From the NCBI GenBank assembly GCA_023426265.1, contig JAFABA010000121.1:1-53696 (forward strand): a stretch of DNA of 53,696 nt. Direction: 5' to 3'. How positions within the stretch are numbered: position 1 is the first letter of the stretch; each line of letters starts with the position of its first letter. The translations under genes were made by a program, and so were the position numbers. The DNA is from Bacillota bacterium. Lineage in GTDB: Bacteria > Bacillota > Clostridia > Christensenellales > CAG-138. The notes beneath the pieces were generated by a model that was not told the origin of the DNA, searched no databases, and saw only the letters and a program-made list of their open reading frames with translations. Positions 1 through 53,696 of the stretch are shown piece by piece.

Positions 1-490
1 GCAGCCATTCGTTGTAAACGGAACTGCAGGAGCTTGTGAAATCCACAAGATGCACTTTGCCCAAAGCGCCGGAGGCGATAAGGTCTTTAATCTCCTGCAT
101 CACCGGCAGGAACACCGCCTTTTGCGCCTCGGCGATGAACCGGCCTTTTTCCTTGGCAAGCGCAAACAGCTCTTTTGCCTCCGCGCTGTTTAGGGTAAAG
201 GGCTTCTCGCATACCACATGGCGGCCATAGCTTAATGCCAGCTTGGAATAGCGGTAATGCTCGCTGTTGATGGGCGCAACGTAGATCACATCCAAGGTAT
301 TGTCGGCCAGCAATTCCTCGTAGCTTCCGTAGCTTTTTTCAATATTTAGCTCCGCCGCCTTTGCAGCCGCCTTTGCAGTACTTCGGGAAGCGATTGCCAC
401 GGCCTCGCCCGTTCCGGTTTCGCGCAGAGCGGCCACAAACCGGGGGACGATGGATGCGGTACTGAGTATTCCGTACCTGAGCTTTTCCAT
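1..490 (-). CDS. Gfo/Idh/MocA family oxidoreductase (N-terminal part; 3' end runs off the window)
   Basis: Reverse-strand translation from the ATG at 490 gives MEKLRYGILSTASIVPRFV...DVIYVAPINSEHY...VVCEKPF, i.e. the Rossmann N-terminus and EKP motif of this family. It starts 3 nt after the stop of the upstream paralog. It is absent from the ORF track because it is open at the window edge. Confidence 0.8.
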   Translation of the reverse strand, partial: MEKLRYGILSTASIVPRFVAALRETGTGEAVAIASRSTAKAAAKAAELNIEKSYGSYEELLADNTLDVIYVAPINSEHYRYSKLALSYGRHVVCEKPFTLNSAEAKELFALAKEKGRFIAEAQKAVFLPVMQEIKDLIASGALGKVHLVDFTSSCSSVYNEWL

Positions 491-493
491 ATG

Positions 494-1522
494 CTATTCC
501 TTTTCCTTCTCGATCGTAACGGTCTTGCCGGTTGCAACGCTTTTGTGTACGGCCTCGGCGATCTTTTCCGCCTCCAGGCCGTCCTTCGTACCAGCAACAA
601 AGGGTTCGCCGGTAATCAAGCAGCGAATGAAATCGTTGATCGGCTCCACGCAGAAGCCGAACGGGCGGCCGTTGTATTCCTGCAGGAAGTAGGAGTTGGG
701 GGTGCGATATTTCGCGTTGTCGAATATCTCCACGCCGCGGTTCTGGCTGTCGATGCGGAACAGCGCGTTCTCGCACAATATCTGGGTGCGGCCGTCGTTG
801 TTCTTCGCAAAGCCTTCGGGGTAGATCCAGCCGTTTTCAACCGTCCAGTAGCAGCCGTTCTCCATTTTTAAAAACGCTTGTACGGTATCCCAGGTGTCGA
901 TACCGCGGGATTTTAAAACTTCCTTCGTGCCCACGGCGAACACTTCCGTCACCTCAGAGCCCATGTACCAGCGGATCTGGTCGTAGCAATGCGTCCCCAG
1001 GAAGTGGACGGGGGAGGAGTTATCGGACCAGCTGAACCACTTGGTCGGCACGTCTATGATATCGTCCATATTCATATACCCGCGTATGGGCCTGCCCACA
1101 CCGGGTTTATTTAATTCGTTTTTGATCTGTATGGCCGCGGGGTCCCAGCGCTTGTGGTAATCAACCGCCACGCGTACCTTGTATTCCCGCTCCGCCGCGA
1201 TGATGGCGCGGGCGTCTTCTAACGTGGTGGCGAGCGGCTTTTCAATGAGCACATGCTTTCCGGCCTTGATGGCGGCCAGTGCGGGGGCGGCGTGGTAGCA
1301 ATCCGGCGTGGCGATGGATACGGCGTCAAGCTCTTCTTTGTTGAGCATATCCGCAACATCGGCGTATGTCCGAACATTATACTCCGAGCTGATTTTCGCG
1401 CGGAGCGCTTCGCTTAAATCACAGACCGCGACAAGCTCCACGCTATCGTTCCACTGGTAGGCGCGGATATGGTTGACGCCATAGATACCTGCGCCGATTA
1501 CGGCGACCTTCAGTTTTTTCAT
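494..1522 (-). CDS. Gfo/Idh/MocA family oxidoreductase
   Basis: 342-aa ORF. It has MKKLKVAVIGAGIYG (GxGxxG Rossmann), then LIEKPLA, and a C-terminal alpha/beta domain typical of the family. Confidence 0.85.
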   Translation of the reverse strand: MKKLKVAVIGAGIYGVNHIRAYQWNDSVELVAVCDLSEALRAKISSEYNVRTYADVADMLNKEELDAVSIATPDCYHAAPALAAIKAGKHVLIEKPLATTLEDARAIIAAEREYKVRVAVDYHKRWDPAAIQIKNELNKPGVGRPIRGYMNMDDIIDVPTKWFSWSDNSSPVHFLGTHCYDQIRWYMGSEVTEVFAVGTKEVLKSRGIDTWDTVQAFLKMENGCYWTVENGWIYPEGFAKNNDGRTQILCENALFRIDSQNRGVEIFDNAKYRTPNSYFLQEYNGRPFGFCVEPINDFIRCLITGEPFVAGTKDGLEAEKIAEAVHKSVATGKTVTIEKEKE

Positions 1523-1748
1523 TGCTGCCTCCCGCTATCTTTATCATTTATCATAACGCGTTGAAAAAATAAAAAACCAAATGTTCAAGGTTCATGTCGC
1601 CATGCCCCATAAAACTTTGGTTTTGCCTGCATTACCAGTGACAGCCCATTTTCTGTTGTTTGGAATTATGCCCATTATATCACTCGGCGCAGCCGGTTTC
1701 AATACGGCAAGGGGGCGGGATACTTCATAAATCGCGCCCATAAATGAA

Positions 1749-2088
1749 ATCAGGTCTCATCTCGAAGCCTTCTAATATTTCGGATTTTTTCGACCCAGGC
1801 TCTATCCAGCAGACGGGGAAAAAGACGGTTCATGCGCCATGCAGCTTTATGCGGCTTGGAAATATGATGATGTCTTTGTTCTTCTTAATACCCTCCAATA
1901 TGATTGAGGTTGCTTCAACTTTGCTCATGGCCTTTGCCGGCAGGCTGGCGAGACTTTCTCGTTGGATACGTTTGCGACCTTCATGTTTTTGTATATGTCG
2001 GTCTGAACATGCCCCGGGCATATCGTACTTACTTTGATCCCTGCCCCGCGCCGGTGACGATGGCGATTTTCCCCTGAAATTCATTCAT
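1749..2088 (-). pseudogene. Short-chain dehydrogenase/reductase (SDR) remnant with internal deletion and frameshifts
   Basis: The ATG at 2088 gives MNEFQGKIAIVTGAGQGSK and then a stop. The other two frames continue with SDR C-terminal pieces: ICPGHVQTDIYKNM, then MSKVEATSIILEGIKKNKDIIIFP, then WRMNRLFPRLLDRAWVEKI. The central catalytic part (YxxxK region) is missing. Confidence 0.7.
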
Positions 2089-2205
2089 TGCATTTTCCCT
2101 TTCCCATTCGCTATTGCGCAGTGTTTCAAACAGTTTCTTCAGGTTTTCCACTATGGTCGTTTTGTGCGGCGCAAAGAAATCTCGGGTTACTCCGGTAAAT
2201 TATTA

Positions 2206-2234
2206 TTGTGCTTCTATCTTTCAGGACGTATAAT
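2206..2234 (+). promoter_or_regulatory. Candidate sigma-A type promoter of the methyltransferase gene
   Basis: TTGTGC (2206-2211), a 17-nt spacer, then TATAAT (2229-2234), about 30 nt upstream of the start codon. Confidence 0.4.
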
Positions 2235-2262
2235 TGTTGCTAGTTTTACTTAAAGGGGGAAT

Positions 2263-2886
2263 ATGATAATTGTGACTGAAATTTTCAAACAAATTTCTTT
2301 GTATAGATTCTTGGCATATTGCAATGATATGAGCAATTTGGAAAAAGCAGTGTTGGATTGTGGCGCTGGTGGTGACCAGCCCCCACTAAGTCTTTTCTAT
2401 CAATCTGGATATCGAACTTATGGAATTGAGCTAAACAAAGAGCAATTAGAAAAATCTCAAGAATATGCTTTTCAAAAAAATCAAAATTTAAATATCGTAT
2501 CGGGAGATATGTGTGATTTGAAGTTTAGCGATTCATTTTTTCCATTCGTCTACTCTTACAATTCTGTGTTCCATATGAAAAAGTCATACGTAAATAGAGC
2601 AATTAATGAAATGAAGCGGGTTCTGAAGCCCCAAGGGCTATTATTTGTAAATTTCTTAAGCACAAATGATTTCCGCTGTGGTCTTGGGCCACAGGTTGGA
2701 AAAAACGAATATGAGCAAATGGACGATTTTCCTGTAATTCATTCTTATTATGAAAAAGATGAACCAGATGACTATTTTGAAAATATGGAGATATTATTTA
2801 AAGAGGATAGGGTTGTAGAAAGAATCTATGAAGGCAAAAAGATCCGCCAAGGCTTTATCGATTATATAGTCCAAAAACCCCTGTAA
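2263..2886 (+). CDS. Class I SAM-dependent methyltransferase
   Basis: 207-aa ORF with motif I VLDCGAGGD, a later acidic loop (GIEL) and a post-I/II pattern (VSGDM...FVYSYNSVFHM). A GGGGGA RBS precedes the ATG. The gene is visibly much more AT-rich than its flanks. Confidence 0.75.
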   Translation: MIIVTEIFKQISLYRFLAYCNDMSNLEKAVLDCGAGGDQPPLSLFYQSGYRTYGIELNKEQLEKSQEYAFQKNQNLNIVSGDMCDLKFSDSFFPFVYSYNSVFHMKKSYVNRAINEMKRVLKPQGLLFVNFLSTNDFRCGLGPQVGKNEYEQMDDFPVIHSYYEKDEPDDYFENMEILFKEDRVVERIYEGKKIRQGFIDYIVQKPL

Positions 2887-2943
2887 CTTAGTCCTTTTTG
2901 ATAATTGCACAGTATGACATAATAGGAATTTAATTGCTATAAA

Positions 2944-2965
2944 AGCCGCCTCTTTAAGGGCGGCT
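2944..2965 (-). terminator. Rho-independent terminator (araD 3' end)
   Basis: 7-bp stem AGCCGCC/GGCGGCT with an 8-nt loop. On the minus strand it is followed by TTTTAT. Confidence 0.55.
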
Positions 2966-3022
2966 CGTACATACGTCTGACCTAACGGCGGTCCGCCAGC
3001 GCGTCAAGGATGCTGCAACCAG

Positions 3023-3724
3023 TCATTTTCGGCTCTCCTGCCCATAGTACGCGCCCACGCCGTGCTTGCGGAAGAAGTGTTTATGCATCAACTCCTGCTG
3101 CATGGACGGAAGCGTTCCGCCCGATATGGAAAGCGCGTGCCAGGCCATCATGGCTACTTCCTCCAGCACTACGGCATTGTGCACCGCGTCCGAAGGGGAC
3201 TTGCCCCACGCGAAGGGGCCGTGGCTGTGCACCAAAACAGCGGGCGTATATTCCGGATTGGCCTCGGCGAGCCGCTCCACAATAACATTGCCCGTTTCGG
3301 CCTCGTATTCCCCGGCGATCTCGGCGGGCGTCATGAGGCGCGTGCAGGGGATATCGCCCAAAAAGTAATCCGCACCCGTGGTGCCGAGAGCGGGGATACT
3401 GAGCCCCGCCTGCGAAAATATGGTGGCCCAACGGCTGTGCGTGTGCACGATTCCGCCGATATTCGGGAACGCGCGGTACAAACAGACATGCGTGGGCGTA
3501 TCCGAGGAAGGACGCAGGGCGCCTTCCACAACAATTCCATTTAGGTCCACCACCACCATATCGTCCGCAGTCATATGCTTGTACTCCACGCCCGAGGGCT
3601 TGATGACAATGAGGCCTTTTTCCCGGTCTAGCCCGGATACGTTGCCCCATGTGAATGTCACTAAGGAGTACTTGGGCAAGAGCAGGTTTGCTTCCAGCAC
3701 ACGTTGCTTTAATTCTTCCAGCAT
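3023..3724 (-). CDS. araD: L-ribulose-5-phosphate 4-epimerase (class II aldolase/adducin family)
   Basis: 233 aa. [31 protein letters not shown]...IKPSGV...[11 protein letters not shown]...GGIVHTHS...GPFAWG is a near-textbook AraD sequence. An AGAGGAGAA RBS is present. Confidence 0.9.
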
Positions 3725-4112
3725 ACTTTTCTCCTCTTTTATTATACGTTCGGTCAGCCTCTGGGGGGAAACAGCGCTCTAATGGCGCATTTGTGTTTTT
3801 GGCAAAAGGCGTTGTCGCAGTTGCGTGACACATCTGCGTTGACAATAGTATATACCGGGATTATCGTATGGACAATCCGATATGTTTGACCTATCGTCCG
3901 GCAACCCGGAAATTGCGGCGGTCTGCTTATTCGTTTTCTGGATCATAAGCACGGCAAGCCGGAAAAAAGAAAGCGCTGTATTGCAGGCGAGGGAAAAGAA
4001 TTCAAAGCGCGGCCCGGTATCTTAACGGATGCCGGGCTCTTCGTATACAATCTTCTTCATCGGAGATATAATAGTGCTGTTCTACCCATTTATTTGGAAA
4101 GAGGTTACAAGG

Positions 4113-4754
4113 GTGAAGCGTTTTGAGCAAGTTGCGGCGCCGCTTGGCATGGCCGGGGTCGTATTCTATCTCATCCATACGGGGTTGGGCAGGATTCTTT
4201 GGCCGGAATATAACCCCGTCACAATGGACATCAGTTCCCTTACTGCCCAGAACGCGCCGAACGCGGACCTTCTTCGGGTGTTTACCACGATTTACGGAAT
4301 CTGCATGCTTGTGTTCGTCGCGGGCATGATAGCGAAAGCCTTCCGCCAATACAACAGGGCGGTTCGCGCCGGGTATCTCATTTTGATAGCCATGGAGCTT
4401 GTATCCGTGTTCGGGTACGCGCTGTTCCCGCTGACAGGGGACAAAACTGTGATGACGTTTCAGAATATGATGCATATCGTGGTCACGGTGATCGTCGTGT
4501 TTACGACAATCGCATCCGGGTTCTTCCTGGCGGCGGGGTACCGGAAAGAGGCGGGTACAAGGAAGCTGGGCAATTTCCTGCTCGTCATGGCCATACTCAT
4601 CACCGTAGCGGGAATGTCAAACCCTATCGGTATGGGAGCAGGGCTCAATATACTGGGCCTGACGGAACGGCTTGTAATCTATTCCGTGCAGCTGATGATA
4701 TTCGTGCTTTCCGCCTATTACACATTCGGGCGGCGGGAAGCCATTAGCCGCTGA
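4113..4754 (+). CDS. DUF998-like multi-pass membrane protein
   Basis: Six or so hydrophobic segments. The motif GRILWPEYNPVTMDISSLTA resembles the DUF998 'PgYsp..q.iSeL' region. The ORF is open from 4029, but the GTG at 4113 has an AGAGG RBS, so the start is uncertain. Confidence 0.5.
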   Translation: MKRFEQVAAPLGMAGVVFYLIHTGLGRILWPEYNPVTMDISSLTAQNAPNADLLRVFTTIYGICMLVFVAGMIAKAFRQYNRAVRAGYLILIAMELVSVFGYALFPLTGDKTVMTFQNMMHIVVTVIVVFTTIASGFFLAAGYRKEAGTRKLGNFLLVMAILITVAGMSNPIGMGAGLNILGLTERLVIYSVQLMIFVLSAYYTFGRREAISR

Positions 4755-4919
4755 CAAAGTTCTTCAGGCTATCAGCGGGTTTCTGTAGGTGAAAGTGCGC
4801 TGTTGTACTTTCCAGATTGCGCCTTATAATAGATACTAATGCGCAAATGGTGCAGGAGAATTCAAAACGCTGGGAGATAAGGAATAATCCAAACATCTTA
4901 CGCGTATGAAACAGGAAGC

Positions 4920-6122
4920 ATGAAGAAGGGAAAGTTCGGCATGACAGACCTGTTGATGAGGCTGTTTCTCAAAATAAAGCAGGATGAGGATACGGCGCGC
5001 AGGCGGCAGCGCTATGGCAATTTTGCAAGCATTGTGGGCGTTGTTTCAAACCTGCTGCTTTTTATTATGAAAATCCTCATAGGCCTCGCATCCGCCAGCG
5101 TTTCCATCATTGCGGACGCCGTGAACAGCCTCTCGGATTCGGCTTCTTCTTTTATTACGCTGTTCGGGTTTAAATTTTCATCAAAACCCGCGGACGCAGA
5201 CCACCCGTACGGCCATGCCCGCATGGAGTACATTTCCGGTCTGATCGTTTCGGTGCTCATTCTGTTCTTCGGGTTGCAGCTTCTGCAAAACTCGGTGCAA
5301 AAAATCATACATCCCGCGCCGGTGCATTTTGAACTGATTACGCTGGTCATACTCACACTTTCCATACTCATAAAGGTGTGGCAATGCCTGTTTTACCGGA
5401 AAATCGGCCATCTGATGAACTCCATCACGCTGCTTGCGGCTTCGGTGGACAGCCGGAACGATATCCTTTCGTCCTCCGCCGTGCTGCTCGCGGTGGCAGT
5501 TACCCGCCTGACAGGGCTTGATCTCGACGGCTACATGGGGGCCGTCGTCGCCGTGCTCATACTGTGGAGCGGCGTGAAGATGGTAAAGGATTCTGGCAGC
5601 ATTTTGTTGGGCACCGCGCCCACCAGGGAACTGGTGGACAGCATCTATAAAAGGATACTTGGTTACGAGCACATTATTGGCCTGCATGATTTAAGCGTGC
5701 ACAGCTATGGCGCGAACAAATGCTTCGCTTCCGTGCATTGCGAGGTCCCCGCCGAGCAGGATATCATGCTCAGCCACGATATCATAGACAACATCGAGCG
5801 CGATTTCTTAAAGGAATACGGCATCCATCTGGTCATCCACCTGGACCCGGTCGTTACAAACGATGCGCGCACGAACGAATTAAAAGCGAAGTTGGAGCAG
5901 CTGATCGCCGACCTCCCGCTCGACATCAGCATGCACGATTTCCGGGTGGTGTGGGGCATCAGCCATACGAACCTTATATTCGACGTCGTCGTGCCGTTTA
6001 ACGCCGACTGGAGTGACGAAAAGCTGATTGCCCATATGGCCGATGAAATCAGGAAGCTGGACCCGACCTATCACAGTGTTATCACCGTGGACCACACCTA
6101 CGTTCCGCACACGAAAGGATAA
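4920..6122 (+). CDS. Cation diffusion facilitator (CDF) family divalent-metal efflux transporter
   Basis: 400 aa. It has IIADAVNSLSDSASS (TM2 metal site), HPYGHARMEY, DSRNDILSS (TM5 site) and a C-terminal cytoplasmic domain (HDLSVHSYG...VHCEV). An alternative start is at 4941. Confidence 0.85.
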   Translation: MKKGKFGMTDLLMRLFLKIKQDEDTARRRQRYGNFASIVGVVSNLLLFIMKILIGLASASVSIIADAVNSLSDSASSFITLFGFKFSSKPADADHPYGHARMEYISGLIVSVLILFFGLQLLQNSVQKIIHPAPVHFELITLVILTLSILIKVWQCLFYRKIGHLMNSITLLAASVDSRNDILSSSAVLLAVAVTRLTGLDLDGYMGAVVAVLILWSGVKMVKDSGSILLGTAPTRELVDSIYKRILGYEHIIGLHDLSVHSYGANKCFASVHCEVPAEQDIMLSHDIIDNIERDFLKEYGIHLVIHLDPVVTNDARTNELKAKLEQLIADLPLDISMHDFRVVWGISHTNLIFDVVVPFNADWSDEKLIAHMADEIRKLDPTYHSVITVDHTYVPHTKG

Positions 6123-6142
6123 TCTGCTTTTGTAATATAAAA

Positions 6143-6170
6143 ATCCCCGCCGGGTCGGCCCGGCGGGGAT
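6143..6170. terminator. Bidirectional rho-independent terminator
   Basis: 12-bp GC-rich stem ATCCCCGCCGGG/CCCGGCGGGGAT with loop TCGG. It is flanked by an A-run on the left (T-run on the minus strand) and lies between convergent genes. Confidence 0.75.
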
Positions 6171-6195
6171 TTCCAGTATAAGCTGGATTAGCCTG

Positions 6196-8166
6196 CTATT
6201 GGGCGTCTTCTCCCGAGGCAGCCGCATACAGCTCCCGATAGAGCTCCTCCTGCATATATGTCCACATGCCGGTTTCTCCCGCCTGCATGCAGGGCTTTCC
6301 GTCCTGCAGGAAAATATAATACGTGGTGGCCGGTTCCCCTTCCGCAATGCTGGTATACAACTCGATACGCGCCTCAAACGACTCCACATCTACAGCAGGC
6401 GAGGCGGCGGAACGGATCATATGGTCCCAGACGACGCGCTGCGCCAAATCCTGATAGTCCGGATTGTCCTTTATAGAAACGGCGCGCACGGCTTTGCCGC
6501 CCTGTATCAGAGTGATGGCAGCGTCTTCCGCAACCGCTGCGGTTGGCGATGGTTCGGCTTCCGTAGTAACCTCGTTTTGCACGGCGGAGCCGGGCGAGGC
6601 TTCGGGCTCAACTGGATCCCGGATAACGGCAGCTTGCTCCGCTTGCAGCGCCGCCGCATCCTTTGTGGAGAACACGCATTTGAACAGGCAGATGTATTCA
6701 TGTTTTCCGATATGCTCGGGACTTTCCATAAGGAACTGGCAGTCATAGGAGAGAAGGGTATCGCCTTCGCCAAACACCACGTTTCCCAGCAGGATCGGTT
6801 CGTTAGCGGCAATGGGCCATGTTCCGTCCTCCTCGCCATAAAAAAGGAACGAAGCCGCACTGGAAGTCGGGACAAAGTCCGGCGGCAATTTAGAGTAGAA
6901 AGTAACCAAATCGCCGGAGGTTTCATCCGGAACCCTCAGAACCGTCCAACTTAGCCCGCTCATATTTCGGGCACTGGAATAGATACCGCCATAGGTTACG
7001 CTTTCTGAAATGGTAAAATTCCCCTCACGCCTATCCACGGGAAGGACGACATTGCCAAACGTGCCATAATATACGCCCTCGCGCCAGCCTTCCACATACA
7101 GCCGCACGCTTTTGATGGAAGGATCCACATGGTAGCTGTAGCGGTAATCTGCATCTTCGGGCAGCGTGGAAAGTTCCTTACGTTCGGCCTGCGTGATTGG
7201 CGTTTCGGTGATGGTGTTTACGGGCAGGGTGGGGGAGAGCGGGTTCAAAAGCAGCAGCACGGCTGCCGTCGCCGCAAGCGCAATGCCCACGGCCGCCATC
7301 CAGAATACAGGCTTTTTATATTGGAGCACATTCTTTATGCGAAGCTTCGTGTTGCTTTCCCCAAACGCAAGGGGAGCGAGAAGCGCCCCGCGCGAGATGG
7401 AGACTGCTAAAAGCGTGTTCGAGTATGCTTGCCGGATATCCTCCCCGGCGTTTTTTAACACCCGTTCATCGCAGGAAAGCTCCATATCCCGGCTAAAACA
7501 ATGATAGGCGAGATAGACGAGCGGGTTGAACCAGTGGAGTGCCAACACGAGGAAAGAGAGCGGCTTCCACAGGTGGTCGAGCCGTTTGATATGCATACGC
7601 TCGTGCAGCAGCACATGCGAAAGCTCCTTAGAAGCAAGCCCGGACGGCACATAGATCTTCGGGCGGAACACGCCGAACACAAACGCCGTGCCGATCCGGT
7701 CGCTTTCATATACGCCCGGCTCTAAAAGCGTAGCGAACCGGATGCGCCGATAAAACCGCAGCGTGGAGCACAGGGCATAAACGAGCATCGCGGCTATGCC
7801 CAAAGCCCATACCCAACCCCAAATCCACAGCGCGATCTGCGCCGGGTTGGCGGAAGCATAAGGCGCTGGGGACATGCTGTCTGCCAGCACGGGGTTGACC
7901 GCGGTGTTGAGCACGGGAATCCCAGTGTACACGGCAGGCGTTTGCGTCGTCAGGAATTCAGGCGGCACCGGTTCCACGCTGGGGATGAGCGCCAGTGCGC
8001 TTTCGAAGGAAAACGGGCAGACCAATCTGAACAATACGGCTGCCCACAGCGCATAGGAAATCCACTTCGGCGCTTTTTTCAACAGCAGGCGCAGTATGAG
8101 CACGGCGAGGATTACGACGCCGCCTGTATAGCTGATGTTGAGTATGACCCGGAATACTTGCTCCAT
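6196..8166 (-). CDS. BlaR1/MecR1-type M56 family membrane metalloprotease (signal transducer) with non-PBP C-terminal domain
   Basis: 656 aa. It has N-terminal TM segments and the HEXXH motif in LLHERMHIKRLDH. Its start overlaps the stop of the upstream BlaI-like gene. The roughly 340-aa extracytoplasmic C-terminal part shows no SxxK/penicillin-binding motifs that I can see. Confidence 0.75.
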   Translation of the reverse strand: MEQVFRVILNISYTGGVVILAVLILRLLLKKAPKWISYALWAAVLFRLVCPFSFESALALIPSVEPVPPEFLTTQTPAVYTGIPVLNTAVNPVLADSMSPAPYASANPAQIALWIWGWVWALGIAAMLVYALCSTLRFYRRIRFATLLEPGVYESDRIGTAFVFGVFRPKIYVPSGLASKELSHVLLHERMHIKRLDHLWKPLSFLVLALHWFNPLVYLAYHCFSRDMELSCDERVLKNAGEDIRQAYSNTLLAVSISRGALLAPLAFGESNTKLRIKNVLQYKKPVFWMAAVGIALAATAAVLLLLNPLSPTLPVNTITETPITQAERKELSTLPEDADYRYSYHVDPSIKSVRLYVEGWREGVYYGTFGNVVLPVDRREGNFTISESVTYGGIYSSARNMSGLSWTVLRVPDETSGDLVTFYSKLPPDFVPTSSAASFLFYGEEDGTWPIAANEPILLGNVVFGEGDTLLSYDCQFLMESPEHIGKHEYICLFKCVFSTKDAAALQAEQAAVIRDPVEPEASPGSAVQNEVTTEAEPSPTAAVAEDAAITLIQGGKAVRAVSIKDNPDYQDLAQRVVWDHMIRSAASPAVDVESFEARIELYTSIAEGEPATTYYIFLQDGKPCMQAGETGMWTYMQEELYRELYAAASGEDAQ

Positions 8167-8522
8167 TAGCGTTCCGCCTCCTCGATCATGCGTTTTAGCG
8201 CCAAAGCTTCCGCCGCAGTCAGCTTCCGGTCCCTGAGATACGCCGCAAGGAAAGCGGGGACGGACCCTGCGTAGCTTTTTTCAATCAGCTCCTCGCTTTC
8301 GTGCCGCGCCACTTCCTCCCGCGTCACGCAGGAACGCACAGTCGCGTTTTCGTTTACCACAAAACCCCGTTCCGCGAGACGCCTGATCATGTTGTAGGTG
8401 GTGGATTTTTTCCAGCCCAGGGCGGAAAGCGCAAGCCTGCTTAGTTCCGTGGAGTTGACAGGCTCCGCCTCCCAGATGATGTTCAAAAACCGTCGCTCCG
8501 CGTCAAACAGCCTGTAATCCAT
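8166..8522 (-). CDS. BlaI/MecI/CopY family transcriptional repressor
   Basis: The winged-helix N-terminus (ERRFLNIIWEAEPVNSTELSRLA...KKSTTYNMIRRLAERGFV) plus a C-terminal dimerisation helix are typical of the family. The ATG at 8522 has a GGAGGTG RBS. The track ORF extends to 8540. Confidence 0.8.
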   Translation of the reverse strand: MDYRLFDAERRFLNIIWEAEPVNSTELSRLALSALGWKKSTTYNMIRRLAERGFVVNENATVRSCVTREEVARHESEELIEKSYAGSVPAFLAAYLRDRKLTAAEALALKRMIEEAER

Positions 8523-8542
8523 CCCGCACCTCCAAAACACGT

Positions 8543-8579
8543 GGTTTGTCTTGATAGACCTAGTTTAACACGACAAACC
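8543..8579. promoter_or_regulatory. Candidate BlaI-type operator (inverted repeat) in the blaI/GNAT divergent region
   Basis: Perfect 8-bp inverted repeat GGTTTGTC (8543-8550) / GACAAACC (8572-8579), each arm adjacent to AACACG, about 20 nt upstream of the blaI-like start. Confidence 0.3.
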
Positions 8580-8681
8580 TCCTTATACAAGCACGTTTTA
8601 GAAAGAAATATAATCGTATCGTCCGGCAGCCAGAATGGAGTTGCATATCCTGCATCGGTGCGATACCTTTATGAGAGAAAA

Positions 8682-9239
8682 ATGAAAGGCAATTTTATGA
8701 TGATCGAAACAGAAAGGCTCATCACCCGGCGTTTTTGCGGGGAGGATTGGGAGGACCTGTACGCCTATCTTTCCGATCCCGGCGTTGTGCGCTTTGAGCC
8801 ATATGCGCCTTTTCATGCGGAGCAGTGTAAGCAGGAAGCCCAAAGACGGGAAGATGACGAAGCCTTTTGGGCGGTCTGTCTCAAAGAAAACGGCAGGCTG
8901 ATCGGGAACCTCTATTTTTCACGGCAGGCGGATGATACATGGGAGCTCGGCTTCGTGTTCAACGCCGCTTATCAGGGGAAAGGCTATGCCATGGAAAGCG
9001 CCCGTGCGCTTTTGGACCGTGCCTTTTCGAAATGGGAGGCACAGCGCGTAATCGCGCAGTGCAACCCGGAAAATAAAAAATCATGGAGGCTGCTTGAGCG
9101 TTTGGGTATGCGGCGGGAGCGGCATTTGATACAAAACGTCTCATTTCATAAAGACGTATCCGGTAATCCGATCTATGTGGATACCTATGAATATGAGCTA
9201 CTGTGCGGGGAATGGGAGCCTAACCGAATGAACAGCTAG
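8682..9239 (+). CDS. GNAT family N-acetyltransferase (RimJ/RimL-like)
   Basis: It begins IETERLITRRF..EDWEDLYAYLSDP, has the acetyl-CoA loop QGKGYAMES, and ends NPENKKSWRLLERLGMRRE. The start is uncertain (8682 or 8697); the track ORF from 8541 is probably over-extended. Confidence 0.75.
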   Translation: MKGNFMMIETERLITRRFCGEDWEDLYAYLSDPGVVRFEPYAPFHAEQCKQEAQRREDDEAFWAVCLKENGRLIGNLYFSRQADDTWELGFVFNAAYQGKGYAMESARALLDRAFSKWEAQRVIAQCNPENKKSWRLLERLGMRRERHLIQNVSFHKDVSGNPIYVDTYEYELLCGEWEPNRMNS

Positions 9240-9240
9240 A

Positions 9241-9270
9241 AAAAACCGGCCGCAATGCGGCCGGTTTTTT
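9241..9270. terminator. Bidirectional rho-independent terminator
   Basis: AAAAA-CCGGCCGC-AAT-GCGGCCGG-TTTTTT, a perfect 8-bp GC stem between convergent genes. Confidence 0.85.
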
Positions 9271-9285
9271 CTATAAGGGCAAAAT

Positions 9286-10359
9286 TCAATTATTGACGAT
9301 TTCGAGTATGGTCACATGCAACTTGGAAAAATCCTGCGCCAGATTGATGTACTCCTCTGTCGGCTTGCCATCCTTTATGATGCGAACGCGGGGTCGCAGG
9401 CAGTTGGTTTCAAAATTCGTGACCACCACGGCGAGCTCCCCGGTGCTCAGTTTGACGCAGGTGCCGATGGGGTAGGGGGCAACGCGTTTGGTGAATGCGG
9501 ATACGATATCCGGGTCGAACATGGTGTTGTAACCGCACATGATATACTCCACCGCGTCGGAAGGCAGCATTGCCCTGCGGTAGGGCCTGTCCGATATCAG
9601 GGCGTCATATACGTCCGCAATGCAGACGATGCGGCTGAATAGGTTGATCTGCGAGCCGGAAAGGCCGGAAGGATAACCGGAGCCGCTGAACTGCTCATGG
9701 TGCATCAAAGCCACAAGGCGGGCGTCTTCGGGTATGCTCTTGTTCGCGCAGAGGTAGTTGTAACCCAAAAGGCTGTGCCGCTTGGCCTGGTCCAGTTCTT
9801 CGGGCGACAGCTTGCCCGGTTTGTTGATGATGCGCTTGTCGATAAACACCTTGCCGATGTCATGCATTAGCGCGCCCAGAGTCAGGTTGTTGAGCGCCCG
9901 GTAGGAGAGCCCAAGCACTGTGCCGATCACGCAGGAAAGCACCGCGACGTTGATGCTATGGCTGAACGTATAATCGTCATAAGTGCGGATATCCACGATG
10001 TTTACCATGGTGTTGCGGTTGTGCATGATCTCCTCCACCATGTTGGAGATCACGTCGCGCAGCCGGTCGGTGTTAGAGAGCACCTTGCGCCCGCGGCTGT
10101 TTTCCGCTTCCACGAACATGGCCCGTACTTCCTGCTTGGCCCGCTGCTTGAGTTCGTCGCTGATAACGTGTGCGATCTGGATGTCGGAGGAGATGTCGTC
10201 GTCGATATATACGCCCTGAAAGCCCAGTTGCCGGATTTTGAGTATTTGGGATGCGGTGAGCGCCATTCCCTTCCGCAACAGCAGCCTGTTGCGGTCAAGC
10301 ACCAAATTGTTGGCCAGAACCTGCCCGACACGCAGACAGTTTGAGGGAATATATCTCAT
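9286..10359 (-). CDS. HD-GYP domain protein (putative c-di-GMP phosphodiesterase)
   Basis: It has HSINVAVL, LMHDIGK, HHEQFSGSGYPSGL and DVYDALISDRPYR, which are the HD-GYP signature. The ATG at 10359 has an AAGGGAGA RBS. It is the last gene of the che operon. Confidence 0.85.
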   Translation of the reverse strand: MRYIPSNCLRVGQVLANNLVLDRNRLLLRKGMALTASQILKIRQLGFQGVYIDDDISSDIQIAHVISDELKQRAKQEVRAMFVEAENSRGRKVLSNTDRLRDVISNMVEEIMHNRNTMVNIVDIRTYDDYTFSHSINVAVLSCVIGTVLGLSYRALNNLTLGALMHDIGKVFIDKRIINKPGKLSPEELDQAKRHSLLGYNYLCANKSIPEDARLVALMHHEQFSGSGYPSGLSGSQINLFSRIVCIADVYDALISDRPYRRAMLPSDAVEYIMCGYNTMFDPDIVSAFTKRVAPYPIGTCVKLSTGELAVVVTNFETNCLRPRVRIIKDGKPTEEYINLAQDFSKLHVTILEIVNN

Positions 10360-10449
10360 ACCCAATCTCCCTTAATACGCTCAAAAAACGGCAGGCAGGA
10401 TAAAATGTTCGTAACTACAATCATCCAACATGCCGTATATATTCTCATT

Positions 10450-12462
10450 TTATTCCAAAAGCCCAGTCACGTCAAGAATGAGGCTGACGCTGCCGTCCCC
10501 CAGTATGGTGCAGCCCGAAATGCCGTTCTGCCAGCCCAGGGAACGCGTGACATAAGGGGGCAGGGGTTTGATGACGGTCTGCTGCTCGCCGATGAGGCCA
10601 TCCACAAACAGGCAGTAACTGCGCTGGTCGCCTTCGAGCACCACAAGTATGCCGTTTTCAAATTCCGTTTCCGCACCCTCTATCCCAAAGAGCCGGTGCA
10701 GCCGGACGATGGGGTAGCACTTGCCGCGGATCAATATCATTTCGTTGCCGTCCGGGTCCTTGAACACCTCGCCGGGAGAGGACTTGAAGGATTTCATAAT
10801 GCTCAAAAGCGGCAATATGAATATCGAACCGCCCACGGAAACCTGCATGCCGGTGATGATGGCCAATGTCAGCGGGATGCGGAACTGCACGCTCATGCCC
10901 TTGCCGGGGACGCTGTCCACCGAAATCGTGCCGCCCATTTTCTCCACGTTGCGCTGCACCACGTCCATGCCCACGCCGCGCCCGGAGAATTCCGTAACCA
11001 CCTGGTTGGTGGAAAAACCCGGCGCGAATATGAGGGAATAGACTTCCTTATCCGTCATTTCGCTTTCCGGCTTCTTGACCAGGCCGACGTCAATTCCTTT
11101 TTTGAGTATCTTTTCACGGTCCAGACCTTGCCCGTCGTCGGATACGACAATCAGCACCTCGCCGCCGTTGTTGCGGGCATCCACGGTGATGCGCCCTGTT
11201 TCGGGCTTGCCCTTTTGCCGCCTTACGGCGGGCTCCTCTATGCCGTGGTCGATGGCGTTGCGGATGATGTGCATGAGCGGATCGCCAAGGTTGTCGATTA
11301 CGCTCTTGTCCATTTCCGTATCTTCACCGCTGATCTTTAGTTCCGCTTTCTTGTCCGTTTTTTTGCAGATATCGCGCAAAATGCGCTCCAGGCGGTGGAG
11401 GGTGGCGGATATGGGCATCATGCGGATGGACATTACGGTATCCTGCAGCTCGTCGGTCAATTTCCGAAGCTGGCGCGACGCTTTTTCGAACGATTCAACG
11501 CGCAGTTTCACAACCTCCGGATTCTTGGTGACGGTGGATTCCGCGATGACGATCTCGCCCACAAGGTCCATCAGCTTGTCCAGCTTTTCAAGCCGCACGC
11601 TCATAAAATTCTGCTTCTGGTGGGCGGCGGCTTGCTCCGTCGCCTGCCCGTTTTCTTCGGCGGGATTTGCGCTTTGTACGGCAGTGGCATGCCCGGCTTC
11701 CTGCTTTTCTGTGACTTCGGTTAAGGAAAATGATGCGAGAAAGAAGTTTGAGGATATTTTTTCTTCCAGCAACTCCCGTGTGGAGGAGGAGATCAATGTC
11801 ATGACGAAGCCGTGCTCTACGATATCTTCCTCGCTGCCGTCCTGTAAAACGTCCGCGGGGACGGTTGTAATGGAACTAACGTATGGCTCAACGGATTTTA
11901 TCACGCCGAACGCGCGTACGTTTTCCATTTTGCAGCCTTTTTCAAACCGGATTTTTACCTCGTACCGTTTTTCACCCGCTCCGGCTTCCGCAGCAGGCGC
12001 GGATGCAGTTGGGCTTGCGGTTGCGGCAGGCAAGTCTGTTTCCTGGGGTCCGCTCGTGCCCCCGTTTTTCAATTCCTTGTGATAGCGCGCAATTTCACCG
12101 AGCAGTTCCTTCGGATCCTTATCCGGCAATATACCGTCCTGAAGGCGCTCGATTTCATTTTTCAAAAAATCCTGCGCGGAGAACACAAGATCGCACACTT
12201 TGCGGTGGTCGTATTTCTTTGCCCTGTTGTCCCGGATAAAGGAGAACAGGTCTTCCATCGCGTGGGACAGGCGCGTCAGCCCGTCATAGCCCATCATGCC
12301 GCTGGAACCTTTTACGGTATGAAGAATACGGAATATGGCATCCACCTGCACCTCAGTAAAGCCATCCGCTTTCTCTGCGGTGAGCATATGGGTCTCCAAT
12401 TGGTCCAGTAACTGGAGGTTTTCAAAAATGTATACCTCTAAAAGGGAGTCGGACTGGGACAT
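10450..12462 (-). CDS. cheA: Chemotaxis histidine kinase CheA
   Basis: 670 aa. Elements seen are an HPt domain (FRILHTVKGSSGMMG), a dimerisation/H-box region, an HATPase (DHGIE...GRGVGMDVV) and a C-terminal CheW-like domain. Confidence 0.95.
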   Translation of the reverse strand: MSQSDSLLEVYIFENLQLLDQLETHMLTAEKADGFTEVQVDAIFRILHTVKGSSGMMGYDGLTRLSHAMEDLFSFIRDNRAKKYDHRKVCDLVFSAQDFLKNEIERLQDGILPDKDPKELLGEIARYHKELKNGGTSGPQETDLPAATASPTASAPAAEAGAGEKRYEVKIRFEKGCKMENVRAFGVIKSVEPYVSSITTVPADVLQDGSEEDIVEHGFVMTLISSSTRELLEEKISSNFFLASFSLTEVTEKQEAGHATAVQSANPAEENGQATEQAAAHQKQNFMSVRLEKLDKLMDLVGEIVIAESTVTKNPEVVKLRVESFEKASRQLRKLTDELQDTVMSIRMMPISATLHRLERILRDICKKTDKKAELKISGEDTEMDKSVIDNLGDPLMHIIRNAIDHGIEEPAVRRQKGKPETGRITVDARNNGGEVLIVVSDDGQGLDREKILKKGIDVGLVKKPESEMTDKEVYSLIFAPGFSTNQVVTEFSGRGVGMDVVQRNVEKMGGTISVDSVPGKGMSVQFRIPLTLAIITGMQVSVGGSIFILPLLSIMKSFKSSPGEVFKDPDGNEMILIRGKCYPIVRLHRLFGIEGAETEFENGILVVLEGDQRSYCLFVDGLIGEQQTVIKPLPPYVTRSLGWQNGISGCTILGDGSVSLILDVTGLLE

Positions 12463-12509
12463 ACGGACACCTCTCTCCTATGTGCTCTTGCGTTCCAAAA
12501 AGGGAACGG

Positions 12510-12866
12510 TTATTTAATGTTATTGAGCGCGCCTACAATGACGTCTTCTTTAAACGGCTTTACAATAAAACCCTTGGCTCCGGCGATGATAGCTTCGCGA
12601 ACCATGGTCTCCTGGCCCATGGCGGATACCATTACCACATTGGCGCCCGGCTGGAACGCAAGGATCTGCTTCAGGCTGGAAAGGCCGTCCATCTCAGGCA
12701 TGGTGATGTCCATGGTGACGATGTCCGGGGTGAGTTCCTTGTACCGCTGCAAGGCAACTTCGCCGTTTTCGGCTTCGCCGCAGACCTCGTACCCATGCTT
12801 TGTCAGGATATTCTTGATGGATATCCTCATGAACGCCGCATCATCCACTACCAGTACTCTTTTCAT
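12510..12866 (-). CDS. cheY: Chemotaxis response regulator CheY
   Basis: Single receiver domain: MKRVLVVDDAAFMR...DIVTMDITMPEMDG...VVMVSAMG...GAKGFIVKPF. An AGGAGGAG RBS sits before the ATG at 12866. Confidence 0.9.
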   Translation of the reverse strand: MKRVLVVDDAAFMRISIKNILTKHGYEVCGEAENGEVALQRYKELTPDIVTMDITMPEMDGLSSLKQILAFQPGANVVMVSAMGQETMVREAIIAGAKGFIVKPFKEDVIVGALNNIK

Positions 12867-12923
12867 GTTGCTCCTCCTGCTGTAAAAGCAATTTCTTCTA
12901 TATATAAGCAATAAGTGTTGTTG

Positions 12924-13409
12924 TCAAAGAATTTTTTCGGTTTTCGGCCATGCTGTGCGTATCAGCAGCGCCCCTGTGTCGCAGTCAAACACGATCGTCC
13001 GCCCCACGTTGCCTCCCGTATCCTCGGCCAGTATGGAAATGCACCGCAATTTCAACACCTCGCGGCACATATCCACGTTCCGTTTGCCGACTTGCATGAT
13101 ATCGCTGCCGTTGTTCGCAAAGAACATGCTGGCGCCCCCGGCAAGCTTGGCCGTGAGCATATGCGGCGCGGCACCGTTTGCCGCAAGACGGCTGATGAGT
13201 TCGTCTATCGCGGTATCGGCGTACTTGGCCTTTTGTACGGATGCGCCTTCCGCGGGCGCTTTGGGGAGCAGGATGTGGGAAAGGCCGCCGATCCTGCGCA
13301 CCCTGTCGTACAGTACGATCCCCACACAGGAGCCCAGTCCGAGCGTGGTCAATGTATCCGGCGCTTTTGCAAGCGCCATGTCTGCAATACCGATGATTGT
13401 ATTCGCCAT
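12924..13409 (-). CDS. cheD: Chemoreceptor glutamine deamidase CheD
   Basis: 161 aa. The motifs LTTLGLGSCVGIVLYD and HILLP are typical CheD. Confidence 0.9.
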   Translation of the reverse strand: MANTIIGIADMALAKAPDTLTTLGLGSCVGIVLYDRVRRIGGLSHILLPKAPAEGASVQKAKYADTAIDELISRLAANGAAPHMLTAKLAGGASMFFANNGSDIMQVGKRNVDMCREVLKLRCISILAEDTGGNVGRTIVFDCDTGALLIRTAWPKTEKIL

Positions 13410-13410
13410 A

Positions 13411-14070
13411 CTATAAAAGGCCCATCTTCCTCATCATTAAAGTCTGCGATTCGATATCGGGCATCAGGAAGAAGCGGCCGGACACATATTTGTCGAAATC
13501 CACAAGTACCGTTTCAAGCATCAGTATCGTATCGCCGGAAGCTCCGTACATGACTGCAGGCAAATTCATAAGCGCGCCCGCCATGTCAATAACAAGGCCG
13601 GGTACGGAACTATTGATATAAAGGCCGGTCAGCGTGGCTATCGCGTTGATGTACGAGCAGCACAGGATGTTGGCAATCTCCATCAGCGCGGAATGCTGCA
13701 GGTCGGAAGGGAACGGGATATTTTTGTCGTTCTCCACGCCCAGCATTTCAATGAGCATGTCCGACATCGCGATCGAATCCTCGAGCGGCTGTACAAACAG
13801 GATGGCGCCGGTGATATCGCCCGACATTTCCACCAGGGAACCGGTCATGATCTGCTCGGCGTCGCCCAACAGCGTCCCCATATCCTCCAGCGAGCAGAAC
13901 CAGGCCTTGGGAACCCGAATATCGATGGGGCGGTTGAGCATTCCGGCCAGAGCCGTGGCCGCGTTCGCCGCGCCGATATTTTCAAGTTCCTTTAGAAAAT
14001 CCAGCTGTATCTCATTTATTTCGCCGGGTTTTATGAAAACCACCCTCCCTGCCGCCATCCCTGTGGACAT
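13411..14070 (-). CDS. cheC: CheY-P phosphatase CheC
   Basis: The duplicated CheC motif is present (LKELENIGAANAATALAGML and ALMEIANILCCSYINAIATL). It lies adjacent to cheD. Confidence 0.85.
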   Translation of the reverse strand: MSTGMAAGRVVFIKPGEINEIQLDFLKELENIGAANAATALAGMLNRPIDIRVPKAWFCSLEDMGTLLGDAEQIMTGSLVEMSGDITGAILFVQPLEDSIAMSDMLIEMLGVENDKNIPFPSDLQHSALMEIANILCCSYINAIATLTGLYINSSVPGLVIDMAGALMNLPAVMYGASGDTILMLETVLVDFDKYVSGRFFLMPDIESQTLMMRKMGLL

Positions 14071-14141
14071 TTGCGGCTATACGATGCGGCCGACATCCAT
14101 TTTTGCGCATAGTACGGCCATTGTGTTTCGTGCTATTCTAT

Positions 14142-14168
14142 ATATCGTCATTTCATTCGGAAGCGTTA
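14142..14168 (-). promoter_or_regulatory. Candidate sigma-28 (SigD/FliA)-type promoter of the cheC-cheD-cheY-cheA-HD-GYP operon
   Basis: The minus strand reads TAAC-N15-GACGATAT, compared with the consensus TAAA-N15-GCCGATAT. It shares the 15-mer AAATGACGATATATA with the cheR upstream region. Confidence 0.45.
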
Positions 14169-14251
14169 ACAGTTCTTTAATACTTTTTGGCGAAATCTCG
14201 GAGAATACCGCATATGGCGCGAAAGGAAAGGATTCCGGGGACAAAAGGCAT

Positions 14252-14278
14252 TAATATCCCGGCTAAAAATGCCGATAC
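14252..14278 (+). promoter_or_regulatory. Candidate sigma-28-type promoter upstream of the fliK-like operon
   Basis: TAAT-N15-GCCGATAC (7/8 match to the -10 consensus GCCGATAT), about 160 nt upstream of the ATG at 14436. Confidence 0.45.
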
Positions 14279-14435
14279 AAGTACCATCGGCGCGCGAATG
14301 CCTGGCAGGACGCCATCATAGGTTGAGCGCGAAGTACTTCCAGCCAAGGCCCCAAAAGGCACGGCCGGCGCATCCACCATATCGATTTGGCGATATAGGC
14401 GTTCGGATATTTGAAATAAAAAAACGAGGACCGCC

Positions 14436-16379
14436 ATGAGAATAACGCTCACTCAGGAAATCGCGTCTTCCTCCGCCGCAAAAGCGCCGCAAAACCCGCT
14501 TACAATCGGGCAGGGAGAGGTTATCCGCGCGACTGTCGTTTCCGTAGAGGGGGAGAACGTATCCCTCAAAACGGAGGACGGGCGCGTATTCAGCGCGCGC
14601 CTTCAGCCGGGCACCGTCCTGATGGAACACGATACGGTTGAGCTGATGGCGGGAGGCGAGCGGCAACAGCCGGTGCTTCGCGTGGTGTTCGTGGAACCGG
14701 GCCGGAGCGGCATCTCCGCGCGGGAAGCGGCCGCGGCAACCACACAGGCCGCGCTGACACAGCAGCTGAAAGAAGCGTTTGGGCAGATGAACCTGAAACC
14801 CACGCCCAAGCTCGTCTCCCTCGCCGCGGAAATTTTGAGAAACTACCCGATAGACGCCGGAACGGCTGCGTTTTTTGCCGCAAACAACATACCGGCAACA
14901 AATGAAAGCATCCGCGCGTTTAGGTCCATTCTGAACGGCAAACAATTCGGCACGGCCTTTTATGAAGTCGCGCAAGGTACCGCTTCCGCGCTCGGGCAGG
15001 CCGCTGCAGTTGCGGCGGCAGAACATATCCAAACGCCCCTTCTGCAAAGCCAGCCGGACAGTTCCGCACAGCCCAACCCGGCGGGCCGGCCCGCTGCAGC
15101 GCAGGAAGGGCAATCCGGCATTCTTCAGGCTGTGCAGATCGAAACAAGCGCTGCGTTGCAGGGACAGCAAGCGCAGGCCATTCCGCAGCAAGGAGATACG
15201 GCGTTAATCCAGGCGGAAGGCCAGGCACAGATTTTAACCGGGCAGCAGCAGATTGAGGCGGGCCAACCGCAGGGTCAGACCCCGGCGCAGCCACAGGCGG
15301 AGGGCGCTCCCGTAACCGGGCAGGAGAAGCCTGTATTATCCATGGCGGAAGAACCGACTGCCGGAAAAGAACAGATCCAGCCGCAGGCGCAGGGTACATT
15401 GCGGCCGCAGGAAGCTCCGGCAATGGAGAAGCCCGCCCTGGCCTTGCAGGGAGAACCGGTTTCCGGAGTGGGCAAAGAGCAGCCTCAGGCCCCGGGCAAA
15501 GAGACGGTCGCTCCCGCGCCCGAACAACCCGTATTGGAGGGGAAGGCAGCTGCTGGTACTGCGGCGGAACAAATCCAGCCTCAAAAGGCGGCTGCCGGGC
15601 GACCGGACACACAGAAATCGCAGGAAGGTGTTTTGACGATGACCGATGCGGCACAGCCCGGACCGGAGCAGGCGGGCGTCGGCGATACGGTTGCGCATAA
15701 TACGGAAACAGCGCCCAATCCCGATTTTGCGCTCGAAGAATCCTCCAATTTCCAAAACGCGGCGAAGAGCGAAGAAAAGGCGGTTCTAAAGCAGCTGCTG
15801 GAGCTGTTCGCGAAAGCGGGGGAGGACCTTGATGCGCAAACATTGAAAAAATCCGTGGAAGAAACGCCCCAAAAGCTTTTGGAGCTTCAGAAGCTGATTA
15901 AAAATACCGATATCCATACGCAGGAGACCCTCGCCTCCCGTTTTCAGGAACTCACCGCGCAGGCCAAGCTTGCGGAGGACATTTCCCGGTTTGTGTTTGT
16001 GCAGATTCCCATCCATCTCAAAGAGTACGGATCGGCGGAGCTTTACATCTATAAAAGGAACCGGAGGGAAAAGGGCGCGGAGCGGCAAAGTACATCCGTG
16101 GTGCTGGGGCTCTCCACGCAGAACCTGGGCCGGGTGGAAGCCATGCTGCGCATGGAAAACCGCGATCTTTCCCTGGACATTAGGGTGCAGAATGAAAAAA
16201 CGCTCGCGGCTTTTCGGGAGAACTCCGGCGAACTGCAACGCTCTTTTTCGGAACTTCGCTTTCAGTTAAAGGAATATAAGGTCTCGCCGCTTCGGGAAAA
16301 AACGACGCCGCTCAACGTGGAAGAAAAACTGGTACGGATGCATGCGCCCTCCGGCGCCGGCGTGGATGTGATGATATGA
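14436..16379 (+). CDS. Flagellar hook-length control protein FliK-like
   Basis: 647 aa. A long Gln/Pro/Ala-rich low-complexity centre fits a ruler-like region. The C-terminal segment (VLGLSTQNLGRVEAMLRMENRDLSLDIRVQNEKTLAAFRENSGELQRSFSEL) resembles the Flg_hook/FliK C-domain. An ACGAGGA RBS is present, and the gene is followed by a FlhB-C-like gene. Confidence 0.6.
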   Translation: MRITLTQEIASSSAAKAPQNPLTIGQGEVIRATVVSVEGENVSLKTEDGRVFSARLQPGTVLMEHDTVELMAGGERQQPVLRVVFVEPGRSGISAREAAAATTQAALTQQLKEAFGQMNLKPTPKLVSLAAEILRNYPIDAGTAAFFAANNIPATNESIRAFRSILNGKQFGTAFYEVAQGTASALGQAAAVAAAEHIQTPLLQSQPDSSAQPNPAGRPAAAQEGQSGILQAVQIETSAALQGQQAQAIPQQGDTALIQAEGQAQILTGQQQIEAGQPQGQTPAQPQAEGAPVTGQEKPVLSMAEEPTAGKEQIQPQAQGTLRPQEAPAMEKPALALQGEPVSGVGKEQPQAPGKETVAPAPEQPVLEGKAAAGTAAEQIQPQKAAAGRPDTQKSQEGVLTMTDAAQPGPEQAGVGDTVAHNTETAPNPDFALEESSNFQNAAKSEEKAVLKQLLELFAKAGEDLDAQTLKKSVEETPQKLLELQKLIKNTDIHTQETLASRFQELTAQAKLAEDISRFVFVQIPIHLKEYGSAELYIYKRNRREKGAERQSTSVVLGLSTQNLGRVEAMLRMENRDLSLDIRVQNEKTLAAFRENSGELQRSFSELRFQLKEYKVSPLREKTTPLNVEEKLVRMHAPSGAGVDVMI

Positions 16380-16693
16380 GCGAAAACCAGAAGCCGGATG
16401 CGCAGGCGGCAGCGCTCAAATACGACATGGGCAGGGACAACGCCCCTTTGATTGTGGGCCTGGGGCAGGGCTATGTCGCGCAAAAGATGCTTGAGACCGC
16501 AGAAGAAAATAAAATCCCCATCGTGGAGGACGAGTCGCTCCTCTCCGTTTTGAACCGGTTCAGCACGGGCGATGAAATTCCGGAGGAACTCTACCAGGTG
16601 GTAGCACAGGTGCTTGTATTTATCGGCAAGCTGGACGGCAGCACGCCAAAGCGCTATCAACTATCAGACATACAAAAAGGAATGTACAGATGA
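16376..16693 (+). CDS. Stand-alone FlhB C-terminal-domain protein (EscU/YscU/HrcU switch-domain family, YlqH-like)
   Basis: 105 aa. It aligns by eye to the post-NPTH part of the full-length FlhB in this window: AAALKYDMGRDNAPLIVGLGQGYVAQKMLE..IPIVED..L...L......IPEELYQVVAQVL versus AVALSYKEGVNGAPVVVAKGQDFLARRIKE..VEIVEN..LARNL...IGDEVPEDLYQAVAEIL. Confidence 0.8.
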   Translation: MSENQKPDAQAAALKYDMGRDNAPLIVGLGQGYVAQKMLETAEENKIPIVEDESLLSVLNRFSTGDEIPEELYQVVAQVLVFIGKLDGSTPKRYQLSDIQKGMYR

Positions 16694-17730
16694 CAGTTTC
16701 CGTCAACCCGCTTATTCCCACCCCCAATACGGTAGGTACGGGGAAGGCGTCTTCCGGCGCAAATTCCGCCGCGTTTTCAGCGCTGCTTTCCGCACAGCTT
16801 TCGGAACAGCTTTCCGGGCTGAGGTTTGATGGCGCTGAAGGAGGCGAAGGAATTGCCTCCGCGGAAAGTACCGCCATGCTCGCGCAGGTGCCCGCGCTTC
16901 TTTCCTCGGCGGGGGAAGAAGGGGGGGACTTAAAGAGCGCCGTCATGCTGTTTTTCATGATGATGGGCACGGGCGCTTCCGCAAGCTCCATGGGGGCGGC
17001 CATGTCCAGCCTTTCGGCGGCTCTTACAAACAGTTCCGCGGATACGCTGGAAAATATGCGCTTCGACGTATTGAACGGGCTGGTTTCGGGCGGATATGAC
17101 CGTGCCGGGCTCCAGCGCGCAAACGATATGGTGTTTGGCGGCAGTTCAAACGAGGCGGTAACGCCGTTTTCCGCCTCAAAACCCGCAAACCCAATCATTA
17201 CGAGCCAGCAGGGCAATCGAAGCGCCGGACGTTACCGCAGCGTCATCGACCAGTTTCAGGTGCCGGCAAACCCGCGCTACGCCGTCAATAAAAACGGAAA
17301 CAACGATACGTACTGCAACATATTCCTCTGGGACGTCACCAAGGCCATGGGCGCGGAAATTCCCCATTATGTCGATCCCGTCACGCAGGAAGCCCGGGCA
17401 TATCCCGATGTGAGCGGCGCGAAGGAACTCAACGCCAACGGCATATACGACTGGCTGGGAGCCAAAGGCGCCGACTACGGCTGGGTGCAGGTCACGCCGG
17501 AACAGGCGCAGCAATACGCGAACCAGGGCTTTCCCGTCGTCACGGCATGGAAAAATACGGAGGGTGGCCACGGGCATGTGCAGGTCGTTTCTCCATCCAA
17601 TGACGGGCAATACGACCCTTCCCGCGGCGTGATGATCGCCCAGGCGGGGAGGACACTCACCAATTATGCGCCCATCACCGATATCTACAGCGAAAGCCTA
17701 GGGAGCGTAGTCTATTACGCGCATGCGTAA
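16690..17730 (+). CDS. Hypothetical protein: disordered Ala/Ser/Gly-rich N-half plus C-terminal Cys/His (papain-like amidase-like) domain
   Basis: 346 aa with a 4-nt overlap with the upstream gene and no signal peptide. NDTYCNIFLWDVTKAMG and, about 85 aa later, EGGHGHVQVVSP look like a nucleophile Cys / general-base His pair of CHAP/NlpC-P60-type enzymes. The family assignment is not verified. Confidence 0.4.
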   Translation: MTVSVNPLIPTPNTVGTGKASSGANSAAFSALLSAQLSEQLSGLRFDGAEGGEGIASAESTAMLAQVPALLSSAGEEGGDLKSAVMLFFMMMGTGASASSMGAAMSSLSAALTNSSADTLENMRFDVLNGLVSGGYDRAGLQRANDMVFGGSSNEAVTPFSASKPANPIITSQQGNRSAGRYRSVIDQFQVPANPRYAVNKNGNNDTYCNIFLWDVTKAMGAEIPHYVDPVTQEARAYPDVSGAKELNANGIYDWLGAKGADYGWVQVTPEQAQQYANQGFPVVTAWKNTEGGHGHVQVVSPSNDGQYDPSRGVMIAQAGRTLTNYAPITDIYSESLGSVVYYAHA

Positions 17731-17749
17731 TGCAAAAGAAAACTTTTCC

Positions 17750-17776
17750 TAAAGTCGCACGGCATTATGCCGATTA
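17750..17776 (+). promoter_or_regulatory. Sigma-28 (SigD/FliA)-type promoter of the fliD operon
   Basis: TAAA-N15-GCCGATTA, close to the consensus TAAA-N15-GCCGATAT, about 55 nt upstream of the fliD ATG. Confidence 0.65.
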
Positions 17777-17829
17777 AGTATGTAGCGTAAAATCGCAATT
17801 TTTAGGCCAAAGGTAAGGAGTGATACAGA

Positions 17830-19368
17830 ATGGCGACAAATGGAATCAACGCTAATTTGATCCGTTTGAATGGTCTTTCCTCGGGGCTCGATACCGAGGC
17901 GATTGTAACGAGCCTGTTGAAAATCGATCAACTGAAGGTAGATAAACAGTTCAAGCTGGCGGAAGAACTGGAGTGGAAGGGGGACGCCTACCGGGCGATT
18001 AACCTGAAGCTTAAGAGTTTTCGCGAGACATACATGACCACACAATTCCCGGCTACCAATATGTTCTCGTCCTCCGCTTACAACGCGTTCGCGGTGACGA
18101 TGGATACCCAGACCAGCGCGGTGAGCATCACGGCGGGCAGCAACGCTTCCGTGGGGCAGCTTACCATCGATAGCATTGAACGTCTTGCGACCGCGGCTAA
18201 GGTATCGAGCAGCGGGGAAATGTTCGACGCTACCAAAAACATCAACTCCACGCTGGAAGAGGCGTTTGGGAATATTGAGGATGTTTTTGTAGACGGCAAG
18301 ATTTCCTTCTCCATTAACGACAAAACGTTTACGTTTTCCAAGGACACGACCATCAGCAGCATGGTGAACAAAATCAATTCTTCGGATGCGGGCGTGACCG
18401 TGGGCTATTCCAGCTTAACGCGCAAGTTTACCATCACCAGCAAGGCCACCGGCACGGATGGCAAGATTGATATTAAAAATATCAGCGGCAAGGCCTTTGC
18501 GGAATCTGAGGAAACCGTGGGCGCATCGGCGTTTAAGATTGCCGTGGTGAACAAGACGGGAGATAATGCGAAGCTGACCATCGAAGGCGTACCGGTGGAG
18601 AGAACCTCCAATACGTTCACCATCGACGGCATCACCTATACACTGAAGGATCAATCGACCACCCCAATCAAGTTCAGCGTGGCGCGGGATGTGGACAGCG
18701 TATACAACAAGATCAAAGGCTTTATCGATGGATACAACTCTCTTATTGCAGAACTGCAGGCCAAGCTTGATGAGGAAGTCTATTCCGATTATGGACCGCT
18801 TACGGATGCGGAACGGGACGAGCTTTCCGAGACCCAGATTGCCCAGTGGGAAGAGAAGGCAAAGAGCGGCCTGCTGCGCAGCGACAGCGGAGTCCGTGCG
18901 CTGCTTCAGGATCTCAGGAGCGCGTTTTACAGCGTGGTGGAGGGAGCGGGCGGCAGCGCCGCAAGCATCGGCCTGGAGACCGGCTATATGTCGAAGACGG
19001 GCCAGATCGTGATCAACGAAGCCAAGCTCAAGAATGCGCTGGCCAACAACCCGGATCAGGTGGCGAACATATTCACCAAGGTGAACAAGGCCGAAGATGG
19101 GAGCACAAAATATAAAGAATCCGGCCTTGTGACGAGGATGTCGGGCATATTCAACTCCTATCTTACCAACAGCGTCGATACCACGTTGGAAACCAACGGA
19201 AGAGCGGTTACCGAAGCCAACAACAGGCTCGACCAGCTGGAAGATTGGCTGGCCAAGAACGAAGAAAAGTACTACGCAAGGTTCACCGCTATGGAGACGG
19301 CTTTGGCAAAGCTCAACAGCCAGACAAGCTGGATCAGCTCCCTGCTCGGATCCCAAGCTCAAGGTTAA
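17830..19368 (+). CDS. fliD: Flagellar filament cap protein FliD
   Basis: 512 aa. The N-terminus (GLSSGLDTEAIVTSLLKIDQLKVDK), the C-terminus (YYARFTAMETALAKLNSQTSWISS) and an AAGGAG RBS support the call. Confidence 0.9.
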   Translation: MATNGINANLIRLNGLSSGLDTEAIVTSLLKIDQLKVDKQFKLAEELEWKGDAYRAINLKLKSFRETYMTTQFPATNMFSSSAYNAFAVTMDTQTSAVSITAGSNASVGQLTIDSIERLATAAKVSSSGEMFDATKNINSTLEEAFGNIEDVFVDGKISFSINDKTFTFSKDTTISSMVNKINSSDAGVTVGYSSLTRKFTITSKATGTDGKIDIKNISGKAFAESEETVGASAFKIAVVNKTGDNAKLTIEGVPVERTSNTFTIDGITYTLKDQSTTPIKFSVARDVDSVYNKIKGFIDGYNSLIAELQAKLDEEVYSDYGPLTDAERDELSETQIAQWEEKAKSGLLRSDSGVRALLQDLRSAFYSVVEGAGGSAASIGLETGYMSKTGQIVINEAKLKNALANNPDQVANIFTKVNKAEDGSTKYKESGLVTRMSGIFNSYLTNSVDTTLETNGRAVTEANNRLDQLEDWLAKNEEKYYARFTAMETALAKLNSQTSWISSLLGSQAQG

Positions 19369-19421
19369 AACATTCTGATTTTCAAAATAAGCAACGGTAT
19401 CAGGTTTTTGGGAGGAACTAT

Positions 19422-19820
19422 ATGTACGCAATGAACAATGCGTTCCAAAAGTACAAGCAGCAGGGCGTTTTAACCGCAAACCCGGTAGAATTGGTCGTCA
19501 TGCTGTATGACGGCTGCATCAAGCAAATCAAGATCGCGTGTCTCTCCATCGAAGAAAAGGATTTTGAAAAAGCGAACGACAGCCTGCAAAAGGCCCAGCG
19601 TATCCTGATGGAGCTGATCAACAGTCTGGATCTGCGCTATTCCATCGGAAACGATCTTTTCGCGCTCTATGAGTTCATGCTCAACGAACTTGCGCAGGGC
19701 AACGCGAACAAAGATATAAAGGCCCTCTCCGATATCGTGAGGCTCCTTTCGGAGCTTCGGGACTCCTGGGCCACGCTTTCGAAAAACGGCGTGGGCTCCG
19801 TTGCGCAAATGGGGGAATAA
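19422..19820 (+). CDS. fliS: Flagellin-specific chaperone FliS
   Basis: MYAMNNAFQKYKQQGVLTANPVELVVMLYDGCIK...LDLRYSIGNDLFALYEFM is classic FliS. A GGAGGA RBS is present. The track ORF from 19245 is over-extended. Confidence 0.9.
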   Translation: MYAMNNAFQKYKQQGVLTANPVELVVMLYDGCIKQIKIACLSIEEKDFEKANDSLQKAQRILMELINSLDLRYSIGNDLFALYEFMLNELAQGNANKDIKALSDIVRLLSELRDSWATLSKNGVGSVAQMGE

Positions 19821-19823
19821 AAA

Positions 19824-20216
19824 ATGGCCGCTTCCGATCATCCAACCGAATATGTGCAGCAGAAACAGCAGATGATTGAACGCATGCTCATACTCGCGAA
19901 AGCGCAGCTGAGCTGCTTGGAAGAGAGCCGCGAGGAAGAGCTTGCGGCGGTTTTGGATGAAAGCGAAGCGCTGCGGGCGCAGATCGACGCATTGGATGCG
20001 CGCTATGGTCTGGGTAAAAAAGTCCTTTCCGAAGAAATGAGGGAGGCGCTTGAGGAAATCAGGCGTCTGGACGAACAGTGCGCGGCATATGTGGAGGAAC
20101 GTCTGCTGTTTTACAAGGCGGAGTTGAAAAACATCCGCCAATCCAGCAAGAATATGCAGCGGTATGTCAGCCCGTACACGGTGGCGGATAGCCTGTTTAT
20201 TGATATGCGGAAATGA
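19824..20216 (+). CDS. Small helical protein in the FliT position (putative flagellar chaperone)
   Basis: 130 aa, predicted all-helical and acidic. It sits directly after fliD-fliS as fliT does in Bacillus. No diagnostic motif was recognised. Confidence 0.35.
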   Translation: MAASDHPTEYVQQKQQMIERMLILAKAQLSCLEESREEELAAVLDESEALRAQIDALDARYGLGKKVLSEEMREALEEIRRLDEQCAAYVEERLLFYKAELKNIRQSSKNMQRYVSPYTVADSLFIDMRK

Positions 20217-20254
20217 CCCGCGCTTATAGCGCGAAGGATTTTGGAGGAAACGCC

Positions 20255-20746
20255 ATGTCGTTGTTGGAACGGGATTTGTTTGAAGATATGGACGATACGC
20301 AGCAAAGCCGATACCTTACGTTCGGCCTTGGCGAGGAAGTCTACGGCCTGGATATCGGCTGCGTAACCGAAATCATAGGCCTTATGCCCATTTCTCCCTT
20401 GCCCGAGATGCCGGCGTTCGTCAGGGGCGTCATCAATCTGCGCGGCAAGGTCATTCCCGTAATGGATCTCAGGCTGCGCTTTAAAATGCCGGTGATCGAA
20501 TACGGAGAGCGGGCCTGCATCGTTATCATAGACAACGGGAACCTCAATGCGGGGCTGATCGTGGAACACGTGGCCGACGTCGTTCACATAGAAGAAGCGG
20601 ATATCGTGCCGCCGCCAACATTTGACGGGCTCCCGCAGAACCGCTGCGTGAGCGGCATCGCAAAATCAGACGGCAACGTCAAACTGCTGCTGGATTGCAC
20701 CAAGCTGCTTAAGCCCGAAGAAGAGGAACTTTTATTGGACCTTTAA
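20255..20746 (+). CDS. cheW: Chemotaxis coupling protein CheW (copy 1)
   Basis: RYLTFGLGEEVYGLDIGCVTEII...VRGVINLRGKVIPVMDLRLRF is a CheW-like domain. A GGAGGA RBS precedes the ATG at 20255. Confidence 0.9.
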   Translation: MSLLERDLFEDMDDTQQSRYLTFGLGEEVYGLDIGCVTEIIGLMPISPLPEMPAFVRGVINLRGKVIPVMDLRLRFKMPVIEYGERACIVIIDNGNLNAGLIVEHVADVVHIEEADIVPPPTFDGLPQNRCVSGIAKSDGNVKLLLDCTKLLKPEEEELLLDL

Positions 20747-20826
20747 CGCCCGGCAAACGGTTTGGCCGTTGAGGAGAACTCCCCCATAGACCTTTGACGC
20801 TTATTTATTAGGAAAGAGGATTGGCC

Positions 20827-21276
20827 GTGAGAATTAAGGAAACGTCAACGGTATTCGCGAATGCCCAGGCGGTCGGCACATCGGAAAAAAAGGTGGCGTC
20901 CGGGTTTGCGCGCGAATTCTCCCGCCAAAAGCATGACTCGGATACCGCGGAGTATGAGCAGTACCTCAAAGCGCTCAAAGGGAAGATACTCGATCAGGGC
21001 GAAATCGTCGGCAAAAAGGCGGATATCGCGGAGTTTTATAAATACCGGGCGTTGATCAGCGAGCTGCTCAACGAAACCGTCAGCAACGCGTACCTGTTCA
21101 GCAAGACCAGCCAGTTTGACCAAAGAGGCCGCCATAAGGTGTTTGCGCTCATCCGAAAAGTCAACGGCAAGCTGGACGAGCTTGCGGCGGAGATTTTAAA
21201 GAACGAGGCCGAAAATATCCGGCTTTTGAGCATTGTGGACGATATTCGGGGCCTGATTGTGGATTTGTATTATTAA
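20827..21276 (+). CDS. YaaR/DUF327 family protein
   Basis: About 150 aa. The pattern ...LDELAAEILKNEAENIRLLSIVDDIRGLIVDLYY and the preceding helical region resemble DUF327 proteins, which are often seen in flagellar loci. The start is GTG 20827 or TTG 20821. Confidence 0.5.
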   Translation: MRIKETSTVFANAQAVGTSEKKVASGFAREFSRQKHDSDTAEYEQYLKALKGKILDQGEIVGKKADIAEFYKYRALISELLNETVSNAYLFSKTSQFDQRGRHKVFALIRKVNGKLDELAAEILKNEAENIRLLSIVDDIRGLIVDLYY

Positions 21277-21319
21277 GACATAGTATGTGGTGAGCTTAAT
21301 AGCGAAAGGGGAACGGTCC

Positions 21320-21781
21320 ATGGCCTTTATGCAGAACAACGCGGTGGCGGAAGCGGAAGATACGCAGCAAAACCGGTACTTAACCTTTCTGTTGGGGGAG
21401 GAAGTATACGGCATTGCCATAGGCAACGTGATAGAAATCATCGGTGTACTGCCTGTAACGCCGCTGCCCGGCGCGCCGGATTATCTCAAAGGCATTATGA
21501 ATTTGCGGGGAAAGATTGTCCCCGTTATCGACGTGCGGTTAAAGTTCAAAAAACCCGCCGTAGAATATACCGAACGCACCTGCATTGTGGTGGTGGAAGT
21601 GCAGGAGATGACCGTAGGGCTTCTGATTGATGAAGTTTCCGAAGTGCTCACGATAGACGCGCAGGACGTCGTGCCTCCGCCTTCCATGAAGGACGTGCAC
21701 TCCAAATACATCAGCGGCATCAGCAGGACGGATGAAAAGGTGAAGATGCTGCTCGACTGCGCCGCTTTGCTTTACGAGTAA
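21320..21781 (+). CDS. cheW: Chemotaxis coupling protein CheW (copy 2)
   Basis: RYLTFLLGEEVYGIAIGNVIEII...LKGIMNLRGKIVPVIDVRLKF is clearly paralogous to copy 1. Confidence 0.9.
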   Translation: MAFMQNNAVAEAEDTQQNRYLTFLLGEEVYGIAIGNVIEIIGVLPVTPLPGAPDYLKGIMNLRGKIVPVIDVRLKFKKPAVEYTERTCIVVVEVQEMTVGLLIDEVSEVLTIDAQDVVPPPSMKDVHSKYISGISRTDEKVKMLLDCAALLYE

Positions 21782-21805
21782 AACAGTTTTAACAAGGATA
21801 ATTCG

Positions 21806-21836
21806 AGGCGTGCCCGTTTTTCGGGCACGCCTTTTG
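21806..21836 (+). terminator. Rho-independent terminator ending the fliD...cheW operon
   Basis: Stem GGCGTGCCCG / CGGGCACGCC with a T-rich loop, followed by TTTTG. Confidence 0.8.
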
Positions 21837-21850
21837 CCTGTGAAGTCATG

Positions 21851-21877
21851 TTATGTTTCCAAGAAAAATGACGATAT
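21851..21877 (+). promoter_or_regulatory. Candidate sigma-28-type promoter of cheR-cheB
   Basis: TTAT-N15-GACGATAT. It contains the same 15-mer AAATGACGATATATA (21866-21880) found upstream of cheC. Confidence 0.4.
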
Positions 21878-21932
21878 ATACAAGTAAGCCCTGACTGTCT
21901 TTTTAAAGAAAGCCACAACAAAGGACGTTTTT

Positions 21933-22772
21933 ATGGAAAGTTACGTACAAAATCGCGATCTTATCAAGCTGAGCGATCAGGAGTTTCTGACGCTTACGGA
22001 GTATTTAAAGCGGGATTACGGCATCAATCTCACAAAAAAACGCACCCTCATCGAAGGGCGCATGAACCAATACCTGACGAAAAACGGTTACCATAGCTAT
22101 TCGGCCTACTTTAAGGTGCTATTTCAGGATACGACCGGCACGGAAATCACCAACGTCATCAACGCCCTTACCACCAACTATTCTTACTTCATGCGGGAAT
22201 GGGCGCATTTCGATTTTTACAGGCAGACCGTACTGCCGGGATTAAAAGAGAACGTGGGGGATCACGACATCCGCGTCTGGAGCGCGGGCTGCTCCACCGG
22301 GCAGGAGCCGTATACCCTCGCCATGCTCAACGACGAGTTTTTTGGCGCGGAAGGCGCCATGTGGGACAAGCGGATTTTAGCGACGGACATCTCCCAGAAG
22401 GTGCTCGACGCGGCCCAACAGGGCATATACAGCGCGGAGGATGCGGGCAATATCCCCGGCCACTGGCGTATACGGTATTTTGAGCCCAAAGCCGACGGTA
22501 AACTCATGGTAAAGCAGGAATTGAGAAAAGAAGTCATATTCCGCAAATTCAACCTCATGGAGCAGACGTTTCCCTTCAAGAAAAAGTTCCATGTGATATT
22601 CTGCCGCAACGTTATGATTTATTTTGACGCGAAAACAAAGGTGGAGCTGGTGAACCGCTTCTGTAACGCGTTGTGCGACGGAGGCTACCTGATTGTAGGC
22701 CATTCGGAATCGGTGGACAGGGCCTCGACGGGTCTTCATTATGTGATGCCCTCAGTCTACAGGAAGGGCTAA
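21933..22772 (+). CDS. cheR: Chemotaxis protein methyltransferase CheR
   Basis: 279 aa. It has an N-terminal helical CheR_N region, TNYSYFMRE, and the SAM site IRVWSAGCSTGQEPYTLAM. Confidence 0.9.
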   Translation: MESYVQNRDLIKLSDQEFLTLTEYLKRDYGINLTKKRTLIEGRMNQYLTKNGYHSYSAYFKVLFQDTTGTEITNVINALTTNYSYFMREWAHFDFYRQTVLPGLKENVGDHDIRVWSAGCSTGQEPYTLAMLNDEFFGAEGAMWDKRILATDISQKVLDAAQQGIYSAEDAGNIPGHWRIRYFEPKADGKLMVKQELRKEVIFRKFNLMEQTFPFKKKFHVIFCRNVMIYFDAKTKVELVNRFCNALCDGGYLIVGHSESVDRASTGLHYVMPSVYRKG

Positions 22773-22777
22773 AGAGT

Positions 22778-23827
22778 ATGGCATTGAAGAAAACGCGCGT
22801 CCTGATCGTGGACGATTCTCTTTTCATGCGCCAGTTTATCAGCACCAGTATTTCCAAAGACGCTGGGATAGAGGTGGTGGGGGAGGCAGCCAACCCGTTT
22901 GAGGCCAGGGACAAGATACTCGAGCTAAAGCCCGACGTCATGACGCTGGACGTGGATATGCCCAAGATGAACGGCCTGGAATTTTTGAAAAAGCTGATGC
23001 CGCAGTATCCGCTGCCGGTGCTTGTGGTCAGCTCCACGCCAACCATGGTGTTGGACGCCATGCAGGCTGGCGCTGTGGATTTTGTAGCAAAACCCGTCAC
23101 CATGGATGAGGGGGACCGCAACGCGTTTATTTCCGAGCTTGTCATCAAGATCAAGATCGCTTCCATTTCCAAGGTGGGCCAGTTCAAGCGCAAAAAGAAC
23201 CTTGCGGCGCTTACGGAAAGGTCGAGCGGGACAGCCGTGAACGAAAGCCTGCTGGTAGCCATCGGCGCTTCCACCGGCGGTACGGAGGCCACGGCGACCA
23301 TATTGAACAGCCTCAAAAGCTTCTCGGCGGGCATCGTGGTGGTGCAGCATATGCCGCCTGTGTTTACCAGAATGTATGCGGAAAGGTTGAACAATACCTG
23401 CGCGCTGGAGGTAAAGGAGGCCGAGGACGGGGATGTTGTGCTGCCGGGCCGTGTGCTTATCGCCCCGGGCGATTTCCAGATGGAAGTGGAGCGGTCCGCA
23501 AAAGGGTACCGCATAAAGAGCTATAAGGGCGAAAAGGTCAGCGGGCATTGCCCTTCGGTGGACGTGCTCTTTGAGTCGGTGGCCAAAGCGGCGGGAGCGA
23601 ACGCGCTCGGCATAATCCTCACCGGCATGGGAAGCGACGGCGCAAAAGGACTCTTGAGCATGCGCAAAAGAGGCGCGTTTACCATCGGGCAGAACAAGGA
23701 AACCTGCGTGGTTTACGGCATGCCGATGGTAGCGAACAACGTCGGCGCCGTACAGGAGGAACTGCCCCTTTCGGAGATTTCCTCCCGTATGTGCCGCTGG
23801 CATGACGAGATGACAGGTGGAAAATAA
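22778..23827 (+). CDS. cheB: Chemotaxis response regulator protein-glutamate methylesterase CheB
   Basis: It has a receiver domain (KTRVLIVDDSLFMR...DVMTLDVDMPKMNG) and an esterase domain (IGASTGGTEA, VVQHMP, GMGSDGA). The track ORF from 22673 is over-extended. Confidence 0.9.
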   Translation: MALKKTRVLIVDDSLFMRQFISTSISKDAGIEVVGEAANPFEARDKILELKPDVMTLDVDMPKMNGLEFLKKLMPQYPLPVLVVSSTPTMVLDAMQAGAVDFVAKPVTMDEGDRNAFISELVIKIKIASISKVGQFKRKKNLAALTERSSGTAVNESLLVAIGASTGGTEATATILNSLKSFSAGIVVVQHMPPVFTRMYAERLNNTCALEVKEAEDGDVVLPGRVLIAPGDFQMEVERSAKGYRIKSYKGEKVSGHCPSVDVLFESVAKAAGANALGIILTGMGSDGAKGLLSMRKRGAFTIGQNKETCVVYGMPMVANNVGAVQEELPLSEISSRMCRWHDEMTGGK

Positions 23828-23951
23828 ACCCTACTTTGTTTTGGCTGTAAATTCAAGCTCTGGAACCGGTACAGATACATGCGTTTTGTGGAAATATTCG
23901 ACGAAATGTACGTGTTTTAGCTCAGAAGCGCGTAAAAATATGAACAAATTG

Positions 23952-23981
23952 TTGAATGCGCGCGATTTGTTATGCTATACT
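23952..23981 (+). promoter_or_regulatory. Candidate sigma-A type promoter of the SLT-flgB...fliA operon
   Basis: TTGAAT (23952-23957), an 18-nt spacer, then TATACT (23976-23981), 27 nt before the ATG at 24008. Confidence 0.45.
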
Positions 23982-24007
23982 CATTATGTATAAGAAGGGT
24001 TTGCTGT

Positions 24008-24607
24008 ATGGAAACGGTTAAGGATATATATTTAGCCAAATTGCAGCAGGTGCAATCCGCTCTCAATGCCAGCGCGGCAAAGGCGGGTTTTACCGCTCCA
24101 CGTTTTTCCAGCCTGCTTGCGGGCACGCTGGCCGCGCAGACCCAAATCCAGGCGCAAATACAGCCTGCGGCTGTGCAGAGCGCTTCCTCCTACGATGGGC
24201 TCATCAAGAGCGCGGCGCAGGAGAACGGGCTGGATGAAGCCCTGATCAAAGCCGTCATACAGGCGGAATCAAGCTATCGCACGGACGCGGTGTCTTCCGC
24301 CGGCGCGGAAGGGCTCATGCAGTTGATGCCGGGAACGGCGGCGTCGCTGGGCGTAACAAACTCCTTTGACCCCGCGCAGAATATCAGCGGCGGGAGCAAG
24401 TACTTAAAAAACCTGATCGACCGGTTTGGAGATCTGCGCCTTGCTTTGGCGGCCTACAATACGGGCCCAAGCCGGATATCGGGGCTGAACATCGCCGATC
24501 CGGACGACGCCTCCGAATACGCAAAAATTAACGAGCGCGTACGGGGTTATGTTTCCAAGGTACTATCCAACTACGAGGCGTATCGTTCCCAGGAAGGAGT
24601 GGTTTGA
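24008..24607 (+). CDS. Lytic transglycosylase (SLT domain) protein, flagellar-operon associated
   Basis: IKAVIQAESSYRTDAVSSAGAEGLMQLMPGTA...AYNTGP is the SLT catalytic Glu-Ser and AYNxG motifs. The N-terminus has no obvious Sec signal. It lies immediately upstream of flgB. Confidence 0.8.
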   Translation: METVKDIYLAKLQQVQSALNASAAKAGFTAPRFSSLLAGTLAAQTQIQAQIQPAAVQSASSYDGLIKSAAQENGLDEALIKAVIQAESSYRTDAVSSAGAEGLMQLMPGTAASLGVTNSFDPAQNISGGSKYLKNLIDRFGDLRLALAAYNTGPSRISGLNIADPDDASEYAKINERVRGYVSKVLSNYEAYRSQEGVV

Positions 24608-24609
24608 GC

Positions 24610-25185
24610 ATGATATCGAAAATGTTTCATAACATTGACCTCCTGCAAAAGGGCATGGATGCGGCTTGGCTCCGCAACGAAGTCGTCACCAACAATATCG
24701 CCAACGCGGAAACGCCCAACTTCAAAAGCTCCAGTGTCGCGTTTGAGACCATGTTCAAAAAGGCGATCGAGGATCAGGCGCAAATACAATCCTCCGCAGG
24801 CGACGAGCCTGCGCGGCAGGACGCGTTTTCAAACGATATCCCGTCCCATTACGAAAACAAGCGCACGCGGGACAAGCATATCGTATTCTCCCAAAATGAG
24901 GATATCGTGGATGCCGGAAACGGCTTAGATCAGGACTTTTCAAATACGCGCACCCGGGGCAGCCACTTCGATTTTGACGGCTCCAATGAAGTGCAGAACT
25001 TGGCGGACGTTTCACCCGTGGTTTCCCAAAACGACGATCTTACCATGCGCATGGACGGCAACAATGTGGACGTCGAAGCCGAAAACGTTGCCCTCGCGCG
25101 CAACACCATTTACTATTACACCTTGACCGAACAGATGAACAGCGAGTTTGCGCGCCTTGGCATGGCAATCAGGGAGGGGAAGTAG
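24610..25185 (+). CDS. flgB: Flagellar basal-body rod protein FlgB (with long internal insertion)
   Basis: N-terminal NNIANAETPNFK and C-terminal DGNNVDVEAENVALARNTIYY are FlgB hallmarks. It is about 190 aa versus the roughly 130 aa that is usual. The start is ATG 24610 or TTG 24604. Confidence 0.85.
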   Translation: MISKMFHNIDLLQKGMDAAWLRNEVVTNNIANAETPNFKSSSVAFETMFKKAIEDQAQIQSSAGDEPARQDAFSNDIPSHYENKRTRDKHIVFSQNEDIVDAGNGLDQDFSNTRTRGSHFDFDGSNEVQNLADVSPVVSQNDDLTMRMDGNNVDVEAENVALARNTIYYYTLTEQMNSEFARLGMAIREGK

Positions 25186-25188
25186 CGT

Positions 25189-25641
25189 ATGGCATTTTTA
25201 AGCTCACTCGATATCAGCGGTTCCGCGCTCACGGCCCAGCGGCTCAGGATGGACGTCATCAGCCAGAATATCGCGAACGCCAGCACGACCAGGACCGAAA
25301 ACGGGGAGCCGTACCGCCGCAGGGCCGTCGTGTTTTCCGAGCGCCCCGGCGACGCCGGGTTTGCCTCGTTCCTGAATAGGGCGAGGGAAGGCCAAAAAGA
25401 GCAGTCTCCCGGCCGCGGCGTGGTGGTATCCTCCATTGCGACGGACATGTCGGATTTTAAAACCGAATACGATCCCACACATCCCGACGCGGATGCAAAC
25501 GGATATGTGCGCTACCCCAACGTAAACGAAGTGACGGAAATGGTGGATATGATGGCGGCGACGCGGGCGTATGAAGCCAACATCACTGCGCTCAACGCCA
25601 CCAAGAACATGGCGTTAAAGGCGCTTGAGATCGGCCGTTAA
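25189..25641 (+). CDS. flgC: Flagellar basal-body rod protein FlgC
   Basis: LDISGSALTAQRLRMDVISQNIANASTTRT...YPNVNEVTEMVDMMAATRAYEANI. Confidence 0.95.
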   Translation: MAFLSSLDISGSALTAQRLRMDVISQNIANASTTRTENGEPYRRRAVVFSERPGDAGFASFLNRAREGQKEQSPGRGVVVSSIATDMSDFKTEYDPTHPDADANGYVRYPNVNEVTEMVDMMAATRAYEANITALNATKNMALKALEIGR

Positions 25642-25662
25642 GGCTGAGGAAAAGAGGGCACC

Positions 25663-25956
25663 ATGCAGATTCAGCAGCTTTCCAATATCGTGGCCCAGAC
25701 GGGGCAGCAGGCTTCCTCCGCTGCAAAGCCGGAGGGTGCGGCCTTTACGGATATCCTGAGCAACGCCATGCAGGAGGCGCAGGCGGCGGACACCGCCGTG
25801 CAGGCAGACACATTGCGCCTGCTTTCGGGAGATATTACGGATATCCATACCGCCACCATACAGGCGCAGAAGGCGGAGCTTTCCCTGAACCTCGCCATAC
25901 AGATCCGCAACAAGGTGATAGACGCCTACAACGAAGTCATGCGCATGCAGGTGTAA
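25663..25956 (+). CDS. fliE: Flagellar hook-basal body complex protein FliE
   Basis: 97 aa. FTDILSNAM...HTATIQAQKAELSLNLAIQIRNKVIDAYNEVMRMQV. Confidence 0.9.
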   Translation: MQIQQLSNIVAQTGQQASSAAKPEGAAFTDILSNAMQEAQAADTAVQADTLRLLSGDITDIHTATIQAQKAELSLNLAIQIRNKVIDAYNEVMRMQV

Positions 25957-25959
25957 GAA

Positions 25960-26313
25960 ATGATGGAGGATTCGACGGGTTCCACGCTTCTGCTCATATT
26001 TGTTTTGCTCCTTGTGATTTTTGCCGCTTACTTTACAACAAGGTATTTGTCTGTGAAGGGCGGCAATCTCATGAAGGGCAAATACATGCTGGTGAAAGAC
26101 CGCGTAGTGCTCGCAAAGGACAAACAGATATTGCTGCTTCAGGTGGGCACAAAGCATATCGTCGTAGGGGTGACGCCGCAGGCCATGCAGCACCTGGGCA
26201 CAGTCGAGGACGGAGAACTCCAGCCTTTGACGCAGGACCCGCCAACGGACGGCATGCAGTCTTTCAAAGAGGTGCTCGCAAAGATTTACAAGAAGGACAG
26301 TTTACCCAAATAA
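25960..26313 (+). CDS. fliO: Flagellar biosynthesis protein FliO (FliZ-like)
   Basis: 117 aa with a single N-terminal TM segment (LLLIFVLLLVIFAAYF) followed by ...VKDRVVLAKDKQILLLQVGTKHIVVGVT. It lies directly upstream of fliP. Confidence 0.7.
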   Translation: MMEDSTGSTLLLIFVLLLVIFAAYFTTRYLSVKGGNLMKGKYMLVKDRVVLAKDKQILLLQVGTKHIVVGVTPQAMQHLGTVEDGELQPLTQDPPTDGMQSFKEVLAKIYKKDSLPK

Positions 26314-26325
26314 AGCGCCCCGTGG

Positions 26326-27207
26326 GTGTTCTCAACAGAACGAGGCGCAAAGAACGGAACTTTGCTAATGAGGAATACGCAGCCGCTGGCGCCGCTTTTG
26401 CCGCCGCAACTTTTATATGAAAGGCCCCAAAGGGGCAGGGACCACCGTAAGACCGGCAGAACCAAACGGATTTGGCTCTTAGTAACGGTTATTATGGTGG
26501 CTGTTTTGTTATGCGGTTGTTCTGTGCTCAATGAGAATACCGCCTCTTCCAACGGGCCGTTCGGGGGATTGCTGGGGGACAGGAGCGATTCGCTCGATAT
26601 CCTGATGCTGCTCACCATATTGAGCGTGCTGCCCTCCATACTCATCATGCTGACGTGCTTTACGCGCATCATCATCGTGCTTTCGCTGACGCGCAACGGC
26701 ATGGGTCTGCAGCAGATGCCGCCCAACCAGGTGCTCGTTGGCCTGGCGCTGTTTCTGACGCTATTCATCATGTCCCCCATTGTGGATCAAATAAAGACTG
26801 AAGCGTACGAACCCTATGTCAATGGCGTCATCACCCAGGAGGTCGCGGTGGACCGCGCCATGGAGCCGGTGCGCGAATTCATGTTCAGGCAGACGTATAA
26901 ATCGGACCTGAAATTCTTCCTTACCGCCTCCGGCCAGCCGGATACGGTCGAGGCCCTTGAAAATATCCCGAACACGACGCTTATTCCCGCATTTATCACC
27001 AGCGAGATCAAGCACGGGTTTGAAATCGGGTTCTATATTTACATTCCTTTTATCGTCATCGATATGGTGGTGGCGAGCACGCTGATGGCGATGGGCATGA
27101 TGATGCTTCCGCCTGTAATCATATCGCTGCCCTTTAAACTGTTGCTGTTTGTAATGGTGGATGGGTGGACGCTTACGGTCCGGTCCCTCATTTCAAGTTT
27201 CGGGTAA
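26326..27207 (+). CDS. fliP: Flagellar type III export apparatus protein FliP
   Basis: LLTILSVLPSILIMLTCFTRIIIVLSLTRNGMGLQQMPPNQVLVGLALFLTLFIMSP. The start is uncertain (GTG 26326 or ATG 26368). The signal/TM segment begins at about RIWLLVTVIMVAV. Confidence 0.9.
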   Translation: MFSTERGAKNGTLLMRNTQPLAPLLPPQLLYERPQRGRDHRKTGRTKRIWLLVTVIMVAVLLCGCSVLNENTASSNGPFGGLLGDRSDSLDILMLLTILSVLPSILIMLTCFTRIIIVLSLTRNGMGLQQMPPNQVLVGLALFLTLFIMSPIVDQIKTEAYEPYVNGVITQEVAVDRAMEPVREFMFRQTYKSDLKFFLTASGQPDTVEALENIPNTTLIPAFITSEIKHGFEIGFYIYIPFIVIDMVVASTLMAMGMMMLPPVIISLPFKLLLFVMVDGWTLTVRSLISSFG

Positions 27208-27265
27208 TTTTGAACGCGGGGATCGGTTGGGCAAAAAAGGCAATACGGCAATTGGGGTTTTGAGC

Positions 27266-27532
27266 ATGGATCAGTCAACGGTAATCAAAGTCATGCAGGA
27301 TGCGGTGACCACCATCATGACGGTGTCGGCGCCTCCGCTCATTATCGGCATGGTGGTGGGCATTATTGTTTCCATATTCCAGGCCACGACTCAGATCAAC
27401 GAGCAGACGCTGGCGTTCGTACCTAAGATCATCGCCATACTGCTTGCGCTTTTAGTGTTCGGCGGCTGGATGCTTACGGGTCTTTCCGATTTTACGCTGC
27501 GCTTGTTCGAATATATCGGCACCGCGCGTTAA
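27266..27532 (+). CDS. fliQ: Flagellar type III export apparatus protein FliQ
   Basis: 88 aa. MDQSTVIKVMQDAVTTIMTVSAPPLIIGMVVGIIVSIFQATTQINEQTLAFVPK. Confidence 0.9.
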   Translation: MDQSTVIKVMQDAVTTIMTVSAPPLIIGMVVGIIVSIFQATTQINEQTLAFVPKIIAILLALLVFGGWMLTGLSDFTLRLFEYIGTAR

Positions 27533-27538
27533 AAAACG

Positions 27539-28330
27539 ATGGACAGAATCGTAGACACCGTCGTACTGAATATCGATTACTTCGTGCTGATATTCCTGCG
27601 GGTTTCAGCGTTGATTTTTTCTTCCCCCATATTCGGGCGAAAAACGCTGCCCAACACGCTCAAGATTCTGCTGTGCGTTACGCTCGCTTATGTGGTGTTT
27701 GCGGCGGACCCGAATCCTCCGGCAATCACGTACCGCAACGTACTGGAATACGTGCTGCTGTGCGTAAAGGAACTGCTGTTCGGGCTGGTACTTGGGTATG
27801 TGACCACGCTGATCTTCAGCATCCCGCAGACGGCGGGGCACGTGATCGATATGCAGATGGGTTTTGGCATGGTGAATGTGTTCGACGTGCAGTCAAACAT
27901 CAGCGTCCCCGTCACGGGCAACTTTCTCTATACCGCCATGATGCTCTCCTTTTTTGCGGTGGACGGGCATCACCAGCTGATTTATATATTGCAGAGCACC
28001 TTCTCCTACATTCCCGTGGGGCAGGTTACGTTAAACCCAGCGCTGGGCGTTTCGGCGCTTGAGGTATTCGCCCTTGCGTTTGTGCTCGCCGCCAAGGTGG
28101 CCATGCCCATGATCGCGGCCGGGCTGATGGGGGAGATCATCATGGGCATCGTGGTGCGCACCTCGCCGCAGATGAACGTGTTTGTGGTGGGCATCCCCCT
28201 CAAGATCATAATGGGGTTCCTGGCGCTTTTGCTGCTGCTGCCGGTGTATGTGAACTTTACCAATACGCTGTTTAACAACATGTTCGAGTCCATTCATTAC
28301 ATGTTTGGCGGATTGGCGGCTCCCGCATGA
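27539..28330 (+). CDS. fliR: Flagellar type III export apparatus protein FliR
   Basis: 263-aa polytopic membrane protein in the conserved fliQ-fliR-flhB position. RVSALIFSSPIFG...GHVIDMQMGFGM. Confidence 0.9.
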   Translation: MDRIVDTVVLNIDYFVLIFLRVSALIFSSPIFGRKTLPNTLKILLCVTLAYVVFAADPNPPAITYRNVLEYVLLCVKELLFGLVLGYVTTLIFSIPQTAGHVIDMQMGFGMVNVFDVQSNISVPVTGNFLYTAMMLSFFAVDGHHQLIYILQSTFSYIPVGQVTLNPALGVSALEVFALAFVLAAKVAMPMIAAGLMGEIIMGIVVRTSPQMNVFVVGIPLKIIMGFLALLLLLPVYVNFTNTLFNNMFESIHYMFGGLAAPA

Positions 28331-29397
28331 GCCAGGCAAACGGTGACCGTACAGAAAAAGCGACGCCCAAAAAGCGGAAGGACGCGCGCGACAAAGGCCA
28401 GATATTCAAAAGCGTGGACCTGACCACCGCATTCTCGCTGCTTGTGCTGTTTTTCATATTGTCCATCGCAGGAACGCTGATGGTGGACGGCATGAAGAAC
28501 ATGGCAACCCGGTATTTTTCGGCCGCAGCACCCGAACCGTTCAATGTCGCGAATATACATGCCACGTTTAAGGACGTGTATATCCAGTTTGTCCTTATAC
28601 TGCTGCCGGTGCTGGCCGCGGCGGCGGCCGCGGGAATCATATTCAATTTCCTGCAGGTGGGCGCGCTGTTCACCGCGAAGGCGATACAGCCCAAGTTTTC
28701 CCGCATCAGCATGGCGGAGGGGTTCAAGCGGATATTTTCAAAAAAGACGCTGATTGACCTCTTAAAATCCCTGGTGCGCCTGACGGTGATCGTGAAGGTT
28801 GCGTATGACGAGTACACGTTGCGCATACAGGGCACGCCCTCGCTGATGTACCAGGAGCTGGATTTCTCCATCGACGCCACCTGGGATATGATACTCAGTA
28901 TCGCGTTCAAGATCGCCATTGCCCTTGCGATACTGGGCCCCATCGATTACTTCCTGCAATGGCGGCAGTATGAACGAGACCTTATGATGACCAAGCAGGA
29001 GGTCAAGGACGAGTATAAGATGACCGAAGGCAACCCCCAGATCAAGGGACGAATCCGGCAGAAACAGCGGCAGATGAGCAGCATGCGCATGATGCAGGCC
29101 GTTGCGGACGCGGATGTGGTCATCACCAACCCCACGCATTTTGCCGTTGCGCTTTCCTATAAGGAGGGGGTGAACGGCGCCCCGGTCGTCGTAGCGAAGG
29201 GCCAGGATTTCTTAGCCAGGCGCATCAAGGAAAAGGCCGCGGAGTATCACGTGGAGATTGTGGAAAACAAGGCCCTCGCCCGCAACCTGTACTTCTTCTG
29301 CGAAATAGGCGATGAGGTGCCGGAGGATTTATACCAGGCGGTGGCCGAGATTCTCGCGTATGTGTATCGCCTGAAACATCCTGAGACTAGGAGGTGA
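28327..29397 (+). CDS. flhB: Flagellar type III export switch protein FlhB (full length)
   Basis: 356 aa. It has the N-terminal TEKATPKKRKDARDKGQ, four TM segments, and the NPTH autocleavage motif (VVITNPTHFAVAL). Confidence 0.95.
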   Translation: MSQANGDRTEKATPKKRKDARDKGQIFKSVDLTTAFSLLVLFFILSIAGTLMVDGMKNMATRYFSAAAPEPFNVANIHATFKDVYIQFVLILLPVLAAAAAAGIIFNFLQVGALFTAKAIQPKFSRISMAEGFKRIFSKKTLIDLLKSLVRLTVIVKVAYDEYTLRIQGTPSLMYQELDFSIDATWDMILSIAFKIAIALAILGPIDYFLQWRQYERDLMMTKQEVKDEYKMTEGNPQIKGRIRQKQRQMSSMRMMQAVADADVVITNPTHFAVALSYKEGVNGAPVVVAKGQDFLARRIKEKAAEYHVEIVENKALARNLYFFCEIGDEVPEDLYQAVAEILAYVYRLKHPETRR

Positions 29398-29401
29398 TCG
29401 T

Positions 29402-31450
29402 GTGAAAATCAAGGGTTCGGATATCATGGTGGCCGTGATGGTGCTGGGCATTGTGCTGCTTATCATCGTGCCGCCTTCCATCGGGATGATGGATACGCTA
29501 CTGATTTTGAATATAGCAATCTCCATTCTTGTAATTCTGATGTCCCTTTATATTAAAGAAACGCTGGAATTCTCTACGTTCCCAACGCTGATTTTGCTTT
29601 TGACACTGTACCGTCTTACGCTCAATGTTGCCTCCACGCGTCTTATTTTAGGCAACGGGGGTGAGGCGGGCAACGTCATCAACACATTTGCTTCCTTTGT
29701 TATGGGCGGCAACCTTGTTGTAGGCTTCATCATATTTTTGATCATCGTTATCATTCAGTTTATGGTTATTACCAAGGGCTCGGAGCGCGTGGCGGAGGTG
29801 GCCGCAAGGTTTACGCTTGACGCCATGCCCGGCAAGCAGATGGCAATCGACGCGGACCTGAATACAGGAATCATCAACGAAGGGGAAGCGAAAAAGCGCA
29901 GGGAAGCCATACAGCGCGAGGCGGATTTTTACGGCGCGATGGATGGCGCTTCCAAGTTTATAAAGGGCGACGCCATCATAGGCATCATTATCACAGTCAT
30001 CAACCTGGTCGGCGGTATCGTCATAGGCGCTTTGGGTTTAGGCGGCAAGGTCATGCCTTTCGAACAGGTGCTTGAGGTTTATGCGCTTGCGACCGTGGGT
30101 GGAGGTTTGGTCACCCAGATCCCTGCGCTCCTGGTTTCCACCTCCGCAGGCATTATCGTTACCCGCTCCGCAAGCGAAAGCAGTTTTGGGGTCGAGCTGT
30201 CGGGTCAATTGTTTGCAAAGCCGCAGACGCTCTATATCCTGGGCGGCATGCTTGCCATGTTCGGCTTTGTCCCCGGCATGCCGACCATCACCATTCTGTT
30301 GATTGCAGCCGCGCTGCCGCTTTTTGCGTACCTTACCACCAATGCCAGGAAGAAAAAAGAAGTACAGACAGAGGACGATACTGCCGAGCTTGCCGCGCAG
30401 GAAAAGCGCAAGCCGGAAAACGTCACCTCGCTTTTGCAGGTGTATCCCATCGAAATGGAATTCGGCTACGGTATCATCTCCCTGGTGGATACCCTGCAGG
30501 GCGGGGATTTATTGGACCGCATCGTCATGATCCGCCGCCAGTGCGCCATGGAAATGGGCATCGTCGTGCCGGTCGTGCGCGTAAGGGACAATATCCAGCT
30601 GGGCACCAACTCCTACTGCATCAAAATCAAGGGCCTCGAGGTCGCCCATGGCGACGTCATGCCGGATCATTTTATGGCGCTGCGCCCGGCAGGGCTTGAA
30701 GCAAAGCTGGATGGCATAGAGACGACCGACCCGGCGTTTGGCCTGCCCGCCGTATGGATCACGGAAAACGAACGCGAGCGCGCGGAACTAAAGGGCTTTA
30801 CCACCATCGATTCGCCCTCAGTTATCGCCACTCATTTGATGGAAGTCATCAAGCATCATGCCCATGAACTGATGGGCAGGCAGCAGGTCCAGGTGCTCAT
30901 TGATAATCTCAAGACCCAGCAGCCCGCCTTGGTGGACGAAGTCATTCCCAAGCTCTTCTCCGTGGGCGAGGTGCAGAAAATACTTGCGAATCTGCTGCGC
31001 GAAGGCATCTCCATACGGGATATCGGCACCATTCTGGAAATATTGGGCGATTACGGCACGTTGACCCGCGACCTGGAGCTGTTGACCGAGTATGTGCGCC
31101 AGAACCTCAAGCGCGCCATCACCCAGCGCTTCGTGCCGGACAATAAGGCCCGCGTTATCACGCTGGACCCGCAGGTGGAACAGACGATTGCAGGCAGTAT
31201 CCGGCAGACCGAACGCGGCTCGTACGCGGCGGTGGAGCCCATGCAGATTCAGCGCATCCTTTTAAGCACCAAGAACGCTGTGGAAAACGCGCTCGGCTCC
31301 GGCGGCACACCGATATTCCTGACGGCGCCCGCGGTGCGCAGGTATTTTAAACAGATGACGGAGCAATTAAATCCCGATCTCGTCGTGCTTTCATACAATG
31401 AGCTGGAACGTGATGTGGAAATCTTCTCCGATGGGGTGGTGAGCTTTTAA
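29402..31450 (+). CDS. flhA: Flagellar type III export gate protein FlhA
   Basis: 682 aa. It has FPTLILLLTLYRLTLNVASTRLIL, FMVITKGSERVAEVAARFTLDAMPGKQMAIDADL, and the C-terminal cytoplasmic domain. The GTG start has an AGGAGG RBS. Confidence 0.95.
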   Translation: MKIKGSDIMVAVMVLGIVLLIIVPPSIGMMDTLLILNIAISILVILMSLYIKETLEFSTFPTLILLLTLYRLTLNVASTRLILGNGGEAGNVINTFASFVMGGNLVVGFIIFLIIVIIQFMVITKGSERVAEVAARFTLDAMPGKQMAIDADLNTGIINEGEAKKRREAIQREADFYGAMDGASKFIKGDAIIGIIITVINLVGGIVIGALGLGGKVMPFEQVLEVYALATVGGGLVTQIPALLVSTSAGIIVTRSASESSFGVELSGQLFAKPQTLYILGGMLAMFGFVPGMPTITILLIAAALPLFAYLTTNARKKKEVQTEDDTAELAAQEKRKPENVTSLLQVYPIEMEFGYGIISLVDTLQGGDLLDRIVMIRRQCAMEMGIVVPVVRVRDNIQLGTNSYCIKIKGLEVAHGDVMPDHFMALRPAGLEAKLDGIETTDPAFGLPAVWITENERERAELKGFTTIDSPSVIATHLMEVIKHHAHELMGRQQVQVLIDNLKTQQPALVDEVIPKLFSVGEVQKILANLLREGISIRDIGTILEILGDYGTLTRDLELLTEYVRQNLKRAITQRFVPDNKARVITLDPQVEQTIAGSIRQTERGSYAAVEPMQIQRILLSTKNAVENALGSGGTPIFLTAPAVRRYFKQMTEQLNPDLVVLSYNELERDVEIFSDGVVSF

Positions 31451-31452
31451 CC

Positions 31453-32640
31453 ATGTTCGTCAAGAGCTATATCGCAAACGAAATGCCTGAAGCAATGGAG
31501 CGCATCCGCAAGGAGCTTGGCCCCGATGCGATGATACTCTCCAACCGTCAGATCAGAGGAAAGGGCCTCAAGGGCCTTTTCGGAAAAAAGTTGGTGGAAG
31601 TGACGGTGGCCTACGAGCCGATACCGGGCAAGGCCATGATCCCGGAGCGCAAAGCGTATGAACAGCCCCGCCTGGCTCCCGTGCCCAACCCGCCCGCTCC
31701 TTCCGCGCAAAAAAAGCCCCCGGCGGCGGTTATACCTGCCGTGGCGGCAGCGCAGGCTTTGGCGCAGGCCGAGAAAAAGTTTCAGGCCGCCGAATCGCCC
31801 GTGCCAAAACCGGCGACGGGACCGGATCAGAAGCCGCTGTTGGACCGCAGGAGCGGCGTCAAGCTCTCCCCCGGCGCCGAGGCGATCGGCAACCGGCTGA
31901 TGGAGCGAGAGGTGTTTGTGGGCGTGGCGAAAAAAATCGCCGCGCAAACCCATGAGATTACCTCAAAATTCAGCGACGATCCGGAGCAGGTGGCCTATAG
32001 CCTCGTACAGGATATGCTGGGAGAGCCCGCCGCCATCAAGCTCAAAAAATACCGCATGAACATTATCATGCTGTTGGGCCCCACAGGCGTAGGCAAGACC
32101 ACCACGATCGTAAAACTTGCGGGCCTGTTTACCATCAACCACGGGCTCAAGGTGGGCTTTATCAATACGGATACCTACCGCGTGGCGGCGCAGGAGCAGC
32201 TAAAGGCCTACGCGGAGATCATGGAACTGCCCATCTGCACGGTATATTCCCCGGAAGATGTTGAGGACGCGCTGGTCAAAATGCAGGACCGGGATGTGGT
32301 ACTTATCGATACCGCGGGGAAAAGCCCTGTGGATAAACGCTACCGGGAGGATATCGAGGCGTATATCCGCCACAGCGGCGCGGACGAACTGCTGCTTTGC
32401 GTGAGCGCGTCCATGGGCTATGGCGCGAGCCGTGAACTGATCAATCATTATTCCTTCCTCAGCGGGTACAAGCTCATCGTCACAAAACTCGACGAGGTCA
32501 GCGCGTGGGGCAGTGTGCTCAACATCTCTTCCCTGGCGAAGCAGCCCATTGCATTTATTACAACAGGGCAGAATGTACCGTTCGATATTTCCATACCCGA
32601 TACGAAGCTGGTGGCAAAAAACCTGTTAGGGGAGTGCTGA
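31453..32640 (+). CDS. flhF: Flagellar SRP-type GTPase FlhF
   Basis: The motifs LLGPTGVGKTTT, DTYRVAA and DTAG are present, and the N-terminal B-domain is Pro/Ala/Lys-rich. Confidence 0.9.
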   Translation: MFVKSYIANEMPEAMERIRKELGPDAMILSNRQIRGKGLKGLFGKKLVEVTVAYEPIPGKAMIPERKAYEQPRLAPVPNPPAPSAQKKPPAAVIPAVAAAQALAQAEKKFQAAESPVPKPATGPDQKPLLDRRSGVKLSPGAEAIGNRLMEREVFVGVAKKIAAQTHEITSKFSDDPEQVAYSLVQDMLGEPAAIKLKKYRMNIIMLLGPTGVGKTTTIVKLAGLFTINHGLKVGFINTDTYRVAAQEQLKAYAEIMELPICTVYSPEDVEDALVKMQDRDVVLIDTAGKSPVDKRYREDIEAYIRHSGADELLLCVSASMGYGASRELINHYSFLSGYKLIVTKLDEVSAWGSVLNISSLAKQPIAFITTGQNVPFDISIPDTKLVAKNLLGEC

Positions 32641-32643
32641 GAG

Positions 32644-33495
32644 ATGTTTGACCAGGCGCAGGCGCTACGCGATATCATGAGAGCCAGGCACACGCCCCCC
32701 AGCATCCGGGTGATGACGGTCACCAGCGCGAAGGGCGGCGTGGGCAAGACGAGCACGGCCATCAATCTCGCAATTGCGCTCAATCAATTGGGGCGGCGCG
32801 CATTGATCGTGGATATGGATTTGGGCCTTGCCAACGTGGACGTCATGCTCGGCGCAAAAACGGAGGGCAACCTTTTAAGCGTCATTCATGGCGGGCGCAA
32901 TATCCGCGAAATCATAGGCACCGGCGTATGCAACGTGAAGTTCATTTCCGGCGGGTCCGGCGTAGAGGAGATGCTCAGCCTCAACACGGATTCGGTGCAG
33001 AGCGTCGTCACGCAGCTCATGTGTCTGGAGGATGTTGCGGATACCGTGATATTTGACACGGGCGCGGGGATATCGGATCATATCCTGCGCCTTATCTCCG
33101 CAAGCCACGACACCGTACTTGTGACCACGCCCGAACCCACCGCCTTTATGGACGCCTACGCGCTTGTAAAGATCATGGGGCAGCGCAATATATTCCCCAA
33201 CATCCGCCTCGTCATGAACATGGCGGATACCGAGAAAGAGGCGGTTTCGGCCTTGGACGGGTTTACCCGCATTGCGGGCCAGTACGCGGGCGTCCCGGTC
33301 AAAGGGCTGGGGTACATATTAAAGGATGACCATATGTCGCGCGCCGTAAAGCTGCAAACGCCGCTGCTGGTAAGTTTTCCGGATTCAAAAGCCGCGTATC
33401 AGTATAAGCGCCTGGCAATGAATCTTTTGAATATGCCCGACACCGGTGAAAAGAGCATCGCGGGGTTTTTAAAACGCCTTTTGGGCGGCGGATAA
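32644..33495 (+). CDS. flhG: MinD/ParA-type ATPase FlhG (YlxH)
   Basis: Deviant Walker A in VTSAKGGVGKTSTAINLA. It lies downstream of flhF. Confidence 0.85.
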   Translation: MFDQAQALRDIMRARHTPPSIRVMTVTSAKGGVGKTSTAINLAIALNQLGRRALIVDMDLGLANVDVMLGAKTEGNLLSVIHGGRNIREIIGTGVCNVKFISGGSGVEEMLSLNTDSVQSVVTQLMCLEDVADTVIFDTGAGISDHILRLISASHDTVLVTTPEPTAFMDAYALVKIMGQRNIFPNIRLVMNMADTEKEAVSALDGFTRIAGQYAGVPVKGLGYILKDDHMSRAVKLQTPLLVSFPDSKAAYQYKRLAMNLLNMPDTGEKSIAGFLKRLLGGG

Positions 33496-33569
33496 ACGCC
33501 CTCAGGCGCTGAACGCGGCCAGTTGGGGCCGGTTCGCCAGTAAGACGTAACATCCGGGGAGGGACAAGC

Positions 33570-34325
33570 ATGGCAGAAGCAGCATACGACAGGGCGCAGA
33601 CGCTTTGGGAGCAATATGCCCGGGACGCCTCACAGGAAGTAAAAAATGAAATCGTCCTGCATTATATGTACTTGGTCAAGCGCATCGTGTATCGGTTACT
33701 GCCCACCTATGAGGGATACAGCAACTTTGACGATTTGCTCAGTTGCGGCGTGCTGGGGCTGATCGACGCAATCAGCAAGTTCGACGTCAGGCGCGAGATC
33801 CAGTTCGAAAATTACGCCTCCCTGCGCATCCGCGGAGAGATTATCGACCATATGCGCAAGCAGGATTGGGCGCCCTCCAGCCTCAGAAGAAAGATCCAGG
33901 CCATCAGCGCCGCCTACGGCGAACTGGAAAAAGAGCTTTCAAGGGAGCCTTCGGACAGCGAGGTGGCGGCCTACCTTGGCATGAACGAGAAGGAGATGCA
34001 AAAGATCGTCAACAAAATGCATATGTTCAACGTCATGCATTTTGAGGAAATGATCTCCAGCGATTTTTCGCTTGCACAGGTGGTGCAGGACAAAGGCGAG
34101 ACCCCGGAAGAAAACGTGGAAAACAACGAGATGAAAAAGGTGCTTGCGGAGTTGATTGAAACTTTGCCGGAAAAAGAGCGCCTTGTCATCACGCTGTATT
34201 ATTATGAGGAGCTTACGCTCAAAGAGATTGCGGGAATCCTGGGGGTTTCGGAATCCCGCGCTTCGCAGATTCATTCCAAGGTCATCATGAAGTTCCGATC
34301 CAGGCTGCAGACGATGTTCAACTAA
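33570..34325 (+). CDS. fliA: Flagellar RNA polymerase sigma factor (sigma-28, FliA/SigD)
   Basis: 251 aa. Region 2 (YLVKRIVYRL...LLSCGVLGLIDAISKFD...F.NYASLRIRGEIIDHMR) and region 4 (LTLKEIAGILGVSESRASQIH) are present, in the flhF-flhG-fliA context. Confidence 0.9.
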   Translation: MAEAAYDRAQTLWEQYARDASQEVKNEIVLHYMYLVKRIVYRLLPTYEGYSNFDDLLSCGVLGLIDAISKFDVRREIQFENYASLRIRGEIIDHMRKQDWAPSSLRRKIQAISAAYGELEKELSREPSDSEVAAYLGMNEKEMQKIVNKMHMFNVMHFEEMISSDFSLAQVVQDKGETPEENVENNEMKKVLAELIETLPEKERLVITLYYYEELTLKEIAGILGVSESRASQIHSKVIMKFRSRLQTMFN

Positions 34326-34360
34326 CGGTTAAACGGCGACCTTCGAAAGGAGGAGGTTTT

Positions 34361-34660
34361 GTGGCGTTTGAAGGCATAGGCTCCAAGATCATGATCCACA
34401 AGGTGACGGACTTTTCCAAAGAGGCGAGCAACCTGCAAAAAAGCGGCGAAATGGCGCAGGCGCATATCCAAAGCCGCGCTGCGCACGACGCACAGATCGC
34501 GCAGCAGCAGGTCACCGATGTATACGAGCCCTCCAGCGTGGCCATCCATCGGGAAAAAGAGCGGGAAAAGCGGCAGCAGGAACAGAAGCGGGAAGAAAAA
34601 AAGCGGGAAGCCCATAAGCCCCTGCCCGGGGAACCCACCAAAATCGATATCGAGATATAG
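34361..34660 (+). CDS. Hypothetical small charged protein (99 aa)
   Basis: GTG start with a strong AAAGGAGGAGG RBS. No TM segment is seen. The C-terminus is Lys/Glu/Arg-rich (REKEREKRQQEQKREEKKRE). No family was recognised. Confidence 0.55.
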   Translation: MAFEGIGSKIMIHKVTDFSKEASNLQKSGEMAQAHIQSRAAHDAQIAQQQVTDVYEPSSVAIHREKEREKRQQEQKREEKKREAHKPLPGEPTKIDIEI

Positions 34661-34685
34661 GCGGATACGCCTGGAAGAGGGTAGC

Positions 34686-35240
34686 ATGGACTATACGTAT
34701 TATTTGTTTGCTTTTTTTGTATTTCTTCTTGTGTGCGCGACGGTGTATTTGAGCAGCATGCTCAAAAGGAACCAGAAGGAGGAAGCTGTAAAGCTTCCGC
34801 CGCCCGAGGATTTTCGTGAGAGGGAAGAGGAACTTCTTGCCCTGTTCCATAAGCTTGAGCGCGCGATGAGCGTTATGCAGGAAGAAATGGAGGAAACGCG
34901 CGGGGGGATCCGCGCGGACCGGGAGGAGGTCGCCTCCATGCTCGAACGCATGCAGCACCTGACGACAGGCATTCGCAGCAGCAGCGAGCAGCAGCGCCCG
35001 GAAGAACCAGTCAAACGCGGCCGCGGTCGGCCCAGGACGGTGAACCTCCCGCAGGAAGCGGAACGGGCGGCTCTGGTATTGGACCGTAAAAAGCCCGGCC
35101 CCAAAAAGAAGACGCTGCGAGACCGGGTGCTGGAGCTCTATGAAACGGGCCTCGCTGCGGACCGTATCGCGCAGGAACTCTCCATTTCCCGCGGGGAAGT
35201 GGATCTTGCGCTGGGCATCAAACAGGAAAAAAGCATATAA
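34686..35240 (+). CDS. Hypothetical membrane-anchored protein with AT-hook-like motif and C-terminal HTH
   Basis: 184 aa with a GGAAGAGGG RBS. It has an N-terminal TM segment (YYLFAFFVFLLVCATVYLSSML), a coiled-coil-like acidic segment, KRGRGRPRT, KKPGPKKK, and a C-terminal LRDRVLELYETGLAADRIAQELSISRGEVDLAL. Confidence 0.6.
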   Translation: MDYTYYLFAFFVFLLVCATVYLSSMLKRNQKEEAVKLPPPEDFREREEELLALFHKLERAMSVMQEEMEETRGGIRADREEVASMLERMQHLTTGIRSSSEQQRPEEPVKRGRGRPRTVNLPQEAERAALVLDRKKPGPKKKTLRDRVLELYETGLAADRIAQELSISRGEVDLALGIKQEKSI

Positions 35241-35248
35241 ATTTTCTC

Positions 35249-35275
35249 TAAAGTCTGCGGCAATTATTTCGATAT
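35249..35275 (+). promoter_or_regulatory. Sigma-28-type promoter of the late rod/flgM/flgK operon
   Basis: TAAA-N15-TTCGATAT. It shares CTAAAGTC...GGCA.TTAT..CGAT with the fliD promoter at 17750. Confidence 0.55.
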
Positions 35276-35320
35276 TGTTACCATATGGAATAGGCGGTCG
35301 TATTGCCGCTTGGAGGAACT

Positions 35321-36073
35321 ATGCTGCGAAGCCTGTATCTTTCCGCCACCAACATGCTGGTGCAGCGGAAGAAAGTGGATGTAATCGCAAACAATATCGC
35401 CAATATGGATACCGTGGGGTATAAATCCGACAGTCTCATTTCGCGCTCGTTCGGGGATATGTATTTGGAGCGCGTGAATGATCCCGGCAATACGGCAGAG
35501 GGCGTCGGCCCGCTCAATACCGGCGTGCACATCGACGAGCTTGTGACCTCTTTTGAAGAGGGAAGCCTGAAAACCACGAACAGGGGCCTGGACTTCGCCA
35601 TCACAGGGGACGGCTTTTTTGTCGTTTCCACCACAGCGGGGGACCGCTACACGCGTGACGGCAACTTTGCCATCAACAGCGACGGATACCTTGTTACCAG
35701 CGACGGCAACCGTGTACTGGGCACAAACGGGTTTTTGAAGATCGATACGGCGAATATCGCCGTGGACTCGAACGGAAATATCGTGAATGCCGAAGGGGAC
35801 GAACTTGGCGCATTGCGCATCGTATCCTTTGCGGATAACGCGGGTTTAAAAAAGGCGGGAAACAACCTGTATATCAATGAAAACAACCAGCGGGCCCAAA
35901 CGGCGCAGGATGTTGCCGTGCGTCAGGGGGCTTTGGAAGCCTCCAACACGGATATTACAAACGAAACGCTCAACATGATGGCGGCATCCAGAAGTTTTGA
36001 AACCAGCCAGCGGGTCGTGAAAATGATCGATGAAACGCTCGGCCGGGCCGTAAACGACATCGGAAAGGTATAG
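35321..36073 (+). CDS. Flagellar basal-body rod protein, FlgF/FlgG family (FlhO-like)
   Basis: MLRSLYLSATNMLVQRKKVDVIANNIANMDTVGYK...C-terminal LEASNTDITNETLNMMAASRSFETSQRV. A GGAGGA RBS is present. Confidence 0.85.
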   Translation: MLRSLYLSATNMLVQRKKVDVIANNIANMDTVGYKSDSLISRSFGDMYLERVNDPGNTAEGVGPLNTGVHIDELVTSFEEGSLKTTNRGLDFAITGDGFFVVSTTAGDRYTRDGNFAINSDGYLVTSDGNRVLGTNGFLKIDTANIAVDSNGNIVNAEGDELGALRIVSFADNAGLKKAGNNLYINENNQRAQTAQDVAVRQGALEASNTDITNETLNMMAASRSFETSQRVVKMIDETLGRAVNDIGKV

Positions 36074-36083
36074 GGTTTAAGCC

Positions 36084-36869
36084 ATGATGCAGACGTCTTT
36101 ATCAGCCAAAAGCGCGCTGCGCGCACAGCAGCAGCAGCTTGATGTGATTGCAAATAATATCGCCAATGTCAACACGGTAGGGTTTAAGTCGAGCAGCGTC
36201 AATTTTAAGGATACGCTCTACAATACCATGGTTAGACCTACCGACGGCGAACCGCTCCAGCGCGGTACCGGCGTGTGGGTTTCCGCCATTACGAAGTCGT
36301 TTGCGCTGGGTACGCCCATGCTCACCGGCGTGCCTCTGGATTTCTGCCTCATGGGTGACGGCTTCTTTACCCTGGAGGATCAGGACGGCAACGAGCTCTA
36401 TACGCGAAATGGCGCGTTCAAGCTTTCCGTAGAGGGAGATACGAGGTACCTGGTGGATTCCGAAGGCCGCTATGTGCAGGGAGAGGACGGCAAGATCGAG
36501 GTTCCCGATGGGGATATGAGTACGCTCACAGTTGACGGCAACGGGCAGCTGTTCATTGCTCAAACCGCCGCGAACGGGACGGCAACGGGTGCGCCCACCG
36601 CGTTTGCGACGCTTAGGATCTCCTCTTTTTTGAACAATGAAGGCTTGGAAGCCGCGGGTAGCAGCACATTCCGCGCCACCGCCGCCTCAGGGGAGGCCGA
36701 GACGGTGGAAGCCCCGGAAGTACGCGTCGGGTACCTGGAATCCTCCAATGTGGATATGGTGACGGAGATGACTACGTTGATCCGCGCGCAAAAGGCGTTC
36801 TCCTTTGCATCGCAGGCGGTGCGCACGGCGGACGAAATGGCCGCCATGGCAAATAACATGCGTCCTTGA
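36084..36869 (+). CDS. flgG: Flagellar basal-body rod protein FlgG (distal rod, FlhP-like)
   Basis: LSAKSALRAQQQQLDVIANNIANVNTVGFK...GYLESSNVDMVTEMTTLIRAQKAFSFASQAV. Confidence 0.85.
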   Translation: MMQTSLSAKSALRAQQQQLDVIANNIANVNTVGFKSSSVNFKDTLYNTMVRPTDGEPLQRGTGVWVSAITKSFALGTPMLTGVPLDFCLMGDGFFTLEDQDGNELYTRNGAFKLSVEGDTRYLVDSEGRYVQGEDGKIEVPDGDMSTLTVDGNGQLFIAQTAANGTATGAPTAFATLRISSFLNNEGLEAAGSSTFRATAASGEAETVEAPEVRVGYLESSNVDMVTEMTTLIRAQKAFSFASQAVRTADEMAAMANNMRP

Positions 36870-36913
36870 TATGCTTGGCGCGAAAAGGCGATGACTGGAC
36901 GGAGGATGTCTAA

Positions 36914-37333
36914 ATGCAGGTAAGGCAATGCAGGATATGCGGCAAGTTGTTTCAATCCATGGGCAATTATGTTTGCCTCGAATGCGAGGAAAAACTGGAC
37001 CAGGAATTCCGCTTGGTACGGGATTACCTGTATGACCATCGAGAGGCGGATATCACGGAGATTTCAAGAGAGACGGGAGTGAGCGAACGGAGCATCCTGC
37101 AGTTTCTCAAGGAAGAACGGCTGACGCTTTCTGTTCCAAGCGAGAATATCCGCTGCGAGCATTGCGGAAAGCCGGTTATGGGCGGGAAAATCTGTGAGGA
37201 TTGCAGGAACAGATTATCAAGAATATTAGAAGGCGTGATCGAAGCAAACGCAGCAAGGCTGGCGGAAAAGAAAGCGTCTGCCGAGGTAATGAGCTACCAG
37301 GGCCGCAAACATTTTGACAATAACAGAAGATAG
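36914..37333 (+). CDS. Flagellar operon zinc-ribbon protein (YvyF-like)
   Basis: 139 aa. It has CRICGKLF...CLECEE and CEHCGK...CEDC cysteine pairs flanking an HTH-like centre. It lies directly upstream of flgM, as yvyF does in B. subtilis. Confidence 0.65.
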   Translation: MQVRQCRICGKLFQSMGNYVCLECEEKLDQEFRLVRDYLYDHREADITEISRETGVSERSILQFLKEERLTLSVPSENIRCEHCGKPVMGGKICEDCRNRLSRILEGVIEANAARLAEKKASAEVMSYQGRKHFDNNRR

Positions 37334-37382
37334 GCTTGTTTCATTTTAAGAAGCGCGAAATCAGGGACAGGGAAGTGGGAGT

Positions 37383-37661
37383 ATGAGAGTAAATTCAATT
37401 CCGCCTAAGGAAATCTATAGCCAGTATCTGTGTGTGAGGGATATTCAGCCGGTCACCACAAACCGCGTTATGCTGGCGGACCATGTGGAGCTGTCCAGCA
37501 CCGCAAAATCATTTTCCGCTACGCTTAAAGCGGCCCGCGAAGCGCTTAACGTGCAGGACCCGGCGAGGGCGGCGAGGATCAGCGCCATCAAACAGAAGGT
37601 TGACAACAATACCTATTTTGTTCCGGCCGAAAAGGTGGCGGAGAAGATTTTTGAAATTTAA
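37383..37661 (+). CDS. flgM: Anti-sigma-28 factor FlgM
   Basis: 92 aa. The C-terminal RISAIKQKVDNNTYFVPAEKVAEKI is the typical FlgM sigma-binding end. Confidence 0.85.
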   Translation: MRVNSIPPKEIYSQYLCVRDIQPVTTNRVMLADHVELSSTAKSFSATLKAAREALNVQDPARAARISAIKQKVDNNTYFVPAEKVAEKIFEI

Positions 37662-37689
37662 CGGGGCGACCGGCAAGAGAGGTACGGCC

Positions 37690-38190
37690 ATGCGGGATCT
37701 GATAAAAGAGCTTGAATATTACATGGCTGGCGAGCTGGAAATTTATGTGGGTCTGCTGCAGTACGCAAAAAACAAGAAAGCAGCGTTGATCAAAAACGAC
37801 CTGGATGGGCTCAATATGCTGGTGAAGCTGGAGGATGAAGCCATCAACCGCCTGCATGTTGCATCCGCCCAAAGGGAAGCCCTGTTTGACCGGGTGAAAA
37901 AAGAGACCGGTTATGAGGGCAAGATCACGTTTGAGTATATCGTAAAGGACCGTTCCGCTGAAGAGCGCAAGGAGCTGGACCGCTTAAGGGGCCGTTACCA
38001 GGAAGTGGTACGCGAGCTTTCCGCGCTCAATGAACTCAACCAAGGCCTGCTGCAGATGCAGCTTCAGTACACCTCCTTCTGTATGGATATTTTGATGCAG
38101 GAAAAGCCGGTGGGCGGGACGTACGGCAGTTCCGGCCATGCAAACGCTGATTTTCAGCAAGGGAGAAGGTTTATCGACCAGGAAGCGTGA
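37690..38190 (+). CDS. flgN: Flagellar chaperone FlgN family protein
   Basis: 166 aa. LIKELEYYMAGELEIYVGLLQYAKNKKAALIKNDLDGLNMLVKLEDEAI. It sits between flgM and flgK. Confidence 0.7.
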   Translation: MRDLIKELEYYMAGELEIYVGLLQYAKNKKAALIKNDLDGLNMLVKLEDEAINRLHVASAQREALFDRVKKETGYEGKITFEYIVKDRSAEERKELDRLRGRYQEVVRELSALNELNQGLLQMQLQYTSFCMDILMQEKPVGGTYGSSGHANADFQQGRRFIDQEA

Positions 38191-38197
38191 GGGGAAT

Positions 38198-39682
38198 ATG
38201 TCATTTTACGGATTGGAAATCGCCAAAACAGGCCTCGCTATCAGCCAAAAGGGCATCAATCTGGCCGGCCATAATATCGCAAACGCGGATACGGAAGGGT
38301 ATACCAGGCAGCGGTTATATCTTGCTTCCATAGGTCCGGGGTCTCTTGTTTCGCGGTATGTCCCGGTTTACAAAGGCGCCGTGGGCAAAGGCGTGGACGT
38401 TCTGGGGGTAGAGCAGCTTCGCAACGCTTATGTGGACCGTGCGCTCAGAAATGAGACCTCGAGCCTTAACCAGTGGGAAACCCGCGCATCCGAGATGGAG
38501 TATATTGAATCCCTCTTTAATGAGACGAACAACGCAAGCCTTTCCAACTCTCTTGCGGATTTTTTCGACAGCATGCAGGAGCTTTCCAAGGATCCTGTGA
38601 GCAAGGAAATCCGCACCAATGTGCAGCAGACGGCCATCACGCTCACCGAGACGATGAGCCATTACTATAGGCAGTTGGACGACCTGCGGACCCAGATGAA
38701 CGAGTCGATAGAAGTGGCGGTAAACCGCATCAATGAAATCACGCAATCCATTGCGGATTTCAACCTGAGCATAGAGACATTTGAACTCAGCGGGGAAAAG
38801 GCGAACGATCTGAATGACAAACGCAATCTTTTGCTTGATGAGCTTGCCACGCTTACGGATATGGAATATTCGACCGATTCTCAGGGACGTTTGAGCGTTA
38901 GGATCGCCGGCAATACGGTAGTGGACCACGGCACATCATGTGATTTAAAGGTGAAGGCTGATGCGAATGGAATGTATTCCGTTCACATGGACAACGCGGC
39001 GGAAACGGAAGTCGAATATACAAACGGGAAAATGGCGGGCTACAGGCAGCTTCGCGACGGCAGCACGGCGGATGACATCGGCATTCCGTTTTTGATGGAA
39101 GGCCTGAATACGCTCGCGCGCAGCATTGCCAAGCAGTTTAACGACGTCCATAAGCAGGGCTGGACGATGCCGCACGATTCCGTCGTTTCACAGACGGGCG
39201 TCTATCTGTTCAATGTGGACGTCGTAGGCGGAGTGGAGGATTACGATGCCATTACGGCTGGGAATCTCAAACTTTCCGATGCTGTATTGGAAGATGTGTA
39301 CAAGATTGCGGCTTCCAGCAAGCAGATCAATCTGGCATCCGATGACCCGCAGGACAGGAACAATGAGAACGCGCTCAAACTCGCGGGTTTGGGAACTTCC
39401 TCCGCTACAATGGGCAAAACCAGCTTTGAGGGGTACTTGAAAAACCTGGTGGTGGAACTGGGCGTAGGCAGCGCGCATACTTCCAATATACTTACCAGCC
39501 AGCAGGCGCTCGTGACCAATCTGCAGGGGCGCAGAGACTCGGTTTCGGGGGTATCCGTGGACGAGGAAATGGTACAGCTGATGAAATATCAGCACATGTA
39601 TAACGCTTCCTCCCGCATTATCACCACGATTGATGAGGCGCTCGACAAGCTCATCAACGGCACGGGTCTTGTCGGCAGATAA
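38198..39682 (+). CDS. flgK: Flagellar hook-associated protein 1, FlgK
   Basis: MSFYGLEIAKTGLAISQKGINLAGHNIANADTEGYTRQR...C-terminal GVSVDEEMVQLMKYQHMYNASSRII. Confidence 0.9.
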   Translation: MSFYGLEIAKTGLAISQKGINLAGHNIANADTEGYTRQRLYLASIGPGSLVSRYVPVYKGAVGKGVDVLGVEQLRNAYVDRALRNETSSLNQWETRASEMEYIESLFNETNNASLSNSLADFFDSMQELSKDPVSKEIRTNVQQTAITLTETMSHYYRQLDDLRTQMNESIEVAVNRINEITQSIADFNLSIETFELSGEKANDLNDKRNLLLDELATLTDMEYSTDSQGRLSVRIAGNTVVDHGTSCDLKVKADANGMYSVHMDNAAETEVEYTNGKMAGYRQLRDGSTADDIGIPFLMEGLNTLARSIAKQFNDVHKQGWTMPHDSVVSQTGVYLFNVDVVGGVEDYDAITAGNLKLSDAVLEDVYKIAASSKQINLASDDPQDRNNENALKLAGLGTSSATMGKTSFEGYLKNLVVELGVGSAHTSNILTSQQALVTNLQGRRDSVSGVSVDEEMVQLMKYQHMYNASSRIITTIDEALDKLINGTGLVGR

Positions 39683-39724
39683 AAGAATTTTGGGGTGAGG
39701 TTTTAAGAAAGGCAGGGATACTGC

Positions 39725-40657
39725 GTGCGCATTACCACAAGCATGATGACGAGTTCGTTCTTGGCGAACCTCAATAACAATCTGAACGCCATGCAGATGT
39801 ATCAGACCCAGCTTGCCACGGGCAGGCGTATTACCAAGCTTTCAGACGATCCCGTGGGCGTATTGGGCAGCATGAACGCACGCGTCAAGCTTGCGAGGCT
39901 CGAGCAATATAAGGACAATATCGGCTCCGTGCAGGATATTTTAAAGCAGACCGAAACCGTCCTTCAGGAAGTAAACAAAATGCTGCAGACCGCGTATGAA
40001 CGCTCGGTGCAGACTACGACCGATACGTATTCGGACGAAGACCGCGCGGCGGCGGCGAACGAAATCGCCCAATTGAAGGAACATTTGCTCAACTTGGGCA
40101 ATACCAAGATCGCCAACCAATATATATTCGGCGGCTATAACGCCACCAAAGCGCCGTTTGTGGTGGACGCTTCCGGCAATCTTTTGTATAACGGGCTCAA
40201 CGTCGCGGTAAACAACGCGGCGCTTGAGGAGCAGGCAAAACAGAATACCAGCGTCGAACTGGGCTATGACATGAAGATGACCGCTACCATAAACGGCATT
40301 GAGCTTTTTGGCAGCGGCGAGAACAATATTTACAAGCTGTTTGATGAATTCAGCGCCGCCCTTTCCGGCGGTGCGCCATCGGACGAATTGAGCGCTTTTA
40401 TTACGAAGTTCCAGAATGCGCAGGCCGATGTCATGGCAAAAACAGCAGAAGTCGGCGCGCGTACCAATCGGCTCACGATGTTGGAAAACCGGTATGAGGA
40501 TGACGAGGTCAACTATACAGAAATCAAATCCAAAGTGGAAGACGTCGATCAGGCGGAAGCCATCATGCGCTATAAAATGGCGGAGTCGGTGTATCTCTTC
40601 GCATTAAAAATCGGCTCCAATATTATACAGCCAACGCTTGTGGATTATTTGAATTGA
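39725..40657 (+). CDS. flgL: Flagellar hook-associated protein 3, FlgL
   Basis: GTG start. MRITTSMMTSSFLANLNNNLNAMQMYQTQLATGRRITKLSDDPVG...DQAEAIMRYKMAESVY. Confidence 0.9.
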   Translation: MRITTSMMTSSFLANLNNNLNAMQMYQTQLATGRRITKLSDDPVGVLGSMNARVKLARLEQYKDNIGSVQDILKQTETVLQEVNKMLQTAYERSVQTTTDTYSDEDRAAAANEIAQLKEHLLNLGNTKIANQYIFGGYNATKAPFVVDASGNLLYNGLNVAVNNAALEEQAKQNTSVELGYDMKMTATINGIELFGSGENNIYKLFDEFSAALSGGAPSDELSAFITKFQNAQADVMAKTAEVGARTNRLTMLENRYEDDEVNYTEIKSKVEDVDQAEAIMRYKMAESVYLFALKIGSNIIQPTLVDYLN

Positions 40658-40676
40658 CGAGCGGGGGTGTGATATA

Positions 40677-41267
40677 ATGAACTCGCTTAGCATACATACC
40701 CAGCGTGCTGTGATCGAAATTACATCACGCCCCGCCAAAATGTACGTCGAACACAAACGACCCAATTTCAAAATCAAACGTACCGATCCGAAAATGAGAA
40801 TCGAACGGAAAATGCCTTCGTTCGATATCAAATGGGAGGATGTCAGGAATACCAGCGGTCAGGCGTCCACGCTCCAATTGGGAAAAAATTTTGCTGAAAA
40901 AGGAAAACAAAAGGCTTTAGAAGCGATCCGTTCCATTGTGGAGCGCGGAGATATTTTGAAGGACGTTACTGATCCTAAGGCGCTTGAAAAAGTGGCGGTT
41001 TCCGTTTCCGTTAAGGACATGCCGGAACTCAATGTGGGGCTCATGCCCAAGCAAAAGGCACGTATCGAATGGGACCCCGGCTATTGTACCATAGAATGGA
41101 CGGACCCCGTTCTGCAGATCGAATGGGATAAGGACTTCAGGCCAACGATCGAATGGGAACCTTACGCGGTGGAAGTACGCCTCAGACACAGGCCTTTGGT
41201 GCAAATTAGAGTCAATTTGGAGCGCATACCCGGCGCCGTAGGCGTCAAGGTGGATCAGGAAGTGTGA
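40677..41267 (+). CDS. YviE-like / DUF6470-like protein of the flgL-fliW interval
   Basis: 196 aa, in the same position as yviE in the B. subtilis flgK-flgL-yviE-fliW-csrA operon. It contains a four-fold 'IEW' repeat (ARIEWDPGYCTIEWTDPVLQIEWDKDFRPTIEWEPY). Confidence 0.5.
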   Translation: MNSLSIHTQRAVIEITSRPAKMYVEHKRPNFKIKRTDPKMRIERKMPSFDIKWEDVRNTSGQASTLQLGKNFAEKGKQKALEAIRSIVERGDILKDVTDPKALEKVAVSVSVKDMPELNVGLMPKQKARIEWDPGYCTIEWTDPVLQIEWDKDFRPTIEWEPYAVEVRLRHRPLVQIRVNLERIPGAVGVKVDQEV

Positions 41268-41281
41268 TAGGGGGTTCTGCA

Positions 41282-41755
41282 ATGCTGATCGAAACGGCCA
41301 GATTTGGGGATTTCAACCTGAATGACAGCAAGATCATCGATTTCCCAAACGGCATACCGGGGTTTGAGGAGCTGCACAAGTTCATTATTCTGGAAATCAA
41401 CGAAACCAAGCCGTTGTATTGGCTGCAATCCACGGAAAACAGGCATATCTCCCTTCCGGTGGTAATCCCCTTTGAGCTTTTGGAGGATTACTACATTGAG
41501 ATTCGGGAAAACGAGCTCAAGGGTATTGAGGTGGACAATAACAACGACCTTCTGATACTCAACGTGGTGGTTATTCCCGAAAACATCGAGAAAATGACGG
41601 TCAACCTCGCCGCGCCCATCATCATCAATCTGAAGCTCGGCGCAGGCAAACAGATCGTGATCGATGCGGCGGACCTTCCCGTCCGGTTCCCCATATACGA
41701 CGCGGTCATGCGGAAATTGAAAGGGGGAGAAGCGGATGCTGGTTCTCTCGCGTAA
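41282..41755 (+). CDS. fliW: Flagellar assembly factor FliW (CsrA antagonist)
   Basis: MLIETARFGDFNLNDSKIIDFPNGIPGFEELHKFIILE...PLYWLQS...NLAAPIIIN. Confidence 0.9.
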   Translation: MLIETARFGDFNLNDSKIIDFPNGIPGFEELHKFIILEINETKPLYWLQSTENRHISLPVVIPFELLEDYYIEIRENELKGIEVDNNNDLLILNVVVIPENIEKMTVNLAAPIIINLKLGAGKQIVIDAADLPVRFPIYDAVMRKLKGGEADAGSLA

Positions 41756-41948
41756 AGCAGGTGAAATACTTTCAATCGGCCCGGATATCACGATAGAAGT
41801 GGTGGCCGTGGAAGGGGACCGCGTGCGCCTTGGCATCAATGCGCCCAGGGATACGCGCATATTCCGCAAGGAGCTTCTCGACCAGACGGTGGATATCAAT
41901 AAGATCGCGATCAATGCCCCGGTAATCAATTTTCAGGAAAGCAAATAA
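41736..41948 (+). CDS. csrA: Carbon storage regulator CsrA
   Basis: MLVLSRKAGEILSIGPDITIEVVAVEGDRVRLGINAPRDTRIFRKEL. It overlaps the fliW 3' end by 20 nt. Confidence 0.95.
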   Translation: MLVLSRKAGEILSIGPDITIEVVAVEGDRVRLGINAPRDTRIFRKELLDQTVDINKIAINAPVINFQESK

Positions 41949-41967
41949 GCGTACACATCGATATTAG

Positions 41968-41998
41968 AAAAAGTCCTGCCCGACGGCAGGACTTTTAT
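41968..41998. terminator. Bidirectional rho-independent terminator after csrA
   Basis: AGAAAA-AGTCCTGCC-CGAC-GGCAGGACT-TTTAT, between convergent csrA and TSUP genes. Confidence 0.8.
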
Positions 41999-42012
41999 GT
42001 TGCAATGAAATG

Positions 42013-42387
42013 TCACTTGCCGTCCTTTTTCTTTTTGGCCCGCGCGAACTGTAGGATCGAAAGAACAATCAGGAATATGCCGAACGCTTTTTTGAGCCAG
42101 TCCGCCTCCAGACAGGTTGCCAGGAAAGCGCCGCCGATCGCGCCGATTACGCCCCAAATCAAAAGAGGAAATGCTGTTTTTGCCTGTAATCGCCCGTCCC
42201 GCCGGTGGATAAAGAGAGCAAGCGCGGCGCCCGGCAAGAACGCCAGCATATTCACGCCCTGTGCCGCATGCTGGCCCATGCTTAAAAACAGCGTCAGGAT
42301 CGGTATAAGCACCGTGCCGCCACCCATACCCATGCCGGAAAGCACGCCGGAAACAAGCCCGGCTAAAAGATACCAAAAAAAGTTCAT
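42013..42387 (-). CDS. Half-size TSUP (TauE/SafE) family membrane transporter subunit
   Basis: 124 aa, about 4 TM segments, LLAGLVSGVLSGMGMGGGTVLIPIL motif. Confidence 0.7.
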   Translation of the reverse strand: MNFFWYLLAGLVSGVLSGMGMGGGTVLIPILTLFLSMGQHAAQGVNMLAFLPGAALALFIHRRDGRLQAKTAFPLLIWGVIGAIGGAFLATCLEADWLKKAFGIFLIVLSILQFARAKKKKDGK

Positions 42388-42752
42388 AGCAGCAGGCGGA
42401 CGCCCGCCGCAAGCATCAGAAGGGCAAACAGCCGGTCAATCCAGATAGAGCGCATTTTCCCCAAAAGTTTTGCGCCCAAAAAGCTGCCTGGGAGCACGCC
42501 CAGCGTAACAATGGGCACGAAATCAAATTCAATCGCTCCGCGGATCAGATAGACAACGATGCTGACGATGGAGAGCGGCAGCATCACCATCAGCGCCGTC
42601 GCATGGGCTTCCTCGCTTTTGAGCTTGCATAGGCGTTCCAAGACCACAACGGCGAGCATGCCGCCGCCGGCGCCGAATAGCCCGTTGGCGATGCCGGTAC
42701 ATATGGCTGCTATGGAAATCAGTAAGCGCGGCGTTCTCTCTTGTTTCTGCAT
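42384..42752 (-). CDS. Half-size TSUP (TauE/SafE) family membrane transporter subunit
   Basis: 122 aa, about 4 TM segments, GIANGLFGAGGGMLAVVVL motif. Its stop overlaps the start of the downstream half by 4 nt. Confidence 0.7.
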   Translation of the reverse strand: MQKQERTPRLLISIAAICTGIANGLFGAGGGMLAVVVLERLCKLKSEEAHATALMVMLPLSIVSIVVYLIRGAIEFDFVPIVTLGVLPGSFLGAKLLGKMRSIWIDRLFALLMLAAGVRLLL

Positions 42753-42975
42753 ACTTTTAAGATTGTTCGGTCATTTGATAATTATTCAGCAAATTATTGA
42801 TGCAAAATGACAAGGGGCATGTTATAATACTAACGGATTCGACGGGGTAACAGAAAAGTGAGATATTTGGCTTACTCAATGAATACGGTTCTTCGAATAC
42901 GGTTCTTTCAAGGAAGGGTGAGCATACCCTTTTTTGCTGTATAGAATATATGGCTTTACGGAAAATGCGGAAAGG

Positions 42976-44325
42976 ATGGTGTCAGCTTTGCCAAAGCTAA
43001 CCTTTCAGGGTGGCGTTCATCCCATGCATGATGTGCATGAAGGCAAGCTACCGACAAAGGATCTCCCGGTAAGGGATTTCACAACGGATACGGTATGTAT
43101 CCTGATGGGCATGCATTTAGGCGCGCCCAGTTCCCCCTGCGTACAGAAGGGGGACTATGTCAGGCTTGGCCAGTTGATTGGCGAACCGGTGGGCCCCCTT
43201 GGGCTTCCCGTTCACGCGAGCGTTTCGGGTGAGGTCATCGACGTTTCTCCCAAACAGCAGTTAAACTCGCATCCCGTTATGTGCGTGACCATCAAAAACG
43301 ACCATAAGGACGAATGGGTGGACGGTATCGTTGGCTTAGGGGATGTGGAGACGGTGGATTCTTCCCTTATCGTACCCGCCGTCAAGAACGCCGGTATCTG
43401 CGGGATGGGCGGCGCCTGTTTCCCCACGCACGTAAAGCTGACCGTGCGCGAAGGCCAGTATTGCGACACCATCATATTGAACGGCGCGGAATGCGAAACC
43501 CACCTGACGGCGGATTACCGCCTGATGCTGGAACATTCCGTGAAAATAGTGGACGGGCTTAGGGCTGCCATGCGCGCTTTGAATGTTAAGCGCGGCGTCA
43601 TCGCAATTGAGGACAACAAGCCTGAGGCAATCGCGCTCATGAAAAAGGCGGCGCAAGGCCGCGAGGGCGTAGAGGTTGCGGAACTTGTCACCAAGTACCC
43701 GCAGGGCGGTGAAAAACAGCTCATACAGGCCGTAACGGGTAGAGAGGTCCCGCAGAAGAAGCTGCCGCTTGACGCGCACGTCATCGTGCTCAATGTCAGC
43801 ACAGCGGCGGCAATCGCGGAAGCCGTCACCACTGGCCGCCCGCTCATCTCCCGTATTACCACGGTCACCGGCTGCGTAAATAAACCCGCGAACCTGCGCC
43901 TGCGCGTCGGCACCATATTTGCTGACGCCATTAAGGAATGCGGCGGGCTCGCAAAGGAACCCGGGAAAATTATCGCAGGCGGCGCTATGACGGGTATTCC
44001 CGCACCCAGCGACGAAGTATCCATGACCAAGGCGACAAACGGCATCGTCGTTTACAGCAGGGAAGAAGCCAAAGAATTTGAGGAGAACCCCTGCATCCGC
44101 TGTGCGCGCTGCGTTGCGGTGTGTCCGGCAGGCCTGAGGCCGTATCTGCTGAAGCATTACTGCGAGGACGGCAACCTTGCCGCCGCCGAAGCGGAAAACG
44201 TCATGGACTGCATCGTCTGCGGCAGCTGCTCGTTTGGCTGTCCGGCAAGGCTCCGGCTTACACAATCGTTTAAAGTTGCAAAGGATCAGATCATGGCTGC
44301 GCAAAGGGGAGGTGCAAAAAAATGA
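42976..44325 (+). CDS. rnfC: Rnf-type electron transport complex subunit C
   Basis: LTFQGGVHP start is typical for RnfC. It has a GAECETHLTADYR-type NADH/FMN region and two 4Fe-4S motifs (CIRCARCVAVCP, CIVCGSCSFGCP). The start is uncertain; the ORF is open from TTG 42934. Confidence 0.85.
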   Translation: MVSALPKLTFQGGVHPMHDVHEGKLPTKDLPVRDFTTDTVCILMGMHLGAPSSPCVQKGDYVRLGQLIGEPVGPLGLPVHASVSGEVIDVSPKQQLNSHPVMCVTIKNDHKDEWVDGIVGLGDVETVDSSLIVPAVKNAGICGMGGACFPTHVKLTVREGQYCDTIILNGAECETHLTADYRLMLEHSVKIVDGLRAAMRALNVKRGVIAIEDNKPEAIALMKKAAQGREGVEVAELVTKYPQGGEKQLIQAVTGREVPQKKLPLDAHVIVLNVSTAAAIAEAVTTGRPLISRITTVTGCVNKPANLRLRVGTIFADAIKECGGLAKEPGKIIAGGAMTGIPAPSDEVSMTKATNGIVVYSREEAKEFEENPCIRCARCVAVCPAGLRPYLLKHYCEDGNLAAAEAENVMDCIVCGSCSFGCPARLRLTQSFKVAKDQIMAAQRGGAKK

Positions 44326-45269
44326 ACCTGAAGCTATCTCCCGCCCCTCATGTCCTGAAGGCGGACAATACCCGGCGCCTGATGCTGGACGTCGTGATCG
44401 CGCTTGTTCCGGCCTCGCTTGCGGGCGTATATTTCTTTGGGGTCAAGGCGCTTATGCTGCTTGTGCTCAGCATGGTTTCCGCCGTGCTTTCCGAGTTCGT
44501 TTGGCAAAAGCTGATGAAGCTGCCCGTTCGGGTGGGCGACCTTTCCGCGCTCGTCACAGGCTTGCTGCTGGGGCTTAATCTCCCGGTCGGCGCGCCCTGG
44601 TGGCTGGCCGTGCTGGGAAGCGCTATCGCCGTCATACTCGTCAAGCAGCTCTTTGGCGGCATCGGCGATAACTTCTTAAACCCCGCCCTTACGGCGCGTG
44701 CGGTACTTCTTGCCTCATGGCCCGTATATCTCACCCGGTTTACGCTCCCCACGGGATTTAGCGGCGTGGACGTAGTCTCTTCCCCCACGGTGCTCGCCGG
44801 TTTTAACGCCAGCAACATGGACATGTTCCTGGGCAACATCCCGGGATGCATCGGGGAGGTGAGCAAGGTTGCCATATTAATCGGTCTTGCCTATCTCATC
44901 ATCAGGGGCACGATATTCGGCCATGTGCCCGTGATATTCCTCGGCGTTACCGCGCTCCTGGCGTGGGTCATGGGCCCGCAGGGGGCATTCACATTTGACG
45001 GCGATCCGCTGCGCGCCATACTCTCGGGCGGCGTGATGTTCGGCGCGGTGTTCATGGCTACGGACTATACCACCTGCCCCATGACCATCAAGGGCCAGGC
45101 GGTGTTTGCGGTTGGCTGCGGTATCATCTTATCCCTGATCCGCGCATACGGCACATACCCCGAAGGCGTTACCTATGCGATACTGATTATGAGCCTTGTT
45201 ACCCCGCTCATCGATAAATACATGCGCCCCAGGGTATATGGGTCTTCCCTGAAGGAGGCAAAAGCATGA
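44322..45269 (+). CDS. rnfD: Rnf-type complex subunit D (NqrB-like)
   Basis: 315-aa polytopic protein. LSPAPHV...MLDVVIALVPA...QLFGGIGDNFLNPAL...VDVVSSPTVLA sits where SGAT is usual. Confidence 0.85.
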   Translation: MNLKLSPAPHVLKADNTRRLMLDVVIALVPASLAGVYFFGVKALMLLVLSMVSAVLSEFVWQKLMKLPVRVGDLSALVTGLLLGLNLPVGAPWWLAVLGSAIAVILVKQLFGGIGDNFLNPALTARAVLLASWPVYLTRFTLPTGFSGVDVVSSPTVLAGFNASNMDMFLGNIPGCIGEVSKVAILIGLAYLIIRGTIFGHVPVIFLGVTALLAWVMGPQGAFTFDGDPLRAILSGGVMFGAVFMATDYTTCPMTIKGQAVFAVGCGIILSLIRAYGTYPEGVTYAILIMSLVTPLIDKYMRPRVYGSSLKEAKA

Positions 45270-45904
45270 AACAGAATAAAATGGTCGGCGCCTTCTTTGG
45301 CGGTATCCTGCCGGACAATCTGCCGTTCCGCCTGGCGGTGGCGCTGTGCGCCACGCTCGCGATCACGGTGAATGCGGGCAGCGGCCTGGGCCTGGGGCTT
45401 ACGACAGCTTGCGTGCTGATCTGCTCCAATCTCATCATCGCGCTTGTGCGCGGTCTCCTGCCCGAACAGGTCCGCCCGTTTGGCTATATGCTCATCATCG
45501 GGTTATTTGTATCCGCGGCGCAGATGCTGCTTGCGGCATCCTTCCCTGCATTAAGCGCAAATTTGGGCATTTATGTGGCGTTGATGGCGGTAAGCTGCAT
45601 ACTTCTTTCCCGTGTGAACGGCGCGGATGAAAAACCGCACGTCGTATCCGCTGGCGTCGACGGCCTTGTTGCCGGCCTGCTGTTTGCCGTAGCGCTTTTC
45701 ATACTCAGCGCCGTGCGCGAGCTTCTGGGCTTCGGCACGCTGTTTGGCGCGGCTGTGTTCGGGGAGGGCTTTGAGCCGATGCTGGTAGTAAAGGCTGTGC
45801 CCGGCGGGTTTATACTGCTCGGCGTGCTCTACGGCGTTGTCAACTACTTTATCAGAAAAGGCAAGGCTTCGGAAGATACGCAAGAAGGAGGGCTTAAAGT
45901 ATGA
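45266..45904 (+). CDS. rnfE: Rnf-type complex subunit E-like (NqrD-like)
   Basis: 212 aa. AVALCATLAIT versus the canonical LLGLCPLLAVT, and IYVALMAVSCILLSR versus IPLIVTNCIVVGR, with LRELLGFGTLFG. It is divergent but colinear with RnfE. Confidence 0.7.
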   Translation: MKQNKMVGAFFGGILPDNLPFRLAVALCATLAITVNAGSGLGLGLTTACVLICSNLIIALVRGLLPEQVRPFGYMLIIGLFVSAAQMLLAASFPALSANLGIYVALMAVSCILLSRVNGADEKPHVVSAGVDGLVAGLLFAVALFILSAVRELLGFGTLFGAAVFGEGFEPMLVVKAVPGGFILLGVLYGVVNYFIRKGKASEDTQEGGLKV

Positions 45905-46494
45905 CGTTGGAGGGCTTTTCCGGCATTGGCGAAGTGCTGCTGTTCATGGTGGCGTGCATCATTACAAGCAACTTCATCTTCTCCCGGGCATTAGGCGTGC
46001 TGCCGTTCTCCTCCAAGGGGGATCATGTGAAGGCCGCCGCGGGCATGGGCGTTCTCGTCGCGATTGTCATGACGCTTGTATCGTTCCTGGGCTTTGCGGT
46101 CTATCAATGGGTCCTGGTACCGCTTGAAGTTACTTACCTTGCAACCATCTGCTATCTTGCCGTGATTGCGGCGGTTACGCTGATAGGCCAGGCAATTCTC
46201 AAAAAGAACACCCCGGATACCGGGCTGTACTTCCCGCTGGTTATGGGCAACAGCGCCGTGCTGGGTGTGGTTCTTCTCAACACGGTGGGACAGTATGATT
46301 TAGTCAAGAGCGTGCTTTCGGGCGCGTTTGGCGGAATTGGCTTCCTCGTTGCCATCGTACTGATCGTTGGCGTGCGGGAAAGGCTTGAAACCTCCAAGGT
46401 GCCCAAAGCGATGCGCGGATTCCCCATAACGCTGGTGAGCGCAGGGCTGATGTCCCTTGCGTTCATGGGGTTCATGGGAATTGTAGGCCACTGA
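45901..46494 (+). CDS. rnfA: Rnf-type complex subunit A-like (NqrE-like), lacking both conserved Cys
   Basis: 197 aa, colinear with RnfA/RsxA (SNFIFSRALGVLPF..., GMGVLVAIVMTLVS, FPLVMGNSAVLGVVLLN, RERLE...P..MRGFPITLVSAGLMSLAFMGF). Confidence 0.8.
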   Translation: MTLEGFSGIGEVLLFMVACIITSNFIFSRALGVLPFSSKGDHVKAAAGMGVLVAIVMTLVSFLGFAVYQWVLVPLEVTYLATICYLAVIAAVTLIGQAILKKNTPDTGLYFPLVMGNSAVLGVVLLNTVGQYDLVKSVLSGAFGGIGFLVAIVLIVGVRERLETSKVPKAMRGFPITLVSAGLMSLAFMGFMGIVGH

Positions 46495-46527
46495 AAAACT
46501 CCACCCTCAAGCATTTAGACACGCTGA

Positions 46528-46558
46528 ACAGCGCCGAAATTCTTCGGCGCTGTTTTCT
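46528..46558 (+). terminator. Rho-independent terminator after rnfA
   Basis: 11-bp stem ACAGCGCCGAA / TTCGGCGCTGT with loop ATTC, followed by TTTCT. Confidence 0.8.
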
Positions 46559-46792
46559 CAGTTCCTCGAAAAATCCTTTGGAGGTTCGGGGACCGCAGCC
46601 CCTGAAGGCTTCAATCGCCGCAGGCGACATGCGCGGTGGCGGCGGAAGGCCTTATCCTTATATCGCAAGGCTTTCTTGCGGGAACAACCGCCCGTACCGT
46701 AGGTTCCTGTAATCCTCGAAGAAGTACCGCAAAGCATTTTTCGGCAAGCTAAACAACGCCGGCAGCATCGGCGCTATTTCATATGCTTTTTG

Positions 46793-47395
46793 CTACTTTG
46801 GCTGCATGGAGCTGAGCATTTGCGCAAGCAACAAGGGATTCATGCCGTTCATACCGCCGCCGCCATTCGCGTTGCCCATGCCGCCTTGGAGCATCTGTGC
46901 GAGCATCAGGGGATTCATGCCATTCATGTTCGTACCTCCCATGCCACCGCCCGTACCGCCGGCCGGGGCGCCGCCCATGCCGTTCATGCCGCTCATGCCG
47001 TTCATGCCGTTCATCATCTGCATGAGCGTCTGCATCATCTGCATATTGTTCGGGTTGGGGGCCTGCTGGTGCCCGTTAAAGGGCGGATCCTGTACCTGGG
47101 AGACGGGCTGGGGTGCCGTCTGCCGGGCATGGGCGGGCGGCTGCAGGTCGGTCGGGACGCCCATCGCATGGCACAGATCCTCATATTCGCTCTCGGTAAG
47201 GTGCTCCCGCATGGAAAGGACATACCGCTGTACACCCTGCATGCCGCGCTCACGCCTGATGTGCTGCCCCAACAGTACGGCCGGCTGACCGTGATCGGGG
47301 AACGTTGGCTCTTCGGTATCGCTCGCGTTCACAGCCTGCTGAACGGGCGGGCGCGAGCCGCCTACCGGCAGTGATTGCGGCGCATATTTGGGCAT
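46793..47395 (-). CDS. Hypothetical Met/Gly/Asn-rich low-complexity protein
   Basis: 200 aa with an AGGAGG RBS 7 nt before the ATG. The C-terminal half is MQMMQTLMQMMNGMNGMSGMNGMGG...GMNGMNPLMLAQML...GMNGMNPLLLAQML. No family was recognised. Confidence 0.6.
   Translation of the reverse strand: MPKYAPQSLPVGGSRPPVQQAVNASDTEEPTFPDHGQPAVLLGQHIRRERGMQGVQRYVLSMREHLTESEYEDLCHAMGVPTDLQPPAHARQTAPQPVSQVQDPPFNGHQQAPNPNNMQMMQTLMQMMNGMNGMSGMNGMGGAPAGGTGGGMGGTNMNGMNPLMLAQMLQGGMGNANGGGGMNGMNPLLLAQMLSSMQPK
46976..47011. repeat. Four tandem 9-bp units (CATGCCGTT/CATGCCGCT) inside the Met-rich gene
   Basis: Read directly: catgccgtt catgccgct catgccgtt catgccgtt, encoding (N/S)GM repeats on the minus strand. 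In addition there is a 39-bp imperfect direct repeat at 46814-46852 and 46889-46927 (6 mismatches). Confidence 0.9.
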
Positions 47396-47518
47396 ATGGC
47401 CACCTCCTTGTTTCGTGCCTTTGTAGCATCATATGCGCGTGAAGCAATGTTGTGCACTTGTGGCTATAAAGGCGCATATGATGATTGGGGACATCTTTTT
47501 AACAGCAGGAGGGAAAGC

Positions 47519-47812
47519 ATGAAAAAACCAGATCTTCGCAGCTTAAAGCAAAACCCGGACCAATTGCAGGAGGCGGCAAAAGGAATCGACCCGGAGGCGA
47601 TGCGCCAGGTGAAGAATGTACTGGATCATTATCAGGGAAGAAGTATGCAGGATCTGCTTGCTGAGTTGCAGGAAAAGATCATCGCGGAACGCAAAGCGGG
47701 CAGAATGAGCGACGCGCGCCTCGACTCATATGCAGCGATGATCGCGCCCATGATGGATCCCATGCAACGGCAGCAAATGCAGGCATTTGTGGAGCAGATG
47801 AAAAACAGCTGA
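47519..47812 (+). CDS. Hypothetical small helical protein (97 aa)
   Basis: An AGGAGGG RBS lies 5 nt before the ATG at 47519. It has no TM segment and a Met/Gln-rich C-terminus (MIAPMMDPMQRQQMQAFVEQM). It is divergent from the Met-rich gene. The track ORF from 47375 is over-extended. Confidence 0.55.
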   Translation: MKKPDLRSLKQNPDQLQEAAKGIDPEAMRQVKNVLDHYQGRSMQDLLAELQEKIIAERKAGRMSDARLDSYAAMIAPMMDPMQRQQMQAFVEQMKNS

Positions 47813-47816
47813 CGGC

Positions 47817-48809
47817 CTATGCCTTCCGCGGTACCTTTTCCTTGCAGAAATACCGCAGCACGGCGGACTCAAGCGCACGTTCTCCCGGCGCCTGGCCGCT
47901 GATTTGCAGGTGATCGATTTCTGAAAACGCGGCGACCGCCCCGCGCAGCTCCTCCGCGCTCAAGCGTTTTGCGCCGGACAGAGCGGCTTTTGCCGGGGCG
48001 GGGGAGAGGCCGAGCTTCTTCCCGATCTCAAATTCCTTCGTGCGGGCGTCAAGCAGCAGCCGTGCACCCAGCATGTTTTTAAACTGCCCGGTAAAGAAAT
48101 GGGCCAGGCCAAATACGGTTTCCGAACCGTCCCGCAGCAAATGCCGCAGCATGGTAAGCCCGCGTTCCTGCTTCCCGAAAAGCAGCGCGTCGAGCATGCG
48201 GAAACGCTGAAATTCCGGGTTGGGCGTGACACAGGCTTTCAGCGCAGCCTCCGTGACAGGGGAATTCCCGGCGTAATCCGCCGCTTTATTTAATTCGTTT
48301 TGCAGGGCGTACACGTCCGTGCCCACCATATCAACAAGCAACTGCGCGGTAGCGGCGTCGATCTGCGTGCCGCGCTTTTTCATGCGCTGCTGCACTAGTT
48401 TTACGGCTTCCTGCACGCTCAACGTATCGAAGAGCACGTCGCGGCCTTCTTTTTTTGCGGCATTCAACAGGGAAGTTCCGCATTTGCCGCGAAAATAGAG
48501 GACAAGCGTGGTGGTATCCGGTATGGAAGCGGCGTAGGGAATTAGCTCCATCGCTTCGCTGTCCGCCATTTCCCGGCAGACGACGAGCCTGCTTTCCGCA
48601 AAGAAGGGCAGAGTCTCGCAGGCTTGGCGTATGACGGAAGAGAGCGGCTTTTCAAACTCCTGCATGTTCAGGTCCCTGGCGACAGGGTCGATGCGCGAAA
48701 CAAGGGCGTTGAGCGCGCTTTGCTTTACGAACGCCTCTTCGCCGTAAAACAGGAACAGACCGGAGACCTTATTCTCTTTAATCAGCTCAAAAAAACGGTT
48801 GTGATCCAT
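47817..48809 (-). CDS. holA: DNA polymerase III delta subunit
   Basis: 330 aa. The N-terminal LFLFYGEEAFVKQSAL pattern and the position downstream of comEC match the usual Firmicute synteny. Confidence 0.75.
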   Translation of the reverse strand: MDHNRFFELIKENKVSGLFLFYGEEAFVKQSALNALVSRIDPVARDLNMQEFEKPLSSVIRQACETLPFFAESRLVVCREMADSEAMELIPYAASIPDTTTLVLYFRGKCGTSLLNAAKKEGRDVLFDTLSVQEAVKLVQQRMKKRGTQIDAATAQLLVDMVGTDVYALQNELNKAADYAGNSPVTEAALKACVTPNPEFQRFRMLDALLFGKQERGLTMLRHLLRDGSETVFGLAHFFTGQFKNMLGARLLLDARTKEFEIGKKLGLSPAPAKAALSGAKRLSAEELRGAVAAFSEIDHLQISGQAPGERALESAVLRYFCKEKVPRKA

Positions 48810-48828
48810 AGCTCCTCCGGGGTATGGC

Positions 48829-50694
48829 TTAGGGTTCCTTTAAGAGTATAGCATATCTTGCGTCCCGGGCATACGGCTGCATCATGAGGGCGCCGTTCTT
48901 CTCAAAAAACCGCATCTGCCCATTCATGTTTGTCGCGTAATGCATTCCGCCGATTTCTGCGCCGCCGGGATAGACAAAAAGTGAGGTACTGCTGAGCGAA
49001 ACGACCACGCCCTCTTTATTTCCTTCTTCCATGGTTGCGCGATAGATTCCGTTTGCGTGCAGGTAACTTTCCACGGCTGAGTTTTCCAACGCATCCGGCG
49101 TGCCCACAACGACGTCTTTGCCGCCCGCATGGAGATGGACGGCATAGCCGTAAGGGACGTCCAGCACCGTTGCATGCTGCTCTGGGCGCATGAAGAGCGG
49201 AGCAAGCCAAAGCAGCAGGCACAATACGGCACTGATTGCGCAAAAGGCTCGCCTGCTGCCGCGCCCGCCAAGGAAATACGGGGAGCAGAACAGCAGAAAC
49301 AAAAAGAAGCATACCCCCGCGCCGAATGACGCAGGAGGAAGGCGCAGCATCCCGGGGCTGGCGGCAACCTGTGCCACGGCGCGCATCAGGGCGATGGCAG
49401 CGCCCGAAATCGATGCCGCAAACCTTGCAACGGAGCTGGATACAGGCGAAATCATCAGCGCAATGCCCGAGGGCAGCATGGAAAGCGCGCAGAGCGGCAC
49501 CACCAAAAGGTTGGCGGGCACGCTCAGAATGGACATGCTTTGGAACACGGCGGCGGATACGGGCGCCGTGGACAGCCCTGCGCTGATGCTCAGCGCCAGC
49601 GGCTCTGAAAGCGTCTTGGGCAGGCGCTGCATGGCGGAGGAAAGGGCTGGGTAGAGCAGCAATATGCCGAGTACCGCGGTATAGGACAATTGAAAGCCAA
49701 TGGAGAACAGCGTGAACGGGGAAATCAGAAGCAGTATCAAAAAAGAAAAGGAAAGCGCGGAGAGCGGATCGTTCCTGCGGTACAGGATTTTTGCAAGCAA
49801 CAGACAGATAACCATAAGCGCCGAACGTAGCGTCGGGGCCGCAAACGCGCAGAACGCGCAGTAAAAGAGCAGTACCATGCAGATGATAATAAACTGCGCA
49901 ACCGGTTTTACGCGGCGGAGCAGCACCAGCAGCGCCCCCGCAAGCAAGGATACGTGCAGGCCGGATACGGAAAGCAGATGCGCAATGCCGGAACCTCGAA
50001 AATCGTCAAGCGTCTGATCCGGAATATCCTCCACGGCCCCATGCAGCATGCCCGCGGCAAGAGCGCCGTTTTCCCGGCCCATCAGCGAAATAAGCAACTT
50101 TGTGGCGTCCTCCCGCAGTGCAAGAAGCCGCCCATACAGGCTGGGCGGCGCATCCGCAACGGCAAGCGGGCCATATGAACGCGCGGTGCAGACGATCCCC
50201 CGGGAGAAGCAATAAAACCGGTAATCCATTCCGCCCTCATTGCGCGCCCCCTGCGGCAGGGAGAGGGAAGCGTGGGCAGCCAGCTGCTGCCCGTATGCGA
50301 TTGTCTGCCCGTTATACCGCGGCAATGTGAGCTGCACAAGCCCGTCTATGGGGGCGCCGTCCGCTTTCGCATTGCTCAGCGTAACGCGCAGGTTTTGCCC
50401 CTGCTGCGAAATTTCTGCAACGGTGCCTGTCAACGCGCAATTTCCCCTTGGCGCCGGAAGCTTTGGATACGCGAGCTCCAGCCGGAGCGTACCGATGGAA
50501 AGAAAGGCCAAAAAAACCGGGAGCCACTTGACCCCGGTACGTATGGAAATCATGGTGAGCGCGACGCCTGCGGCGGCAAGTATATAGCCTGTCTGCCCCG
50601 GAAACAGGCGGGCTAACAGCACGCCTAACATCACGCCCAAAGCGGCAGTCACAAAGGGGCGGCGGTTGAAATAGCGTTCCCGCTCTGCGTTCAT
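48829..50694 (-). CDS. comEC: ComEC/Rec2 family DNA internalisation channel protein (short, without intact metallo-beta-lactamase domain)
   Basis: 621 aa. It has N-terminal TM segments plus an OB-like segment, and the competence domain motif GIAHLLSVSGLHVSLLAG. The C-terminus has only VLDVPYGYAVHLH in place of LDVGQGDA, and no HxHxDH. Confidence 0.8.
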   Translation of the reverse strand: MNAERERYFNRRPFVTAALGVMLGVLLARLFPGQTGYILAAAGVALTMISIRTGVKWLPVFLAFLSIGTLRLELAYPKLPAPRGNCALTGTVAEISQQGQNLRVTLSNAKADGAPIDGLVQLTLPRYNGQTIAYGQQLAAHASLSLPQGARNEGGMDYRFYCFSRGIVCTARSYGPLAVADAPPSLYGRLLALREDATKLLISLMGRENGALAAGMLHGAVEDIPDQTLDDFRGSGIAHLLSVSGLHVSLLAGALLVLLRRVKPVAQFIIICMVLLFYCAFCAFAAPTLRSALMVICLLLAKILYRRNDPLSALSFSFLILLLISPFTLFSIGFQLSYTAVLGILLLYPALSSAMQRLPKTLSEPLALSISAGLSTAPVSAAVFQSMSILSVPANLLVVPLCALSMLPSGIALMISPVSSSVARFAASISGAAIALMRAVAQVAASPGMLRLPPASFGAGVCFFLFLLFCSPYFLGGRGSRRAFCAISAVLCLLLWLAPLFMRPEQHATVLDVPYGYAVHLHAGGKDVVVGTPDALENSAVESYLHANGIYRATMEEGNKEGVVVSLSSTSLFVYPGGAEIGGMHYATNMNGQMRFFEKNGALMMQPYARDARYAILLKEP

Positions 50695-51353
50695 AGAATG
50701 TCTGCGCTTATAAGAAGCTGGTCTTGCTGTGTACGCAATGCCGCGAAGGATACCCCATGCTTGCTTTCGTTTACCGCTTTTCCGCTTTCGAGTACCGCCC
50801 CGGCCTCGTCCGCCCAGATAAGCGCTGTGGAATGCGGAAATTCGTTTTCTTCCGTCATGGCGGCGAGCAATGTGGGCAGCAGCTCCGTGATACGGGCGGC
50901 CTGCGCTTCCATCGCCTCATCTCGCTTGTCTGCCAGGTATTTGCTGATATCTCCTTTCGGAGAGGATACCTTTTCCATTGCCTCTTCCTGCATGGTCAGC
51001 GAAAAGCCTTGCACATAACCGCGCTTCGCATATAGAACCAATAGATCCTCCTGCCCGTCCTCTTCGCTTCTTATGAGGTAATCACCGCCGTCCTCTTCGT
51101 GCATGGTAAAACCGGCGTCTTCCAGGCGGCTCAAAAATACGTCCTCTGAAACGCCCGGCGGCAGGGTGGGAGCGGGAGTCGCGGTGGGTGTAACGGGCAC
51201 GGGGGTAAGCGCAAGCGCATAGGTGCGTCTGCTTTCCTGGAGGCTCACCAACAGGTAGATGAGCGCGCACAGAAGCAGGACCGCGGCGAACGCGAGCGAC
51301 TTTTGCAGCGTGGAAGGCGGCTTGTTCTTTTCTTCGGTTGACTTGCTGCTCAT
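50691..51353 (-). CDS. Hypothetical single-pass membrane protein
   Basis: About 220 aa. It has an N-terminal TM segment (LAFAAVLLLCALIYLLV), a Pro/Thr-rich linker and an acidic globular C-domain. Its stop overlaps the comEC start by 4 nt. The start at 51353 was chosen over the track's 51434. Confidence 0.55.
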   Translation of the reverse strand: MSSKSTEEKNKPPSTLQKSLAFAAVLLLCALIYLLVSLQESRRTYALALTPVPVTPTATPAPTLPPGVSEDVFLSRLEDAGFTMHEEDGGDYLIRSEEDGQEDLLVLYAKRGYVQGFSLTMQEEAMEKVSSPKGDISKYLADKRDEAMEAQAARITELLPTLLAAMTEENEFPHSTALIWADEAGAVLESGKAVNESKHGVSFAALRTQQDQLLISADIL

Positions 51354-51569
51354 GGCATTTCCCCACTCAATTATGTTGGAGGAACGAGAAATTTGTCGCA
51401 TATATGGTAAAACAAGTATAATATATCCGGGCAATTATTCGCAAGCCTTCCAGGGGAAAGGGCAAAAAGTTTATTTTTTGTGGCCCTCCGCTGGGAAACA
51501 ATGCTATACTGAACAGGCAAGAGTGTATTAAGCAACGATGTAAGGACGCGCAAAGGAAGAAGGATAAGC

Positions 51570-52295
51570 ATGCAGGCGGAATGGGAGCAGCTAAGGCGCG
51601 CCATAGAAACTGCTAAGCGCATTGTATTCTTGGGCGGCGCGGGGGTAAGCACCGAAAGCGGTATTCCTGATTTTCGCAGTAAAGACGGCATATTTGAAGC
51701 CATCCGGCGCTACGGGCATCCGCCCGAAACGCTGTTGAGCCACGATTTTTTCCTTTCCCATACCGATACATTCTACCGCTATTACCGAACCATGCTTCTT
51801 TATCCGAACGCCAAACCCAATGCCGCGCATGCCGCGCTTGCCGAGCTGGAACACCGGGGTAAACTGATTGCAGTTGTCACGCAGAACATCGACGGCCTGC
51901 ACCAACAGGCAGGAAGCGAAAACGTGCTGGAGCTGCACGGCTCGGTCTGGCGCAACAGCTGCATGGCCTGCGGCAAAGGGTTTGTGCTAAATGATATTAT
52001 AAATGGCGAAGGCGTTCCCAAATGCGGCTGCGGCGGGGTGGTGAAACCCGATGTGGTGCTTTACGGTGAAATGCTCGACGACGCGGTGGTGGACGCTTCC
52101 ATCCGCAGCATCCAAATGGCCGATCTTCTGATCGTAGGCGGAACGTCGCTTACGGTATACCCAGCGGCGTCGCTGACGCAGTATTTTCACGGCAGCACGC
52201 TTGCGCTCATCAATCTTTCCAGTACGCCGATGGACAATCAGGCAAATATCGTGATTCACGATCGCGTCGGGGACGTGCTCCGGGCGTGCATATAG
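51570..52295 (+). CDS. cobB: NAD-dependent protein deacylase (SIR2 family)
   Basis: GAGVSTESGIPDFRS, TQNIDGLH, the zinc ribbon C..C...C.C (CMACGK...CGCGG) and GTSLTVYPAA. Confidence 0.9.
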   Translation: MQAEWEQLRRAIETAKRIVFLGGAGVSTESGIPDFRSKDGIFEAIRRYGHPPETLLSHDFFLSHTDTFYRYYRTMLLYPNAKPNAAHAALAELEHRGKLIAVVTQNIDGLHQQAGSENVLELHGSVWRNSCMACGKGFVLNDIINGEGVPKCGCGGVVKPDVVLYGEMLDDAVVDASIRSIQMADLLIVGGTSLTVYPAASLTQYFHGSTLALINLSSTPMDNQANIVIHDRVGDVLRACI

Positions 52296-52332
52296 TTTTT
52301 CGTATGTGGTATCAGCATAAGGAGGAAAAGGA

Positions 52333-53376
52333 ATGAAAGCAGCCGTATATCTCGATAAGGACCGGATGGCGGTAAAAGAGGTGGAAACCCCGCGCGTGGA
52401 CCAGGACAGCGCGCTCGTGCAGGTGGAGTCCTGCGCGGTATGCGGCTCGGATATCCGCATATTCCACCACGGCAATTCCCGCGTCGTCCCGCCGCAGATA
52501 TTGGGGCATGAGGTTTCCGGCAAAATCGTGGACGTCGGAAAAAACGTTACGAAGTTTCGCGTGGGGGACCGCGTGGCGATTGGCGCTGACGTGCCGTGCG
52601 GGGAATGCGTGTTCTGCGAGGCGGGCATAGGCAACAACTGCCAGATCAATTACGCCATGGGGTACCAGTTCGCGGGCGGCTTTGCGGAATATATGCTGCT
52701 CAATAAAACGGTTGTCAATTACGGGCCCGTACACAAGCTGCCGGACCATGTCAGCTTCGACGAAGGCGCTTTGGCCGAGCCGCTTGCCTGCGTGCTCAAC
52801 GCCGTGGAGCTGACCAACATCAGGCTGGGGGATACCGTCGTCATCATCGGCGCGGGGCCGATCGGCTGCATGATCATTCCCGTCGCGTACCGGATGGGCG
52901 CCACCAAGGTGATTGTCGTGCAGCGCTCCCGCCCGCGCCTGGAGGCGGCTAAAAGATTCGGTGCGGACGTGTATGTCTGCTCTTCGGAGGAGGATAGCAT
53001 CGCCCGCGTGCTGGAAGAAACGGGCGGCTTGGGCGCTGATGTCATATTTACGGCCAACCCGTCCCCGCAGTCCCATGCGGATGCGCTGAAGATGGCAAAG
53101 AATCGCGCGCGTATCAACCTCTTCGGCGGGCTCCCCGCGGGCAGCCTGGTAACGATGGATACCAACATCATTCACTATAAGGAGCTGTTCGTGCTGGGCG
53201 CGCACGGCTCGCTTCCGCGCCACCATCAGCTTGCGATTGACCTGATCGCTTCGGGCAAGCTCGATATGAAGCCGTTTATTTCGCACCGGTTTGACCTTGA
53301 CCATATCGCGGAGGCGTTCGCGGTGGCGGAAGGGCATACCGGCATGCGCGTCGTCGTAAAGCCGCAGGGGCTATAA
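52333..53376 (+). CDS. Zinc-dependent alcohol dehydrogenase family (MDR; sorbitol/threonine dehydrogenase-like)
   Basis: CAVCGSD, GHEVSGKIVDVG, the structural zinc CGECVFCEAG..NC and the Rossmann IIGAGPIG. The substrate cannot be determined from the sequence. Confidence 0.8.
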   Translation: MKAAVYLDKDRMAVKEVETPRVDQDSALVQVESCAVCGSDIRIFHHGNSRVVPPQILGHEVSGKIVDVGKNVTKFRVGDRVAIGADVPCGECVFCEAGIGNNCQINYAMGYQFAGGFAEYMLLNKTVVNYGPVHKLPDHVSFDEGALAEPLACVLNAVELTNIRLGDTVVIIGAGPIGCMIIPVAYRMGATKVIVVQRSRPRLEAAKRFGADVYVCSSEEDSIARVLEETGGLGADVIFTANPSPQSHADALKMAKNRARINLFGGLPAGSLVTMDTNIIHYKELFVLGAHGSLPRHHQLAIDLIASGKLDMKPFISHRFDLDHIAEAFAVAEGHTGMRVVVKPQGL

Positions 53377-53400
53377 CAAACAGCAACGATATTATGTTCC

Positions 53401-53433
53401 AAGGCTCGTCCTTATGCGGGAGAGCCTTTTTTA
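53401..53433 (+). terminator. Rho-independent terminator after the dehydrogenase gene
   Basis: Stem AAGGCTC...GAGCCTT followed by TTTTTTAT. Confidence 0.6.
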
Positions 53434-53467
53434 TCTTCTAATTTTTTGAAAAATTTCTCAAAACACA

Positions 53468-53496
53468 TTGACATTCATCCCGAACGGTAATATAGT
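53468..53496 (+). promoter_or_regulatory. Sigma-A type promoter of the GntR-family gene with overlapping direct repeats
   Basis: TTGACA (53468-53473), a 17-nt spacer, then TATAGT (53491-53496). TAGTTAAT (53493-53500) and TAGTTAAC (53509-53516) repeats overlap or follow the -10. Confidence 0.55.
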
Positions 53497-53571
53497 TAAT
53501 TACACAAGTAGTTAACTAATGTTGTAATAGAATTCAGCGCAGCAAAGGAGCAATGATAGGGAAGTGAAACC

Positions 53572-53696
53572 ATGCAATTGAATTTTGACAGCGAAAAGCC
53601 CATTTACCTCCAGCTTGCCGAAGGGATTGAGGACGATATCCTAAAAGGCATATTCGGGGAGGAAACGCAGGTGCCGTCCACCACCGAAATTTCGGT
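53572..53696 (+). CDS. GntR family (YtrA-like) transcriptional regulator, 5' part (runs off window)
   Basis: MQLNFDSEKPIYLQLAEGIEDDILKGIFGEETQVPSTTEIS is a typical GntR winged-helix N-terminus. Confidence 0.8.
   Translation, partial: MQLNFDSEKPIYLQLAEGIEDDILKGIFGEETQVPSTTEIS

Follow-up and report, generated by a model that had tools for sequence, protein, structure and literature searches.

Organization of the locus

The 346-residue protein described here is encoded on the forward strand of a 53,696-nucleotide stretch of DNA, below called the window, by an open reading frame that starts with ATG (16690..17730, stop codon included). Its start overlaps the end of a 105-residue gene in an ATGA sequence at 16690-16693, and a second ATGA overlap at 16376-16379 connects that gene with the preceding FliK-like gene, the three forming a unit headed by the FliK-like gene and followed on the 3′ side by fliD. 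The similarity of the 105-residue protein to FlhB is confined to the C-terminal end (PF01312 positions 258-335, E=1.8e-18; also TIGR00789, flhB_rel), and it aligns with chain B, the post-cleavage fragment, of the FlhB-C crystal structures; the full-length FlhB is encoded at 28327-29397. An earlier reading of the sequence, referred to below as the original prediction, had described the open reading frame as translationally coupled by a 4-nt overlap to a stand-alone FlhB-C domain gene and as the last gene before a sigma-28 promoter of fliD; the overlap and the identity of the upstream gene are both confirmed, and a sigma-28-type motif is indeed seen ahead of fliD (Table 1). The neighboring genes tested, in the window and in homologous loci, are all flagellar or chemotaxis genes, and no T6SS or immunity-like gene was seen there.

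The same setting is found around full-length homologues, which have flagellar genes on either side. Whether such homologues are linked to flagella at all had been proposed as a check on the original prediction, and fliD lies directly downstream (within 1.5 kb) in 70 of 77 loci, while the homologue is retained also in loci that have no adjacent fliK-like or flhB-C gene. By computation, flagellar loci of Christensenellales and related Clostridia contain the full-length family as a constant component, and an intact copy is carried by at least one species in culture, Christensenella intestinihominis (L068).

Another gene in the locus bears on the function of the protein. Immediately upstream of flgB lies an SLT lytic transglycosylase gene, whose product lacks a signal peptide and carries a conserved F33-x-x-x-L37 (numbered from the probable start at 24008). 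This gene is as obvious a wall-hydrolase candidate as that of the 346-residue protein, and probably encodes either a partner or a rival wall enzyme.

Table 1. Features of the 346-residue protein, its gene and the surrounding locus.
Feature	Position	Strand	Basis or occurrence
Candidate sigma-28-type promoter, TAAT-N15-GCCGATA, before FliK-like gene	14252..14277	+	Same place in L003, L007, L008 and L009, spacer differing
FliK-like gene, Flg_hook domain	14436..16379	+	PF02120; upstream of homologue in 53/74 loci
Stand-alone FlhB-CC-like gene, 105 aa	16376..16693	+	Immediately upstream of homologue in 48/74 loci
N-terminus, residues 1-78, low-complexity, low-confidence	16690..16923	+	pLDDT 33-66; hydrophobicity, composition
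F29-S-A-L-L33, F-x-x-x-hydrophobic, candidate gate-recognition motif for FlhB-C docking	16774..16788	+	Family alignment
Middle domain, residues 79-149, four predicted helices	16924..17136	+	Model; flagellar subfamily only
Papain-fold Tae1-like catalytic domain (predicted), residues ~155-346	17152..17727	+	AF2 model, Foldseek, hhalign
Cys209 codon TGC, predicted nucleophile	17314..17316	+	Helix start; kept in 248/250 homologous domains
His296 codon CAT, predicted general base	17575..17577	+	Strand start; kept in 249/250 homologous domains
Gln318 codon CAG, candidate third polar active-site residue	17641..17643	+	Next strand (315-319); kept in 249/250 homologous domains
Sigma-28-type motif, TAAA-N15-GCCGAT, before fliD, marking the end of the transcription unit	17750..17774	+	56 nt 5′ of fliD ATG
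SLT lytic transglycosylase gene, directly before flgB	23972..24607	+	PF01464, E=3e-28

Promoter signals

Motifs of the sigma-28 type are found both before the FliK-like gene and before fliD. The bare pattern TAAA-N15-GCCGAT is not rare, with two occurrences in the window against 0.67 expected by chance, and the strict sigma-28 pattern between homologue and fliD is present in 6 of 70 loci, which are those of the closest relatives, and is not family-wide. In L031, L036 and L041 the homologue is immediately preceded by a perfect TAAA-N16-GCCGATA, and most other homologous loci gave no sigma-28-type motif. A scan for promoters and terminators across positions 14000-18000 returned nothing above the shuffled expectation and no terminator after the 346-residue open reading frame. 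As far as can be judged from such motifs, the sigma-28-type promoters suggest late-class expression of the operon, and of homologues in some genomes, the late class of the classic flagellar hierarchy being that expressed after hook completion.

The C-terminal domain is predicted to adopt a papain-like fold

The full-length AF2 model has a pLDDT of 83, and the C-terminal ~190 residues, modelled at a pLDDT of 94.3 and a domain pTM of 0.91, agree with the globular appearance noted earlier for the last ~170 residues. When this domain was compared with the PDB using Foldseek, the top 17 matches were all chains of Tae1/Tse1 from P. aeruginosa, at probability 1.0 and E-values of 4.8e-6 to 3e-4, with a TM-score of ~0.70 normalised to Tae1. 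Tae1/Tse1 is the only strong structural neighbor, and the weak matches include CHAP endolysins and protein-cleaving cysteine proteases. An hhalign comparison of the domain alignment with the Tae1 sequence, itself checked against the PDB, gave a probability of 90.6% (E=1.3e-6) and placed Cys209 on Cys30 and His296 on His91.

The two residues lie within NDTYCNIFLWDVTKAMG and EGGHGHVQVVSP, the Cys/His motifs of the original prediction, and are separated by 87 residues, close to the ~85 given there. In the full model Cys209 is the first residue of the helix 209-219, as is the equivalent Cys60 of the helix 60-70 in the domain model, and His296 is the first residue of the strand 296-301; with the cysteine opening a helix and the histidine a strand, the placement is that of papain-like enzymes. 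Both residues are almost invariant among homologous domains (Table 1). The papain-fold cell-wall amidase suggested in the original prediction is supported, with Tae1 as the closest fold, the Cys/His pair aligned by hhalign and conserved, and the flagellar context of the full-length homologues pointing the same way.

Sequence searches are far less informative for this domain. Scans against Pfam, NCBIfam and PHROGs returned no family for the C-terminal ~190 residues or for the whole protein, and neither PF00877 (NlpC/P60) nor PF05257 (CHAP) matched the 346-residue protein at E<=1. Among the best 25 of the 43 families matched by 121 family members PF00877 does not appear, and 7 of the 121 have sub-threshold matches to PF05257, the best at E=0.0041. 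Against PDB sequences phmmer and profile searches found nothing at E<=10, so that the link to Tae1 is visible solely by fold and by profile-to-sequence alignment, and a search of the viral structures in BFVD gave a weak NlpC/P60 match alone (E=0.016). As there is no NlpC/P60 model match and the CHAP matches stay below threshold, the fold assignment is made from the predicted structure and one remote profile match. On this computational evidence, the C-terminal domain carries a predicted papain-type Cys209/His296 active site in a modelled fold that is closest to Tae1.

The catalytic domain occurs in many other wall-related contexts

Homologues of the C-terminal domain span about 1,600 clusters at 50% identity, and the distant ones match the 346-residue protein from about residue 150 onward only. 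They are fused to PG_binding_1, LysM, glucosaminidase or SLT domains or to a VgrG3-like C-terminal domain, and a homologue in a phage protein is fused to an M23 peptidase; altogether, 21 phage contigs carry the domain. Classical signal peptides are present in 13 of 135 distant representatives. A WXG100 N-terminus is significant in one distant homologue, most other N-termini of WXG100 appearance giving weak Pfam matches. What emerges is a widespread wall-hydrolase domain, absent from Pfam, NCBIfam and PHROGs, that is found in Sec, WXG100, phage and flagellar contexts; this should help annotation and throw light on how a single catalytic module is passed between secretion routes.

The N-terminal half has features of a flagellar export substrate

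The protein opens with small non-polar residues, MTVSVNPLI, and its residues 1-150 are rich in Ala, Ser, Gly, Leu and Met. The original prediction described the first ~170 residues as Ala/Ser/Gly/Met-rich and disordered. The composition holds, as does the disorder for residues ~1-78, but residues 79-149 are modelled as four helices (79-93, 98-112, 117-133 and 138-149) with pLDDT values of 78-91, the pTM of the whole protein being 0.78. Candidate roles for these helices are binding to the rod, binding to the hook tip, or acting as a lid over the enzyme. A Met-rich hydrophobic patch at residues 81-112 was considered as a membrane anchor and rejected, the best 19-residue hydropathy being 1.27 and the hydrophobic run in relatives being ~11 residues.

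A hydrophobic core resembling that of a signal peptide is likewise absent, as had been predicted: by a Kyte-Doolittle heuristic the best 19-residue window of the protein, at residues 84-102, scores 1.27, and a hydrophobicity heuristic found a signal-peptide-like N-terminus in 0 of 120 members of the flagellar family. What appears to be clearly conserved instead is a short motif near residue 30. Its Phe is found in 120 of 121 aligned family sequences, at a median position of 31, position +4 is Leu, Phe, Met or Ile in all 120 of 120 family sequences, and the extended pattern F-x-x-x-hydrophobic-x-x-x-hydrophobic occurs within the first 70 residues of 118 of 120 members; taken alone, however, an F-x-x-x-L motif is of little information content. 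The FliE encoded in the window shows the same style of motif. Early flagellar subunits dock on FlhB-C by such a motif, which is separated from a small hydrophobic N-terminus by about 26-30 residues or more (PMC8983047). The nearly invariant motif, together with the lack of signal-peptide-like N-termini across the family, lends support to the earlier suggestion that this N-terminus is of the kind carried by type III substrates.

Proposed function and alternative explanations

Judged from sequence features and predicted structures, the 346-residue protein is probably a flagellum-associated peptidoglycan peptidase exported through the flagellar type III system. In such a model, the protein would be produced in the cytoplasm, which would offer it no substrate, and its F-x-x-x-L motif would dock on FlhB-C, possibly after a first contact with the co-translated stand-alone FlhB-CC protein. 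It would then pass the flagellar type III channel in an unfolded state, refold at the wall and cut stem peptides or cross-links locally, the bond cleaved likely being, by analogy with Tae1, that between gamma-D-Glu and the diamino acid. The SLT lytic transglycosylase encoded in the locus would probably be its partner as the cutter of glycan strands, and the peptidase may serve to create or enlarge a path for the rod and hook, or to reshape the wall that surrounds flagella. A more far-reaching version of the model can be put forward only tentatively: the protein might be the first flagellum-dedicated Cys-His peptidoglycan endopeptidase, a substrate with a gate-recognition motif, which with the co-exported SLT enzyme would form a two-enzyme kit, one for peptides and one for glycan, by which the rod or hook gets through the thick Gram-positive wall, with the FlhB-CC protein as a cytoplasmic docking partner or timer. 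The late-class promoter signals weaken the specific proposal that the rod's way through the wall is opened by this enzyme.

A rather unlikely alternative is that the protein is a sigma-28-controlled autolysin resembling LytF, LytC or LytD of B. subtilis, with a function in separating cells or in turnover of the wall, which would be released by a non-flagellar route and act away from the flagellar base. The sigma-28-type motifs upstream would agree with such a role, several wall hydrolases of B. subtilis belong to the SigD regulon according to the literature, and elsewhere the catalytic domain is used as a general module for wall hydrolysis. Against this reading, 0 of 120 family members carry the Sec-type signal or the wall-binding domain (LysM, SH3, PG_binding) that is normal for such autolysins, the gene keeps its place between the fliK-like/flhB-C genes and fliD, and the N-terminal F-x-x-x-L motif is conserved.

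Two further readings appear less probable than the autolysin. The protein could be an antibacterial effector, a Tae1-like toxin released through the flagellar channel against the walls of neighboring bacteria; flagellar systems are able to secrete proteins that are not part of the flagellum, the solved structure that comes closest belongs to a type VI toxin, and related domains occur in effector-like architectures, behind a WXG100 N-terminus or beside a VgrG3-like C-terminal domain. This is improbable given that the adjacent genes are fliK-like, flhB-C and fliD and none resembles an immunity gene, that the gene keeps strict synteny with assembly genes in many genera, effector loci being usually variable, and that the flagellar subfamily alone has the helical middle domain. 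Marginally less probable still is a cysteine protease or acyl-modifying enzyme of the cytoplasm whose target would be not peptidoglycan but a flagellar protein, which it might, for example, process; a filament protein and the FliK-like and FlhB-C-like partners are possible targets. Although the lack of a classic secretion signal, the translational coupling to the FlhB-C and FliK-like genes and the many substrates of papain folds, along with the weak Foldseek matches to protein-cleaving cysteine proteases, would all be compatible with it, the domain partners found elsewhere are all wall-related, some homologues have Sec signals, the sole strong structural neighbor is a peptidoglycan amidase, and the homologue persists in loci lacking an adjacent fliK-like or flhB-C gene.

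An exported flagellar peptidoglycan peptidase, the preferred reading, would address a gap in the literature on B. subtilis, where peptidoglycan transit of flagella is poorly understood and no dedicated flagellar wall hydrolase is known; the original prediction had called the enzyme that opens the wall for the rod an open question in this lineage, and for Gram-positive bacteria the literature agrees. The protein is a candidate for how Gram-positive flagella handle a thick wall, by a Tae1-like cysteine peptidase chemistry that would be new to flagella, and it offers directly testable features in Cys209, His296 and F29/L33 and a clear partner gene in that of the SLT enzyme.

Comparison with known wall hydrolases

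The CHAP and NlpC/P60 peptidases, such as the CHAP domain of LysK, LytF and CwlO, belong to the same class of papain-like Cys-His folds and act on peptidoglycan, as the present family presumably does. In contrast to them, the flagellar family falls below the PF05257 threshold, is undetected by PF00877 and carries neither SH3 or LysM domains nor a Sec signal. Closer in fold is Tae1/Tse1 (PA1844) of P. aeruginosa, which cleaves the gamma-D-glutamyl-meso-diaminopimelate bond. The two share the local motifs C-x-x-F-x-x-x-V-x-x-x-x-G and G-H-V-x-V-V, and Tae1 leaves the cell via a dedicated machine without a Sec signal, as the 346-residue protein presumably does. The sequence identity in structural alignments is, however, ~18%, and the domain of the 346-residue protein is ~45 residues longer than Tae1, with insertions. 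Furthermore, Tae1 is associated with a T6SS and the Tai1 immunity protein, whereas the gene described here has no T6SS or Tai1-like gene nearby and is fixed in flagellar loci of a Clostridia lineage.

In its overall plan the protein is reminiscent of FlgJ, the rod cap with a GH73 glucosaminidase in Salmonella and other beta/gamma-proteobacteria, in which a non-enzymatic N-terminal part likewise precedes a C-terminal wall hydrolase and which is similarly encoded among flagellar genes and devoid of a Sec signal. FlgJ is a rod-type substrate of flagellar type III export (PMC8517470), and according to recent work even in Salmonella there is no strict requirement for its hydrolase activity. A FlgJ-like N-terminus was rejected for the 346-residue protein, as it has no match to the Rod-binding family (PF10135), nor does this family appear among the best 25 of the 43 families matched by the 121 members; the GH73 glucosaminidase family (PF01832) is absent from the same two sets of matches. 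The enzymes also differ in that FlgJ cuts glycan while the 346-residue protein is a predicted Cys-His peptidase for the peptide part of the wall, and in that its gene adjoins fliD and a fliK-like gene rather than rod genes and has promoter signals that look late-class.

[quoted passage not shown] The candidate sigma-28 motifs and the N-terminal features of the 346-residue protein run parallel to this. CwlQ is an SLT lytic transglycosylase, whereas the 346-residue protein has no SLT match and a different predicted fold and chemistry, and the counterpart of CwlQ by domain type in the window is the separate SLT gene. As read from sequence motifs, the late-class promoters point to an accessory role like that of CwlQ, which they would fit better than rod penetration.

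Genomic context of the probable peptidase gene

The ATG of the peptidase gene shares an ATGA (16690-16693) with the stop codon (TGA) of the 105-aa gene ahead of it, as originally predicted, and the start of the latter likewise overlaps the stop of the preceding 647-aa gene (ATGA at 16376-16379). Given the overlaps at both junctions, the three genes form a translationally coupled unit (14436-17730). The 647-aa protein carries the Flg_hook domain of the FliK C-terminus (PF02120), and the match of the 105-aa protein is limited to the last ~80 positions of FlhB (PF01312 258-335; TIGR00789). The latter aligns to chain B of the FlhB-C crystal structures (3B0Z, 3B1S), the fragment after the autocleavage site, and its gene, denoted FlhB-CC, encodes precisely the CC polypeptide that autocleavage would release. 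The 105-aa protein also retains the 'AP' and 'LY..VA.VL' segments, which line the substrate-docking pocket.

The next gene is fliD, and the peptidase gene is indeed the last one before its sigma-28 motif. An ORF scan shows the window to contain a large motility locus; none of the window ORFs that were scanned encodes a Rod-binding (FlgJ-type) protein, with the fliF-to-flgE block lying outside the window. Four poorly characterised genes also reside in the locus, and one of them, the DUF327 gene, keeps its place in almost every related locus.

Features of the motility locus
Feature	Position	Strand	Remarks
cheA, cheY, cheD, cheC	~10.4-14.1 kb	-	ORF scan
TAAT-N15-GCCGATA	14252-14277	+	sigma-28-like, ahead of FliK-like gene
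FliK-like gene	14436-16379	+	647 aa
FlhB-CC gene	16376-16693	+	105 aa
Peptidase gene	16690-17730	+	ATG start, 346 aa
TAAA-N15-GCCGAT	17750-17774	+	sigma-28 motif ahead of fliD
FliK-like, FlhB-CC, peptidase, fliD, fliS, FliT/FlgN-like, cheW, DUF327, cheW, cheR, cheB	in that order	+	ORF scan
DUF327 gene	20821-21276		poorly characterised
SLT lytic transglycosylase	23972-24607	+	PF01464 E=3e-28; directly 5' of flgB
flgB, flgC, fliE, fliO, fliP	after SLT gene		ORF scan
fliQ candidate, short ORF	27161-27532		by position only, between fliP and fliR
fliR, flhB	after fliQ-position ORF		ORF scan
flhA, flhF, flhG candidates, three ORFs	between flhB and fliA		by usual position only
fliA, two flgF/G-type rod genes	after flhA/flhF/flhG positions		ORF scan
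Weak DUF6115 match	34518-35240		poorly characterised
Double zinc-ribbon ORF	36914-37333		poorly characterised, between flgG and flgM
flgM, flgN, flgK, flgL, DUF6470, fliW	end of motility locus		ORF scan
DUF6470 gene	40677-41267		poorly characterised, after flgL

Conservation of the flagellar linkage

A one-genome-per-species scan returned 227 relatives, and the best 80 of the 227 loci were fetched, the window proteins being placed on them by tblastn and counts limited to loci with enough flank. A fliD gene follows the homologue on the same strand within at most 1.5 kb in 70 of 77 loci, while upstream a FliK-like gene is found in 53 of 74 and an FlhB-CC gene, directly adjacent, in 48 of 74. The remaining loci have flagellar genes nearby in all but one (L038), and two independent look-ups gave the same flagellar neighbourhood. 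The record titles name Christensenellaceae, Feifaniaceae, Oscillospiraceae, Sporobacter and unclassified Clostridia. The expected linkage of homologues to motility loci is thereby borne out, and the peptidase is likely flagellum-associated.

Several individual loci deserve mention. In L013, L016, L017 and L020 a fliS-like gene lies directly 3' of the homologue, and in L017 fliD stands further downstream, followed by a second fliS copy. L074, titled Burkholderiales bacterium MAG137, has the Clostridia-type gene order and tblastn coordinates nearly those of L062 and L066, and is probably a mis-binned contig instead of a proteobacterial copy. In the cultured Christensenella intestinihominis AF73-05CM02 the fliK-like gene and fliD flank an intact copy of 317 aa (L068, 7587-8540). 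Its fliK-like/peptidase/fliD/fliS locus is intact and the active site apparently functional, though PMC7937921 gives the type strain as non-motile.

Predicted fold and active site of the catalytic domain

Neither the peptidase sequence by itself nor a profile built from 121 sequences had a match in Pfam, NCBIfam or PDB sequences, the CHAP and NLPC_P60 models named in the original prediction included, and the C-domain (residues ~155-346) had none in PHROGs. The relatives comprise 410 clusters at 90% identity, every one named hypothetical, and 1,585 representatives at 50% identity. The predicted Cys and His motifs are both present, Cys209 and His296 being 87 residues apart, and are kept in 248/250 and 249/250 aligned C-domains, respectively. 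Gln318 is kept in 249/250, and Asn210, Asp215, Trp255, Trp265, Gly280 and Gly320 are invariant in all 250.

AlphaFold2 modelled the full-length protein with pLDDT 83 and pTM 0.78, and the C-domain alone with pLDDT 94.3 and pTM 0.91. Foldseek of the C-domain model against the PDB gave 17 matches at E<=0.001, all of them Tae1/Tse1 chains of P. aeruginosa (best, Tae1: E=4.8e-6, probability 1.0, TM 0.53 normalised to the query and 0.70 to the target), whereas Tae4, CHAP endolysins and other papain-like cysteine peptidases matched only at E>0.01; the full-length model likewise had Tae1/Tse1 as its top match. A 23-sequence domain alignment compared by hhalign with Tae1, whose sequence was checked to be identical to the PDB entries, scored a probability of 90.6% (E=1.3e-6) and paired Cys209 with Tae1 Cys30 and His296 with His91. 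In both models the Cys opens a helix and the His a strand, with Gln318 on the next strand; this modelled placement matches that of papain/NlpC-P60 enzymes. The proposed papain-fold amidase, the Tae-like option in particular, is thus supported by the predicted fold, and we hold with high confidence that the C-domain is a Cys-His wall peptidase.

Relatives in wall-enzyme contexts

Among ten long distant homologues scanned for companion domains, eight combine the C-domain with PG_binding_1, LysM, GH73 glucosaminidase, SLT, C39-like peptidase or VgrG3-like C-terminal domains; one has DUF4214 and a VgrG3-like domain only, and one had no Pfam match. The domain also occurs on 21 phage contigs (IMG/VR, L083-L103), mostly as a stand-alone ~180-aa protein and in a single case (L084, 1543-3102) fused to an M23 metallopeptidase. 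Classical signal peptides are present in 13 of 135 remote representatives, and in the remote homologue P0231 the N-terminus matches WXG100 significantly (E=2.2e-8). Together, the domain partners, phage copies, signal peptides and WXG100 indicate a module that is placed outside the cell and acts on the wall. Tae1 cleaves gamma-D-Glu-mDAP, and by analogy the same bond is the best guess for the C-domain.

Several of the phage contigs are very large (177-372 kb). P0208, P0249 and P0189 show weak matches to WXG100-like N-termini before the catalytic domain; with P0231, they suggest type VII-secreted wall-degrading effectors. P0246 joins the domain to a VgrG3-like C-terminal domain. Within this broader wall-hydrolase domain family, the flagellar clade forms a subfamily of its own. 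The C-domain represents a catalytic domain family without known earlier description, and its flagellar clade may be a new kind of wall enzyme of the flagellum.

N-terminal half and proposed export

The first ~170 residues had been expected to be disordered, which holds for the low-confidence, low-complexity residues 1-78, but four helices are predicted with good confidence at residues 79-149. The noted absence of a signal peptide agrees with a hydropathy heuristic: the peptidase lacks a Sec-type N-terminal hydrophobic core, and such a core is present in 0/120 close family members. The Phe29 column (median position 31) is nearly invariant in an otherwise variable region (120/121 sequences), with a hydrophobic residue at +4 in 120/120 and usually at +8 as well. 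An F-x-x-x-hydrophobic form of the gate-recognition motif was reportedly described by Evans et al. in 2013; the peptidase starts with MTVSVNPLI and has FSALL at 29-33, and FliE of the window has FTDIL at 28-32. Early flagellar subunits dock on a pocket of FlhB-C through a gate-recognition motif that is short and hydrophobic; their extreme N-terminus is small and hydrophobic, and the motif follows it by no fewer than ~26-30 residues (PMC8983047). Export of the peptidase through the flagellar channel is somewhat favoured.

A signal peptide is likewise missing from the SLT protein of this locus, which resembles Bacillus subtilis CwlQ in domain type. Its F33-x-x-x-L37, numbered from the probable start 24008, is kept in 34/35 homologues and preceded by a conserved N-terminal helix. 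CwlQ is a SigD-dependent SLT enzyme without a Sec or Tat signal, and its FliF-dependent secretion via the flagellar type III system requires the N-terminal ~35 residues. [quoted passage not shown]

Timing and proposed function

A sigma-28-like motif stands ahead of the FliK-like gene, and L003, L007, L008 and L009 have it in the corresponding position although the spacers have changed. Where the homologue is first in its unit, it is immediately preceded by a perfect TAAA-N16-GCCGATA in three loci (L031, ~7795; L036, ~7889; L041, ~7465), L049 and L053 have near-perfect motifs upstream of the homologue, and the pattern search found none in most other loci. A late-class promoter for a FliK-like gene would be unusual.

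If the peptidase gene belongs to the sigma-28 class, its expression would follow hook completion in the classic hierarchy, and a CwlQ-like accessory role might apply instead of rod penetration; in a cell that continues to build flagella, late-made peptidase could still reach nascent basal bodies. Opening of the wall specifically for the rod is therefore rather doubtful. Most likely, the peptidase would be synthesised in the cytoplasm, which offers it no substrate, dock on FlhB-C via its F-x-x-x-L motif, be exported via the flagellar channel and cleave nearby wall peptides, with the SLT enzyme acting beside it. The original observations are confirmed, and their interpretation is supported with the caveats of timing and N-terminus.

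Comparison with known systems

According to the CwlQ paper, Gram-positives have no known hydrolase dedicated to the flagellum, and a 2026 preprint calls peptidoglycan transit of their flagella still poorly understood. The NLPC_P60 and CHAP models do not capture the peptidase, and while it shares the fold of Tae1, it differs in sequence, immunity gene and T6SS association. It belongs to neither the FlgJ nor the CwlQ family, being without Rod-binding, GH73 and SLT domains; the likeness to both lies in the way of working, the peptidase being, by prediction, likewise a flagellum-tied wall hydrolase without a Sec signal.

Follow-up and report, generated by a model that had tools for sequence, protein, structure and literature searches.

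Reduction of an rnf operon to rnfC, rnfD, rnfE and rnfA in a Clostridia bacterium, with a job probably different from that of the canonical Rnf complex

The canonical Rnf complex has six subunits and moves electrons from ferredoxin to NAD+. The locus described here raises the question of what an rnf cluster that holds only four of the six genes can still do. The stretch of DNA analysed, referred to as the window (53,696 nucleotides; Bacillota bacterium, GCA_023426265.1 JAFABA010000121.1:1-53696), mainly carries flagellar and chemotaxis genes. The cluster and its flanking elements are arranged as follows:

42013–42752, minus strand: pair of half-size TauE/SafE membrane genes (halves of Pfam PF01925), divergent from rnfC
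42820–42828, plus strand: extended -10 promoter-like element TGTTATAAT, read from the sequence upstream of rnfC
42910–42935, plus strand: leader hairpin with a GGGUG/UACCC core, leading into a U6 tract (predicted fold)
42934/42976–44325, plus strand: rnfC open reading frame (ORF listing)
42976–44325, plus strand: rnfC, cytoplasmic NADH/FMN subunit with two [4Fe-4S] motifs
44322–45269, plus strand: rnfD, membrane subunit (315 aa)
45266–45904, plus strand: rnfE-like gene (PF02508; clade alignment)
45901–46494, plus strand: rnfA-like gene (PF02508), both [2Fe-2S] cysteines replaced
46527–46554, plus strand: intrinsic terminator (12-bp stem, 4-nt loop, then TTTTCTC) that ends the operon after rnfA (fold)

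The four rnf genes (42976–46494, plus strand) overlap by 4 bp at every junction and are translationally coupled; the start of rnfC is ambiguous (ATG at 42976, GTG at 42979 or TTG at 42988). Pfam domains were assigned to rnfC (RnfC_N, Complex1_51K [PF01512], SLBB and Fer4), to rnfD (NQR2_RnfD_RnfE [PF03116], with no other match) and to the rnfE- and rnfA-like genes (Rnf-Nqr [PF02508] each). The original prediction had described a C-D-E-A cluster without rnfG and rnfB, and both the ORF layout and a homologue search of the window agreed with it. The 4-bp overlap of rnfD and rnfE (44322–45269 and 45266–45904) leaves no space for rnfG, as had been claimed, and the predicted strong terminator directly follows rnfA, with no rnfB. 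No rnfG, rnfB or apbE homologues were detected in the 53.7-kb window or within 10 kb of the cluster in two related loci (L001 and L003), and both the window and the loci of its clade were free of FMN_bind homologues; stray copies of these genes, or a second rnf operon, may lie in other parts of the genome. An assembly artefact hiding rnfG or rnfB had been considered. The cluster is not an assembly error: it recurs with the same gaps on four independent contigs, and on three of these the full synteny is identical as well. The CDEA architecture is not unique to the window organism.

The putative promoter element of rnfC, TGTTATAAT, was identical in L001 and read TGCTATACT in the sister locus L006 (alignment); it was missed by a consensus promoter scan because it lacks a good -35 hexamer. 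Some 40 nt separate the leader hairpin and its U6 tract from the start of rnfC. The core, AGGG...CCCTTTTTT, did not vary among the window, L001, L003 and L006 (alignment); no Rfam family matched the hairpin, which may act as an attenuator. The terminator hairpin (ΔG -24.1 kcal/mol, z = -6.2) folded better than all of 200 shuffled sequences and was also kept in L091. Beyond it lies a convergent ORF of no known kind. [quoted passage not shown] TauE adjoins rnfC in the window clade, in a sister CDEAB lineage and in a second CDEA lineage, with different outer flanks. The pair has thus stayed beside the rnf cluster in all three, and any functional link between the two is conjectural.

The sister loci L006 and L092 (GCA_964440115.1) contain TauE, rnfCDEA, hyp182, hyp93, holA and comEC as in the window, and likewise no rnfG between rnfD and rnfE. 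They differ in that they also carry rnfB and a DUF1846 gene and show canonical RnfA, RnfE and RnfD motifs, with all four cysteines, TTNC, the glutamates and SSAT kept. At the syntenic position of rnfB, no remnant of the gene was found in the CDEA clade. Other relatives have the gene orders CDGEAB or G-CDEAB, and one (L008) carries an FMN_bind (RnfG) gene upstream of rnfC. The original prediction had also called for the spread of CDEA-only clusters to be mapped; apart from the clade contigs, a second CDEA lineage was found (L093 and L097; RnfD 76–79% identical to that of the window), in which all four cysteines were lost and RnfC, RnfD and the TSAT motif (D-x-x-T-S-A-T) were kept. More distant genes for Cys-less RnfA are likewise followed by a gene other than rnfB. 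The series CDGEAB, CDEAB and CDEA shows that a clostridial rnf operon was reduced stepwise. In this order, rnfG had left the operon already in the common ancestor with the CDEAB sister lineage, and the branch to the window clade lost rnfB and the neighbouring DUF1846 gene, both [2Fe-2S] cysteines of RnfA together with the Thr-Thr/Glu of its Na+ site, and Glu115 of RnfE. After those losses, RnfE and RnfA evolved several-fold faster while staying intact and under purifying selection. The name 'rnfCDEAB' has been used in passing for Limnochordia and DTU015 genomes (PMC11456536, PMC10215811).

Gene order in the relatives is flexible, as L008 shows, and this would favour a standard ferredoxin:NAD+ pump whose rnfG and rnfB merely lie elsewhere in the genome. 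The sister lineage adds to this, since it has highly constrained canonical RnfA and RnfE without an rnfG in the operon; its RnfG is for that reason probably encoded in trans. Against such a pump stands the disappearance of rnfB from its syntenic position without a remnant. In addition, none of the 120 best RnfB, RnfA or RnfD homologues among the matches listed lay on the 768-, 740- and 614-kb CDEA contigs, which argues slightly in the same direction.

The membrane subunits were examined next. The intramembrane [2Fe-2S] cluster of the Rnf complex is held by two cysteines of RnfA and two of RnfE, and cysteine mutations at this site (AE1) abolish the activity of A. woodii Rnf (PMC11889175; A. woodii numbering). 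Alignment to solved Rnf/Nqr structures placed Leu34 and Ser118 of the window RnfA at C25 and C113 (ALGVLPF vs FLGICPF and GNSAVLG vs TNCAVLG in A. woodii), in line with the predicted replacements of Cys by Leu and Ser. Among the 120 best homologues, both RnfA columns held Cys in all 113 sequences from outside the clade, and L/M and S/G, respectively, in the 7 clade clusters; rnfG, rnfB and both RnfA cysteines were absent from the cluster on all 4 contigs examined. Further replacements affect T110 (Met115), T111 (Gly116), E88 (Gln97) and K32 (Asp41). T110, T111 and E88 are invariant in the 113 non-clade homologues; within the clade, T110 and T111 were replaced in 7/7 clusters and E88 in 6/7. 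RnfE was found to retain both cysteines, as expected from the original reading (C28 and C111, corresponding to A. woodii C25 and C108; PDB alignment), as well as R70 (A. woodii R67), while E115 is replaced by Asn118 in the window and by N, H or Y, or deleted, across the clade. Of the Na+-site and ion-pair residues (T110, T111 and E88 of RnfA; R67 and E115 of RnfE), the R67 equivalent alone survives; the gating leucines L31 and L113, N117 and R70 are kept in RnfE/RnfA. Both proteins scored below their NCBIfam cutoffs (rnfE, TIGR01948, 134.3 vs 213.4 bits; rnfA, TIGR01943, 158.9 vs 229.3 bits).

RnfC has kept its cofactor motifs, and RnfD its riboflavin ligands and the flavinylation Thr. RnfC passed the NCBIfam model (TIGR01945, 466 bits vs a cutoff of 246), aligned over its full length with A. 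woodii RnfC (9ERI_C, E = 3e-116) and contains two [4Fe-4S] CxxCxxCxxxCP motifs (CIRCARCVAVCP and CIVCGSCSFGCP); it is fully canonical, with an NADH/FMN domain and both cluster motifs. RnfD also passed (TIGR01946, 303 bits vs 207), and alignments with PDB entries and close homologues showed the riboflavin ligands N120 and D248, D150 and the flavinylation residue Thr156 all to be present. The RnfD motif had been suspected to be altered. Its target Thr is retained (Thr in 120/120 homologues, clade included), and the usual clostridial motif is [ST][ST]-A-T, not S-G-A-T as had been assumed; a change nevertheless exists, as the window reads D-V-V-S-S-P-T156 and deviates from the ApbE-type motif used as a test (D-x-x-[ST]-[GST]-A-[ST]) only at position -1, where Pro occurs in 10/10 clade members and Ala in 104/110 non-clade homologues. 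In another ApbE substrate, an Ala-to-Val exchange at this position halves flavinylation (~50%; PMC12052999), and by analogy the Pro may impair flavinylation of RnfD.

Purifying selection acts on each of the four genes (dN/dS 0.05–0.10 for rnfC, 0.07–0.14 for rnfD, 0.19–0.35 for rnfE and 0.11–0.18 for rnfA), and the four intact ORFs and their 4-bp overlaps are preserved on four further contigs at dS 0.4–1.6. RnfC and RnfD show the same degree of constraint as their counterparts in canonical operons. Identity between the window and the sister lineage was 76% for C, 69% for D, 57% for A and 40% for E, and canonical lineages share 66–78% of E and A residues among themselves. The ratio dN(A)/dN(C) was ~3 in the clade vs 0.41 in the sister pair, whose RnfA is very strongly conserved. 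Measured against C, the rates of A and E exceed those in the sister lineage 3- to 8-fold.

The locus was further compared with known systems. Each of the four proteins gave a full-length alignment with its canonical Rnf counterpart (A. woodii 9ERI, C. tetanomorphum 7ZC6 and A. vinelandii 8AHX; E 3e-116 to 7e-37), and with these subunits they share the RnfC cofactor motifs, the RnfD riboflavin ligands, the flavinylation Thr and the clostridial-type gene order C-D-(G)-E-A-(B). They differ in the lack of RnfG and RnfB, of both cysteines and T110/T111/E88 in RnfA and of E115 in RnfE, in the Pro instead of Ala at -1 in RnfD, and in the sub-cutoff scores of E and A. The cluster departs from the six-subunit [2Fe-2S] Rnf complex in that RnfB and RnfG were not found in the window and the RnfA ligands are absent; RnfC conforms, and RnfD may do so despite the Pro at -1. 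Two-subunit NQR/RNF-like systems (Meheust et al. 2021, PMC8238504; PMC10979944) resemble the cluster in being partial, and have been proposed to move electrons one way, linked to NAD(P)H, along only one of the two transmembrane paths. In those systems, however, the RnfD-like domain forms one protein with an NqrF-type NAD-binding domain (PF00175) at its C-terminal end and has an FMN_bind partner, and RnfA, RnfE and the RnfD flavinylation Thr are missing; the window keeps all three, has RnfC as a separate canonical subunit, and contains neither an FMN_bind gene nor a PF00175 fusion in RnfD. This assignment was discarded, with RnfD matching PF03116 alone and FMN_bind absent from the window and clade loci. 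Na+-NQR (V. cholerae NqrA-F) has a homologous core (RnfA/NqrE, RnfE/NqrD and RnfD/NqrB align), but it retains the four-Cys cluster, and the window RnfC has cofactors that NqrA lacks; the nqrA, nqrB, nqrD and nqrE models gave 17–156 bits vs cutoffs of 235–505, and no NqrF or NqrC was found. PrdC of proline reductase is an RnfC homologue working outside a full Rnf complex, whereas the window RnfC is coupled to rnfD, rnfE and rnfA; it scored 208.8 bits with TIGR04481 (cutoff 490), and the window has no prd genes.

Taken at face value, the residues and genes lost exclude the canonical path from ferredoxin to NAD+. It follows from established knowledge that the branch from ferredoxin via RnfB and the RnfA/E [2Fe-2S] cluster to the RnfG FMN should be unable to operate, and the same should hold for the redox-driven pumping of Na+ known from A. 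woodii. We consider it somewhat better than an even bet that the cluster encodes a module in which RnfC and RnfD carry electrons one way, linked to NAD(H), while A and E hold no cofactor. Of the full electron path, this would leave in use the half formed by RnfC and RnfD. NADH would donate electrons to the FMN of RnfC, from which they would reach its two [4Fe-4S] clusters, the riboflavin of RnfD and perhaps a covalent FMN at the outer face of RnfD. The cytoplasmic NAD(H) pool would in this way be linked to a redox partner that is encoded elsewhere and lies in the membrane or outside the cytosol; no such partner or acceptor was identified in the 53.7-kb window. RnfE and RnfA would serve as structural subunits that carry no cofactor. 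For NQR/RNF-like systems, an RnfD-like subunit has been proposed to work in this one-way manner along half of the path (PMC8238504; PMC10979944).

Alternatively, the complex could be a non-pumping NADH:quinone oxidoreductase in which the RnfD riboflavin reduces membrane quinone without a crossing to the outer face, as the riboflavin of the homologous NqrB does in Na+-NQR (PMC12174285). This is unlikely, if the strongest of the rivals: RnfD still has N120 and D248 as riboflavin ligands, and the A-to-P change beside the flavinylation Thr could mean that the outer FMN is dispensable, but Thr156, present in all 120 homologues, speaks for continued use of the site for covalent FMN. The second CDEA lineage has a perfect D-x-x-T-S-A-T motif. 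Slightly less probable again is a decaying relic on its way to pseudogenisation, without function or with RnfC alone in use. The stepwise loss of parts and cofactor ligands, the relaxed constraint on E and A (dN/dS up to 0.35, with the accelerated rates given above) and their sub-cutoff scores would fit decay; intact, coupled ORFs at such dS values, dN/dS well below 1 for each gene even in the membrane subunit RnfD, the conserved promoter, leader and terminator, and the retention of all four genes in the second CDEA lineage would not. It is improbable that RnfE and RnfA form a redox-independent ion channel or transporter with RnfC/RnfD as an NADH-sensing regulator, possibly together with the adjacent TauE-type transporter. 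Purifying selection on E and A after cofactor loss, the retained L31, L113, N117 and R70, and the TauE adjacency in three lineages with different outer flanks speak for it. However, the Na+-binding or -attracting residues (RnfA T110, T111 and E88; RnfE E115) are replaced and vary within the clade, the TauE adjacency is shared with the canonical-Cys sister lineage and therefore not CDEA-specific, and the arrangement has no known precedent. The standard pump with dispersed rnfG and rnfB is highly improbable: an RnfB supplied in trans would find no acceptor, two of the four [2Fe-2S] ligands (all four in L093 and L097) are gone, A. woodii Cys mutants are inactive, and invariant Na+-site residues are replaced.

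The original view, that the membrane module has diverged or been repurposed and is no standard ferredoxin:NAD+ oxidoreductase, is supported. It agrees with the losses on four contigs, the replacements at the Na+/[2Fe-2S] site, the inactivity of A. woodii Rnf with mutated cluster cysteines (PMC11889175) and the purifying selection. For the preferred RnfC-RnfD module, a purely structural role does not explain the selected retention of RnfE and RnfA, nor that of both RnfE cysteines. Because its four genes are still preserved by selection despite the loss of genes and cysteines, this gut-type Clostridia bacterium, with four of the six Rnf genes, probably uses the complex for a job different from that of the textbook enzyme.

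The four open reading frames of the rnfCDEA cluster were assigned with Pfam and NCBIfam profiles. The first product (RnfC_N, Complex1_51K, SLBB and Fer4 domains) is RnfC, the second (NQR2_RnfD_RnfE) is RnfD, and the third and fourth belong to the Rnf-Nqr family in Pfam, where NCBIfam best matches identify the third as RnfE-type and the fourth as RnfA-type and rule out a swap of these identities. Curated NCBIfam cutoffs were passed by RnfC and RnfD, with the rnfE-like product (134 bits, cutoff 213) and the rnfA-like product (159 bits, cutoff 229) both falling below theirs. All four proteins were aligned over their full length to subunits of the solved complexes of A. woodii, C. tetanomorphum and A. 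vinelandii. The cluster and its surroundings contain the following features.

42013-42752, reverse strand: TauE/SafE transporter split into a pair of overlapping half-size genes, the first of which corresponds to the C-terminal half, divergent from rnfC
Upstream of rnfC, forward strand: extended -10-like element TGTTATAAT, read from the sequence
42910-42935, forward strand: leader hairpin with a GGGUG/UACCC core leading into a U6 tract, ~40 nt upstream of the rnfC start
42976-46494, forward strand: rnfC-rnfD-rnfE-rnfA, with 4-bp overlaps at 44322-44325, 45266-45269 and 45901-45904
46527-46554, forward strand: terminator hairpin after rnfA, 12-bp stem and T-run, dG -24.1 kcal/mol, z = -6.2
46793-47395, reverse strand: 200-aa protein, its C-terminal half low in complexity and rich in Met, Gly and Asn, no Pfam match, orthologue of hyp182
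47519-47812, forward strand: 97-aa helical protein, no Pfam match, orthologue of hyp93

The rnfC start is ambiguous (GTG 42979 or TTG 42988 are possible), because the ATG at 42976 is ACG in relatives. The leader hairpin is conserved at aligned positions in the window, in two contigs carrying the same cluster (L001 and L003) and in a cysteine-bearing sister locus (L006), and resembles a transcription attenuator; between 42300 and 47900, scanning with Rfam (E up to 1) returned no riboswitch or known leader, the lone match being a chance miRNA. The leader also contains GAATACGGTTCTT as a tandem duplicate (42881-42893 and 42895-42907), present as a single copy in L001 and L003. The remainder of the window holds mostly flagellar and chemotaxis genes. 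A large region of this kind (CheA, CheR, CheB, FliK, FliD, FliS, FlgK, FlgL, FliW, CsrA and others) occupies 10450-41948 upstream of the cluster, and the rnf-like operon therefore lies at the edge of a motility island.

No homologue of RnfG/FMN_bind, RnfB or ApbE was detectable across the 53.7-kb window, in agreement with the original prediction, which had described a cluster without rnfG and rnfB closed by a strong terminator. Past the hairpin, the next gene 3' of rnfA is convergent and of no assigned family. The spacer after rnfA (window 46495-46792) measures 299 bp, compared with 285 bp in the contig L091 and only ~75 bp in L001 and L003; in blastn searches against the loci compared here, its only match was the terminator hairpin, common with L091. 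By tblastn, no remnants of rnfB or of the DUF1846 gene that follows it in sister loci were found in this spacer or elsewhere in the window.

Four further contigs, L001, L003/L004 (GCA_023425345.1), L090 and L091 (GCA_035561315.1), carry the C-D-E-A cluster with identical overlaps. The full neighbourhood, with flagellar genes, FliW, CsrA, the TauE pair, rnfCDEA, two hypothetical genes, holA and comEC, is common to L001, L003/L004 and L090; L091 shows the downstream part only, because this short contig begins at rnfC. Identical junctions on four independent contigs rule out an assembly error. Pairwise dN/dS values, taken at dS 0.4-1.6, were 0.05-0.10 for rnfC, 0.07-0.14 for rnfD, 0.11-0.18 for rnfA and 0.19-0.35 for rnfE; together with the recurrence on four contigs, they indicate that the genes are neither pseudogenes nor an assembly artefact. 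The clade of Cys-less RnfA proteins to which the window belongs comprises seven 90%-identity clusters with ~23 distinct sequences, all from MAGs or metagenomes, one of them a Feifaniaceae bacterium by NCBI name.

In A. woodii, the intramembrane [2Fe-2S] cluster is held by RnfA C25 and C113 and RnfE C25 and C108, residues of the Na+ site and its ion pairs are RnfA T110, T111 and E88 and RnfE R67 and E115, and mutation of the cluster cysteines abolishes growth and activity (Kumar et al., PMC11889175). The alignment places the following residues at these and neighbouring positions.

Counterparts in the window of residues of A. woodii RnfA and RnfE
RnfA C25: L34
RnfA C113: S118
RnfA T110: M115
RnfA T111: G116
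RnfA E88: Q97
RnfA K32: D41
RnfA L22, L108, N112, R154 and E158: kept
RnfE C25, C108 and R67: kept, as C28, C111 and R70
RnfE E115: N118

Both halves of the cysteine claim, loss of the pair in RnfA and retention of the pair in RnfE, are thus borne out. The 120 best database homologues of RnfA include 113 non-clade sequences, every one of which has C, C, T, T and E at the five ligand and Na+-site positions. Within the clade, both cysteines and both threonines are replaced in 7/7 clusters and E88 in six of the seven; the replacements vary (L/M, S/G, M/L, G/A, Q/E) and are therefore not new ligands.

The original prediction had also questioned the flavinylation motif of RnfD, and here only part of the claim held. 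In A. woodii, FMN is attached covalently at T156, and N123 and D249 are riboflavin ligands (PMC11889175). A gap-free alignment gives DVVSSPTVLA in the window against DAVSSATPLA in 69%-identical relatives, so that the motif is indeed altered, with Pro at -1, but the target Thr156 is retained, and clostridial RnfD proteins usually read [ST][ST]AT rather than SGAT. A HMMER alignment to A. woodii that puts Ser154 at T156 was rejected, as the gap-free alignment with the 69%-identical homologues puts Thr156 there. Thr156 is invariant (120/120 homologues); at -1, Ala occurs in 104 of the 110 sequences from outside the clade and Pro in all ten clade sequences, and the Pro/Val difference at +1 is ordinary variation. 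In another ApbE substrate, flavinylation falls by half when the Ala at the -1 position is changed to Val (PMC12052999). The A-to-P change is confined to the window clade and does not belong to the syndrome of cysteine loss and rnfB absence.

The nearest cysteine-bearing RnfA proteins (56% identical) are encoded by the sister loci L006 and L092 (GCA_964440115.1), which share the TauE pair upstream and hyp182, hyp93, holA and comEC downstream; hyp182 (E = 9e-30) and hyp93 of L092 are the syntenic orthologues of the window genes at 46793-47395 and 47519-47812. Their operons read rnfC-D-E-A-B plus a DUF1846 gene, with all four cysteines, TTNC, the glutamates and SSAT intact, and contain no rnfG, because the rnfD-rnfE gap is only ~40 bp. 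Around these sister genes (L006 6355-8004; L092 7741-9384), rnfG was also missing within 8-10 kb. Sister RnfA is extremely conserved (94% identity, L006 against L092), which, with no rnfG nearby, suggests either an RnfG gene at another site or an Rnf able to function without this subunit. The name 'rnfCDEAB' is mentioned in passing by two genome papers. Of the further relatives, L010 and L011 have the canonical C-D-G-E-A-B order and L008 has G-C-D-E-A-B with ApbE nearby; the full order in L008 (3583-11714) is NusG_II, Hpre_diP_synt_I, FMN_bind (RnfG-like), rnfC-D-E-A-B, a 249-aa lipoprotein-like gene and ApbE. On these gene orders, the most parsimonious course would be a stepwise series CDGEAB to CDEAB to CDEA, in which the RnfA cysteines would have been lost on the same branch as rnfB. 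The loss of rnfB (and DUF1846) on this last branch was clean, since no remnant is left. RnfC and RnfD of the window are 76% and 69% identical to those of the sister lineage, and both lineages are equally distant from outgroups. Window RnfE and RnfA are at most 40% and 57% identical to cysteine-bearing relatives, which share 66-78% among themselves. The ratio dN(A)/dN(C) rises from 0.41 in the sister pair to ~3 in the clade, and dN(E)/dN(C) from 1.3 to ~4.

When 1.84 billion 50%-identity representatives were searched with a profile, the window clade formed a single cluster at 387 bits, with the next score at 185 bits. The second cysteine is missing in 26 of the 149 other representatives listed, many of which have neither. 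The best of those, P0267, is encoded on the contig L093 within C-D-E-A, followed by an opposite-strand hydrolase gene; L093 RnfD is 76% identical to window RnfD and keeps D-A-V-T-S-A-T. L097 (116 kb) belongs to the same group and carries TauE, C-D-E-A and hemerythrin; the frameshifts in it are of the kind that long-read error produces. This second CDEA lineage (L093 643-2782; L097 8604-12081) has lost all four [2Fe-2S] cysteines from RnfA and RnfE, including the RnfE pair that is kept in the window clade, and its RnfD proteins are 76-79% identical to window RnfD with a perfect D-A-V-T-S-A-T. A TauE gene divergently adjoins rnfC in three lineages despite differing outer flanks, in L097 as a single 212-aa gene. 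Three short metagenomic contigs bear more distant loci with Cys-less RnfA: L095 (1044-2294) has D-E-A and then FAD synthetase, L096 (817-1922) has E-A and then a CobA/CobO/BtuR gene, the ORF upstream of rnfE not being RnfD, and L094 (419-991) has E-A. In none of the three does rnfB follow rnfA, and at least one RnfE cysteine is also lost in each; only in L095 does rnfD directly abut rnfE with no intervening rnfG. The FAD synthetase neighbour may be relevant to a flavin-dependent module. Given these repeated cases, loss of cluster ligands and absence of rnfB (and of rnfG where seen) go together.

The feature is thus a four-gene derivative of the Rnf operon that lacks the cluster, recurs and is under selection, and whose function we infer. 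The operon encodes no ferredoxin input subunit and no periplasmic FMN subunit, half of the intramembrane cluster ligands are missing, and most residues implicated in Na+ binding are replaced; that it is not a ferredoxin:NAD+ ion pump is highly probable. The cysteine and Na+-site losses, the missing subunits and the signature of selection support the earlier description of a diverged or repurposed module rather than a standard ferredoxin:NAD+ oxidoreductase. Still strongly constrained are RnfC (NADH, FMN, two [4Fe-4S]) and RnfD (riboflavin pocket, Thr156), which together make up the second transmembrane leg of the canonical electron path. As the likeliest function we infer a one-way NAD(H)-linked module that uses this leg and would either donate electrons to a partner encoded elsewhere, in the membrane or extracytosolic, or accept them from it, with RnfE and RnfA kept as cofactor-less subunits that assembly or stability requires. 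Functionally, the nearest precedent is found in half-systems of the NQR/RNF-like type (Meheust et al.; PMC8238504, PMC10979944); the CDEA cluster lacks both of their defining features and is therefore an analogue, not a member.

Among the rival readings, all of them improbable, quinone reduction from the RnfD riboflavin would draw on the same constrained pocket. A repurposed ion path through RnfE and RnfA would fit the retention of RnfA L22, L108 and N112 and of RnfE R70; against it, the Na+-site residues are mostly replaced. A decaying relic would fit the lost ligands and the faster change of RnfA and RnfE and is contradicted by the low dN/dS of all four genes. Supply of RnfG and RnfB in trans is the weakest reading, as it could not restore the canonical path, in which the cluster accepts electrons from RnfB and passes them on to RnfG; a search with sister-lineage RnfB gave no match tied to large CDEA contigs (a weak negative), and in a genome-contig scan with the RnfA-like protein, in which matches to the shared peptide MSLAFMGF dominated, most loci were proteobacterial RnfA (best identity 54%) and none came from a clade genome. 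Beyond the one-way RnfC-RnfD module itself, we consider it conceivable, if rather doubtful, that cluster-less rnfCDEA is an unrecognised recurrent class of Rnf derivative, in which the RnfC-RnfD half-path would serve as a quinone-independent transmembrane wire from cytoplasmic NADH through an outer-face flavin to reductases or acceptors outside the cytosol, a structural or transport role would have replaced the redox and Na+-pumping role of RnfE and RnfA, and L093/L097, L094, L095 and L096 would be convergent or ancient members.

A recent review of Rnf and Nqr describes the four membrane subunits and their cofactors, namely the intramembrane [2Fe-2S] cluster, two covalent FMNs and riboflavin, as a strictly conserved energy-conserving core (PMC12174285). 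The CDEA operon contradicts this strict conservation of the core cofactors. Literature searches for Cys-less RnfA/E or CDEA operons (rnfCDEA, partial, incomplete or Rnf-like operons, Feifania with Rnf) found none, and the operon represents a natural core variant that selection maintains although the cluster ligands, RnfG and RnfB are gone. It is a natural dissection of the pump, in which RnfC-RnfD can be retained without the ferredoxin branch, and a system for asking which roles RnfA and RnfE have beyond holding the cluster. In metabolic reconstruction from genomes, scoring 'Rnf present' from matches to rnfC, rnfD, rnfA or rnfE would falsely attribute ferredoxin-driven ion pumping to these gut-associated Clostridia. 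Should extracytosolic electron transfer be the role of the half-path, it would constitute a new route beside those catalogued for flavinylated systems.
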